Source: Gracilinanus agilis (taxonomy: Eukaryota). From it: a stretch of DNA of 64,000 bases. Shown piece after piece: positions 1 through 64,000 of this stretch. The notes below the pieces were generated by a model, which saw only the letters and a list, made by a program, of their open reading frames with translations, had not been told where the DNA came from and searched no databases. Numbering within the stretch: position 1 is the first letter of the stretch; every line of letters begins with the position of its first letter. The translations under genes and the position numbers were made by a program. The stretch spans positions 495,115,252 to 495,179,251 of the forward strand of contig NC_058133.1 in assembly GCF_016433145.1 (NCBI RefSeq). Direction: 5' to 3'.

Positions 1-149
1 CCCACAAGATTCTTGAAAGGGGCTGGGCCAGGTGGTATGGGGTTGGGGTTGTTGCAGAGTTTGACTAGGAGCCTTCTAAGTAGAGGGCATGAATTTCAAT
101 TCTAAGCCAAACTCTGGCCTGGCAGCATGGACCAGGGTAAAGAAGGCAT

Positions 150-250
150 ACATCCTGCTTCTGTGACCTTGACGAAGTTCTCTCAGCCTCAGTTTCCTCA
201 TCTGTAAAACAAAGGAGGAGAATAAGACTAAATGTTCCCTAAGCTCTAAA
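150..250 (+). mobile_element. MIR core fragment
   Basis: ctgtgaccttg...cctcagtttcctcatctgtaaaa CORE motif. Confidence 0.8.
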
Positions 251-860
251 TCTTCGGTGGCACTCCATGTCTAGTTTCTCTCTTCGACCCTTCACTGGGG
301 CTAATTCCTCCTCGATTCCTATACCAGGGATGCGCTGAATCCCCCCTGTGCCCTCTCTCTCTCTCTATTGTGACTCACGATGCTCCTTTCCTCCTTTTCA
401 GCCTTCAGCCCACGAATTGCACCTGCACCCATTACCGGCACACAATGGGCACACTTGCTGGCGGGTGAGGGCACCTCCTTGCCTTTGTATTGGAGTGTTC
501 CCTTGTTGGAGTGCTCTCTCCCTCCTGGGCCATCACCCAGCTAGTCAGTCTTGGTGGGTGCATGTGTGTGGTGGTGCTTGGGCGGAGGAGGGGGCAGAAG
601 CCAAGTTGGCTGCTGAGAGTGGGTCAGGGGGTGCTCCCAGGCTGGCTCTAGGCTTCCCCGGAGCTGGCTGCCCCTCTCCCTTTGGCAGAAGAGGGGCTGA
701 AACTTTTGCTCTCACCCTGGTGGCCAGCACCGGGACCTTGGATGGCCGAGCTGCAGCCTAGCCTGCCTTACCGCACATTTCCCATCTTCACCCTGATGGG
801 TTCTGTCTTAGTGCTCAGCCCAGAGCACTGACTGCAAGAGGCTTTCCGGAGAGCCGAGAG

Positions 861-880
861 CAGCAGCAGGAGCAGCAGCA

Positions 881-923
<43 letters not shown>
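861..923 (+). repeat. (CAG)3 GAG (CAG)3 GAG (CAG)13 trinucleotide repeat in the putative 5'UTR
   Basis: Read directly from the sequence. Confidence 0.97.
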
Positions 924-924
<1 letters not shown>

Positions 925-1072
925 CACCGCACCACTCACTGCCTCCCCCATCCTGGGACTCTAGCCCTTTAAATCTGATCCGTTACCAAAAAGAAGAGGC
1001 ATCAGCCCCTTTTAATTAGCTCGCCTGGCCGGCTGGGCTCCTCCAGAGCTGCGGTTCTCCAGTTGCTTTGTG

Positions 1073-1081
1073 ATGGTTTGA
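1073..1081 (+). promoter_or_regulatory. Minimal uORF (ATG GTT TGA) ending 28 nt before the main ATG
   Basis: Read directly. Its function depends on the TSS lying upstream of it. Confidence 0.5.
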
Positions 1082-1109
1082 GAGAGCCCCCCTGAGCTCC
1101 CTGTGGGCC

Positions 1110-1147
1110 ATGGATCCTGGACGCCTCTCCCCTGAGAGCAGCAGGAG
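1110..1147 (+). CDS. Probable first coding exon, MDPGRLSPESSR + 2 nt (phase-2 donor), followed by a very long intron; gene unidentified (tentatively ZNF385-family-like)
   Basis: gggccATGG is a strong Kozak context at 1110, and GAG|GTATGA is a consensus donor at 1148, within promoter-like sequence. The resemblance to a long-isoform ZNF385C N-terminus (exon 2 would begin MKRPLSP) is from memory only and unverified. No such exon 2 was seen in the window. Confidence 0.6.
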
Positions 1148-3046
1148 GTATGAGCCTTGCCAAGGAAGGGGGGGCTCTGGATCTCCGGAGCTGGCTGCAT
1201 GGACGCAGCCCTGGCCAGCCCCTCTCGCTTGCCTCCCCGGGTCGGGTTGGTCCCCTCCCCAGTTTGGGCTGAGTTGAGAGGAAGCCAAGTTTTTCCCTGC
1301 TTTGGGTTTCTCTGGCTACGTACAGGTCCCGGTGCGTTTGTTTTGGCTGGGGGCCTCCCCGAGCTTGCAAAGTCGTTCTGAAGTGTGTGTATGTGCGTGG
1401 GGGTGCTTCTTTCTCCCCGGACTACCGCAAAAACATTTCCTCCTCTCGGGTTCCCTTCCTTCCTGCTGGCTCCGAGGAAAGGGCATAACCCAGGCTTGAC
1501 TTTACTCTTTTAAATCAGTGACCTGCCACTCGGTCTGAGAGAAGTTGGGAGGCTGCTTTCCTGAATGGCTGGAGAACTCATCCCCACTCTCTAAATAGCC
1601 CCGGTGGGAGGGAACACCCTGCTGGCTCCTTCTCCCCTCCCTCCCGACTCCCCCCTCCCCCCACCCCACTCCTCTTTCCCCCCCGCCTCGCGAAAGCTAC
1701 TTGAGGTCGGAGGAATCCCTCGCCCTGTAGCCCCTCAAAGAGTTGTGAGAATGAAGGGAGCCTGAGCTTCTTAGAGGGAGGCGAGAGTTGGCTTTGCTCG
1801 GGAGTCAGCTCTAGCCTGGCTTGTCCCAGGAGAGGATTTATCTTCTTTGTAAATTGCATTTTTGTCAATTGCACCGGGTGGGCTTTAGAACAGTTTTCTC
1901 TAAATCCTCAATTGATTCTCCTCCTCGCGGGACCGTTTCTTCCGGGTAAAATGTCTTTTTTCTTTTTTACACTCCCCCCTTCCCCCCTTCCCCCCCACTC
2001 CAATAAAGCTTGTTTTGCCCCTTTAAAATCTTGCCTGGTGTGACCTCTTACCCATCCCAGGCCCTGTGTGAAGTTAAGCCTTCTTTACTTATTAAGGATT
2101 AAGTCCCTCTCACTTTGTGGAGTCATTCTCTTCATCTCTGCCCTTTCTTCAAGGCTAGGTGAGCCGGAGGGTCCTAGGCTTGTGTGTCGGTCGCCAAAGG
2201 AGCAGCCCCTTGGAGATTTAGGCTAAAAAGGCTCCCCAAACAAAACGCCTTTGCTCCAAACCTCTTTTTGACAATTAACCAAACCTTCTTCAGTTTTTGA
2301 TGGAGATTGGGGTGTTGAGGGGGGTGGAGAAAGAGAGGAAGCAGCTGATCCATCCGGATGAGGATTTTGCCGGCAAGTTACAGCCTGGAATGTCACAGGC
2401 TGTTTCCACCAACGGTACAGTGGTCAGAAAGAGAGCAGCCAAATTCCTTCCAAAACCCCAGTGAAGAGGTTTAAACTTTCTCTCTGCAACGGTGCTGAAA
2501 GCAAGCCCAGGCGCCTGGAAAAGGCTGTAGGTGCATTCTCCATATCATAAAGCACACCAAGACTGAACAGGAGCTCTCTAGTGAATGAAGAGAGACTATT
2601 CAAGGAATACAAATGGAACCCTTGATAGATTCGTAATCTCTGCACCAGGCAGCCATGGATTTGGGTAATCATGCCGAGAGGCCAAAACAAGGACCCAGGC
2701 AAAGGAGAAGTTCTCTGCAAATAGGAGCCCAGCAGGTCAGGAAATTGGGAAATCCATGTAGGCTCAGCTATGAAGTCAGCTAGGAGAGAGGGAAGAAATC
2801 TGCAGGAGGGGGTGATTTTATTTTATTTTGTAGGTTCTTGTTTCCATTTGCTCATCCCAACCTAGATTCCTTTCCTTGGTCTGGTGGCCTTTCTATGTAT
2901 CTCTTCCCGGAGGATCTGGCCTTCTAGTAGCCTGCTGGGGAGGTCTTGAGGAGAGTGGCCTAAAAAATAAGGTAGAGCTGAGAGAGCTGATAGGCCACAG
3001 CCCAACAACAAAAGTACAGACAGCAGAGTGGACACAGGCCACAGAC

Positions 3047-3237
3047 TTTTTTTTTTCTTTAAACCCTTACCTTATTTCCTAGTAACAACTCTAAGATAGA
3101 AGGACAAGGGCTAGTTAAATGGGGGTAAGTGATATGCCCAGAGTCACACAGCTAGGAAGTATCTGAGGCTAGATTTGAACCCAAGTCTTCCAAATTCCAG
3201 GTCTGGTACCCTGTTCACTGAGCCACATAACTGCCTC
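3047..3237 (-). mobile_element. Marsupial CORE-SINE (SINE1_Mdo-like)
   Basis: T-tail, CORE and tRNA-like head; TSD acagg(c/t)cacaga. Confidence 0.88.
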
Positions 3238-3309
3238 ACAGGTCACAGATTCTTAAGATCACAGGTGACAAATGTAGTGGAAAGAACTACTGGATTTGGA
3301 GTTTATGGG

Positions 3310-4190
3310 ATCAGAGATTTAGAGCTGGAAAGGACCTTAGAGATGGAAGAGTACAATGCCCTCATATTACAGATGGAGAAACTGAGGCTCAGGGAATTTA
3401 AAGTGACTTGTCTATGATCACATAGCTATTAAGTGTCAGAGGAAGGATTTGAATACAGGTCTAGATTTTATCTATTTTGAGGGTCAGAGGTGGCAGCCCT
3501 GGGACCCTGACCAGGAGTAAAATACCTTTCTTTCTCTCTCACCATCCCACAACCTCTTCTCTGTCCTGAATTATAGATTGGCAGTTTGGTCTCAAAACCC
3601 AGGGATTCCCTCCTTTCCTGTGCCCTCCCTTTATTCTTAGGCAGTGAAGGTGCTTGGGGAGGGAACTTCACTTTTCACCATCTGTTCCTAAATGACAGTG
3701 GAACATCCTGTGCCAACTTTTCCTATTTATTTCCCTCTGTTAGAAGAATCAAATGGGGCTTAGGGAAAATAATAAGACCATTAGAGCTAGAAACAATAAT
3801 AATGGCTGACATTTATATAAAGTTATAAGGTTTACAAAATTCTTTCTGGATATTATTATCTTAGTTGATCCTGTCAACTACCTGGTGTATTATCTCCATT
3901 TTACACAGAGGGAAACTAAGGTTCAGAGAGGTTGACTTCTCCTCTGTCACATAGGTAGAAAGTGTCTGAGATGAGATTTTTTAACCCAAGTTGGAGCTTT
4001 CTGACTCCAAGTTGAATATTCTAGTCTTTAGACAACATTGTCTTTCACTAGATCTAAGTTCCTTATTTTACAGTTTAGAAAACTGAGTCACAGAGCAAGG
4101 AAGGAGCTGGCCCGTGGCCACATAATGGGTTACTGGATCTTCTTTGACTACAACCCAGGTCTTCTGACATCCAAGCTCTTTCCACTCATC
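3310..4190 (-). mobile_element. Cluster of MIR fragments (about 3310-3470, 3795-4020, 4060-4190)
   Basis: Repeated acagatg(a)ggaaactgagg...aagtgacttg cores. Confidence 0.8.
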
Positions 4191-4703
4191 TCTCCAGTGG
4201 TGCCCTTTCCCTTGGGCCATTCTTGGCCCAGTCTAGATGTCCCTTATCAAATGGAGAGTGTCCTTTAGTGACCCACAAATGGATAGATTTGTGCCTCTGC
4301 ATCCATTCCTATTTAAAACCTGATGTTTTCTTGTTTAATCTGAAAATTTAATAGATGGCTGCTGTCCTCCATAGGAGCTCTTAAGCACATCAAAATGGTA
4401 CTCATTAGGCCAGGCAAAAAAAATACTCTTAGCCAATTATGATGTAATATTTTTTGATGGGCTAATGACCTGTAGGACAGCAGCTCACAGTTAAATAAAC
4501 AAACCACTGGGTTGAGAAATTAAGTCTAAGGCATGATGGACCCATTTGCTTTTAAGAGAAGTAGAAATCATAATTACAAGTCTTGGGTTCAATTGTGAGC
4601 TCTGCCACTTATTGGAATTGAAGGGGGCTGAGACAAATCACTTAATGGTTCTGCATCAGTGAAATAAGCTCATTACCAAAGTTCATTCTAGTTCTGGATC
4701 TCT

Positions 4704-4951
4704 GTTCAGTTATTTCAATCTTGTCAGATTCTTTGTGACCTCCATTTTGGGGTTTTCTTGGCAGAGATACTGGAGTGGTTTGCCATTTCCTTCTCCAGCT
4801 CATTTGACAGATGAGGAAATTGAGACAAAGTGGGTTAAGTGACTTGCTCAGGGTCATACAGCTAGTAAGTGTCTGAGGCCAAATTTGAACTCAGGAAGGA
4901 GTCTTCCTGACTTTAGACCTGGCACTCTATCCACTGTACCACCAATAGCTG
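4704..4951 (-). mobile_element. MAR1 SINE
   Basis: RTE-type tail (ttttcttggcagagatactggagtggtttgccatttccttctccagc) joined to CORE and head. Confidence 0.9.
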
Positions 4952-5999
4952 ATATCTAGGTGGGATTGAACTACTGTGACAAAAACAGCTCTTGTTTTGT
5001 TTATTTAAGACACAGACTTGAGCATGGATCCATAATCATTGGGTCTGAACCTAGACATAAAGGAAATCAGACTGTGGGGAAAACTAAGTTTGAACCAAAG
5101 TGACCCACAGCAGCAGTGGTCCATTTATATCAGGCTCCTGTGGATTCCCAATCTGTCCTCTTGTGACACTGGTCAGAATAGCAAAATGATTTGCAAACTG
5201 GAATTACTCGGAGAACTTCTCTACCCTCCCTCTTAGACTAGTGTCTGCCCATTCCATCCTCCAGTCTAGAATAAGGGGGTGCAGTCTGGTGCGGTGGAAA
5301 GAGTTCTGGTCCTTCCATCACAGGGTCTTGGTTCACCTCCCAGCTCTGATCCTTATTTCCTTGGGCAAATCACTTCCTCACCCTGAGCCATAAGTTACCC
5401 CTCTGGGGAAAGAATGGATTGGATTTACTGGCTCCTGAGGCCCAGATCGATGATCCTATAAGATGAAAGAGTAGATTGACCTTTTTGGGAGAATCAGAGC
5501 ACCCCAATAAATGCCAGGGGTCACAGATCTGTCAACAAGCATTTCCTGGGAGGGGAGTATTCTCTTTGTAGCTACAAGACCCTGGGCTAGATTATGGTCC
5601 CCAACAAGAGATGTTACCTGCCTTCACAAATCTTACAGTTTAATAAGGAGGATAAGAACCCCCCCCCCAATCTGAATTACTACCTGTGTGCTGTTAGGCA
5701 TGTCACCTAACTTCCCTAACCCTCAGTTTCCTCTTCAGTAAATTGAATGTTGGACTCCATGGTGTCTGATATTCCTTTCATCTCTAAATCTATGATTTTA
5801 TGATGACCAACAGTATCATGGACTGATAATGATTCACATTTCTATATCACCCACAGCACGTTTTCTCACAAAATCTTAGCGAGGTCAATATCCATGCCTC
5901 CATTTTATAGGTGAATAAAGCTCCACAGAGTTTATGTGATTTTCCCATGATTGCATAGATAGGAAGGGTTACAGGCAGAGTAAGAGCCCCAACTTCCTC

Positions 6000-6470
6000 A
6001 CTCCCAGCCCAGATGCCATGTTGACTCATCATAAATGGTAGATGAAGGGTCGGGGGAGAAACTCAGTCTCAGAAGAATTCTTAGGAGAGAAGGATCATGG
6101 TGGGATGGAAGGGCGACTTTCTAGATGAAGTAGGGATTAAATAGGGCTCTGAAGGATAAATAGGACTTAGAAAGATGGTGATGAGGGATGCAGGGAATTC
6201 TGGAGTATATGGGGGTGGGATGAATTAAGCCGAGTTGTAGAGAAAGTCAGATTTTAGGAATAGATCAATGTGCCTAGAAGGTTTCTGCTGGGAAATAGTG
6301 AAAATTAAATTTGGAGCTAGATAGGGAGGGACCTTGAATGCCAAGACTAAGAAATATGAATTTTATCTTGAAGACAAGGCTGTGAGCAGGGATGTAACAG
6401 GATGAAAGTTGTATTTAAGATTAGTTTATCAGTGATCTATGGAGTGGGATAAAACTAGGGGAAAGCAAGA
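6000..6470 (-). mobile_element. L2 fragment
   Basis: Purine-rich antisense L2 3' region (gaccttgaatgccaagactaagaa...tttatctt). Confidence 0.7.
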
Positions 6471-6564
6471 TGCTAGTGCAACAGCCCAGTCAGAAATTGA
6501 TAGATAGTGTAGACCTGGGGAAAGGCACATTTTATATGATTGAACTTATTTCCCTCCTTCCCTT

Positions 6565-6915
6565 CCTTTCCCCCTCCAGTATAGGCAGGCAATTTGATCT
6601 GGGTTATACGTGTATTATCATGCAAACATATTTTGATATTGTTCATTTTTGTGAGTAATCTTATAAAACAAAACCCCAAAACATAAATCCAAATAAACAA
6701 TTGAAAAATTATATGCTTTCATTAGCATTTCGACTCCAACAGTTCTTTCTCTGGAGGTGAATAGCGTTCTTTGTCCTAAGTCCCTTAGAATTGTCCTGGA
6801 TCATTGTATGGCCAATAATAGCTGTCTGTTGCATTTGATCATTCCACAATATTGCTGTTACTATGTATAATGTTTCCCTGGTTCTGCTTATTTCGCTCTG
6901 TATCAGTTCATGAAG
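6565..6915 (-). mobile_element. L1 3'UTR fragment
   Basis: gatctgggttatacgtgtattatcatgcaaa...gtcctggatcattgta; similar to the L1 3' end at 46.9-47.3 kb. Confidence 0.85.
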
Positions 6916-7244
6916 GTCTTGGAATGGGATCTTTTGATAGATCAGTGATCTCTTTTATGTGATCTCTTTCTCCCTCAAATGGGGGGTGGATACATACCTT
7001 CTCATCCTGCATACCTCTTGTTCATTTTGCCCCATAAATCTTCCACAGCCAAAATGGGAGGAGCATCTCATGCCCTTAACATGCTAGGGACTTTCCTTCA
7101 GATCCATTGGCATTGTGTGGATGCCAATGGAGCATAGTAACCATTATCCCTCATTTTTGATGCATGATCTGCTCCTGCCTAGTCACTCAAACTCTGTGAC
7201 CTTTTTTGGGAGGGCAGTTTACTTAATCCCACCATTAAATTACA

Positions 7245-8060
7245 TTTTATTCAAATCAAAAAGGATTTATTGACCATTTCAAATGGTGTAAGCACAGTAT
7301 CAGATGATGGAGAGATAATGGCAGAAATAAGACATTCCCTACCCTCAAGGAACTTATATTCAGTAAAGGGAAACAACATATACATAGATAAGAATCTATA
7401 AAGAAAAAAAAACTAAGCTAAAAAGGAGAGAACTCAACAGCTGAGCGGAAGGGGATGGGCAGGAAGATTCCCATGTAAGAGGTTCCTCCTGAGATGAGCT
7501 GTTAAGGAGATTCCACAAGGTCAAGGTGAGGAGAGAGGATATTCCAGCCAAGAAGGTCTCTGTGCATCAAAGCTTCAAGACAGGAGATGGAATGTTGTAT
7601 AAGGGAGACAGCTAGAGGTCAGGTTGATTGGAATGGACAGTGAATGAAGGGGAGAGATACTATGATGGGTCTGGTGATAGGAAATAATTCTGGAAATGTA
7701 GGTGGGTATATACATGCCAAACTGATGATTTTGTATCTTAGGAGTGGTGAAGCCAATGAATGTTTTTAAGTGGTCATTGAGATGGTCAGATTTGTGAATA
7801 TTAGATTGACAGCTGCATAAAGAATGAATCTGGAAGCTGGGGGGCCTATTAGGAGCCTATTGAGATCATCTTGATGAGAGGAGATAAGGGTCTGAAACTA
7901 GGGAGAAATCCTATGAGTGGAGAGAAGAGGACAGATGTAAGAGGTATTGAGTCTGTAAGACGATAAGACTTGGTAACTACCTGGGTATGAAGAGTGAGGC
8001 AAAGTGAAAGGTAAAAATAACTCCGAGGTTAATTTGAGTGATAGGAAGAATGTTTGTGTC
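7245..8060 (-). mobile_element. L2 fragment
   Basis: L2 3' tail (tttattgacc...ccctcaaggaactt) followed by antisense L2 body. Confidence 0.78.
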
Positions 8061-8829
8061 CTCATTATATGCCTCTTGGTTTTGCTTTGAGTGATTCACA
8101 ATCTGAATTCTTCAGAGACCAACCATTCAGAGTCATCCATAGAATACAGAGGTTAAAAAAAGATGGGGCATTGTTTTAAGAAGAATTTTGTGGTTAATTA
8201 AAAGCACTGTACATTCTTCCAAAGGCAATTCAGCCTGTTCTTTACCTATTCAATTCTGGGCCCAGTACATTGTCCCATCTCAGAGTTTGTCTAAGATATG
8301 TATAATAATGAAAGTTCTGTGGGATGATTTTCCCAATGTATACCGTAGTCTGGACAACAAGCATTTTTCATCCACTTGCTTTTTCCTGTGTGAATGGGCA
8401 AACCAAATTCTCAGTTGATTCTAGATTTCATTTAGGAAATGGGGCAATGTTCTAAGGACTGATGTGGGCAGTATAAAGTCATCTGAAGAGAGAAACATCT
8501 GGAGGACTTCATCATCTATAAGAAATTCCTTTTGACTTGGACTCCCTGTCGGATACCATCTCAAACAGTGGTGGACACCTTAAGTGAGAATTCTTTTGCC
8601 TTTTGCTTCATTTGATATCAATAATTAGAATATTATTAGAAACCATTCTTTTGTCACATCTTTCAAGGAATCTTATAGGATTTTGGCTTATGCATGGGAA
8701 ATAACTTGGAGGAAGGTCTAACTTAATGCATTATTTTTCTCTGATGAATAATAATAAAGTCTGAAATGAGTTGATGATTGGCTAAATAGACATACAAAAA
8801 CTTATATTTATTCTGATCAGTACTTCTCC

Positions 8830-10660
8830 CACAATGACAGAATGTCAGCATTAGAAGGGACTTTAGGGGCCTATACCTGACGCAGCCTATACCTGACCCA
8901 GAATCCTATCTATGATATTCCTAACAAGTGGCCATTCAGCCTTTGCCTAAAGGCTTATAAGAAGGTAGAAATCACTCCTTCCTGAGGCAAGCCAGTCCAT
9001 ATATGAATAACTCTATTAGGAAGTTTTTTTTTTCTTTATACAAACCTTAAATATGCTTCCTTTAAAACCCCATTCATTGGTCCCAGTTGTGGTTTCCCAG
9101 ACCAAATCGTACAATTCTAATCTTCCCTTGTGTTCACCCCTTAAATTCTTGAAGACTGCTCTCATGTTTCCATTGAGTTTTCTCCAGGCTAAACATTCCC
9201 AGTTCCTTCAACTGATTCTCATATTGTTTGATCTTAATGTCCTTCACAAAACTGATTGTCCTTCTCTGGATGATCTCAAGTTTATCAATCTTCTTCTGGT
9301 AGGGTTATGACTGTCTCCAGATGTGTTTCATGCAATCTGAAATCAAATTCATTTTTATGGCTGTCACATCATTTTTTGACTCATCTTGATCTTGGTGGTA
9401 ACAGAGGTGGAAGGGCATAAGCATTCCCTTCTGTATGCCAGGCATTGTGCTAAGCCCTACCTCATTTTGTGCCTCCTAACAATCCTGTGAAGTAGATGTT
9501 CTTTTATCCTCGGTTCATAGTTGAGGAAACTGAAGCAAACAAAACCTAAATAACTTGTCCAGGGTCACACAGCAAGGAAGTATCTGAGGCCAGGTTTGAC
9601 CTTGAGTCCTTTTGACTTCAGGTTCAGTGCTCTATCCATCTTGCCAGTTAGATTCCCAAGGCTTTTCTCCTAGTTGTTTCTACTTTATCTTATTCTTATG
9701 AAGATGACTTTAGAACTCAAGAGAAAGGCTCTACATTTATCTCTGTTAAATTTCATCTTATTAGATTTGGATCTTGACTGTTATCCAGGGCTTTCACTAT
9801 CCTTCACAGCTTTTTGTCATCTGAAAATTTGATGAGCCTGCCACCTCTGAATTTATCCAAGTCACAGTTAAAAATGCTAGATGTTACAGGGTCAAACACA
9901 GATCCCTGGAGCACTCCACTGGAGACTTCTGTCAAGATTGACATCTAATCCTTAATACATGATTTTTGTCCATTAAATCAGTCTCTAATCCACGTAAGGG
10001 TAGCGTGGTGGTGCAGTTGATAGAGTGCCAGTCCAACAGTCAGGTAAAAGTTCAAGTTTGACCTCAGACACTTACTGGCTATGGGACTCTGGGCAAGTCA
10101 CTTAATCCCGTGTGCTTCAATTTCCTCGCCTGTCAGATAAGCAAGAGAAAGAATCGGCAAACCCGCTAAGATCTTTGTCAAGAAAACCTCAAATGGGATC
10201 ACAAAGAGTCGGACACTACTGAAAAATGACTGAAAAACAACAAATCCACCTAACTATACTTTCAGACAGCCCACATCTCTTCATCTTATCCACAAGATGA
10301 GCACAAGAAGCTCTGTCAAATTCCATGCTAAAATCTAACTGAACCCTATCTACAGCCTTCTCTGATCCATCAGTATAGTAACTGTCAAGGAAGGAGATAG
10401 GGCTAGCTTGGCATATTCTTCACGAAGACAGACTGGCTCTTTGTGTGATCACTGCTTCCTTTTTGTTATGTCATTAATCATTTCTTTAATAATACATTCT
10501 AGAGTTTTCCCAGAAATCAAAGTCAATCTCTCCAGCATATAGTTTGCAGGTTTCATTTCCTTCTTGTCTTTGAACACTCTATTTGGTGGCCACCTTTTGA
10601 CTTCTCTGCCCTTTGCTTTCTTTATGAAGAGAATTAGAATAGATTTTCCTAAGCAAATCG
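8830..10660 (-). mobile_element. L3/CR1 fragment interrupted by a MIR (~9420-9650) and a MAR1 (9998-10243)
   Basis: Antisense CR1 3' end and RT-region motifs (catttgtaaaa-like, catctgaaaatttgatgagc, gtcaaattccatgctaaaatcta). Confidence 0.78.
9998..10243 (+). mobile_element. MAR1 SINE
   Basis: Head, CORE and aagaaaacctcaaatgggatcacaaagagtcggacac tail; TSD aatccac(g/c)taa. Confidence 0.88.
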
Positions 10661-10782
10661 CATACACTTATGATGACCTCAGACTGATTCTTATGAAAAT
10701 CTAGTGAAAAGGGAAAGGTAAGAACTTTAGGATTGGCTCCATATTATGGCCAGTTAGTGAACTATAACTAAATGGACTATAG

Positions 10783-10968
10783 AACAGCGAGGTGGCTCAG
10801 TGGATAGAGTGCCAGGCTTGGAGATGGGAAGTCCTGGGTTCAAATCTGGCCTCAGACATTTTCTAGGTGTGCGATGTTGGGCAAGTCACTTAACCCCAAT
10901 TGCCTAACCCTGGAACTCATACTTATTATCAATGCTAAGACAGAAGGCCAGGGTTTAAAAAAATAAAG
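10783..10968 (+). mobile_element. SINE1_Mdo-like SINE
   Basis: ggtggctcagtggatagag head, CORE, ctaagacagaagg...tttaaaaaa tail. Confidence 0.88.
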
Positions 10969-11269
10969 AATTGAGTAGGATGGATGAAGGTATGTAGTCC
11001 TTGGTGTGGTGGATTAAGTACAGGACTTGGGAGCCAATGCCTACCTTAGACACTTGTCTTTTGAATATTTGGCGAGCCAGCCATCTACGATTTTATCCAA
11101 GTCACAGAAAAAAATACTGGATGTTATTGGGTCACTTACTGGTTGAATGATTCTAGACAAATCACTTAAGCTCTCTCTCATTTTCCTCTTCTGTAAAATG
11201 CCAATGATAATAACAATGCTTACCTCACAAGTTTGTTGAAGGTATTAAATAAGTTAAGCGTATGTCAGC

Positions 11270-11700
11270 TCATTTCCCACCTTCTGCAGGAGACCTCTCC
11301 TCATTCCTCTAGCTACTGGCATCTTTCCCTCTGAGATTGTCTCCCTTTCCTTCTATCTAAATATTTTCCCCTACTTATAGTTCATTGTGTTTTTCCCCAA
11401 TGACATATATAAATCATTTTTAACATAGTTTTTGGATAACTTGTGATCCAAATTCTCCTTCCCTCCCTCTCTGCCTCCCTCCATAAGAAGGCAAATAAGC
11501 TGATCTAGATGATCTATATGCTCTTGTGCAACATATTCCGTATATGTTTTTAACTCACCTAATTCTTTGCATGTTGTCTCTGCTATTGGAATGTAAGCTT
11601 CTAGGAAGCAGGTGTTGTGTTTTTAAAAGCTTTTCATTTAATCCCTAATGTTTAACACAGTACCTGGCCCAGGATAAGGGCTTAATAAATGCTTGTTGAC
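11270..11700 (+). mobile_element. L2 3' end containing an antisense L1 3' fragment (~11395-11545)
   Basis: gaatgtaagcttctaggaagcagg...cttaataaatgcttgttgac L2 terminus. Confidence 0.72.
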
Positions 11701-11889
11701 CTGACTAAAGCCCTTTGCATACTTTAAAACACTATATAAATGTTACCTATTGTTATTAAGAAGGAGAAAACTGAGGAACAGCACAGAGGAATGACTTCCC
11801 CCAAGGAGCATTGGATGTCATGGTCAGAACCAAAGCTAAAACTCTGGTCTCTTATCTCTTAATCCCAAGTACTTAATAATGTTGATTAT

Positions 11890-12072
11890 GGGGGCAGCTA
11901 GGTGGTTCAGTGTTTAGAACACCAGACCTGGAGGTGGGAGGTCTGGGATTCAGATCTGACCTCAGATACTTTCTAGCTGTGTGACCCTGGGCAAGTCACT
12001 TGGCCCAATTTGCCTACCCCTTACTGTTTTGTCTTGGAGATGTTGTTAAGAGAGAAATGAAAGGTTAAAAAG
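11890..12072 (+). mobile_element. CORE-SINE (SINE1_Mdo-like)
   Basis: ggggcagctaggtggttcagtg head, CORE, A-rich tail. Confidence 0.88.
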
Positions 12073-13154
12073 AAATGATGATGATGAAAACTATTATTTA
12101 TATATGCTTTAAGGGTTACACTTTATTTACATTATTTCATTTGCTTCTTATAGCCATCCTGAGAGGTAGATGCAATTATTATTCTCATTTTATAGATGAG
12201 GAAAATGAGGCAAAGAAAAAAAATTATTTGCCCAGGATCACTCAACCTCTCCTTGTTGCCTGTGTGACCTTGGGTGAGTCCCTTCACCTCCCTCAATCTC
12301 ACTTTCCTTAATGAGGAGATTGGACTGGATGACTTTTAAGGTCCCCTTTCGCTTTAAATCTAAAAAGACAGAAGAAGAAAGTCTGATTTCTATCCCCAAG
12401 GAGCCTTTTCATTTGCTTGGCCTGATTTCTTTCCATTTTTTTTTTTTAAGGCAGAATCTGCTCATTTGTAGGGTTTGAAATCTCGCCAGTCGCTATTGTC
12501 CAGTGCTGAGGGTTGCTCGGAGGGAGCTATTTACCCAACCCTTGCAGACAACTCCCAGGCCCCTTCCTGCCACTGTGGCAACCCCCAGAGTGCCGTGAGG
12601 CCAGGGTAGCCAGGAGTCTAATCTAGGGCATCCGAGGCCATACCGGGGCTCAGTGAGGTTGGTATCTTCAGATTCTACCTTTCCCTGACTGGCGGGAAGC
12701 ATTTCAGGGGACTGGAAGAGCCAAACAGAAGTTGGAAAGCAGCGACTTGGCACCCTTTAGTGGAGCCCAGCTCAGGGAGGCATCTTTTCTCACTGCCCTC
12801 CCCAAGATGCTGTCAGCTGGGTGTGACCCAAGGTTTATGACTCCAGCATATTCGATTTCTTAGAGCTCAGAGCATATGTCAAGTGAATTCTGTGTCTCTG
12901 GCAGGTTATTACGCATTGAATTAGTATGATAAAATAAAAACTGTAATAAAACTGTACCGCACTCTTAAATTGTTAAAATTTATTATCAAATGTGCATAGT
13001 TATTAACTGATTTCCCGTGGCTGGTGCTCGCCTGAGTGCCGAGCCGGGGAGGATGAAAAGTAACTCTGTCAAGGCAAGCCGGAGCTAGAGTCTTTGGAAC
13101 TCCCAAGAGATTCCCAAATGGAGCAGCCGCTGCCTTATTTGGATCCCTCGCCTC

Positions 13155-13350
13155 TAAGTGTGGGACTCAGCGTGGTACAGTGGGAAATGACCCGGGCTCT
13201 AGTCAGAGGACCCAAGTTCAAATCCCACCTCGGACACTCATGATCGCAGAACCTGGGGCGAATGACATCAACTCTCTGATCCTTAGCAGGACTGGCGGAT
13301 TCCAAGGTTTCTTTAGGCTTTGAATTGATGATTCTGTGACAAATTTCCAC
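13155..13350 (+). mobile_element. MIR with unusually many CpGs
   Basis: gcgtggtacagtgg...gacccaagttcaaatcccacctcgg head. Confidence 0.72.
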
Positions 13351-13576
13351 CTAGCCCCTTTATAGTCATCATTAATCATCATTCCAATTCACCATGCCAT
13401 TTCCCATCTCCATACATTTGCACAGTTCATTTCTCACATAAGGGGTGTACGTCCCCCCCTTTTTTTGTCTTTCAGAAGCCTTACCTTATCAAGACTAAAC
13501 TTAAAGCTACCTCTTTCTTTCTTTATGAAGTCTTCCTATATTCCCTCCAACAACAAATACATGGTTTCTATTAATC

Positions 13577-13768
13577 TTTTTTAAACCCTCACCTTCTGTC
13601 CTAGAATCAACACTGTGTATTGGTTCCAAGGCAGAAGAGTGGTAAGGGCTAAGCAATGGGGGTCAAGTGACTTGTCCAAGGTCATACAGCAGGGAAGTGT
13701 CTGAGGCCAGATTTGACCTCCTGTCTCTAGGCCAGGCTTTCAATCCACCTAACCCCCCAGCTGCCCCC
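13577..13768 (-). mobile_element. SINE1_Mdo-like SINE
   Basis: Full antisense copy; TSD tctatta(a)tcttt. Confidence 0.92.
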
Positions 13769-15198
13769 TCTATTATCTTTGAACATTTTATAGTTGCACA
13801 ATAGAATGTAGACTCCTTGAAGGCAGGGATTATTTTGTTTCTGTTTTCATACTGCTTGAACTTTGCCTGGTATTTGGTACTTAGCTTGTCAAATTAATGA
13901 GTGGCGTGAAGAAAAAATGCTGGATTTGGAATCAGAGGACTTGAATGCCTTTTATCACCTGTGTGGCCATGGGAAAACCACTTAACCTTCTTGAGCCTCA
14001 GTTTCCTCCTTGGTAAAATGAACGTGTTGGACCACATAGCCTCTGAAGTTCCTTTCAGTGCTAGATCTAGGAGCCTATGATTGCCCCATGACCCTGATTG
14101 CCCCATGACCCATTGGATTACAGGACCCCACAAAGAACTATTTCCTATAGGAGGGTGAATAATCTCTCCACGTCCCACAGGGTCGAAGAGAGTCTTGTGG
14201 TCTCTCTGAGATAGGAGAGAGATGTGGCATCAGTCAATGGGGCTCAAATGGAGCTGAGGCACCCTGGTCTAATGCTCATACAAACCACCATGCCCTCCTT
14301 CCCTGGCCATGGAGGCAACCCAGGAAGGACTGAGAGCAGGTTTTCTGGCAGCATTTCTCTCCCCCTCGCTGCCGCTTTCCCTCTTTGTACATTGTACATT
14401 GTCCTCTGGTGACATCTCTGGTGTTATTGACCATTTATCTTCCCTGCAGCATTACTGACTGACTATATTATTGATTATTCTGGGATTCAAATCAAAGTCT
14501 TGGCCTTTCAACATCTACCTTGCTTTATCTGTGACTGTTCCTAATTTGCAGGTTTTTGGTTCCTTGATCAAAGGTACCTTTGATGTTTATTCTAGCCTTG
14601 CCAAGATATATTGGGGGAAGGAGAAGAAGAGCCCACAGAGGTGATAACCTCCTAGGAATGATCCCACTTGGTCACCCATTTCAATGTTTAACCATATTTT
14701 CTTGGACAGCACAAGGCTAGGAATGGTAGGTAACACCTTGGGTGATAGTCAATATCCAAACAGATCTCAAAAGGCTAGATCCCAAAGTTGCTAATAATAA
14801 ATAGTCAGTCATTAAACATTTAACGAGCATCTACCATATCGAAGATACAAAAAAAAAAAAAAAGACAGTTCTTGCCTTCAAGGAGCTTCCAATATAATTG
14901 GGAAAGACAACACACCAAAGGAAGCTGGAAAGGGAAATAGGGGAGACAGTCTAGAGCTCTATCATTCCATTGAGAGTTTGGTTGTAGGTTGGAAAGAGTG
15001 GTAGGCTTGATTTCAAATCATGCCTCTGATACTTCCTTGATATGATACCATAGGAAAGTCACTAGGTCTTGTGGGCTTTTGGTTTCCTCTTTTGTAAAAT
15101 GGAGGTGACATGTGGCCTTGGTCAAGTCACTTAACCTTGATGGTCTTCTGTCTTAGAATTGAAATGAAGATGGAAGGTAGGATTAAAAAAAAAATAGA

Positions 15199-15385
15199 GA
15201 GGCAGCTGGGTAGCTCAGTGGAGTGAGAGTCAGGCCTAGAGACAGAAGGTCCTAGGTTCAAACCCGGCCTCAGCCACTTCCCAGCTGTGTGACCCTGGGC
15301 AAGTCACTTGACCCCCATTGCCCACCCTTACCAATCTTCCACCTATGAGACAATACACAAAAGTACAAGGGTTTAAAAAAAAATA
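15199..15385 (+). mobile_element. Young SINE1-type SINE
   Basis: ggcagctgggtagctcagtggagtgagag head; flanked by aaaaaatag-like TSD. Confidence 0.92.
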
Positions 15386-15939
15386 GAATTGAGGCAACAG
15401 TCCCTGGAGTTGCTTATCTGTAAGAGCTGCTATGAGACTCAAGTGAGATAATGGGTATGAAGTTCTTTATCTGCTTAATATTATCTGTAATTACTATTGA
15501 AGATTGGTGCCTACATTTTAATTAAATTGATCCCATTCACCATTCTGAATCATCTTCCTTTCCATCCCATCCACTGCCCTGGCTGGAACAATGAAGTGTT
15601 GAAGGACAAGATGTAGACAAGACTAGGCAATGGGTTTCAATGGTTCAGCTTCTTCCATGCTTGCATCCCAATTTCTTTCAGACCCTAGGCATGGAGAACC
15701 ATGCTGAGGTGGCATCACAATATTATAGACATAAAAACCAACTAGATTATAATGTCTTGTAAAAAATGCCTTATAGCCTAGTTCCAGTTATGATATTCTG
15801 CTCAGCAGAACTTCATTGTCTCCCCATTGACTGCTAAATGCAGGTTAAGAGCCTCCACCCTTCACTTGTTTTCAAAACTCACTATAAAATGATGGCAGCT
15901 TTCCTTTTTAGTATGGTCTCTTACAACTCACAGAACCTG

Positions 15940-16590
15940 AGAATCTTAAAGTTAGATGGGATCACAGATGTCTTCAGGTCCAATTCACACTTAAATAGGA
16001 ATCCCCCAAGAACCACCCAACAATTGGTCATCCAGTCTTCTCTTGAAGACATTTAGTCATAGGAAACTGACTATCTCCTTGACTGTCCATTTCATCTTTT
16101 GGATGATTCTCATCATTGAGAAGCATTCTTAGAGTCAAGATGATAAATACCTCTCTATGACTTTTACTCGTTACCCCTAATTCTGTTCTTCTTGGTCAAG
16201 CAGAGCAAGACTAATCCTCTGACACCTCAAGGCCCTTCACACACTTGAAGACAACTACCATGTATCTCTTCCAGCTTCTCTTTTCCAGAATAAACATTCC
16301 CACTTCCTTTAGTCAATACATCCATGACATGAACATAGCATTCTTTACCATCCTGGACACTGTCCTCTGGATGCTCTCCAATTTATCAATGTCTTGCCTC
16401 AAATGTGGTACCTAGAACTGAACATAATACTCATGATCGGTGCATGGTAGGGTAGGACTACTTCATTCCTGAGCCTCGACACTATGCTTTTCTTAATGAT
16501 GCCCAAGATTGTATCCATCTTTCTGGTTGCCACATCATACTCATGACTTACCTTGAGGTTATCGTTCACTAAAACCCTCAGATTTTTCAC
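15940..16590 (-). mobile_element. L3/CR1 3' fragment
   Basis: The minus-strand ORF LRVLVNDNLKVSHEYDVATRKMDTILGIIKKSIVSR matches the CR1 ORF2 C-terminal motif (LGVLVD.KL.MSQQC..A.KKAN.ILGCI.R). Confidence 0.85.
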
Positions 16591-16609
16591 TTAACCCCAT
16601 TGCCTAGTC

Positions 16610-16801
16610 CAGTGATTCCCAAAGTGGGCGCCACTGCCCCCTGGTGGGTGCTGCAGCGATTCAGGGGAGTGGTGATGGCCACAGGCGCATTTATTTTTCC
16701 TATTAATTGCTATTAAAATTTAAAAAAATTAATTTCCAGGGGGCTAAGTAATATTTTTTCTGGAAAAGGGGCAGTAGGCCAAAAAAGTTTGGGAACCACT
16801 G
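16610..16801. mobile_element. Non-autonomous hAT/Charlie MITE, 192 bp (OposCharlie/OC1-like by inference), inserted in a SINE 3' half (~16588-16885)
   Basis: TIRs CAGTGATTCCCAAA / TTTGGGAACCACTG; perfect 8-bp TSD GCCTAGTC (16602-16609, 16802-16809). Confidence 0.93.
16632..16647 (-). promoter_or_regulatory. Consensus CTCF core motif inside the MITE
   Basis: Reverse complement CCACCAGGGGGCAGTG matches the CTCF core; binding is not shown. Confidence 0.6.
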
Positions 16802-17689
16802 GCCTAGTCCTTATCTTTCTTCTGCCTTGGATCCGATATACAGTATTGATTCTAAGACAGAAAGGAAGAGTTAAAAATAAAAAAAGGTAGTGAACCTGAT
16901 GCAGTGTTCTAAATGTGTCCAACAAGGCTCCAGAGGTATAGAGAGAGGTATCTTGAAGAGGTTCAGGCTTTCATTTATTCTCCTACTGGCTCCCAAGAGG
17001 CACTGGGAAAAAGCACCATCAATTCAACAAGAGTCTGCCCATGTCTTTATAATCCAGGAGGCTGAACGAGGCTGTGGATCAATGTCAAGCTGAGTTCCTG
17101 AGCCAGAGTCATCCAAAAGACAGATTATTGTTTCTAGACTACAGGAAAAAATGTGACTAGATGATTAGGCGATTGTTCCTGCCTTCTAAAATTAAAAAAA
17201 AGAGAGGATATTGGGGCAAAGGAACTCAAGGGTTGAAGGCCATGTATCCATACCAAATGAGGGATAGGGTAGAGCAGTGAAGAAAATAATGCTAGATTTA
17301 TAGATAGAGGCCTGAGTTTGAATCTTGCTTCTGTCCCTTGCTAGCTGTGTGACCTTCCAGATCATCTTATCTTTCTGAGCCTCAGCTTCCTCATATGTAA
17401 AATGATGGAGTAGGACTAGTTGAGCTCTGAGGTCCTTTTGAACTCTAAATCTCTGGTCTGGAATCAATTCTTTCTGTCTATTAGGAAGCTTTCCTTCTTT
17501 GGAGATACACAGATTTGAGGTCCTGGGCTAATTAATCTGCTAGTTCTTTAGCTCGAGAACTGGGCATTCTTTCTATATTCCAGAAGGAAAATAAAAATAG
17601 GAGATGGCATTTATGTTGTGTTTTAACAATTGTGAAGTACTTAACATGCATTTTTTAATTTTTTTCTTATTATCAACCTTATATAGGCC

Positions 17690-17935
17690 ACTAGGTAGTG
17701 TAGTGGATAGTTTAGTGCCAAGCCTGGAGTCAGAAAGACTATCTTTCTGAGTTCAAATCTGGCCTTAGACACTTAGTAGCTGTGTGGCTCTGGGCAAGTC
17801 ACTTAATCCTGTTTGCCTCAGTTTTCTCATCTGTAAAATGAGTTTGAGAAGGAAATAGCAAACTCTTCCTGTATCTTTGCCAAGAAAACCCTGACGGGTC
17901 ACAATGAGTCAGACATCCACAACAACAACAACAAC
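17690..17935 (+). mobile_element. MAR1 SINE
   Basis: Head, CORE and ctttgccaagaaaaccc...gagtcagac...aacaacaac tail. Confidence 0.9.
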
Positions 17936-18689
17936 CCTGTGAGACCTGAATGCTCATATTTGACAAATAAAAAAATTAACGTAGCCTCAGAGAAGTTGGG
18001 TGACTTGCCCAGGGTCACACAGGGTGGGATTTGGCTACACTAGGTGACTTCAAATCCAGCCCTGTAGACACTAGGTCACACTGCCCCTCCACGGAAGGAA
18101 GACTGGACCTATGGGTGGCCATTTGTGGGACGGGCACTGTTGTTGGAAGACTTTGGGGCGTGTTCTTAGGCTGGTGCTGGACAGGATGCTTCTTGGTGAT
18201 GGCGTCTGACGGTAATCCTCATTAATGAAGCCTCTGTGACTAATGAGCACCAAGTGTTCATGAAGAGCTCTTGGTTTTCAGAGTCCCACGCCAAGGTTGC
18301 CACCAAAAAGAGAATAAGCATTTGGAAAATAATTACACATCTGGACGAATCTGTTTCAGTCTACTGACTGGAATATAATCAAATTAAAATATAATGAATA
18401 CATTCAAACACACAATGCCTGATTAAGTAGTCACTTAGGAATGGCAATCTCTTGAAAAAGGCAGCATGCTGCTCGTCAGAACTGTAGTCGGTGAAAGTCT
18501 GGGTTCCAGGAACCCTCGGGCCTAGAAAATCACAACACGATTGTAATTTATCTTCTTGTCACTTTTCATTTCTGTCCTAATTTGCTCCCCTTGCCCGTCC
18601 CCCCATCCCTGCCCCCAGTTTCAGACTGTTTTGGATAACGTGATCCTACTGTGTAGCTTGAAAATCAAGCTTTTACTTTCCAGAGTCGA

Positions 18690-20340
18690 ATCAATCTAAG
18701 AAACATTTACTAAGCACCTACTATGTGCCAGACACTCGACTAGGAAATGGGGGGAAACAATGACAGTTTCTATTCTCAAAGAGTTTATTTTCTACTTAGG
18801 GATACAGATGAGTAAATACATGGGAATTTGGGGAAGAGGAGAGCTCCAACTAATGAGCTAGGGATAGGGAATCAATCAATCAATCAATACATTAACAATC
18901 ATTTTCTGATCCCCTACTATGTGCCAGCCATTATGCTAAGCAGAGGGGACCAAAATACAAAATGAAACTGTCCTTGCCCTTGTTCTGTCAGGGGAGACAA
19001 GGCGTATGTATTTGTTGGGCGATTGTTTTTCAGTCAAGTCCATCTCTTGGTGACTCCATTTGGAGGGTTCTTGGCAAAGATGCTGCCATTTCCTTCTCCG
19101 GCTCATTTGACATGTGAGGAACGTGAAGCAAACAAGGTTGAGTGACTTTCTCTGGGACACACAGCGAATGTCTGAGGCTGGATTTGAATTCACGAAGATG
19201 AGTCTTCCTGACTCCAGTCCAGCGCTCTAGCTACTGTGCCACCTGGCTGCCCCACGTAAAAGTATATAGAAAAGAAATACAGGGTAATTTTGGAGAGAGG
19301 AAGGGCACTGGCAGAAGGGAAGACTAGGAAAGGTTTCCTGTAGAAGGTGAGCTGAGTTTTAAAGGAAAATAGAGATGCTAAGAGGAAGAAATAAGAAGGG
19401 GATACTTTTCAGAAATGAGGGTTGGCTAGGGCAAAGTCTCAGAGATGGGAAATGGGGAATTGGGAGTGAGGAATAGCAAGAAGGGCAAGTTGTCTAGGCT
19501 ATAGAAGGCAGAAAGGAGAGAATGTACAATAAGATTGGGAAAGATAGATGGAGGCGGGATTGTAAAGCATTTTAAAATGCCAAATAATAGTCTGTATTTG
19601 ATCTTAGAGGGAAAAGGGAGCCACTGGAGTTTATTGAGCAGTGGAGCAACTCGGTCAAATTTGGGTTTGCCATTTTGGTAGCTGAGTGGAGAATGGATCG
19701 GAGAGAGCAAGGCTTTATGTAATGGTCGAACATTGGAAGAAGTCAAGGGAAGTGGAGATGAGGAGGAAATATATCCTGGGCATAAGGGATGGCCAGGACA
19801 AAGATGTAAAGATGGAGTGTTGAGTTCAGAGGGCAATTTGGCTAAAATATAGTATTTGTGAAGAGGTTTAGTATGAAATACATACAGGTAGATAGATAGA
19901 AGCCTGGTTATAGGAATTTGTATTTTTTCCCAGAGGCAACAGAAAGCCACTGAAAATCTGGAGGAGAATTATGGTAAGACGTGTGCCTTGGGAAGGCATG
20001 GAGGATGGATTGGAGAGTGGAGAAGCTTGAAGTTAGGAGGCTATTGAAATAGCTGCTGGCCATGTAAGAGCTATCACACTTTTAAGCACCACATGGATGT
20101 TATTATTATTATCATCTGAATAAAGAAAAAGGAAAAGTTGAGAGATGTAAAGGAAGCACCAATGAGACTTAGTAATTGATGAGATATGGTGGTGTGATGG
20201 GTCAAAGATGACTACAATTTCTAAGCTAAGAGACTGAATCTGGCATCCTCAACAGAAATAAGGAAGTTTAGAGGAGGGGCAGGTGCAGATGGAGGGGAAA
20301 TTTTGGACAGGTGGAATTTGAGACGTCTGTGGGACATTTG
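18690..20340 (-). mobile_element. L2 fragments (two 3' tails plus ~1.1 kb body) interrupted by a MAR1 (~19015-19252)
   Basis: catttactaagcacctactatgtgccag tails; the 174-aa minus ORF contains LLNKLQWLPFPSKIKYRLL, an L2 ORF2 C-terminal motif. Confidence 0.85.
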
Positions 20341-20731
20341 GCTCCCCCTCTTGGCTTCCAATGTGTAATAATGGTCAGTCAATCAATAAACATCTTTAAG
20401 CATCTATTATGTGCCAGGCACTAACTATACTAGCCACTGGAGATACAATGAAAGGCAAAAGACAGTCTCTGCTCTCAAAGAGATTAAACTCTAAAATCTC
20501 TGCTCCCACTAATCCAATTCACACATGACTATGACATAATTCACGGCTCTCCTCAAAAACCTACACCGTCCACTGCCTATGAGATCAAACTTGCTAGTTT
20601 AGTGTTTGATTCTTTCCTCCCCACTCCTGCCCCAACTTGACCCTAACATACATTTCTAGCCTTATCTCCTATTATATGAATCTCTATACTAACCCAACTA
20701 ATCTTACTTGCTGTTCCCAAGCATGTCTTAC

Positions 20732-20873
20732 TTTTTTTTTTTAAACCTTTACCTTCTTAGAATCAATACTGTTAGTTCCAAGGCAGAAGAGTGGTAAGGA
20801 CTAGGTAACTGGAGTTAAGTGACTTGACTAAGGTCACACCAGGGAGTCAAATTTGAACTCAGGTCTTCCTGAA
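20732..20873 (-). mobile_element. 5'-truncated SINE1-type SINE
   Basis: Tail plus CORE only; TSD catgt(c/a)ttacttttt. Confidence 0.85.
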
Positions 20874-22009
20874 CATGTATTACTTTTTCATGATTTTTAC
20901 CCACCATCCTCCCCACCTGCCATACTTCTCCCAGCACCAAAATCCAACCTTTCTCTATGGAAGCCTCAGAAGAGATCCCATGTGCTCCATGGAACCTTTT
21001 TCAGATTGCTGTGGCTGGGGAGAACTTGTGGCATCATAGACCTAGAGCTATTGAAAGTTGTTAGTGTTGGGTTTTCCAGTGATTAATGGTAGCCCATGGC
21101 CCTTGGCTTCTTTCCTGAACAAACTTTGGCTCACTGGTGTCAATACTGATTTTGCCCAGACAGCCAATATTCACTGGATCGTGGGCATCCTTTTATCTTT
21201 TTTTTAAAAATTATCTCGTATTTACTTAATCTAGTGTTTATGTTGTAAACCACTTCCCTTCCCTTCCCACCCACAACAGCAAGCTCTTTAAGGACAGGAC
21301 CCAGCACAGGAGTAGGGATATAATTGGCACTTTATAAATGTGTGCTGGAATTCAGCAGCCCTTGGCCGTGGGGATGACCAAAAGAAAGGACACTGGACTG
21401 GACATAGGCTTTGTTTTCTAGAACCTGGGACACAGCATCTTCGCTTCTGCTGGGGATCCTCAAAGACCTGCTAGCCCAGACTCTTGCCGTTGGGGAGATG
21501 AAACCCTAAATGATTTTAAGAAAATCACTATTTCCTCATCTCTTAACAGTCTGCAGAATTAAGTGAGATCGATGCTGGTGTTAGGACTGCTGGAGATTGG
21601 GGAAAGACCCGTAGACCTAGGGCTGTTTTTCCTATTAGTCTGCTCCTTTGTTTCTCATCTTTCTAAAACTTCTTCTAGGGGTTCATTTCCTCTTGGTGGG
21701 TCCCTCAAGTCAGGTCCCTCAAAAAGAGTTTAAAATTTATTTTCAGCATTTTACTTTCCTTGTGCTGGTGTGAATCTCCCCACTTTTCAGTTCCTTTGGT
21801 TTTTGACTTAGGATCATGGTAGATTTCGAGCTGGATTAGACTGTAGTCCAAACACATCATTTTATTATGTTAACTTGTTGTTTTTTTTTTTTTCAGATCA
21901 GTGAACAAGCATTTAGTATCTGCTATGTGCCAGGCACAGAGGAAAGTTAAATAGGAGGCCCTGCCCTCAAGAGGCTTACATAGAAGGTGAAACAATATAT
22001 AATCATAAA

Positions 22010-22208
22010 GAGGCAGCTAGCTTGTGCAGTGGATAGAAAGCAGGCTAAAGCTGGGAGGAACTGGCTTGAAATCTGGCCTCGGACTTTTCCTAGCTGTGTG
22101 ACCCTGAGCAAGTCACTTACTCCCCATTGTCCAGTCCTTACTACTCTTCTGCCTTGGAACCAATATTTAGTATTGATTCTAAGCATGATTATAAGGATTA
22201 AAAAAAAG
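22010..22208 (+). mobile_element. SINE1_Mdo-like SINE
   Basis: Full head, CORE and tail. Confidence 0.9.
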
Positions 22209-22276
22209 TAATTGGTAAGGAAAAGGATCCTAGGACTATAGATTTGGACCAGAAGGGAATTCATAGGTCCTCTTTT

Positions 22277-22468
22277 TTTTTTTTTTTTTTTTTTAACCCT
22301 TAACTTCTGGGTATTGGCTCCTAGGTGGAAGAGTGGTAAGGGTGGGCCATGGGGGTCAAGTGACTTGCCCAGGGTCACACAGCTGGGAAGTGGCCGAGGC
22401 CGGGTTTGAACCTAGGACCTCCCGTCTCTAGGCCTGACTCTCCATCCACTGAGCTACCCAGCTGCCCC
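22277..22468 (-). mobile_element. Young SINE1-type SINE
   Basis: Long T tail; perfect 15-bp TSD cataggtcctctttt (22262-22276, 22469-22483). Confidence 0.95.
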
Positions 22469-22739
22469 CATAGGTCCTCTTTTGTAGGACTTTGCTTTTA
22501 TTTTTGAGGGGAGCACTAGAGAAAGGTCAACAAGATTTCTTTAATTATGTACCAGGTACTCTGCTAAGTTCTGAGGATAGAAAGGAAAGCAAAAACAATC
22601 CCTGGCCTCAAGGAGTATCCATTCTAATAGGGAAGACATCAAGTAAATAACTAGGTACAAAGAAGATCTATACAATATAGCAAAGGTAATCTGAGAGAGG
22701 AAGGTACTATCAGTGGATGGGGACCAAGATAGGCCTCTT

Positions 22740-22936
22740 GGGGCAGCTGGGTGGCTCAGTGGATTGAGAGTCAGGCCCAGAGACAGGAGGTCCTGGGTTC
22801 AAATCTGGTCTCAGACACTTCTTAGCTGTGTGACCCTGGGCAAGTCACTTAACCTCCATGGCCTAGTTCTTCCTGCCCTTCTGCCTCAGAACTAATACAC
22901 AGTATTGATTCTAAGACAGTAGGTAAGGGTTAAAAA
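22740..22936 (+). mobile_element. SINE1_Mdo-like SINE
   Basis: Full copy. Confidence 0.92.
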
Positions 22937-23149
22937 GAAGGAGTGGATTTTGAAGGGAATCTTTATTTTCTTTGAAATAATTGGTGTTTAATTTACTAAA
23001 TTTATTAAAAGAATATAAAATAGGTAATATAAGGCTCTAATGAAGGGTCACAATGGACTATATTATCTTCTTTTGGAGTTATCAATTATTTTAATTATTT
23101 TATATAACATAATATAACATGTCATTTATTATAAACATAATAAATCATA

Positions 23150-23530
23150 ATAAGTATGCTTATTCAATAGCTCACACATTAGATATGTTTAAAAATCTAT
23201 GTCTCATTCTTTTTTCTCCCTTCCCTCCTCCCCAAGAAGGCAGGTAATAGGACAAAGATTATACATATATTGTCATATAATACACATTTTCTTGTTCATG
23301 TTGTGAAACGAGACACATATTGCTTATACCAGAGAAAAATTCACGGGGGAGATAAATTGAAGAATGGCGGGCTCCAATCAGCATTCAGCCTTATGGCACG
23401 GAATGCCCTTTTCTCCAGGAGTCCCTTCGAGTTGACCTGGTCCTTGCTTTGTTGATAATGGTCAAGTCCTCCGGAGCTGATCGTTTTCTCGGTTCTGCTC
23501 CCTTCGCGTCGCCTGGCGTCACGGACATCT
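23150..23530 (-). mobile_element. L1 3'UTR fragment, GC-shifted in its right half
   Basis: Colinear with the L1 3' ends at 6565-6915 and ~47100-47270. Confidence 0.65.
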
Positions 23531-24020
23531 TTGCGGCTCTTCGGGGATCGTCTCGTTTCTGTCCTTTCTTCTGGCGTGATGGCGTTCCGTTACAATCCTC
23601 TGCCACGACTTGTTCAGTTGTTCGTTGATCATCTCTTGGCTTCCCGCTTCTTTTGAAGAGAATCTCAAAGGAAGACGAGGAAACGAAGAGGGAGAGATGA
23701 GGGAGAAGAACGCTGCCGGCATGGCAGACCGGCACGGAGGTGGGAGATGGGGCTGGAGGAGCTCTGGCCAGGCTAGTCTAGCTGGATCACGGAGTGCCCA
23801 GAGGAGGAGAACACGCAAGAAGCCTGGGAGCCTCCAGGGTCGAGGACGGCTTCGTGTAGAAGGACTCTCAAAGCAAATGAGGGGTTCTGAGAGGCTGACA
23901 TAAAAAGGAAATCCATTTTCGGTGGAGGATCGCCAGCACATTTCTTGGAGATTGTCTATGATGCGTGAACAGCGGTCAGGGGCCAGAATGTCTGACGATG
24001 GAGTCCCCTGAGGGGAGCGA
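23343..24020. promoter_or_regulatory. Orphan intronic CpG island
   Basis: About 39 CpGs counted in ~680 bp against a strongly CpG-depleted background. Confidence 0.7.
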
Positions 24021-24250
24021 AGTAGGATGAGGCTGGAGAGGCAGGTGGGGGTCAGGCTCTGAAGGCTTTAAAGGCTGAACAGAGGACTGAATGTTTGCTC
24101 CTTGAGGTCACTGGAATTTATCACGTAGGAGAGAGGCAGGGCAGGATTCACACTTAAAGAAATTCACTTTTGAAGCTATGAGGAAGACTGACTGAAGAGG
24201 GGAGAGGCTTGAGGCAATGAGATCGATGAGGAAGCTGTTGCAATAATGTC
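23640..24250 (-). mobile_element. L2 fragments, CpG-rich
   Basis: gatgaggctggagaggcaggtgggggtcaggctctgaaggc is a typical antisense L2 motif. Confidence 0.7.
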
Positions 24251-24289
24251 TTTAAAAAACAACATCCCCCCCTCCACCTGCCCCCCAAC

Positions 24290-24477
24290 ACTCACCTTCT
24301 TTCTTAGAGTCAATACGGTGCATTGGTTCTAAGGCAGAAGAGTGGTAAAGGCTAGGCAATGGAGGTTAAGTGACTTGCCCAGGGTCCCACAGCTGGGAAA
24401 TGTCTGAGGTCAGATTTGAACCCAGCATTTCTCATCTCAAATCCTGGCTCTCTATCCACTGAGTTTTCTTGCTGCTC
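24290..24477 (-). mobile_element. SINE1_Mdo-like SINE
   Basis: Antisense tail, CORE and head. Confidence 0.88.
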
Positions 24478-25350
24478 TTGCAATTTTTAAAATTAGAGTT
24501 AATAAGAGTTAAATAATAGAGTTGATGATCGCATTGGAATTACTTTTTCAGTAAAGAATACTGAGACCCAGGGAGGAAGACAGACTTGTTTAATATCATA
24601 TATCTTGTCATTTGAACCCCTATTTGAACCCGGGTTCCCCTTTTATTCTGTGTGGCACTGCCTGTGTCTCTTTGGGGGACAAATACCTTATAATTTGGGC
24701 AGATCGAGCAAATTCAGATGGTTTTTGATTAGAGACCCAATAGTACGGTTCCCTTTTCAGGGGAAAACAAGCTATCCTTCAGTCTGGAGGGCTGTGTTGT
24801 CCAAGGAAGGAAGTGGCGTGAGAGAACAAGTCTAGGGATCAAGAGAAGGAGAATCGACTCCTGGGCCTTCTACTCACGACCTTTGTGTCTTTAGACTAGT
24901 CACTCTCCTCCTTATGACTCTTCAGAACGAAGCAAATAGGCTGGAAGCTCTCCGAGAGCCCTTCCAACTCTGACACTTTTGAACATCCAGTTCTATGGTG
25001 CCTCCTCTGGGTATTCTTTGGCTCTTGGGCTGACCCACTTTTGTCCTGTTGGTAGGTAGGGAGAAGGCAGAGCTTGGTACCAGAATGTATTTATACAGGG
25101 ATGGTCCTAGGTTCAGGTGCAGTAGGTGCGTATCTATAGAGGGATGTATATGGACCTCCAAAGCATCTTTTCTTAAAGCCTCCTTTGGTGTTTGCTATTT
25201 CCACTATTAGAATTGCAGAATCACATTTGTGACTGAAAGGGACCCTAAAAGTTGTCTTGTCTAACCCCTTTATTTTACAGAAGATAAAACTGACTCCTAG
25301 AGAGGTTGATGTCTTTGGTCATACCGCTAGTAAGAATCTAAGATGACAAG

Positions 25351-25539
25351 GGGGCAGCTGGGTGGCTCAGTGGATTGAGAATCAGGCCCAGAGATGAGAG
25401 GTCCCGGGTTCAAATCTTCCTATATGTGTGACCCTGGGCAAGTCACTTAACTCCCATTGCCTAGCCCTGACCACTCTTCTGCTTTAGAACCAATATACGG
25501 TATTGATTCTAAGATGGAAGGTAAGGGTTTAAATAAAAA
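25351..25539 (+). mobile_element. SINE1_Mdo-like SINE inserted in an antisense MIR (~25230-25610)
   Basis: TSD aagaatc(t/c)aagatgaca. Confidence 0.92.
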
Positions 25540-26819
25540 AGAATCCAAGATGACATTTGAACTCAAGTCTTCCTGACTTGAAGTTCAACTCCATCAGGCC
25601 ACACTGCCTACCCCTTTCTTGGGCACTCATCTGAAAGGGACCTTAGAGATAATTTAGTCCAACTTCATTGACAGATCAAGAAGTTGAAGTCTTGAAATTA
25701 AGAGGTAAAATGACTAGCCTAGGGACACACTGCTAGGGTGGCAGCTCAGTAGGGACACATTTTTTGGAAGGGGACTTTCTGGTGTCCTTCAAATGATACT
25801 CTATAAACAGAAAGCTAGCCTGAGCATTTTGTAGGACTGTCCCCACCACCCCCTGCCTCCCCAAATGCAGAGGCTGGTGCTAGTTCAGAGAAAACATCTC
25901 AAAGCCACTCTGATTGCTACAACATTCTTCATCCCTTTATTATCAAGAACTTCAGACTCAGTTTAATAGAAAACCAACCTTATGTCTGTGGACCATTTTC
26001 TTTTTATCTGGCCTCTCACACAAACGATACGGGCTTGAGATGCCAAGTTCAGAAAGGGCCTCCACATCCTGTGGTTGGATCCTGGGAACTTCTGGATTTC
26101 CATTTGAATAGAAGGAGGCTGGTATTTGTGTGTGTGTTAGAAGCCTCTGATAACTTGGGAACCGTCCAAAGGATTCTGGTCCTTTCCTCGGTGACCTTGG
26201 CCAGTGGCTTCCTCTGTGAAGTGAAGAAATGGCATTTAAAGACCTCAAATCCCCCTCCCAGATCTGCCCTTCCCTACCATCTTTGGTGAACTACGGAAGA
26301 GCCAAAAGACACATACGAGTCCCTTGCACGCATGGAAGAATGATAATGTGGCATGGAATTCGTTCCAGTTTTCAGGCTGGAATCATGATTTCATAGGCTT
26401 GTAGCCCTGGCGCTGGAAGGGATCTCAGAGGTCAGGAGGCTAACTTTGCCTTTTTACAGATAAGCTGTTTGCTTAAGTGATTTCCTCCCAGCTACACAGA
26501 GTGCAAGTGTCAGAGATAGGATTTGAACCCAAGTCTCCAGAGGCGGTGCCCCTTCCATGATGCCATAAGTGCCTTTGCAGGATTAAAAAGCAAAACAGAA
26601 CAACAAACCTTACTTCTTTCCTCTGTTGTGTTAAACCTTCTAAAATCACTCAATCTTCCGTTCCATCCAGAAGGGGTTATTAATGACTTTCTAAATGCTC
26701 TACATGTGTGGAGGATACAAAGAAAAAGTAAGAACAGCTCCTCCCCTCAGGGAGCTTACTTTCTAGGGCAGAGCCATCATGTGCCGTGCCTTAGTGGGAT
26801 CAGCTGAAGAGCTGGGGAT

Positions 26820-27330
26820 GTTTAACATGGAGAAGAGAAGACTTGTGGGAACATTAGTCCCTATTTTCAAGGATTCAAAAGTCACCTGGAATTAGATTTG
26901 GTCTGTTTTACCCCAGCGGGAAGAATTGAGGCAGAGAGGTGGCTGTGGATGGAGATTCAGGCCTGGAGTCGGGAGGTCCTGGGCTCAAATTTGGCATCAG
27001 ACACTTCCTAGATGTGTGACCCTGGGCAAGTCACTTAATTCCCATTGCCTCGTCCATTCCACTCTTCTGCCTTAGAATCAATACACAGCATTGATTCTAA
27101 GATGGAAGAGAAGGAGTTTTAAAAAATGGTGAAGAGACAGCAGATGTATGTCTAACGAGGAAAATTGTATTAATAATGAGTAAGCCAAAAGTGGAATGGG
27201 CATCCCTGAGAGGGAAGGAGTTCCCCCTCATCAGGACTCTTTAAGCAAAGGCTGGATGGTCAGTTGTAGAGGGAATTCCTTCTCTAGGAATTGGAATTGA
27301 ACTTAATGGTCTCTGACATCCTATCCAACT
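26820..27330 (+). mobile_element. L3/CR1 3' fragment interrupted by a SINE1 (26928-27125)
   Basis: gtttaacatggagaagagaagac...tggaatggg...ccccctca...ttccaactc CR1 terminus. Confidence 0.75.
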
Positions 27331-27410
27331 CCAGGAGTCTGGGCTATTTCAGTACCTCTCCTGGGCACTCTGAGCATCAGCTGCATGCCCAGGCTTCAAG
27401 ACTACATCCT

Positions 27411-27592
27411 GGGAGCAGCTGGGTAGCTCAGTGGATTGAGTCAGGCCTAGAGACGGGAGGTCTTGGGTTCAAATCCGGCCTCAGACACTTCCCAGCTGTG
27501 TGACCCTGGGCAAGTCACTTGACCCCCATTGCCCACCCTTATCACTCTTCCACCCAGGAGCCAATACACAGAAGTTAAGGGTTAAAAAAAAA
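27411..27592 (+). mobile_element. Young SINE1-type SINE
   Basis: Full copy with A tail. Confidence 0.92.
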
Positions 27593-28070
27593 GACTTTAC
27601 TTCCTTAAGTACAGAGCCATCTCAGGAGGGAAACACAGGCCTGGGTGACAATAGGTGTTAGCTTTCTTTCTTTCTTAAAGAAAGGATCTGGGCAGGCCCT
27701 CTTTTGGGCTCCTCCAGGACAGGTAAGCTCTGCCATAAAGCCTCAGGGGTAAGTCAGTCAACTAAATTGAAGGAAGGTTGGGATGATCTTAAAATTGGCT
27801 TTGATTCTCTACCTTCTTCATCAATCAATCAAACAGCAAGAATTTATTAAATACCTACTATGTGCTAGATATGTGTTAGTTGCTAGAGGTAAAAAAACCC
27901 CCAAATAACCAAGAAGACAAAATCCTTACCCTCAAAGAACTTACATTTTGTGAAACAGAATCATCTACCTCTCTGTCCATCCATCTATATTCGCAGTACC
28001 TCCTATGAGCCAAGCATTGTGCTAAGTACAGGATCTAGAATTAGAAAAGACTCTAAGAAGCCATCTGGTC

Positions 28071-28383
28071 TAGAGGTTCTTAAACCAAGGTCTGTAGAGC
28101 CCCTGCAGATCTGTGAATTGTCTTCAGGGGGGTCTATGGGCTTGGATAGGAAAAAACATTATGACATCTTTATTTTCACTAATCTCTAATTGAGATTTTG
28201 CATTTCCTTCCATTATGAAGGTAGTCAGTGAACTATTCTGAGGAGGGATCCAGAGGCTTCGTCAGACTGCCTAAGAGAAAAAATAATAACAATATAATAA
28301 AATAATAATAATAATATAATAATAATATAATAATAATAATAATAATAATAAGTCTCTGAGATAAAAAAGGCTAGGAATCCCTG
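28071..28383. mobile_element. Older hAT/Charlie-type MITE with an internal (TAA)n tract (~28285-28350)
   Basis: Degenerate TIRs tagaggttctt / aggaatccctg; degenerate TSD atctggtc / ccctagtc in a MIR-like context. Confidence 0.6.
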
Positions 28384-29986
28384 CCCTAGTCCAATGCCAA
28401 CATTTTTCAAGCGAGAAAATTGAAATTCAGAGAGATTAAATGTCTTAGGATCAGAGAATCCCGAATTCAGAACCGAAAGGAAAATCAGATTCTATGGAAA
28501 AGGGTCCTTTTATTTTACAGATGAGAGAACTGAGCCCCAAAGAGCTTATCTGTCTTACTTCCACAAGTATTAATAATAATTTGGAGCTGCAAGAGTCCAC
28601 AGAGGTTATCTAGTCTTTTATTTTCTTGAGAAGGAAACCCAGGAATGTATCAAGGTATCAACACCCAGACTCATTTATCAGCTTGTCCAGTGGAGAAGAA
28701 TGCCCTATTATTTACAGTTTCTGCTTCTCTCCTAACTCTCCATTCAAAATTTATTCATCCAGTGTCCCATTCCCAGATCATCTGAAAAACAAATCGATGA
28801 TAATTTGACTTTGAAATTAACCACCTCTGTGGGTCTCAGTTTCTTCCTCTGTAAAACTAAGAGGTTGCCTATTCTGACTCCAAATTGAGAGTTCTTTCCA
28901 TTCTTCCCTGTTCCCTCTGTGAGTCTGGTTTCCTCAACTAGATTATAAGACTATTTTGAGGGAAGGGGCTGTTCCTTCTTCTCTGTGACCCCCATAGTCC
29001 CCAGCACAAGAATAATCCATTCATAGGGGCTCAGGGAATGTTTGTTGGATAAGGTAGAGAAAGCAGACTGGTAGGGAATCAGGAGACCTGTATTTTGCAA
29101 CAGGGCTCTGCCACTGATTGGCTGTGTGACATTGGGCAAAGTCCTTCCCCTCTCGGGGTCTCTGCTTCTGCATCTAGAAAATGAGGGTATTAGAATAGAT
29201 GATCCTTAAGGTCCTTTCCAACTCTAAATGTTAGCAGCTATTTTGATGGAGGAATAATAAAAGTATGTTGCTCTAGGCTAGGGAAAGCAGCATTCTGGGG
29301 TCTGCTGGGAATTAGCCAGAAGCTAAAACCATTAGGACTTTTACTTAGAACAGCCTTTGGAAAGCTTTTAAAGTGATTATGAATTTGCAAGTTGGCTTTG
29401 GAAGGTCAAGTTCATGTATTCATTTCTTTATCTTCTCTTCCACTTCTCTGAACTGCTCCTTAAAAAAAAATGATGCATCTATTAATTTGAGGATTTGGAT
29501 TGAGTCAACAGGTATTGAGCAATTCCTGTGAGTTCAGTTCTGTGTTGAGGGAGCACAGGAAAAGGAAAAGTTCCTGCCCTTGAATAGCTTTTTGTGGGAT
29601 ATAGATCTCCCTCTTTCCAAACTGGGACTTCCCTTTCCTCAGCTGAGCATCTGCTCTCCCAACCTGTTAGTGGTCAGTTTGGCTTCCCTCTTTCTGGGTC
29701 AGGCCAGACATGCACTCAAAAGGGCCTGATGGAAGACCTTTTTGGGATAGATTAATGCTAGAGGAGATAGCTGCCCATCTGCCTCCAGCTCCGGTTCTTT
29801 GTACACTGGCTGGGCACTTTCTGGAGAAAGAGCCCTTCCTTAACTGGAAATGTGTCCAAGTTCAGAGCACTTAACTGAAATGGAGATGGAAGCCATTGAG
29901 GAAATTCAATTCCATTTAACAGATGCTTATTATGTGCCTACTGTGTGCAATCCAATCCAATTCAACCAATATTTCTTGATTGATTT

Positions 29987-30512
29987 AGACTGAATTTCCC
30001 TATCTTACATAGGCTAGAACAACAGTTGGTCATTCATGACCTGATCTAACTGCTGTTCCATTGGGAAGCTTTGACTTTTGCTGTTATGACCAGTGATAGT
30101 TCACTGCTCCTGATGGTCCTCCACCATCACTACCACCATGACCTCCTCCTTCTCTTCTTCCTCTTCCTTCTCCTCCTCCTCTTCCTCTTCCTCTTCATTC
30201 TCCTCTTCCTCCAGGGCTCACTATTTTGAAATTAAACTTAATTAATTATCTTTATTTTTTGCACTTTTCTTTTTCTTTTTTTTCAGATTTAAATATTTTA
30301 TTTTTTTAGAAAAATTTTCCATGGTTACATGATTCCTGTTTTTACTTTCCTCTTCCCCCCCATCAACCCTCCCCCATATCCAGTGCACATTTACACTGGT
30401 TAATTAATTAGCTTTAGCCATATTTCAGCTTAGAGTTCCCAAGTTCAGTTGATCCACCAGCCTCAGTCATCCCCAATAGCAGGGATTACAGGTATGAATC
30501 ATCCCATCTAGT
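29987..30512 (-). pseudogene. Full-length 7SL (SRP) RNA retro-pseudogene, split by a (CCT/CTT)n tract and an L1 3' fragment
   Basis: Minus strand cctgtaatccctgctattggggatgactgaggctggtggatca matches the 7SL 5' Alu domain; 29990-30125 is colinear with the 7SL 3' half and S domain. Confidence 0.8.
30125..30210. repeat. (CCT/CTT)n-type low-complexity tract
   Basis: Read directly. Confidence 0.9.
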
Positions 30513-30584
30513 AAACCAACATTTATTAAACTTTGACTCTGTGCAATCCAGTTTAATTGAATTCAACTGGTACTTCTTAAATGC

Positions 30585-30828
30585 TTGTTATTGTTTAGTT
30601 GTTCTGTCTTGGGTGACTCTTCATGACCCTGTGGACCATAGCATGACAATACTTTCCTTGGGGTCTTCTTGGAAAAGGTACTGGAGAGGCTTGTCATTTT
30701 CTTCTCCAGTGGACAGAGCAAACAGAGATTAAGTGATTTGCCCAGTAAGTGTCTGTGTCTGGATTTGAACTCAAGTCTTCCTGACTCCAGGTCCAGCACT
30801 CTGAACACACTGAGCCACCTAGCCGCTC
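30585..30828 (-). mobile_element. MAR1-type SINE
   Basis: RTE-like tail variant plus CORE and head. Confidence 0.8.
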
Positions 30829-30869
30829 TATTAAATCCATACGATGTGGCAACTAAAACTAATCCACCA

Positions 30870-31057
30870 GGGGCAGCTAGGTGATTCAGTGGCCTGAGAG
30901 CCAGGCTCAGAGACAGGATTTCCTGGGTTTAAACCTGGTCTCAGACACTTCCTAGTTGTGTGACCCTGAGCAAGTCATTTAACCCCTTCCTGCTCTTCTG
31001 CTTTAGAACCAATACACATTATTGATTCTAAGACTGAAGGTTAGAGTTTAAAAAAAA
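30870..31057 (+). mobile_element. SINE1_Mdo-like SINE
   Basis: Full copy. Confidence 0.9.
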
Positions 31058-31254
31058 CCCACCACTGATCCACTAATTAAAGTAAAACCAATCAACCAAC
31101 AATTATTAATTGCCAACTGTGTACAGTCCAATCCAAACCAATCAATGAATTATTAAATGTCTACTTTGTATTATTCAGGCTGGTTCAACCAACATTTATT
31201 GATAACCTGCTGTATGCAACACAATGAATTTTAAACCTACATTTTATAATTTAG

Positions 31255-31510
31255 GCAGTTAGGTGATGCAATGTATAGAGTGCTAGACCTGAAGTGAGGA
31301 ACCTCTGAGGGCTCAAATGCTGTCTCAGATACTTACTGACTTATCTGTGCTCTCCTGGGCAAATGCCTCAACCTCTCAGAGCCCTGGTTGTCTTAGCTAT
31401 AAAATGAGAGTAATAATAACCCCAGCTTTAGAGTGTCATTGTGTGGATCAAACAAGACAATATACATAAAGGGTTTTGCAAACTTTAAATAGCTAGTAAA
31501 TGTCACCTAT
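31255..31510 (+). mobile_element. MIR, near full length
   Basis: Head, CORE and tgtaaa...attatt tail. Confidence 0.82.
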
Positions 31511-31984
31511 TATTAAATGCCTACTGAGTACAATTCACTTCAACCAACGTTCTAAGCCTTTTCTATGAGTGACCAATTCAATAAATACTTTCTAAATTCT
31601 TAAAATTCAAATCAATTTGGTCAATGTTTGTGAAATACCTACTATGTGCAACACAATTCAATCAATATTCGATCACCTATGTGTAATATATTCATTCCAG
31701 ATTCAATCAAAATCCATTAGTTACCTGCTATATGCAGCCCATCCCAATTCTACCTCCATTTATTAAGCGCCTACTGTTTATAATCCAATACAACAAAAAT
31801 GTATACCTTTTTGGCAAGAATCTGTGTGGTGTAGTGGATAGGGAGCTGACCGCTCAGTTAGAAAGACCTGGATCTCACTCTGGCCTCCCGCTGGGTCTCT
31901 AAGACTAAGCTTCAGAAAAGATTCTAATCTCCATGGAGAGATGGAATTCTTTGCCAGGAACTCTCTATACCCATGAAACCATTT

Positions 31985-32452
31985 TGTTGTGGTTCAGTCA
32001 TGTCTCACTTCATGATCCCATTTGGGTTTTTTTATATTATAAAGATATTTTATTTTATCAATTACACATAATAACAAATTTCCACCTAAGTTTTCTGAAG
32101 TTATAGGATCCAAATCGTCTCCCTCTCTCCCTTCCCTCCCTCCTCCTGGAGCTGGCAAGCAATTAGATCTGGGTTATACATGTATTATCATGCAAAACAC
32201 ATTTCCATGTTGGTTATTTTTGTAAGAGAATAATCATTTAAAACTCAAACCCACCACTTGGAATTGTTTTGGCAAAAGAGTACTGTGGTGGTTTACCATT
32301 TCCCTCTTCAACTCATTTGACAAATGAGGAAACTGAGGCAGAATTAAGTCATTTGCTCAGGGTCACACAGCCAATAAGTGTCTGAGGCCAGATTTGAACT
32401 CAGATCTTCCTGACTCAAGGCCCATGATCCATCGACTTCACCACCTGGCTTC
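31985..32452 (-). mobile_element. MAR1 SINE with an L1 3' fragment inserted (~32025-32255)
   Basis: MAR1 tail resumes after the L1 3'UTR piece. Confidence 0.8.
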
Positions 32453-32789
32453 TATTATAGTTCTGGTTTAAAAAAAAAAAAAAAACAACAAGGAAAGAGG
32501 AACCTCCTAAAAGTGTCCTTGTTCTCAAAGTGTGTAAATTCTGCTGTACATCAATAAGCAAATATAACATAACTTTAGGAGGGAAAGAGTATTAATCACA
32601 TGTAACTGGAAAAAGTAACATATTTTTAAAATAATAAAAAAAGAAAGCATATTAGCCACTAGAAAAGAAGTCTTTCACCTTTTTTTGTATCATGGCTCCC
32701 TTTTTGTGGTCTAGGAAACCCTTTGGACCCTGCCCTAGTATAATATTTTTAAATAAATAAAACATGTAGGATTATAAAGGAAGTCAAAT

Positions 32790-33015
32790 ATATATGTAAT
32801 ATATTATGTATTATAAAATATGTAATATATACTATATGCACATATACACACATATAATACATGCATATATTATGCACAGATAATATTATGTTAATTATAT
32901 ATTACATGAATATAATATAATATTATGTTATAATAATATAAAATATATTATGTTATATTTTATATAATATGTGTGTATCTCTCTCTCTCCATATATATGT
33001 ATATATATATATATA
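32790..33015. repeat. AT-rich/(TA)n low-complexity tract
   Basis: Read directly. Confidence 0.9.
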
Positions 33016-35039
33016 AACTCTTTCCCTGGAGCCATGTTGACACATGTACCAGAGCATGCCAGAAGAGGGGGCTGCTCCATTCCCCCTCTCCATGTATGCC
33101 TGAGGACATTTCTCTCACCACCTGCCCCTCTGTCCAGCAGCCCAGTGGGAGCCCTTTTCCCCTCCCCTATCTGGGGTAAGGTAGCAGAGTTTGCAGTTTG
33201 GGCACTCGGTCTCTAAATGGTTTGCCATCACTGCTCTAGAAGGAGCAGAGAGGTTTTTCCAAAAGAGATAGCAGAGGAGTTGAGGCTAGGAGGAAGGAAT
33301 AAAGAGGGCAGCCCAACTCCATCACTGTAGCCCAGATATTCTAGGCAGTCTCATTGCCTCCTCACAGTGGGAGCAGTAGTGACTGAAGAAAGAGAGGAGC
33401 TATCCCCCGCCGTGCACCAGTGACAGTGGGATGGGACTGCCAAACTCAATTGTGGGGGTTTGGGGAGACAACAACCACGTTGGTATTCAGCAGTGCTCTC
33501 TCTCTCTCTCTATGGGCACCAATCATTCTTTGCCTGAAATCTGCTCTTACAACCTTTAATGTCGTCTAGTGTTTTGAGGAGTGTCATGGCAACTAAAAGC
33601 CTACCCGAAAAGAAAAGAAAATGTCTTTCTTTGTATGTTCTACTAATGCCTCTAGAAACTTGGTTTTTGCTGATCTGTTTAACTAGATCGCCCTTTGGAG
33701 AGGGGGGTTGTGCAACTGCGTGTCTAAGGAAAGGAAGTTTGATCTCCTGCAGAATTCTCACTAGGGCTAGGTAAATAGGGCTTTGCTCAGGGGGCTGACA
33801 TCCAGTGGGTGCTGAGAGCACCATCCCAGCATAGAGCCCAAGAAATCTCCCAGAATGTCTCAAAACATTCTTCACCCCCTGCCTGGTCCTAAGTGGAAAA
33901 ACTCCCAGGGCTGGTTCTACCAATGTGGCCCCGTACTGCTGAAGAACAACATTTGGAACAATTTTAGGTTCTGCTTTGGGTTTCTAAAGAAGCCATGAAT
34001 GTGGCCTCAAGAACTGTCCAGAGAAGGTGCTCAGATGGGGTCAGTAATATGGAATCAAATCTTTCTAGGGGTTGAAAGTTGACAATATTCTTCAGGAGGT
34101 GCTACGGAGAAAGGCTCCTAGAGGAGGGGAATTCAACAATTGTAGAGCTTTCTCCACACTGGCCCGTGTGATCAGAACTTCCCATGTATGCCATCTGCAG
34201 CAATGTAATGATATAATTTATAACAATCAGTTTCAATTTCAAATATTAATTGATCCAAGCCTCCTAACAGAGCACCTGGGAGCAGGCAGGTATAAGAGCA
34301 GGAGGCAGGTGGCTGGTTAAGCCTTATTGGCCTCCCACCTCCTATTGGCTAGCCAATTAGGCAAAAAATTGTTTCTTCTAAAAATTCCTGGCAAGTCCCA
34401 TTCCTTTGGGATTGGGAAGGGAATAAGCATTCGTATAGTGCCTGCTATGCATCAGGCACTAAACACTTTATTATCGCATTTGATCCTCACAAGAGCCCCT
34501 GGATACAGGGGCTCTTAATATCTCCATTTTAGTTGAGGAAATTGAAGCAGATGAATGTTAAGTGACTTGCCTGAGGTCACACAGCTAGCAAGTGCCTGAG
34601 GTTAAATTTGAACTCAGGTCTTCCTGACTCCAAGACCATCTACTGAACAACTCGCTCCCCCTAGAGGGCATGTAGGACATTTTGGGGCTAGATAAGCCTT
34701 CAGAGTCAGAGAATGACTAAGAACTATCCTGTGGTTCCATTGAAGTCTAATGCCTGATGTTAAATGAAGATCTCATGGAATAGTGGATAGGATTCTGGGC
34801 TTAAAGTTTGAGAGAAATGGTTTCAAATCTCAACTCAAACATTTAAACATGTGACCTTGGGCAACCCTCAGAACTTAAGTTTCCTCTTTGGTAAAAATGG
34901 TCATGATAATAGAATCTGGAAAGCACTTTTCAAACATTAAAGACTAAAACTCCACTGTTTTGTTGCTATATGCCAAGTACTGGGATGAGACAAGGGATAG
35001 AAACATAAAAACGGAGAAACCATCGCTGCCTATTCAATT

Positions 35040-35400
35040 TTTAAAAAACTCTTACCTCCTACCTTAGTTTCAATTCTAAGACAGAAGAGCAGCAAGGGCT
35101 ACGCAACTAGGGTTCGGTGACTTGCCCAAGGTCACACAGCTAGGAAGAATCTGAGGTTAGATTTGAATCTAGGTCATCCCAATTCTGGTCATGGCACTCT
35201 ATCCATGGTGCTACCATGCTATATCAGGAGTATAGATTTTGAGTTGGTAGGGATCTTTGAGATCATAGTATCTAATCTCATTTTACAGATGAGGAAACCA
35301 AAACCCATGGGAAGACATGACTTAGCCAAGGTCACATAGGCAGGAAGCATCAGGGGCTAGCCTTGAATCCAGGTCCCTTTCCATGGTAGCATGTTACCTC
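35040..35400 (-). mobile_element. CORE-SINE (~35040-35215) followed by a MIR (~35225-35400)
   Basis: CORE motifs. Confidence 0.8.
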
Positions 35401-35549
35401 ACTGTTATATATAAATCATACCTACAGGGTATTCCAAAAGACTAAGTGCAGTTTTAAGCTAACTTGTTGAATTAATTTAAGTGAATCTGTTGAACATTAA
35501 GCTATTGAAGCTTAAAACTGTACTAAGACTTTCAGGATACCATATAAAT

Positions 35550-35570
35550 ATACACATATATGTATGTATG

Positions 35571-35644
<74 letters not shown>

Positions 35645-35660
35645 TAACTATATATATAAA
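35550..35660. repeat. Compound (TATG)n(TA)n(GA)n microsatellite
   Basis: Read directly. Confidence 0.95.
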
Positions 35661-36129
35661 ATACCATATGGTAATTTGATGAGACAGGAAATGTCATAAA
35701 TTGACGAGATGAACCCTGAATTTGTGGAATTTTTGGTCTCTTGATAGAGACCTGACATTACGTTTAGGAAACTTCTGGATTTAAGAGGGAGATAAGGTTT
35801 CTATACTTGGTGAGCTTCAAGTATGAAGGGGGGAGGCACTGCTCTCTCCCTTGGGATACTTCTGCATCTATGCTTCAAAACTCATGTGTCTTCCCCATTA
35901 GATGTCTCATTCTCTGAAGGTAGATGCCAGAAGTACCCTCAAGATACTGGTATCTTAGCAGTACCCCAAGGAAGAGAGCTGTACCTCTTTTTTTCCATCC
36001 TACTTCCTCCTCTCTTCTTGCTCCATCATTATCCATCATTTCTCTTCTTCCTCTGATGTCCTCCATCTTCCTTCTGAAAGAATTTGAAGTGGGGACAAAG
36101 GGTTGTAGCCAAAACAACTAATGGGATCT

Positions 36130-36645
36130 TGAGCTGCATACATTAAAAGAGTAATCAGGAGATGATGGCCTCTCTATATTCTGCCCCTATCAAACCCCAT
36201 ACTCTGTTCAGTTCTGGACATCACACATTAAGAAGGACATTGATAAATTGCAGACGGTCCCAAAGATGACAACCTAGAGGGGGAAATGACTTAAGTCCAT
36301 GTGCTTTAAGGCTTGGAAGGAACTAGGAAATATTTAGTTTGGAGAAGAGAAGACCCAGAAGGGACCCAATGTGGCTGTCACAGAAGAGGGATCAAGCTTG
36401 TTCTGCTTGGCTCCAGAGGGCAGAACCAGGTGCAGCGGATGGAATTTGTAGAGCAGCAAATGTAGTCTTGATGTCAGGAAAAACTCCCTAATAATTAGAG
36501 CTTTTAAAAAATGGAGTGAGATTTGGGGTGGGTGGATTCCTCCTCTTTGGAGGCCTTCAGATAAAGGCTGAAGATCACTTGTTGGATGTATTTTGGTGAA
36601 GAGGAGGATTCCTTTCAGGAGAAGTTGGTCTAGGTGGCCACCAAA
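36130..36645 (+). mobile_element. L3/CR1 3' fragment
   Basis: ctctatattctgccc...gttcagttctggacatcacacattaagaaggacattgataaa CR1 ORF2 end (LYSAL..P.LEY.VQFW.P). Confidence 0.85.
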
Positions 36646-36664
36646 GTACCCCTCCCCTCTTATT

Positions 36665-37075
36665 TTTTTAAAACCCTTATCTTCTGTCTTAGAATCATTA
36701 CTGTGTATTGGTTCCAAGGCAGAAGGGGGTTAAGAGTTAGGCCCATGGTGGTGAACTTAGGGCACATGTGCCGGGGGGCACTCAAAACCCTCTCTGTGGT
36801 CACATGTGTTGTTGCCCCAGCACAGAGTTTGCCAGAATTCATTATTAGAACACCAGAGGGGTGCAGGGCTGGGCTGCTTCCCTTCCCATTCCCCACACCT
36901 GAGGACATCTCTAATATCACTCGCCCCTCTAAAAGGTTCCCCATCACTGGGCTAGGCAATGTAGATTAGGTGACTTGCTCAAAGCTGCACAGCTAGGAAG
37001 TGTCTGAGGCCAGATTTGAACCCAGGACCTCCTGTCTCTGGACCTGGCTCTCAGTCTTCTGAGCCACCCAGCTAT
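36665..37075 (-). mobile_element. SINE1_Mdo-like SINE split by a hAT MITE
   Basis: The SINE tail and CORE/head flank the MITE. Confidence 0.88.
36743..36949. mobile_element. Non-autonomous hAT MITE (207 bp; CAGTGATGG-type TIR)
   Basis: Right TIR aaggttccccatcactg, degenerate left TIR ccatggtggtgaactt; TSD agttaggc / ggctaggc. Confidence 0.85.
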
Positions 37076-37768
37076 CCTGCTGAGGGCCCTTTTAATTCAC
37101 AAATTCTCTAGTTCTCTGTGTGAATATGTTAGAGACATGAACTCCAAAGCTATTAAGCCAGCTTTCCTCTCACATATTATTTCATTTGACCTTTACAAAA
37201 ACCTTGAGACTGAGAATGTTATTACTTCCATTTTACAGATATGGAAATCAAGGCTTGGAAAGGTTCATGAACTTACTGTGTTTGGTACTGAGCACCCAGA
37301 AGATCTAGGCAAGGATCTCCTCCCACCCTTTATGGGGCACATTTCACCCGAAATTCCCGTTCTTTTCTCCTACTGCCAGCAGAAAGGCAGTTGAATGATG
37401 CTGGCATGGGGCTGGGGTTCCCCACTAGCTTCAGTCTGGCTTGGTGCCACCCCTTCTACCCACAGTCTTTGTACTACAGCAAAGCCCAGGAGAGCATGAA
37501 TGGAAAAGTACCTGTAAATATGAGGGCTGGCTCCCCCGGCCGGTTCGAGTTTGTTATGTAATACCCTGCGGTGACTTTGAGTTTTTATTAATAACTAAAC
37601 ATCTGTCACAGCTGTAATTAGATTCTCGGTACCACTATTGTGTTCCGACTTAAACCAGGGGGAGGGGGCGGGGAGATGTGAATTATTTAGGAAATTTATT
37701 TTGAATAAATGATAAAGTGCCAGGCCAGGCAGTAAGTTTTTTTTTTTTTTTTTGTCAACTTTTTGCAG

Positions 37769-37966
37769 AGTCTGGGCACCTTCGCTGCTGATCCCTTGAT
37801 GGGCTTACAAATCTCTGGGAAAATAGCGCACCGGCTCCAGCTACCTGATGCGGCTACCAGAGCAACATGGAGAGGGGCCACCCCAGCACCAAGAAAAGGG
37901 AAGCAGAGGGTCCCCCGGAGGGAGCGAGGAGCGGCGGAGAAGCCAGGCCCCCGACTTTCCTACCTG
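37769..37966 (+). other. Candidate 198-nt alternative exon with a GC-AG donor
   Basis: T-rich tract plus ttttgcag acceptor; CCTG|GCAAGT donor; CpG-enriched and TE-free. Confidence 0.35.
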
Positions 37967-39327
37967 GCAAGTTTCCCCTCCAATATTCCTTTCCCAAGCC
38001 CTTCACCTGGAGGAATAAGTTTTCTGGAGGGATTGGTCGCCAGAAATGGGACTGGGTTACAGTTCTTGAGGGAGGAAGTGTGTGGCTGTGTGTTTGTGAG
38101 TGTGGATGTGTGGATGGGGGTTAGGGGGGCAGGATGGGTCTCATGCCAGGTTGGGAGTGGGGAGAGAACGGAGGAGAGGAGACCCTTGTCCAGATCCAAG
38201 TCATGGGGAGTTGGGGAGAATGGACAGCTATCCCAGTTGGAAAGCAGATATTGTAATAAACCTTCTGAGTCTGGCTGGTTTGAATTGATGATATTTACAG
38301 CCCCAGAGGAGAGCTTCAGCACTGCCTGTAGCACTAGCTTACAGAGAGTGGATCTCCTAGGGTGTTTTTCTGCCTTAAGAATGAAAAAAAAAAAACCAGG
38401 GGGGAGGGCGTGGATCCGGGAGGGTGAGACTCCCTCCAGACTCTGGCACCCTATCTACGGGGTGCTGGTGATGCACCTAACACAGGATGAGAAGGATATT
38501 CCACTCACCAGAGGCCCTGGTTTTTCCTGATTCCTGAGCTGGTGTGGGTTTGGGGAGAGTTTGCCTTTTCCTTCTCTCCAACCTGCTTATTAATTTTTCC
38601 GCATGGAGACATTCAAGGTGGTGAGAAATGCTTTCAAAACGTAAAGGAAAGGAGGGGAAATGGAAAAAGCCAAAGCCCCAAATAAAGCCTCCTTTTTCTG
38701 GCTCCTGCCTGCCCCCAGCCCCCCAAAATCACTGCCTCTGATGGGCTTCTGAAGCTTCCCAACAGTCCGAACCCTTTCCAAGAAATGAAAGAAGAGCTGA
38801 AGATGAAACAAAGAGAGGGGGAATGTCAGCTTGGAGCTGGTTTGGCAGGGAGCTGATTTCTGGCCAAGGAATACTGCTGTCAACCAGGAATCTGCCTGTT
38901 GCCGGCTCTGGAAGGAACTGACCAAGGGCTTTTGGAGGCTTATTTTTCTATCTCTTTCAATAGTTCCCATGTGATCTTCGATCTAGAGCTGAGAGGACCT
39001 CAGCCTTCATCCAGCCTAACCTCCTCATTTTATGGAAGAAGAAACTGAGGCTCAAGGAATGGAAGAGACTTGTCCAAGATCACACAAGTTGGATCAGAAG
39101 TGAGATCTGAACCCAGGTCCTCTGATTCTAAAGCCCGGTGTTCTTTCCAGGGAATCATGCTGGTGGACAAAACTGTTTATAGTTTGGGCTTGAACAAGCT
39201 AAGGGGTCATAGGAATAACTGTTAGGGAGAAGATCAGGAAAAGCAGAACAGAGACAACCTTTTAATAATGTCCCAACTTTGAAGAATCCAGCCTTTTGTT
39301 TTTTACTTTTCTACCCAGGAATCAGCA

Positions 39328-39330
<3 letters not shown>

Positions 39331-39384
<54 letters not shown>
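39331..39384. repeat. (GT)n microsatellite
   Basis: Read directly. Confidence 0.97.
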
Positions 39385-39386
<2 letters not shown>

Positions 39387-39699
39387 GGGCATGGTTTGAA
39401 GCAAAAACACAGGCTCAGGAGCCATATAAATCCTGAACCCAATAAATCTCCTTGTAATAGAAATTTGGTATCTGAGAGAAAGAAAAGGAAGGAGGGCACA
39501 GCCAGCTGGTTAATGGGAAATGTTCCATAGTGGAGTGGTTCTTCCTCTTCCTTCTTCCATGAGTCTAACTTTAGAGTGATAGAAGATTGGAGGGAGGCAG
39601 AAAATGAGAGGCTTCAGAGAGCCTGCAGCATTTAGGAAGTCAGGCACGCTATCTCAAGGGCAGATAAAGCACCATGGTTCATCCACTTATAAATGTTAG

Positions 39700-40050
39700 A
39701 TGAGACTTGAAGGGCCATGAAGTCCAATCTCTCTTATTGTACAGGTGAGGAAATTGAGATTCAGTCAGGGGATGTGACTTATAGGATCACAGATCCCAAA
39801 ATGGAAAGCCCTCTGAGATCATCTAGTCTAACTCCCTTATTTTTACAGATAAGGAAACTGAGGCCCATGGAAGGAAATGAGATCCTAGCTTTAGAGAGAG
39901 AAGAGGTGAAAGGCAACTTAGAAGTCATCTATTCTAAACCCATCGTTTTACAGGTGAGGAAACTGAGGCCTGGGGAGGTGACTTGCCCAAGGTCACGTAG
40001 AGAGTGAACACCAAAGGCAGAGTTGGAATTAGATTCTTCCACTTTTGGAT
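39700..40050 (-). mobile_element. Three head-to-tail MIR core units
   Basis: Three repeats of ...atctagtc.aac.c...ttttacag.tgaggaaactgagg spaced ~110-120 bp. Confidence 0.75.
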
Positions 40051-40469
40051 GGGTCTAGGAAGCACTAATGGTTAAAATATCAGTTCCTTATCCTGACATT
40101 CAAAGCCACCTACAGTTCACAGCTGGCTGTAACCTACATTCTAGCTTGTCCTTCATGAACTCCATCTTCCAGTTAAATTGAACAACCATTCCTTGTTCCA
40201 GAATAGCATCTTGCCCTCTCTTTCTTTCATGATTTTGCACATGTTGCTCCACCATGACTAAAACAGATCGCCCTGATCTTGTGTTCCAGTCTCTACATGT
40301 TGGCATCTTTTTCCTCGTTCAAGCTTTACCCTAGAAGCCAAATCCTTCCTTGCACTGAAGGAATTCCTTCTTCCTTGAATCAATCAGTATGTCAATCCAC
40401 ATGCATGTATGTGGTGCCTACTGTGTGCTGGGCACCATGCAATTTTGGGGACAGAAGAGGCAATGTAAG

Positions 40470-43400
40470 ATGGTAGTAGTTGGTGATTTCCTGCTCAGGA
40501 GTGGTGCTGAGGCAGCTATAGGTTAAGTGGATAACAATAATAGAGAGATATGCTATTCTGCCTATGGCATATATCCAAGATGAAACCAATCATCTCCCAA
40601 GAAATCGAAATGGATGACAGCTACCCACTCCTGGGGAATCACGTGGATATAAAGGATATGCCCAAAAGGAATCTAAAAAGTACTGCCAAGGATTATGAAG
40701 TTTCAGGCAAGAAATGGAAGCCCAGAGGGGGCACAAGTTGTCTTTTGAGGTAAGAGATGAAGAAGACAGAAAAAATTAATTTGGGAAGTGAACAGCTGGC
40801 TAAGAAGGTGGTATCTGGGAACGAGGCTTGGATGTCTGGACCACAGCTTAAAAATCGAGTGATGACGGATTCCTGGCCACAGATGGAGTACACCTAACAA
40901 AGACTGGTTGGAATGTATTTTCCAGGTGTCTTGCACATCTAATCAAAAAGGTTTTAAACTAAAAGGGATGACAGAGGGAGTAGACTGCTTGGGTATATTC
41001 CCAAATCTCTAGGGAGAGTAGCCACAAGGAAGGAAGAAGGAAGGATATCAGCTGAAACACTCAGAAATCTATAGGCTACAAAATCCAAGAAAATAAGAGT
41101 AAAATCCATGGTCTTGAGGGTGTATGTAAAAATGTCTGAAGTTTAAACAAAGAGAAAACAGAAGGCTAATGCAAGGAGGCAAAGTTTACCTCCAGGTTTC
41201 ACTAAGATTTGATAGGATAAAAGCCACAACTAATTTGGTTGGGTATATCTTATTTAAAAGAAACATGAGTGGTAAGAGGTAGTGGTGGTAAGGAGAAAGG
41301 CGGGTAGCAGTTGTGTTAAGAAGGTATGTTCAGGGGCAGTTAGATGGCTCAGTGGATAGAGAGCCAAGCCTGAAGATGGGAGGTCATGGATTCAAATCTG
41401 ACCTCAGATACTTCCTAGTTGTGTGACCCTGGGCATGTCACTTAACTCCAATCGCCTAGCTCTGAACACTCTTCTGCCTTAGAACCAATGCTGAGGATCA
41501 ATCCTAAGACAGAAGGTAATGTTTTTTTTTTTTTTTAAGAAGATATGCTCATATGAGAAACCCAGGATCCAGAGGGGGGAAGAATGATAGAGAATATTTG
41601 AGCTGAATGTCAAAGGAGAGAGAAACAAAAAAGACTTTGTCATTGGGTATACCACAGACTATCTGGACAGAGAGGAAACAGATGAATTTGGAAAACTGAG
41701 CACAGTCTGTAACAGAGGCATGATATAGCAGTGACGGGTGACTTCAGTTATCCAGAGATATGCTCTGACAAAAGCAGAGCACTTGATAACTTCCTGACTT
41801 GCCACAGCCATAATTTCATCCATTGAAAGACTGAGGAATGAACAAGGAAAAATTGTGTTCTTAATCTGATCTCACTGCCAGGAAGGAACTGGTTCCTGGA
41901 AGGTAGAAATAACAGGGATCCTGGACTGGAGGTGGGGTGGGTGGAAGAGTCTGCTTCATTCTAGACTTTGTTATGGAGGAGGGAAGGAAGTCTGGGTAGA
42001 ATTTGATATGCAGTTTAGATTTCAGTAAGTCAAAATTCAGAGGAAAGATAGTTAAGATTCCATGAAGTCAAATGCTTCAGGAGTAATCAGTCCAGGAAGG
42101 ATGAGAGATGTTCAAGAATGAGATTCTGAGGACACAAAGGGAAGCAGTTCTAATGAGGAGGAAAAATGGGCTTTGGCTGAAAAGATCAATAACGATGCAA
42201 AGATTACTCATCAAATGACTTAGACCTGAAAGAGAAAGATGGAAACAAAACCATGGAAGGGAGGGTAAAGATCAAAGTATGGTATGGTATTCTAAAAGAT
42301 AATGTGAGGAAAGCTAACACTTAGAATGTGCTGAGGTTGACAAGGGAGACTAGGGACAATGGAAGGAGGTTATTGCATTTTTGCTATGTTAGAAGGAAAA
42401 GGAGGAAGAAGAGAGGAAAAAAGGAGAAAAAGAGAAAAAGATCCCTAGGGCTCTTGCTTGAATTAGGAGGGATGATGATAACTGACGTCAGATAACAGGC
42501 TCAATTGTTGTTTCATTTCTGTTTTCTCTCCAAAGGAGAATGACCTTTATATTAGAAATAACAGAACAAGCATAAGTAGCAGAGAGTTGATACCTAAGAT
42601 AAATAAGGAGATAATAAGAGGGTACCTCTGTCCTGGATGCATTCAAATCCCCTGGCCCAGATGAACTACATCTCAGTTCCTGAAAGAACTGGCAGATTTA
42701 GTTGCTGACCCACTGTTGGTGATATTTGAAAGGTCATGGAAAACAGGAGAGGTATCTAAAGATTGGAGAAGGGCAAATGTTTTGATTTTTCAAAAATGGA
42801 AAGAAAACAGGCTGAAGACTTTGGACCCATGAATTTTACTTTGATTTCTGGGAAAATTCTGGGGTAGATCATTAAAGAGATGGTCAGTGAACATCTTTTT
42901 AGGTAAATGATACAAAGAACTACTATGACTTGGTTGAGAAATGACCATTTAAGACTAACTTCACTGCCTTTCTTTTCTGATGGCATTTTTATATTAGTAT
43001 ATGAAAGGAATGCTGTAGATACATTTTACCTAGACTTTAGCAAAGCCATTGATAGAATATTTCAGACTAGTCTTAAGGAGAAGTTGGATTAGATGATGCA
43101 AACAGATAGATTCAGAGTTCATTAGGCGATCAGATTCAAAGAGTTGTTAATGGTTTAATGTCAACATGGTGGGAAGTCTTCAGTGGAGGGCCCCAGGAGT
43201 CTATTTTATTTAATATTTTTATTAGTTACTTGGATGAAGGAATAGAAGATATGTTCATTAATCTGCGGGTTGCACAAAGCAGGGAGGGATAGTTAACACA
43301 GTGGATGAGAGTATTGGGATCCAAAATGGTCTTGACAAGCTAGATCATTCATTGGGCTAAGTCAAATCAAATTAAATTAAATTGGGACAAATGTAAAATC

Positions 43401-43995
43401 TTGCCTTTTGGTATAAAAAATCAATTTTACAAGTATATACAGTATATGAGAGGGGAGGCATGGTTAGATTGTAGTTATTTCAGAAAATGATCAGGTGGTT
43501 TTAGTGGACTGGGGGCTCAATGTAAGTCATCAGTGTGAGTCAGCATCAAAAAAAAATCCTATGGAATTTAGAACTGTATTAAGAGAGGTTAACCCACTTC
43601 CAGGGTTAGGGAAGTGAGATTTCCATTGTACTCTGGTCTTATCAGACTTCATCTGGAGCAATTGATGGTAAACTGGAATATCCAGGCAACTGGGTTGATG
43701 AAGAATCTTGAATCTATGTTATATGAGGATTGGTCCAAGGAACTAGAGATGTTACCCTGGGAGGAAGACTTGGAGGGAGAACAGAACAAGGAACAATGGG
43801 GAAAAGCTGCAAATAGACCAATTTAGATTTGATATCAGGAAAAGCTTCCTAATGATCAGAGTTGTTCAAAAGTGGAATGAGCTACCTTAAGAGGTGTGTG
43901 TGTGTGTGTGTGTGTGTGGTGGGATTTGACCCTGGAAGTCCCCCAAAAGAGGATGGATAATCATTTGTCAAGTCCATTATGATGGGGATTCATTT
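40470..43995 (+). mobile_element. Near-full-length degenerate L3/CR1 LINE (ORF1 esterase-like region, endonuclease, RT, 3' end), with a SINE1 at 41333-41537
   Basis: Recognisable decayed ORF1 (HVG.ND...WLRRW...DG.HLT), APE start (~41110-41330), RT (~42640-43330), C-terminal PLYSGLIRLHLE and 3' terminus ggtccttccaactct. Confidence 0.85.
41333..41537 (+). mobile_element. SINE1_Mdo-like SINE in the CR1 endonuclease region
   Basis: TSD ttaagaag(g/a)tatg(t/c)tca. Confidence 0.92.
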
Positions 43996-44409
43996 TGTGT
44001 ATGGCTTGAACCAGCTGTTTTCTGAGGTCCTTCCAACTCTCAGGTTCTAGGATTCCCTGAAGCAAGGAAAAAGAGCCCATTTGATTGGACTATCGAGTTC
44101 AGGAAGGAGAATAATATGTGAGGGAGCTGGAAAGGTTGGATCTCTTGATGTCTTCTGATGTCTCCTGGGCATTGAATCACTTCCTAACTCACTTCATTGG
44201 CATTTGCACATGTGTCACACATTCATTTAACTGTTAGCATCGTTACTGTGAATGGAGACAATCTTGGAAGAGCTGAACAATATTCACAGACATTTTTGTG
44301 TAGTGACTCCTCGGTTATTCTTGGGCTGAGCTGGGGCTACATTCAGTTTAGGGGCCTCAGTACTTAGCTGAAGATTACTGTCCTCGGGTTTCTAGAGCTA
44401 ACCTTGTTA

Positions 44410-44885
44410 TTGTTTTGTTCAATCATTTCAGTTGTCTCTGACTCTTTGTGACCCAATTTGGGTTTGTTTTTTTTTTAGCAAAGATACTGGAGTGGTTTGC
44501 CATTTCCTTTGCCAGCTCACTTCTTTCTCCAAACCCTCACCTTCTGTCTTAGAATCAATATTGTGTATTGGTTCCAAGGCAGAAGAACCATAATGAGTAG
44601 GCAATGAGGATTAAGTGACTCACCCAGGGTCACTCAGCTAGGCCAAATTTGAACCCAGCACCTCCCATCTCTAGGCTTGTCTTTTAATCCATTGAACCAT
44701 CTAGATGTTCCCTCCAGCTCATTTTTAAGATGAAGAAACTTAGGCAAACAGGGTTGTGACTTGTCTAGGGTCACATAGTCTGATGCTGGATTTAAATTTA
44801 GAAATACCTAAGATTACCAAAAGATCCAACAAAACAAAACAAAACAAAAAAAACTAGAAACAAAAAACTGTGCCACCTGGCTGTC
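44410..44885 (-). mobile_element. MAR1 SINE with a nested SINE1 (~44520-44715)
   Basis: ccagctca duplicated around the inner SINE. Confidence 0.85.
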
Positions 44886-45676
44886 CTAGAATTAACCTGA
44901 AAGAAATATAAGAGTTTCTAGCTCCCATTGGTGTGCCACTCTCCATTACCTAAGTGAATTCCATTAACTTTTTTTAAAAAAGGGATTACTAAGAAGGCAT
45001 TGTGCAAACAACTGGTGCAAAATACCCCCTTCCTCAAACAAGAAAACAAACAAACTATTCTCTCTTTGTATATACAAGGTCTCTATGGAAAGTGGTTCAG
45101 AACTGAAATGTATTGGTAGAAGGCATTGTGGGAAATTTGTGTAGCCAAGGGACACTTCCTAACTTCCAGACTTAGAAGTCCTCTTGTTTCTTTGTGAAGT
45201 CCTCTTTCCATTTAGCTTGGTTATCCCTTTTCTAGATTCAGAGGACTTGTGTTCTTCAGGTCCATTGTTAGCACTCGTCCCTCTCCTTCCCCAGGAGTCA
45301 CGCAATCTCATAAGCTGCTGTTGTCCTCAGGCAACAAGCTTCCCACATTTGTCTGCAGGTGCTTTCTACTTGCTTACTCATCTACTTTCTATGCTGGTGG
45401 CCACTGCTACTGCCCCTGGTTGTTAGCTAGTGAGATGTCTGCCGGAACCTGTGGAACTTAATTCACCAAGGAGCCAGAGCATGCTTGTTTCAGGATGGTT
45501 GTTTGCCTAAGATCAGGAAAGAAGACTCCTTCAGTCTTGCAACCCTTGTCCCACACAGAAGCACCATGTGCTCATGGATACACCATAGCTAGATAGGGGA
45601 ATTTGTTCATCTGTGCCCTACTCCTTTTCACCACTTCTGCCTCCCCACAGCTCAAAGTAGCGCTCCTCATTTGGAG

Positions 45677-45849
45677 NNNNNNNNNNNNNNNNNNNNNNNN
45701 NNNNNNNNNNNNNNNNNNNNNNNNNNNNNNNNNNNNNNNNNNNNNNNNNNNNNNNNNNNNNNNNNNNNNNNNNNNNNNNNNNNNNNNNNNNNNNNNNNNN
45801 NNNNNNNNNNNNNNNNNNNNNNNNNNNNNNNNNNNNNNNNNNNNNNNNN
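45677..45849. other. Assembly gap (173 N)
   Basis: Read directly. Confidence 1.
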
Positions 45850-46850
45850 AGAAGGAGAAGGTGTCCTTTTTTATGCACACTCATTTCTGGCTCTATACCT
45901 CCTGAATCATCAATTCTTTTGACTTTGGAGTTAATTAGAAGACTTTTCATCATCACATAGTACCAATTCCTGTATCACCAAGGGTAGAAATTGGCTGTCC
46001 AAAATTTCCACATGGTTGGATTGGAAGGAAGCAGAGAATATATGTAAATGCTTTCCCAGAGGCCAACCCATGCCTATTATATTTGCTCTATCAGAAACAA
46101 GAATTCATAAAGAAGTTGCCGATAAATGGTGGGATAGGTCAAAATTCTTGGAGAGATTATTTAAGACACTGGTGGAGTTGGTAACAGAAATATTATTTCA
46201 AGAATACTTGGTCTCGTTTTGTAGTATTACAATGAAGACAAATAAACTTCCTGCCATGAGAATAATGGCTGATATCTATTGCAGGGAATGATAAAGAGGG
46301 GAAGTTCTAGGGAGAACTTGACAAGTTCCCCCATACCAAGTCAATAAACACCTTATATCTGGTGACATCAATGAAAAAGTGAGCAAAGGGTAGGTCACAC
46401 TTTTGGGGGTAATATGTTTTAAGATCAGGAAAGGAAAGAAACCAAAGGCTTCTAGACTACTTAAAAACCTCATCATTGAGCATCATAAGTACTTTCTGCT
46501 AAATTCCTAAAAAGGATTTTATGCATTCATTGCCTCCAATTCTTCACATGTTCAAGACCAGAACTCTTGCAACTGGTCTTCTGAGCCCAGAAATCTGTGT
46601 GCTGGAATCAATATAGGAAGTATTTGGGTACTGATTGCTAAGACCTCAAAAATGAAGATTCTAAAAGAATGTAAAAGATCATAGTTATTTTGCCAAAAAG
46701 ATTAAAGGTGACTGAGAATATACCAACCCTATCAACATCTATGCCTTCTTTCTACATCTATAAAATTTTTATGAATATGATCTATGACCCCATTGTGGGT
46801 ATCGTTGATGAAAACTTAAAAAGGTAACTGGGAGATTTTTGTAGATGCTT

Positions 46851-49109
46851 TAAAATTTTATTTATTTATTTAGAATATTTTCCCATAGTTACATGATTCA
46901 TGATCTTTCCCACCCCTTTTCCCTCCCTACTCCTGGAAATGACAAGCAATTCCACTGGGTTATACACGTATCATTGTTCAAAACCCATTTCCACATTATT
47001 CCTATTTGCAATAGAGTGATCTATTAATGTCAAAATCCCAATCATGTCCCCATCAGACCATGTGATCAATGATATGTTTTTCTTCTGCATTTCTGTTCCC
47101 ACAGTTCTTTCTCTGGATGGGGATAGCATTCTTTCTCCTAAGTTCCTTAGAATTTTCCTGGATCATTGCATTGGTGCTAGAGGAAAAGTCTGTTACATTT
47201 GATTGTACCACAATGTATCCATCTCTGCCTACAACATTTTCCTGGTTCTGTTCCTTTTGCTCTACATCAATTCCTGGAGGAGTTTCCAGTTCATATAGAA
47301 TTCCTCCAGTTCATCATTTCTTTCAGCACTATAGTATTCCACCATCATCATATACCACAATTTGTTCAGCCATTCCCCAATTAATGGACACCCCCTCATT
47401 TTCCAATTTTTTTTGCCATCACAAAGAGCATGGCTATAAATATTTTTGTACAGGTATTTTTCCTTATTATCTCTTTGAGGTACAAACCCAGCAGTGGTAG
47501 GGATGGATCAAAGGGCAGGCATTCTTTTAAAGCCCTTTGGGCAGAATTCCAAATTGCTTTCCAGGATGTTTGGATCAATTTACAACTCCACCAACAATGT
47601 GTTAGCTTCCCAATTTTGCCACATCCCCTCCAACATCTCTCATTTTCCTTTGCTGCCATATTCTCCATTCTACTTTTTGTGAAGGGGTACCTCAAAGTTG
47701 TTTTGATTTGCATTTTCTAATCAAGAGGGATTTAGAATACTTTTTCATGTAATTATTGATAGCTTTGATTTCTTCATCTGAAAACTGCCTATTCATATCC
47801 CTTGACCATTTGTCAATTGGGGAATGGCTTGATTTTTTTGTAAATTTGACTTAGTTCCTTATATATTTGGGAAATTAAACTTTTGTCATAAAAATGTTTT
47901 CCCACTTCGTTGCTTTCTTTCTCATTTTGGTTGCATTGATTTTGCTTGTACAAAACCTTTTTAATTTAATATAATCAAAATTATTTATTTTATATTTTAT
48001 AATGTTCTCAATCTCTTTCTTGGTCTTAAATGCTTTCCTTCCCCATAGGTCTGACAGATAAACTATTTTATGTTCACTTAATTTATGATTTCACTCTTTA
48101 TATTTAGGCCATTTACCCATTTTGACTTTATCTTGGCATAGGGTGTGAGATGTTGATCTAAACCTGATTTTTCCCATACTGTTTTACAATTTTCCCAGCA
48201 ATTTTTGTCAAATAGTGAGTTCTTGCCTCCCAAAGCTGGGATCTTTGGGTTTATTGAACTCTAGCTTGTGGAGGTCATTTACCTCTAGTCTATTGCATTG
48301 ATCCATCCTTCTCTCTCTTAATTAGTACCATATTGTTTTGATGATCACTGCTTTACATACAGTTTAAGACCTGGTATTGCTAGGCCATCATCCTTCACAT
48401 TTTAAAAATTATTTTCCTTGATATTCTTGATCTTTTTTCATCAAGATAAACTTTGTTATAATTTTTTTCTATAACAAAGTTTCTTGGGAGTTTGATAGGT
48501 AGGGCACTGAATAAATAGATTAATTTGGGTAGGATTGCCATTTTCATTATATTAGCTCATCCTACTCATGAGTAATTAATGTTTTTCCAATTATTTAGGT
48601 CCAGTTTTAATTTTGTGAAAAGTGTTTTGTAGTTGTGTTCATATAATTCCTATGTTTGTTTTGGCAGATAGATTCCTAAATATTTTATATTGTCTAGAGC
48701 AGTGATGGGCAAACTTTTTAAAGAGGGGGCCAAAGGAAAGGAAATGTTCATTTGTCAATCTGTTTCTAAGGCAAATCTTTCAAAGTTTCGTTGTATTGTA
48801 TCCTACTCATTGTATTCCTCAGATTAGGAATAATGTCCTGCAGCTGGATAGAACATTTCAGGGGACCACATCTGACCCTCTGGCTGGGCAGTAGTTTGCC
48901 CATCACTGGTCTAGAGTGATTTTAAATCAAGTTTCTCTTTCTAACTCTTGTTGCTGAGTTTTGTTGGAAATATATAGAAATGCTAATGATTTACATCGAT
49001 TTATTTTGTACTCTGCAACTATGCTAAAGTTGTTCATTTTTTCATTAGCCATTTAGTTGATTTTCTAGGATACTTTAAGTATACCATCATATCATTTGCA
49101 AAGAGTGAT
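46851..49109 (-). mobile_element. 5'-truncated L1 (3'UTR plus ORF2 C-terminal ~2 kb)
   Basis: MQIKTTLRY...CWRGCGKIGKLTHCWWSCKLIQ is the L1 ORF2 C-terminal cysteine-rich region; probable TSD g(t/c)agatgc. Confidence 0.95.
48700..48908. mobile_element. Non-autonomous hAT MITE (209 bp) inside the L1
   Basis: TIRs CAGTGATGGGCAAACT / AGTTTGCCCATCACTG; perfect TSD GTCTAGAG (48692-48699, 48909-48916). Confidence 0.95.
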
Positions 49110-49118
49110 TGCAGATGC

Positions 49119-49327
49119 TTTTTTTTTTTTAGATTTTTTTTTTTAAATTTTAAATCCTTAACTTCTGTGTATTGACTTATAGGTGGAAGAGTGGTAAGGG
49201 TAGGCAATGGGGGTCAAGGGACTTGCCCAGGGTCACACAGCTGGGAAGTGTCTGAGGCCAGATTTGAACCTAGGACCTCCCGTCTCTAGGCATGGCTCTC
49301 AATCCACTGAGCTACCCAGCTACCCCC
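49119..49327 (-). mobile_element. Young SINE1-type SINE
   Basis: TSD tgcagatgc (49110-49118, 49328-49336). Confidence 0.93.
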
Positions 49328-52300
49328 TGCAGATGCATTTTTAAGAGAGTCAGTTACCTTTTAAGAATTAAACAATTGATTGACAAATAAAGAGAATATA
49401 ATTCCTCCATGTCTATTGTTTATTTTTAAAAGCATTTGGTCAGTATATTAATAGCAGTGATATCATCATTTATATAGCACTTTAAAGTTTGTCAAGCACT
49501 TTACCTATATATTATCTAATTAGATACTACTCTGTAAGATAGGTACTAGTATTATCCTCAGTTTATAGATGAGTATACTGAGACTGAGAAAAATTAAGTG
49601 GCTTGCCAAGGGTAATACAGATAATGAATGTCTGACATAGGATCTGAACTTCAGCTTTTCCTGATTCTCAGTTCAACATTCTATTTGCTCTGCCCCTAAC
49701 AAAAACTCTCCCAGATAATATTATATCTCGCAACATTCCCTGATGGTTGCAACTATAGACCTCATTTTTTAAAAGATCTGCTAAGTATTGATTTCAAGAG
49801 TTATGCAAAAGAGGGAAGCATTTACTTGTGTCATGGGGGTCACAGTGTGAGGAGTCCAAGTAAAAGAAAGATTTCCTATTTATGGGAAGGTTTTCCAATG
49901 GCTCCTATCCACAAACAGCATTATGCTAATGTACTCTGGAACAGGGGCTGCAGATGGACAATTCACTGAATTCATTATGATATTAGACTTTTGAAAGCAA
50001 GCAATGCTTTCATGATCCCAAATTACTCATTACCACAAAAGCCCATTTCTTTAATGTCACTCTTTTTCCATTGCTACACAGCATTTGGGCAGTTCACACT
50101 TTATACCTGGGATTACCCCTTCTTTTCATCTGAATTTCTACACATCCTTTAAAGCCCAAAAGAAATATCTTCTCCATAAAGTTCCTGCTTCCCCCTTTGG
50201 AATGATCTCACTGGGACTTGTTTTACACATTTCTAGTGCACTTCTGTATTAAAAATTATCCTTTGAAGTGCCACATCACCCTCCTACATGAGAACCCCAG
50301 GATGGCAAGAACCAAGACTTCTCTGAACTTTGTATTTCTCCCATTGACTAGCACATAGATGGTGACTCAACACCTTGCTGGGCTACTTACAGGCACTTTT
50401 TGTCTGAGTGGTCCCTGCCTTATTCAGGCAAGGCTAGTGTTTCTTTAAAAGGGTTTGAAATCATTCTTAGGACTTCATTGGATGAAAAGGGACTAGAAGC
50501 TCAGACTCTTAATGCAGCTTCCCAAAGTCCCCAAGGTACAAAGGTAGAGTAAGAGTTGTTTAAAGTTCATCCTATAAGATGTCTGTCCACAGATTATGAT
50601 GGACAACATAAAGACAGTGAAGCTAATTGCATCAATGCCATAACCTTGCTGAATAGCCTTTCCCTGCTAGGACCAAGTAAAAATCTTTTTTTTTTTTGTT
50701 TTGTTAACCCTTAAATGTTCTGTGAATTGTCTTGTTTCCTTATAATGTCATACTTGAGTTAAAAGATCAGCCTATGTTAATTATTACAGCTGAACTATTA
50801 TCGCAACTTAACCAATGTGTTGAATTGAATCATTGTACAATGGGATTTTGAAAGAGTGGCTTTCGTAGGTTGTCCAATGACCATGGGAAAATATTCATGG
50901 TGTATGAACATAGGTATGTTATTCACCTTGGCTTACATGTGAGAAGGAGCATTAAGGGCATCATTAAAGACAGGTATAATTGGAAAAGGGGGTGGGATGG
51001 GCAAGTATCAAGAAATAGAGCTAATAGATAGATGAATAATCCAAGAGCTGCAGTGGTACCCACAAGGCATTAATAGAATCAGAGAGAGGCTTCCAATGCA
51101 CTACGTGGATCCTCTAAAGGAGGGAATTTACCTAAGAATGTGGACAAGAATCACACATGATGACCTCGTGACAGAATCATCACTGCCCCAAATTTTGGCA
51201 TACTCTCCCCTAGGATGAGCACAACACAGGAGAACACCAGTAAGACACGGAAATAGTGCCCTCTCCAGGTAAACAGACTTCCCCAAGATGCCCTGCTGTA
51301 CCAGTTACTGTTCTTCCTTTGTTGTGGCAACACAATTACCTCTACAGAATGAGAGCTAGTTTATAGTGGCTGGGAAGGCCTGGCCCAGTTCTTTTTTATA
51401 AGCTGACCTGGAATGGTGTGGGGGTCACTGACAGGGTCAGCAGGGTCATTGGCCTCAGTCGCTACCATCTTCCCTCCTCACACAAATCACTTGCCTTGCC
51501 TTCCTGATCATAAAGAAAACTTCCTTCGCTTCTTATCCTTTCAAGGAGCTTTTCCTTGTTTTTCTCCTGTTGTCCATTCTTCATTGCATTAGAATATTAC
51601 ATTAATGTAGCATAGTTTATTCAGCCATTTTTCAGTTGTTGGACATTCAGATTGCATACAATTTTCCCATAATTAAAAATAACGCTGCTATGGAGAGTTT
51701 TGAGTATTTAGTTCATATTAATTCTTTTGACCTCAAGAGCAAGTAAGTGGACCTCAGATTTTCTCCCCATTCAATTGGGATCTTCTTGAGAGCGAGGTTT
51801 GTCTATCACTCTTCGCAGTCTCAGCATCCACAAGGGTCATAGGGGACCTAAAGGTCAGTGCAAAGACCTTCAGAGCTAGAAGTTTGTCCAACTGAGGGGG
51901 TCAATAGGCTAGAGTCCAAAGTACAACAGATCTCAAAATCCAGCCTACCATACGCAGAGAAATTCCACCAAAGTCTGAATGGAGTTCTTTGTTTAAAAAG
52001 GAAAAAAAGAGTTTGTATCTTATTGATGTACAAGCTAAAAATAGTCGTGTTCCAAACAAAGTGTTTTAATGTGTTTAAAATGAAAACTTTAAGACAACAC
52101 GAGGATTTAGAATGTATGACTCATTAAATTATCAGTTATCTTTTAGAAAGCCATGGAAACTTGGAAGAGAGTCCACCCCCACCCATAATTCCCTTATTGT
52201 TTCTGATTGGTTCAGAAAACGAGAATTCCCACCCCCCACCCCCACCTGGGACCTTATTCACTTCACCCATTGGAAATTGAATTCAGTATTAGCAACTAGT

Positions 52301-52799
52301 CCCTGATCCCAGAGCTAGCTCGCCACCATTGTTGCTACAGATGCTTGTGAGGGAGCTAAGAAACCCAGGGCGAGACTTGAAATTGTGAAGGGAGAAATGA
52401 GGGCTGCCAACTTTGTCCCTATGCTCCCATTTCTCCCCTTTTCCTCCACTCTTATTTCTACTCTAGGTGTGTCCCAGATCCTCTAGATTCTTCTAGAAGA
52501 TCCAGGTCCAAGTCTAAGACCTCACTTAGCTACTTACCAGCCAGGCATAGGTCCATGGACAGATTGCCTCACCTTTATGAGTCTCCTTGCCCTTATCCGT
52601 AAAATGGGGATGAGAAGATCTCCCCTGCCCTGCCTAAAATCAGATTCTGAACTTCTCTACAAATGTAAAGGGTTATGGATGACATTACTGTGATGACGTA
52701 GGTGTCTTGGCAGCCTAATCTAACAAGGTTCATGGAACCTAAGGTAGCATTTGATGATTACTGGGTCACTCCTGCCAGGCAATATTTTAGTATTTTATC

Positions 52800-53260
52800 A
52801 TTAGGGTGGGAGGGGTGGCACAGTGGAAAGGAGTGCTAGATCTGGAGTCAGGAAGACCTCAGTTCAAAATCAGCCTTAGCTGTGTGACGGTGTGCAAGTC
52901 ACTTAATTGTAGTCTGCCTCAATTTCCTCAACTGTAAAATGGGAATAATAATATACCTACATCATAGGATTATTGTGAAGATCAAGTGAGATAACATTTG
53001 TTTTTTTAATTGAAAAATTTTATTTAATGAATTGATTTAGAGTATTTTTCCATGGTTCCATGATTCATGTTCTTTCCCTCTCCCCCCATAGCCAACGAGT
53101 AATTCCACTGGGTTTTACATATGTCACTGATCACGACCTATTTCCATACTATTAATATTAGCATTAAGGTGATGGCTTAGAGTCTACAAAAACGAGATAA
53201 TATTTGTTAAAAAAATGCTTAGCACATTGTCTGACATATAGCCGGTACTATAGAAATACT
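52800..53260 (+). mobile_element. MIR with an antisense L1 3' fragment inserted (~53003-53193)
   Basis: TSD gagataa(c/t)atttgtt (52988-53002, 53194-53208). Confidence 0.88.
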
Positions 53261-53269
53261 TATTTCCCT

Positions 53270-53560
53270 TCCCATATGGTACAGCCTGCTCCCACCCACC
53301 ATGTACCTCTCTGTTGCCCTCTGTGTGATATTCATTTATAGTTCCTCGGAGATGATCGGATTCCATGTCTTGGAACCATATACCAATTTTGGTGGTGTGG
53401 TAGTGTTAAAAAGATGAGTCTTTGTTTCTGGGAGAAGTCTGGGATGATTAGAGGAGCTTTGCAGTTCCCCAATGGTGATCCATCTGCCTTCCTTCCTCTT
53501 TAATTTTGGACCTAACACCATTTCCATTTGTACTATCCATCCTCTGAGTGTGTATATAAA
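53270..53560 (-). mobile_element. RTE ORF C-terminal fragment
   Basis: Minus frame LGPKLKRKEGRWITIGEL...ETKTHLFNTTTPPKLVYGSKTW matches RTE (KAHLFN..ILP.LLYG.ETW). Confidence 0.8.
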
Positions 53561-53756
53561 AATATTCATATATACACATATCTGCATTCCTATAAGCACA
53601 AATACAAACATATTCACGTAGCTCTCACCTCCCTGCACACTTTTGGACTTAGTTTCCAATTGTGGGAATCCCGATTGCCCATTTCTGGCTTGTTTATCTT
53701 CTTCTGGTTCCAAAAAGGGGTAACATCTAAAGTTAACTCAGTTTTACATATACACG

Positions 53757-53988
53757 ACTATTGTTCAGTTGTGTCTGACTCTTCCTGACTCCACTGGAGT
53801 TTTATCTTGGCTAAGCCACTGGAGTGGTTTGGCACTTCCTTCTCCAGATCATTTGACAGATGAGTAACTGAGGAAAACAGGGTCAAGTGACTTGTCCAGG
53901 GCCACATAGCTAGTCAGAGTCTGAGACTAGATTTGAACTCAGGCAGATGAGTCTGGCACTCTAACCACTGTACCACGCAGCTGCCCCA
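53757..53988 (-). mobile_element. MAR1 SINE
   Basis: Full antisense copy. Confidence 0.9.
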
Positions 53989-54129
53989 AATAAAGCTCCC
54001 TCCAAGATTTAAACTCAGATGATTAGATTGAGAGTCCAGAGTGCTAATCATTACACCAAGAGGGTCACTATATTAAGAGACTAAGCAAAGCAAGGAATTG
54101 TATCAGAACAATAAAACATGAACTCAGTT

Positions 54130-55590
54130 CAAATTTATTTGATTCAATAAGCATTTGTTGAGTGACTATTAGATGCCAGGCACTGAGGATACAGAGGGAA
54201 AAACATAAATAAAGCATGCATTCTATTGGGATTAAACAACATCTGTGCAGATAAATAAATACATAATACATACACAATTAAGAGAAGGAGGCCGGGCTTT
54301 TTGTTTTTGTTGTTGTTGGGGGGAATATTAACAATGGACAAATCATGAAATTCAGACATTAGCATTTTTTTGAACACCCTCCATGTGCCAGGGACTAAGG
54401 ATATGAAGGAAAAAATTAAACAATCTTTGCCCTTAAGGAAATCATTTTTTGATAGAGAGAAAATAACTATATATGAATATATATTGATAGATTCAAATAT
54501 ATACTAAATATGTTTGGGCCTTTTAAGTCATTAAAGCTAAGACTTTTGAAAGACCCCATTTATGGTAATTTGGGGTTTAAGAGAATAAGAGGTGCTGCAA
54601 TAGACTCATATGGGAGGTAGCCCTTGAGCTGAGTTTTGAAGGAAGCCAAGGATTCTAGGAGGCAGAGGTGAGGAGAAAGTATTCTAGGAATGAAGGACAG
54701 CTTTCTACCCAAAGGCACACAAGTAGGAGATGGAATGTGTGTAAAGAGAACAGCAAGAAGCTTCATTTGGCTGGAACAGAGAGTGCAGAAAGAAGAATAA
54801 TGTGTAACAAGCTAGGAAAGGTACAGGGCAGCCAGATTGCAAAGGGTTTTAAATGCCAGAGGAGTTCCATTTCTCACTTTGGGCATTTTCACTGGCTGGA
54901 AAACTTCCCTCCTCATCTTTGCCTCCTGCCTTCCCTGCCTTCCTTTTAGTCTCAGTTCTAGACTGATATTCTGCAAGAAGCCTTTCCTGATCTCCCTTAA
55001 TGTTCATACCTCCCCTCTGTTTATGATCTCCATTTTTTTCCCCTGCAGATTGAGCTTGTTTGTAAATAGTTGCTTGAATGTTGCCTCTGCCTATTTGACC
55101 ATGAGCTCCTTGAGAGCAGGAAATGTCTTTTTTCCTGCCTTTGTAACCCCAGCACTTAGCACAGTGCCTGACACATGGTGGATGCTTGATCAATGTCAGT
55201 TGACTGTTTTATAAGCAAGAGAGATCCACAGCAGCTTTTTGAGAAAGGGGATGCCTACATATTAAGAACATCTGTCTGATAGTCATTTGGAGGATGGAGT
55301 GGAGAGAAGAGAATCTTAAGGCAAAAAAAATTATGCTATTTCAATAGTCTAAGAGAGAGGCGATAAAGACTTGAATTAGAGACATGACTAGTGTGAGAGA
55401 AGGGTCCTGATGAGAAGGTTGTTGTAGAAATAGAATGGATAAGACGGGGCACCTGGTTAGCTGTGAAGGATGAGGGAGAGGAATAAGAGTGAAAGGTGAC
55501 CCCAAGATGGTGAAAATAGTTATGTGGAAGATGTCATCTTTAACAGAAGTGGGACAATAGGAAAAGCCTTTTTTAGGACAGAAATGAATC
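54130..55590 (-). mobile_element. L2 fragments (antisense 54130-54900 and 55200-55590; sense 3' end ~54960-55200)
   Basis: L2 tails and body motifs. Confidence 0.78.
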
Positions 55591-56160
55591 ATAAGGAACA
55601 GAAAACTTCAGCCACATTCATGAACAAGGAGAATTTTGGACTCAAGACTCCTATTCTGACAAGGGAAGACATGGACACATTTGCTCTCTTTTTGCAGTTG
55701 TTTTCTTGGATGCATTCTAGGACCGAAGATATCAGTGAAGAGTGTAGTTGATAACTTTTTCTTTCCAACAACTGGCTTGACTTTCTTTGCCTCAGGTAAT
55801 ACTTCCTGTTCCCTTGTCAAGTTTTCTTCCATGCGTTCTAACTCCAAGGAGCCTCAGATGTACCTTCCGTGGGTTTGTCTCCTGGCCCTACTCCCTGTTC
55901 CTGGTGACAGTCTCCATTTGCCATCTTTTCCATAGCTAGGATGTCTCATCCTCTTGTTTACTCTATATGGTCATGAAAGCAGCAATGATCTACATTTTCC
56001 CCAAATAACCGCTTATCAGGAAAAACAAACAAACAAAGAAATCACAAAACCTTTCTTCACGAGGGCTGATCGAAGAGATGAAAGCTGTCTTCGGGGAAGT
56101 CTGCTTCTTTAAGAGTTCTTATACTTGGGGGGCCCAGTCGTCCTGGGAAATGTAGTCCTT
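55590..56160 (-). other. Unexplained ~570-bp non-repeat-like insert with a promoter motif and a broken ORF
   Basis: It interrupts an L2. Minus strand GACTACATTTCCCAG, TATAAG, then MEKMANGD... / LERMEENLTREQEVLPEAKKVKP... Confidence 0.4.
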
Positions 56161-57429
56161 TCCTTTTTGGACATGTATGCTTGTGAGATCTCCTCAACTA
56201 ACTCATAAAACCACCAAACAGAAGATATGCATGTGTTTTATACACACATATATGCACACATGTAGTTTTCAAACTTCTTGGTGGCTCTACATCCAGGAAG
56301 AGCCAGACTCTTCAATGGAAACCCAGATGATGTCAAGTCAAATCAACAAGCATTGGTTAATTGCTTTCTATGTGCTAAGGACTGGGGATACAAATAGAAG
56401 GAAAAAGAAGATGGTTTCTCTACCTCAAGGAGTTTATATTTTAATGGAGGAAGATGATACTTAAAAGAAAAGAAAGATGAAAAGCTGGGAAGGTGCCCCG
56501 TGTAGGGGCATAGAGGAAAAGGGAGTCTAGTGAGAGAGGAGAGGATCCAGAGAAGAATGAAAAAGTGAACATGGCTGACCTGGGGGCTTCTTCTTAAAAA
56601 GGAGGTAAGGGCTAATCAGAAGAAGGGAGCTTGGGGTAAAGTGTTATTTCAGGAAGAAAGGCTGAATTTAATGGGCAGTCGGGAGATCATTTTTATCCTG
56701 GGAGTTCTTCAGACTCAGTTGGGTGGCACTGAACAAGCCACCATTTGTAAAATGAAAGAGGGGAAGTTGGAAAATGACAGATCCCACTTACCTCAAAGGA
56801 GACCTAGGAAAATTAGACCCTTTCTTCTTCACGCAAACACACTTAAGAAAATGGGAATGCTGCCTCTCTGACACTTAGAAGGAAGTCCAAATACTGCTGG
56901 TATGACCTGCAGAGTCTGATTCAAGTCCTTGAGCAGATCACTGGATCAGCTTTCCTATAGGGTGACACCTTTCTGTTGATGGCGACAGTTTTTACTTGTA
57001 CTAGAAAGGCACACAGCCCTTCTCTTGTGACAGCTTTTTTTCTCCTCTCTAAGTCCTTTCTTCATCATCACGCTGACACCTTAGCATTGTACCCTAGCAG
57101 TTCTGTCTTGGCATCATTTCTCCAAGCAGCCCTCGCATGACATCCTTGCCAAGTGAGGATATTAAAACTCACTCTGCTCCAGCTGGAAATGGATTTTTGA
57201 CATCTTTTATACTTGGTATGTGTGTTATAGAATCAGAGAATTTCAGTCCCTGAAAAACATCAAAATTCAATGCTTTTATTTTACAGATGTGAAAACTGAG
57301 GCTGGGGAGATGACACGACTGACTCAAGGCTATGCAGGGAGTAGGGAGCAGAGATTTCATATCCAAGCCTCCTCTAATGGCAGTGTACTGCCTCTCCCAT
57401 TTACTCACACCATTTTACGAAACCACACA

Positions 57430-57810
57430 TGTAGCGGGTGAAAGATGAAATGACTGAGGAAACAAAGGTTCAAACTTTTGAGCATAACAATTTATTAAGC
57501 AGTGCGTGCCAGTTGTCCAACAAACCAGACTGACTTCTTCCTCAACTTTAGGGCTAGATTCTGAATACAGAGGGAGACAGACAATCAAAAGATTAAAAAC
57601 AATCAAAGAAGGCCAATTGATTAAAGGAGATGATCAACACTGGGTAATCTGATTTTTAATTATATGAAAGATTAGGGACATTCCAAGTTGGAAAAAGGAG
57701 GAAAAAACAGGTACAATTCCCTAAAGTCAGAAAAAGAGCTGTCCCACTCCCATCAAATGTCTGTAAATAATCAAAGGAAGATGGAAACAAAAAATGACTG
57801 ACCACTACAG
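57430..57810 (-). mobile_element. Possible solo LTR
   Basis: TGTAG...CTACA ends and an antisense poly(A) signal (tttatt); no matching TSD found. Confidence 0.3.
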
Positions 57811-58387
57811 AGCCAGTTTTCTGATGAGACATAGGAGTTTCTTGAGAAGCATAATTGTGAGAAAACTCCTTGTATCAATCTTTGGATCTGACTGAGTTTC
57901 AGGTCAGCATAACCTAGATCCTTAGTTAAGGGTCTCCAAGAAGCAGGGAGGGGAGGTTCAGTTTCTCAGTCATGCAGGGCTAAATTCAAACATTAAGGTT
58001 TTCTCTCATTTCCCGCAATTGCATGGTTTTTCTCCCAAGAACTGAACTAGACCCATGATTGATTAAAAAGGGAACTGAGCTAGTTCCAGAACTGAGTCAC
58101 AAGATGGAATCAGTGCAGTTCACTCAGTTCCCACAACTAACCACTTGTGGTCCTAATCTCCTCAATTCCCTCAATTTCCCTCCTTTGATTTATGGGGGAG
58201 CAGGCAGCCTCAATGGATCACTCAATGGGTCACTTATTTATAAGCCAAATCTCTAAGGTTTTTTTTTCATATGTTCATAATCAGAATTACATAAATCAAG
58301 TTATAGATCCAACTACTTAGAGAGCTCACAAAGGTCTGATTTGTGAGAAGGGAGATTGACATATCACCATGTTAACTAAGAAATCTT

Positions 58388-58831
58388 TTTTTTTTTAAAT
58401 TTTAAGCATTTATTGCTTCAGTATTCTTTTTTAAAAGTTTAATTCATTAATTAATTAAGAATCTTTTCCCACGGTTCCATGATTCATGTTCTTTCCCTCC
58501 TCTCCTCCCTCTCCCCTCCCATAGCCAGTGTGCAATATCACTGGGTTTTACATGTGTCATTGATCAAGACCTATTTCCATATTATTGATATTTGCGCTGG
58601 GGTGATGGTTCAGTGTCTACATCCCCAATCATCTTCCCATCAACCCATGTGATCAGGCAATTGTTTTTCTTCTGTGTTTCTGCTCCCACAGTTCTTTCTC
58701 TGGATGTGGATAGCATCTTTCTCATAAGTTCCTCTTTATTGTCCTGGATCATTGCAGTGCTGCTAGTAGAGAAGTCCATTACATTCGATTGTGCCACAGT
58801 ATATCAGTCTTTGTGTACAATGTTCTCCTTC
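58388..58831 (-). mobile_element. 5'-truncated L1 3' end
   Basis: TSD aac(t/c)aagaaatctt (58374-58387, 58832-58845). Confidence 0.92.
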
Positions 58832-59099
58832 AACCAAGAAATCTTAAACGTAGACACCATGAAAGGCCAAAGGCATACAATAATGATTATTTGTATTATC
58901 AACTAACATCAAGTCTCCTCGTATCTTGGTAACTGCTCTGTTCCCTCAGAGGGGTGAGGAGGCTTGTTCCAGGTCGTATAGTTAGTGTCAGAGTTGGCAG
59001 AGTTGGGACAAGTGTCTGCTGATCCCTAAGGCTAGTAATCTTCTTGCCACTACCATGGTGCTCCGTGTCTACCTCTTGCTCCCACTCTCACTTCGACTA

Positions 59100-59164
59100 T
59101 TCCCACCACCGCAACTACTACTATTGTTACTACCACCACTATCATTATTACTATACTACTTCTG

Positions 59165-59240
<76 letters not shown>

Positions 59241-59255
59241 CACTACTACTACTAA
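59100..59255. repeat. (CTA)n microsatellite with degenerate flanks
   Basis: Read directly. Confidence 0.97.
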
Positions 59256-59634
59256 CCAGCCAACTAGCTAGTATTTAATATTTTAAATTCAATCCAATCA
59301 AAACTTCTATGAATTATATACAGTGAGCAAGACATTGTTCTAGGTGCTGAGATCCCAGTGTGAACAATGACATGGAATATCTCTCAAGGACTCTATAGCC
59401 CACTAGCATATACACAGATAAGCATTCTTATATGCACCTACATACTCTGACACAGGGTAGAGGGTGATAAGGTTAAACGAGGGACAAAATGCTTAAGAAA
59501 ACTCAATGGCAATGGAATAAGGAGACTTGGGTTCAAATCCTACCTCTGATACCTGCTGCTATCTGATCTATGTCAAGTCACTGAACCTGTCTGGACATCA
59601 GATTCCTCCTTTGTCAAGATTAGATAGCCTCCAA

Positions 59635-59903
59635 CTTGGGAGAAAGAACATTATCCACATCCAGAGAAAGAACTGTGGGCACAGAAATGTATTAGAAAAA
59701 CATATGATCAATCATGTAGTTGGATGAGGATATGATTGGGGTTTTGATGTTAAAGGATTGTTCTACTGCAAATATGAATAACACAGAAATTGGTTTTGAA
59801 CAGGATAACTGCTTGTCAGCTTTGGGAGGGGGGAGGAAAGAGCAGGTAGGGGGGAATGTATCTTGAATCATGTAACCATGGAAAAATATTTTAAATTTAA
59901 AAA
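59635..59903 (+). mobile_element. 5'-truncated L1 3' end inserted in a MIR
   Basis: 19-bp TSD aagattagata(g/a)cctccaa (59616-59634, 59904-59922). Confidence 0.92.
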
Positions 59904-59949
59904 AAGATTAGATAACCTCCAAGTTCCTTTTCAATCTGGTTCTATGATG

Positions 59950-61320
59950 CCCTGATTTGTAGTTCTGTGCATTAAAGGAGGCTTCTTAGAGAAGTGAGAC
60001 CTAGACCTGGATAGAATTTGAGGATTTCTTCTGGCAGAGTATTCCAGACATGGAGGATTACTTGGGTGAATAAAGGAGAAGGGCACAGGAAGGATGAGAC
60101 TAGAGAAAGCCAAATGCCTTGAGATGGCTGGAAAGGTGATGACATGAAGGAGAGTAAAAGGTAGGTTGGAAGCAGATGGTGGAAGGTCTGATATATTGAG
60201 GATCTTGTATTTTGTCTCATGGGAAATAGGCAGAAAGCTACCAAAAGTTTTAGAGGAAAACATGGTCAGATCTAAGTTTTAGGAACTTGACTTTGGCAGC
60301 TGTAAAGAGAGTGACCTGAAGGAGGAAACAGGAATTAGTTATGTTCCAACTACATGCCAGGAACTTTGCAAATATTATTTCATTTGATCCTCACAACCAT
60401 GCTGGGTCATAGGCCACTATTATTTTATAGTTGAAGAAACTGAGTCAGAGAGCAATTAAGTGACTTTCCCAGAGTCATATAACTAGTGTCTGAGGTCAAA
60501 TTTGAACTCTGATCTTTCTTGACTCCAGAGTTCTATCCACTGCATCAACTATTTGTCTCACCTAGAATCATGTAGACCAATTAGGAAGCTAATGCAATGG
60601 AAACCAATAGAAACCTAATGAAATTGTCCAGATGAGAGGTCTTACCTCTCAAATATCTGTAAAAGCTTGAGGCAAACTTTAAGATGGCATGCAAATGTGG
60701 GTTATAATGGATTGGAAGAGGGACTGGAGGCAGCAATGATGATTTAATTAGAGTCAGGGGATTGAGTCAAGATTAGGATCAGAGAGGATCATTTCTGAGT
60801 TCACTATCTTGGATATTGAAGGCTTTGGGTGGAGGGTGAGGTAGAATGGAGATGGAAGTCATGGGAGTTGAGAAGGTTAATGAACTGAGAGGCCAGAGAC
60901 CAGCATGTTTGAGGTGATGTCAATGTGTCCTTTGAATCTCCAATGTTGAGGATGGGGTTTGGAGTAAAGAAGAAGGCCATGAGCCAAGGAGTGAACTTAC
61001 TGAAGAAGGAGGAAGAATGACTCAGGGATGGTTGATGGACCTGATAAGAATTTAGGTAGAGTGAAACCATTGACTGGAATGAACATCAAAGGAGGATAGT
61101 TTCTACATTTTTGTGGCAGATGGGTAGGAATGGCAGGGGGAACCAAGAGTATGTTCACTCTTCCTTCTAGATGTATATGTGGGGAGGTAGAGGTAGAAGA
61201 AGGGAATGGAAGGAGTTTGAGGAGAGTGACCAGTATTGGAGAAGCCTCAAGTGATGTGCTGTCCTCAGGAAAAAGCCATGTTTTAATTAATGCAAGAAGA
61301 GAGGAAAGGGAAAAGGTAGG
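59950..61320 (-). mobile_element. L2 fragments including an endonuclease-region remnant (~60800-61320), interrupted by a MIR (~60335-60560)
   Basis: Minus frame LLALIKTWLFPEDSTS resembles the L2 APE motif LLALTETWL.P.D. Confidence 0.65.
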
Positions 61321-61359
61321 AAACAAGCATTTATTAAGAACTGACTGCGTGCCAGGTAT

Positions 61360-61716
61360 TGTAATTTAAAAGTTGGTTATGTTTACAAGATCCACTGGAG
61401 AGACCAGTCTTCTAAGAGATCTCAGGGGGGAATGTGCAATTGGAAATTTTGTGCTTTGAAATACATTACCCAGGAGCTCACTGACTTCCTGTTATTATGT
61501 GCTGACGTAGACAGGAGATGAATTTGGTGGATTTCCATGTCGTGCTCTTCTCTTCCTATGAAGGCAGCTGTGAATATGGGACTTTTGAATAGGTAGATTA
61601 TCTTGAGCACATGGTTTTATTTTGTTACTTTTTTATTCCTTTACTTCTGGTGATTATTAATAAATCTTATAAAATATAATATTTGAAGTAATTGTATATT
61701 AATTTTAACTTTTACA
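61360..61716 (+). mobile_element. Probable solo LTR
   Basis: TGTAA...TTACA termini and internal AATAAA (~61659); it interrupts an L2/MIR-type tail; TSD imperfect. Confidence 0.5.

Positions 61717-64000: not shown

What the first reader, a model, noticed from the sequence alone, without database searches (positions are those of the whole stretch)
23343..24020. Orphan CpG island built across two unrelated ancient TE fragments
About 39 CpGs in ~680 bp span an L1 3'UTR remnant and L2 remnants. Homologous L1 and L2 pieces elsewhere in the window are nearly CpG-free. Against the 47.1-kb L1 copy (tagcattctttctcctaagttccttagaattttcctggatcattgcattgg), this copy (aatgcccttttctccaggagtcccttcgagttgacctggtccttgctttg) looks shifted toward G/C. 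The effect crosses a TE junction, so it was acquired in place. Inference: long-term germline hypomethylation and/or GC-biased gene conversion at a stable recombination hotspot. Alternatives are an exapted intronic promoter/enhancer or a TE-derived DMR.
Basis: partly seen in the sequence, partly recalled or inferred. Interest (0 to 1): 0.7.

Follow-up and report, generated by a model that had tools for sequence, protein, structure and literature searches.

The report
Orphan CpG island on old transposons
A 0.7-kb CpG-rich patch in this opossum-type genome evolved in place out of dead L1 and L2 transposon fragments, most likely because it has stayed unmethylated in the germ line for a very long time; it is a clear example of a well-known kind of feature (an "orphan" CpG island), not a new kind.

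Summary
Window 23343-24020 has 39 CpGs, GC 0.546 and CpG O/E 0.79, against 0.165 for the whole window (Poisson P about 6e-15). It meets both standard CpG-island definitions.

It lies on a 5'-truncated antisense L1 (ORF2 C-terminus plus 3'UTR) that abuts an L2-like 3' fragment. Both alignments run straight through the island's edges, so the CpG richness arose in place.

- **GC shift:** against other L1 copies the island part shows W>S 65 to S>W 33, on both strands. The same L1's flank shows 24:26. The L2 part is shifted the same way (39:18).
- **No CpG decay:** the CpG count (21) equals the count expected with no CpG decay (19.5 ± 3.2). Simulation excludes CpG hypermutability of 3-fold or more. 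That points to long-term germline hypomethylation plus a moderate GC-favouring force.
- **gBGC:** it is plausible but not shown. The younger SINEs flanking the island show no W>S excess.
- **Function:** I found no promoter motif grammar, coding signal, Rfam family or protein homologue.
- **Unexplained:** TpA is strongly depleted over the island (O/E 0.26).

Reads and cross-species data could not be obtained, so methylation, transcription and recombination remain untested.

The scan has already noted orphan CpG islands elsewhere in this genome (AVIL and UNC79 introns). This is a new member of a known kind.

The parts
23343..24020 (.). CpG island as reported (39 CpG, GC 0.546, O/E 0.79, TpA O/E 0.26); densest core 23450-23650
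23160..23640 (-). Old 5'-truncated L1 fragment read antisense on the + strand: 3'UTR remnant (23160-~23470, CpG-free up to 23342) and ORF2 C-terminal remnant (~23470-23640). The island covers 23343-23640 (21 CpG, O/E 1.00)
   Evidence: nhmmer/MAFFT against four other L1 copies; translation shows the INEQLNKSW remnant matching IGEWLNKLW of the 47-kb copy
23641..24250 (+). L2-like 3' fragment. 23641-24020 lies inside the island (18 CpG, O/E 0.67); 24021-24250 lies outside it (2 CpG, O/E 0.18) but is still GC-shifted relative to other L2 copies
   Evidence: weak colinear nhmmer matches to 54621-55345 and 19332-20058; S/W asymmetry; composition
22755..22931 (-). Flanking MIR-type SINE copy (0 CpG), the left arm of a chance inverted pair. 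It marks ordinary CpG-depleted DNA 410 bp left of the island
24287..24463 (+). Flanking MIR-type SINE copy (1 CpG), the right arm of the inverted pair, 270 bp right of the island. It shows no W>S excess

Best explanation
This is a genuine orphan CpG island of about 0.7 kb. It formed in place by point substitution on an old, 5'-truncated antisense L1 fragment and the adjoining L2 3' fragment.

Shown from the sequence: over its history this stretch did not suffer the CpG-to-TpG/CpA hypermutation that stripped the rest of the window. New CpGs created by ordinary substitutions therefore survived, and CpG reached the frequency expected from base composition.

Inferred: the stretch has been unmethylated in the germ line for a long time. 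It would be a canonical 'hypo-deaminated' island, kept clear by whatever binds there and, once CpG-dense, by CxxC-domain/H3K4me3 feedback.

A moderate GC-favouring force acted in addition. The W>S rate per site rose about 1.4-fold and the S>W rate fell about 1.8-fold compared with the same L1's flank, symmetrically on both strands, giving an equilibrium GC of about 0.57. The most likely source is GC-biased gene conversion at an unmethylated, promoter-like 'default' recombination site, as described for dogs. Selection or another island-intrinsic bias is not excluded.

Its present function (enhancer-type orphan island, unannotated promoter, or gamete DMR) is undetermined. The sequence has no canonical promoter grammar.
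For: - **Island and uniqueness:** the island is real and unique in the window.
- **In-place origin:** L1 and L2 alignments are colinear across both island edges. Divergence from the L1 majority is similar inside (45%) and outside (50%) the island.
- **New CpGs:** the majority of other L1 copies has 0 CpG over the 298 bp where this copy has 21. About half sit where the others have TG/CA; the rest need transversions or two changes.
- **No CpG decay:** permuting the derived bases among sites with the same ancestral base gives 19.5 ± 3.2 CpG against 21 observed. Forward simulation with fitted rates gives 19.1 CpG at hypermutability k=1, P = 0.06 at k=2, P = 0.023 at k=3, and no run in 300 reaching 21 at k of 5 or more. 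TpG and CpA are not in excess (0.94 and 0.98, against 1.13 and 1.14 in the window).
- **GC shift:** W>S 65 to S>W 33 in the L1 part, against 24:26 in the flank and 107:99 in controls. A>G is 23 and T>C is 24, so both strands are affected. The L2 part gives 39:18.
- **Literature frame:** canonical unmethylated islands with low deamination versus methylated BGC islands (PMC8286816); orphan-island gain by substitution, TE or gBGC (PMC11170920); unmethylated islands attracting recombination and gBGC in dogs, which lack functional PRDM9 (PMC4350167); the marsupial PRDM9 found so far lacks a KRAB domain (PMC5519329).
Against:
- The ancestral state is approximated by only one to four younger L1 copies from the same window, possibly of other subfamilies. 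From about 23530 rightwards only one copy is available. The L2 alignments are weak.
- No orthologous sequence was available to polarise the changes.
- The GC-bias statistics are modest (P about 0.02-0.035).
- The flanking younger SINEs show no W>S excess. Any gBGC was therefore tightly confined or is old.
- No SP1, NRF1, ETS, E-box or CTCF cores are present that would explain protection from methylation.
- The strong TpA depletion (4 observed against 12.6 ± 2.7, P = 0.0005) is not explained by this model.
Confidence: 0.6

Rival explanations
1. It is an exapted regulatory element under selection: an unannotated promoter with first exon, or an enhancer-type orphan island. TF binding would create the unmethylated state and selection would keep the G/C and CpG content. 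This overlaps the best explanation; it differs in making function the cause.
For: Roughly half of mammalian CpG islands are orphan, and many act as promoters or enhancers (PMC8286816, PMC11170920). There is a TATA-like ATAAAA at 23900 with one moderate 5' splice site (CAG|GTGGGG) at 24045 on the + strand. There is a YY1-like ATGGCGG core at 23364 and two CRE half-sites. The TpA depletion hints at some constraint beyond base composition.
Against: There is no SP1, NRF1, ETS, E-box, full CRE, E2F or CTCF core and no donor site on the - strand. No listed sequencing run holding the stretch is on record as RNA (weak evidence). The CpG count fits neutral expectation exactly, with no CpG-specific enrichment. 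There is no Rfam family, no Pfam domain, no protein relatives and no codon periodicity.
Confidence: 0.2
2. It is a methylated 'BGC island'. Strong GC-biased gene conversion at a recombination hotspot would have raised GC and CpG despite normal germline methylation.
For: W>S is about twice S>W on both strands and across two unrelated TEs. The GC shift extends a little beyond the CpG-rich part into 24021-24250.
Against: BGC islands show rapid deamination (PMC8286816). Here CpG hypermutability of 3-fold or more is excluded, CpG O/E is 1.0-1.4 at only 50-58% GC, and there is no TpG/CpA excess. Overall divergence is not elevated relative to the flank. The flanking SINEs show no W>S excess.
Confidence: 0.1
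3. It is a TE-derived gamete differentially methylated region: methylated in oocytes by transcription running through it and unmethylated in sperm, possibly imprinted. CpGs would survive because the male germ line, where most mutations arise, leaves it unmethylated.
For: Opossum oocyte-specific DMRs (22,921) are enriched in intragenic regions and CpG islands, and 85 persist into adult tissues (PMC12221971). A promoter-like GC-rich region with a possible first exon lies 22 kb upstream on the + strand, so the island may be intronic.
Against: There is no direct evidence. The host transcript is not identified. There is no ZFP57-type TGCCGC motif, although marsupials lack ZFP57 anyway (PMC12221971). 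Lasting imprints are rare compared with the number of orphan islands.
Confidence: 0.08
4. It is an artefact or a young insert: a misassembly, a contaminant, or a single young CpG-rich repeat family.
For: None specific. The reference copies used are few.
Against: L1 and L2 homology is continuous across both island boundaries. The L1 piece is about 45-50% diverged from other copies both inside and outside the island. There is no second copy in the window. One public DNA data set holds 82% of the sampled 31-mers of 22900-24400, though it may be the source sample.
Confidence: 0.02

Closest known systems
Orphan (inter-/intragenic) CpG islands and their evolutionary turnover (PMC8286816; PMC11170920)
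   Same: It is a short CpG island away from any recognised gene start. It is lineage-acquired and built by substitutions on pre-existing, TE-derived sequence, which are the gain routes that PMC11170920 proposes.
   Different: No chromatin, methylation or transcript evidence is available here. The motif grammar is unusually poor. The species is a marsupial, which those surveys left out (opossum was excluded in PMC11170920).
Canonical unmethylated, 'hypo-deaminated' CpG islands (the class of Cohen et al. as summarised in PMC8286816)
   Same: CpG sits at neutral expectation, there is no TpG/CpA excess, and CpG hypermutability is inferred to be at most 2-fold.
   Different: The unmethylated state is inferred from sequence evolution only.
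gBGC-generated CpG islands at PRDM9-independent hotspots in dogs (PMC4350167)
   Same: The island is non-genic with a W>S excess. The lineage's PRDM9 may be incomplete (KRAB-less in Tasmanian devil, PMC5519329), so unmethylated sites could attract recombination.
   Different: The W>S excess is modest. Overall substitution rate is not increased. The flanking SINEs are unaffected. No recombination data exist here.
TE-associated germline DMRs / novel CpG islands at imprinted loci (cited in PMC11170920; opossum gamete DMRs in PMC12221971)
   Same: It is a new CpG island on TE-derived DNA, possibly intragenic.
   Different: In that model the island usually arrives with a CpG-rich insertion. Here it grew by substitution on CpG-poor TE remnants. 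Parent-of-origin methylation is untested.

Membership tests
CpG island (sequence definition) | At least 200 bp, GC at least 0.50, CpG O/E at least 0.60 (Gardiner-Garden & Frommer) | tested here: met
   678 bp, GC 0.546, O/E 0.79
CpG island (sequence definition) | At least 500 bp, GC at least 0.55, O/E at least 0.65 (Takai & Jones) | tested here: met
23365-24090: 726 bp, GC 0.551, O/E 0.71.
Orphan CpG island | Not at the start of a known gene or RNA | tested here: inconclusive
   No Pfam domain, protein relative, Rfam family or codon periodicity. No genome annotation was available, and the host or neighbouring gene was not identified.
Non-methylated island (biochemical definition) | Unmethylated CpGs in germ line or soma (CAP-seq, bisulfite) | not testable with these tools
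   There is only indirect evolutionary evidence: CpG at the no-decay expectation and k of 3 or more excluded.
gBGC tract / recombination hotspot | Clustered W>S excess over S>W | tested here: met
   65:33 in the L1 part (P about 0.02-0.035) and 39:18 in the L2 part, on both strands. The polarity rests on paralogous TE copies, not on orthologues.
gBGC tract / recombination hotspot | Elevated recombination or DSB signal, a W>S skew in allele frequencies, and a footprint in neighbouring sequence | tested here: inconclusive
   Recombination and polymorphism are not testable. The neighbouring SINEs show no W>S excess (7:9 and 6:12).
CpG-island promoter | Promoter motif grammar (SP1, NRF1, ETS, YY1, CRE...) and a TSS with a downstream splice donor | tested here: not met
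   There is only one YY1-like core, two CRE half-sites, one CCAAT and one moderate donor at 24045. TSS data are unavailable.
Imprinted / gametic DMR | Opposite methylation in sperm and oocyte, retained after fertilisation | not testable with these tools
   Data sets exist (PMC12221971) but could not be queried from here.
Young CpG-rich transposon copy | Low divergence from its family, with CpGs inherited from the consensus | tested here: not met
   45-50% divergence from the L1 majority. The majority has 0 CpG where this copy has 21.

The most novel reading that the evidence does not exclude
In opossums, whose PRDM9 may lack the KRAB domain, meiotic breaks may default to small unmethylated patches. 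A self-reinforcing loop (unmethylated, then recombination, then gBGC, then more G/C and CpG, then more firmly unmethylated) would build CpG islands from scratch out of dead transposons, as inferred for dogs. This locus, with its accompanying TpA loss, would be a dated example, because the ancestral L1 and L2 sequences are known.
Probability: 0.2. Interest if true: 0.55.

Novelty: new member of a known kind. Interest (0 to 1): 0.3.

Why it matters
The starting material is recognisable. It is a CpG-free L1 ORF2/3'UTR remnant and an L2 tail, with sister copies in the same window, so the locus shows base by base how a CpG island can be born by substitution rather than by insertion. It also separates two ingredients: the absence of CpG decay and a moderate GC bias. 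That makes it a useful worked example for CpG-island turnover in marsupials. It is also a concrete place to test whether unmethylated orphan islands are recombination sites in a lineage with an atypical PRDM9. It does not reveal a new kind of element.

Tried and rejected
- **Reads:** There is therefore no RNA, depth or cross-species read evidence. Three earlier calls did touch them. The listing of open frames covered the whole window. Two local nhmmer runs on the closed machine used the whole window as target, though never those places as query.
- **Protein search:** a word search with the 140-aa open frame found nothing. Pfam found nothing for three island ORFs and two others. Rfam found nothing in the island.
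- **Coding exon:** rejected. There is no codon periodicity. The 182-codon open frame (P = 0.0145 against mononucleotide shuffles) is a by-product of TpA depletion.
- **ADAR/APOBEC-type editing of the L1 RNA:** rejected. A>G and T>C are equally frequent, and the shift also affects the L2 part.
- **Foldback or long-TIR element:** the 177-nt inverted repeat around the island is not one. The arms are two copies of a SINE family with 42 hits in the window.
- **Tandem repeats:** none.
- **Host gene:** not identified from open frames.

Full report
**1. The observation**

Window 23343-24020 (678 bp) holds 39 CpGs at GC 0.546, giving a CpG O/E of 0.79. The whole 64-kb window has GC 0.417 and O/E 0.165. 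At the window's O/E only 8.1 CpGs would be expected (Poisson P = 5.5e-15).

In 100-bp steps the core 23450-23650 reaches O/E 1.2-1.4. The 650 bp to the left (22600-23250) has no CpG at all, and CpG falls back to background right of about 24020. The stretch meets the Gardiner-Garden/Frommer definition, and 23365-24090 meets Takai-Jones.

Only two other patches in the window are mildly CpG-enriched. One is 1100-1900 (O/E 0.4-0.5), a promoter-like region. The other is 12990-13310.

**2. What the DNA is made of**

nhmmer and MAFFT align 23215-23629 colinearly with the 3' ends of L1 copies at 46881-47700, 58467-58828, 6534-6919 and 59631-59882. All of these are antisense on the + strand.

Translating the minus strand shows the degraded ORF2 C-terminus: INEQLNKSW... 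here against IGEWLNKLW... in the 47-kb copy. The CpG-dense L1 part is therefore the ORF2 end plus the start of the 3'UTR, not the 3'UTR alone.

Right of about 23640 the sequence matches L2-like pieces at 54621-55345 and 19332-20058, weakly but colinearly (E 0.008-0.27).

Both TE alignments run through the island's edges. The L1 continues leftward into a CpG-free, AT-rich 3'UTR (23160-23342, O/E 0.22). The L2 continues rightward to about 24250 (O/E 0.18). The homologous L1 and L2 pieces elsewhere have O/E 0.00-0.38.

This L1 copy is about as diverged from the majority of the other copies inside the island (55% identity) as outside it (50%). So it is an old fragment, not a young CpG-rich element, a contaminant or a misjoin. 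One public DNA data set, possibly the source sample, holds 82% of the sampled 31-mers of 22900-24400.

**3. Direction of change**

I took the majority of the other L1 copies as a proxy for the ancestral state.

| Region or copy | W>S | S>W | W>S per W site | S>W per S site |
|---|---|---|---|---|
| Island part 23343-23660 | 65 | 33 | 0.39 | 0.30 |
| Same element, flank 23200-23342 | 24 | 26 | 0.27 | 0.55 |
| Four other copies, each against the rest | 107 (pooled) | 99 (pooled) | 0.11-0.17 | 0.13-0.30 |

Fisher tests of the island against the flank and against the pooled controls give P = 0.035 and P = 0.019.

GC rose from 0.40 in the reference to 0.51 here. A>G (23) and T>C (24) are equally common. 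That argues against strand-specific RNA or DNA editing of the L1 before insertion.

Of the 65 W>S changes, 22 end up in present-day CpGs and 43 do not.

In the L2 part, high-confidence alignment columns split 39 (this copy S, other copy W) to 18 inside the island. A similar but weaker asymmetry continues to 24250.

**4. CpG behaviour**

The majority L1 string has no CpG over the 298 bp where this copy has 21. About half of these CpGs sit where the other copies have TG or CA. The rest need a transversion or two changes, for example TA, AT, AG or CT in the other copies.

I shuffled the derived bases among sites that share the same ancestral base. This keeps the mononucleotide substitution pattern and gives 19.5 ± 3.2 CpGs. 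The observed number is thus what is expected if CpG is neither specially lost nor specially favoured. TpG, CpA and GpC are also at expectation.

A forward simulation from the reference string, with rates fitted to the data and an extra factor k on CpG transitions, gives the following.

| k | Mean CpG | P (21 or more CpGs) |
|---|---|---|
| 1 | 19.1 | 0.35 |
| 2 | 15.2 | 0.06 |
| 3 | 12.7 | 0.023 |
| 5 | 9.6 | 0 of 300 runs |
| 10 | 5.5 | 0 of 300 runs |

From general knowledge, methylated mammalian germline DNA has k of about 10 or more. Averaged over its history, this stretch therefore behaved as unmethylated DNA.

This is the signature of canonical low-deamination islands, not of methylated BGC islands, which show rapid deamination (PMC8286816).

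**5. Is there gBGC?**

Loss of CpG decay alone cannot explain the change at non-CpG ancestral sites. Relative to the same L1's flank, W>S rose about 1.4-fold and S>W fell about 1.8-fold. The implied equilibrium GC is about 0.57. So a GC-favouring force is needed.

gBGC at an unmethylated site is the obvious candidate. In dogs, which lack functional PRDM9, unmethylated islands attract recombination, and gBGC has created many non-genic islands (PMC4350167). The marsupial PRDM9 described so far lacks the KRAB domain and does not evolve rapidly (PMC5519329).

I could test one prediction inside the window. The two SINE copies flanking the island (22755-22931 and 24287-24463) belong to a family with 42 hits in the window. 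Against the majority of 18 copies they show 7:9 and 6:12 (W>S:S>W), in the middle of the family's range. Whatever favoured G/C was therefore either confined to within roughly 0.3-0.4 kb of the island or acted before these SINEs inserted. gBGC remains plausible but unproven.

**6. Function**

There is nothing coding or structured here.
- Pfam finds nothing for the three island ORFs.
- The word-based protein search finds no relative.
- Rfam finds nothing in the island.
- The 182-codon open frame shows no codon periodicity.

The island also lacks SP1, NRF1, ETS, E-box, E2F, full CRE, CTCF and ZFP57-type cores. It has one YY1-like core (23364), two CRE half-sites, one CCAAT and a TATA-like ATAAAA at 23900.

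The only reasonable 5' splice site nearby is CAG|GTGGGG at 24045 on the + strand. A short first exon from about 23930 to 24045 is imaginable but is speculation.

No listed run holding the stretch is on record as RNA, which is weak evidence.

A GC-rich, promoter-like region with a CAG repeat and a possible short first exon lies at about 850-1150 on the + strand. The island may therefore be intronic, but I could not identify the gene.

Opossum oocyte DMRs are enriched at intragenic CpG islands (PMC12221971), so a gamete DMR cannot be excluded.

**7. An unexplained extra**

TpA is depleted exactly over the island. There are 9 against 34.9 expected (O/E 0.26). This is the lowest value of any 700-bp window; other windows with GC above 0.52 average 0.48.

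In the L1 part, 15 ancestral TpAs have fallen to 4, against 12.6 ± 2.7 expected from the permutation (P = 0.0005). Four ancestral TA sites are now CG. Neither hypomethylation nor context-free gBGC predicts this.

**8. Limits**

I worked beside those places and kept them out of the database searches.
- The ancestral states come from a few paralogous TE copies, not from orthologues.
- The L2 alignments are weak.

**9. Comparison and verdict**

This is an orphan CpG island of the canonical low-deamination type, born by substitution on TE remnants, with a moderate GC bias of unproven origin. Gain of orphan islands by substitution, TE or gBGC is already described (PMC11170920, PMC4350167).

The scan has already noted orphan islands elsewhere in this opossum-type genome, in the AVIL and UNC79 introns. 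This one is a new member of a known kind and a clean, datable example, of modest interest.

Noticed in passing
window 23343-24020: TpA is depleted exactly over the island (9 against 34.9 expected, O/E 0.26, the lowest value in the window). In the L1 part 15 ancestral TpA fell to 4, against 12.6 ± 2.7 expected (P = 0.0005). No mechanism is known to me.
   Followed up: partly
window ~850-1150 (context 1-2000): GC-rich (0.57), mildly CpG-enriched (O/E 0.33-0.43) promoter-like region. It has an imperfect CAG repeat (~858-923, non-coding in all frames), an ATG in good context at 1110, and a GT donor at 1148-1149 (13 codons). It is a possible first exon of an unidentified + strand gene, 22 kb upstream of the island.
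   Followed up: partly
window 12990-13310: Second small CpG-enriched patch (13 CpG, GC 0.53, O/E 0.57). It partly overlaps a SINE-like sequence that still carries CpGs. It may be a younger SINE copy or a weak island.
   Followed up: no
window 22755-22931 and 24287-24463: A 177-nt inverted repeat (80% complementary, 1355 nt apart) brackets the L1/L2 island. The arms are two copies of a MIR-type SINE family with 42 hits in the window, so the arrangement is probably chance.
   Followed up: yes
window 22301-22453: This SINE copy has the strongest W>S excess of 18 family copies (15:4, GC 0.59, 3 CpG). It lies about 0.9 kb left of the island and may be a second, separate GC-shifted spot.
   Followed up: no
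window 37800-39400: Non-repeat, GC 0.46-0.50 stretch with long open frames on both strands (no Pfam hit), a small CpG cluster around 37820-37960, and low TpA (O/E 0.29-0.41 at 38300-39400). It could be a conserved non-coding or exonic element.
   Followed up: no
window 53994-54065 (-): tRNA-like match just above the Rfam threshold (31.4 bits against 29). It lies next to a SINE hit at 53856-53970 and is probably a tRNA-derived repeat rather than a gene.
   Followed up: no
window 45677-45849: A run of 173 N (assembly gap or mask), left untouched.
   Followed up: no
They lie inside a SINE-rich stretch and were not sent to any database search afterwards.
   Followed up: no
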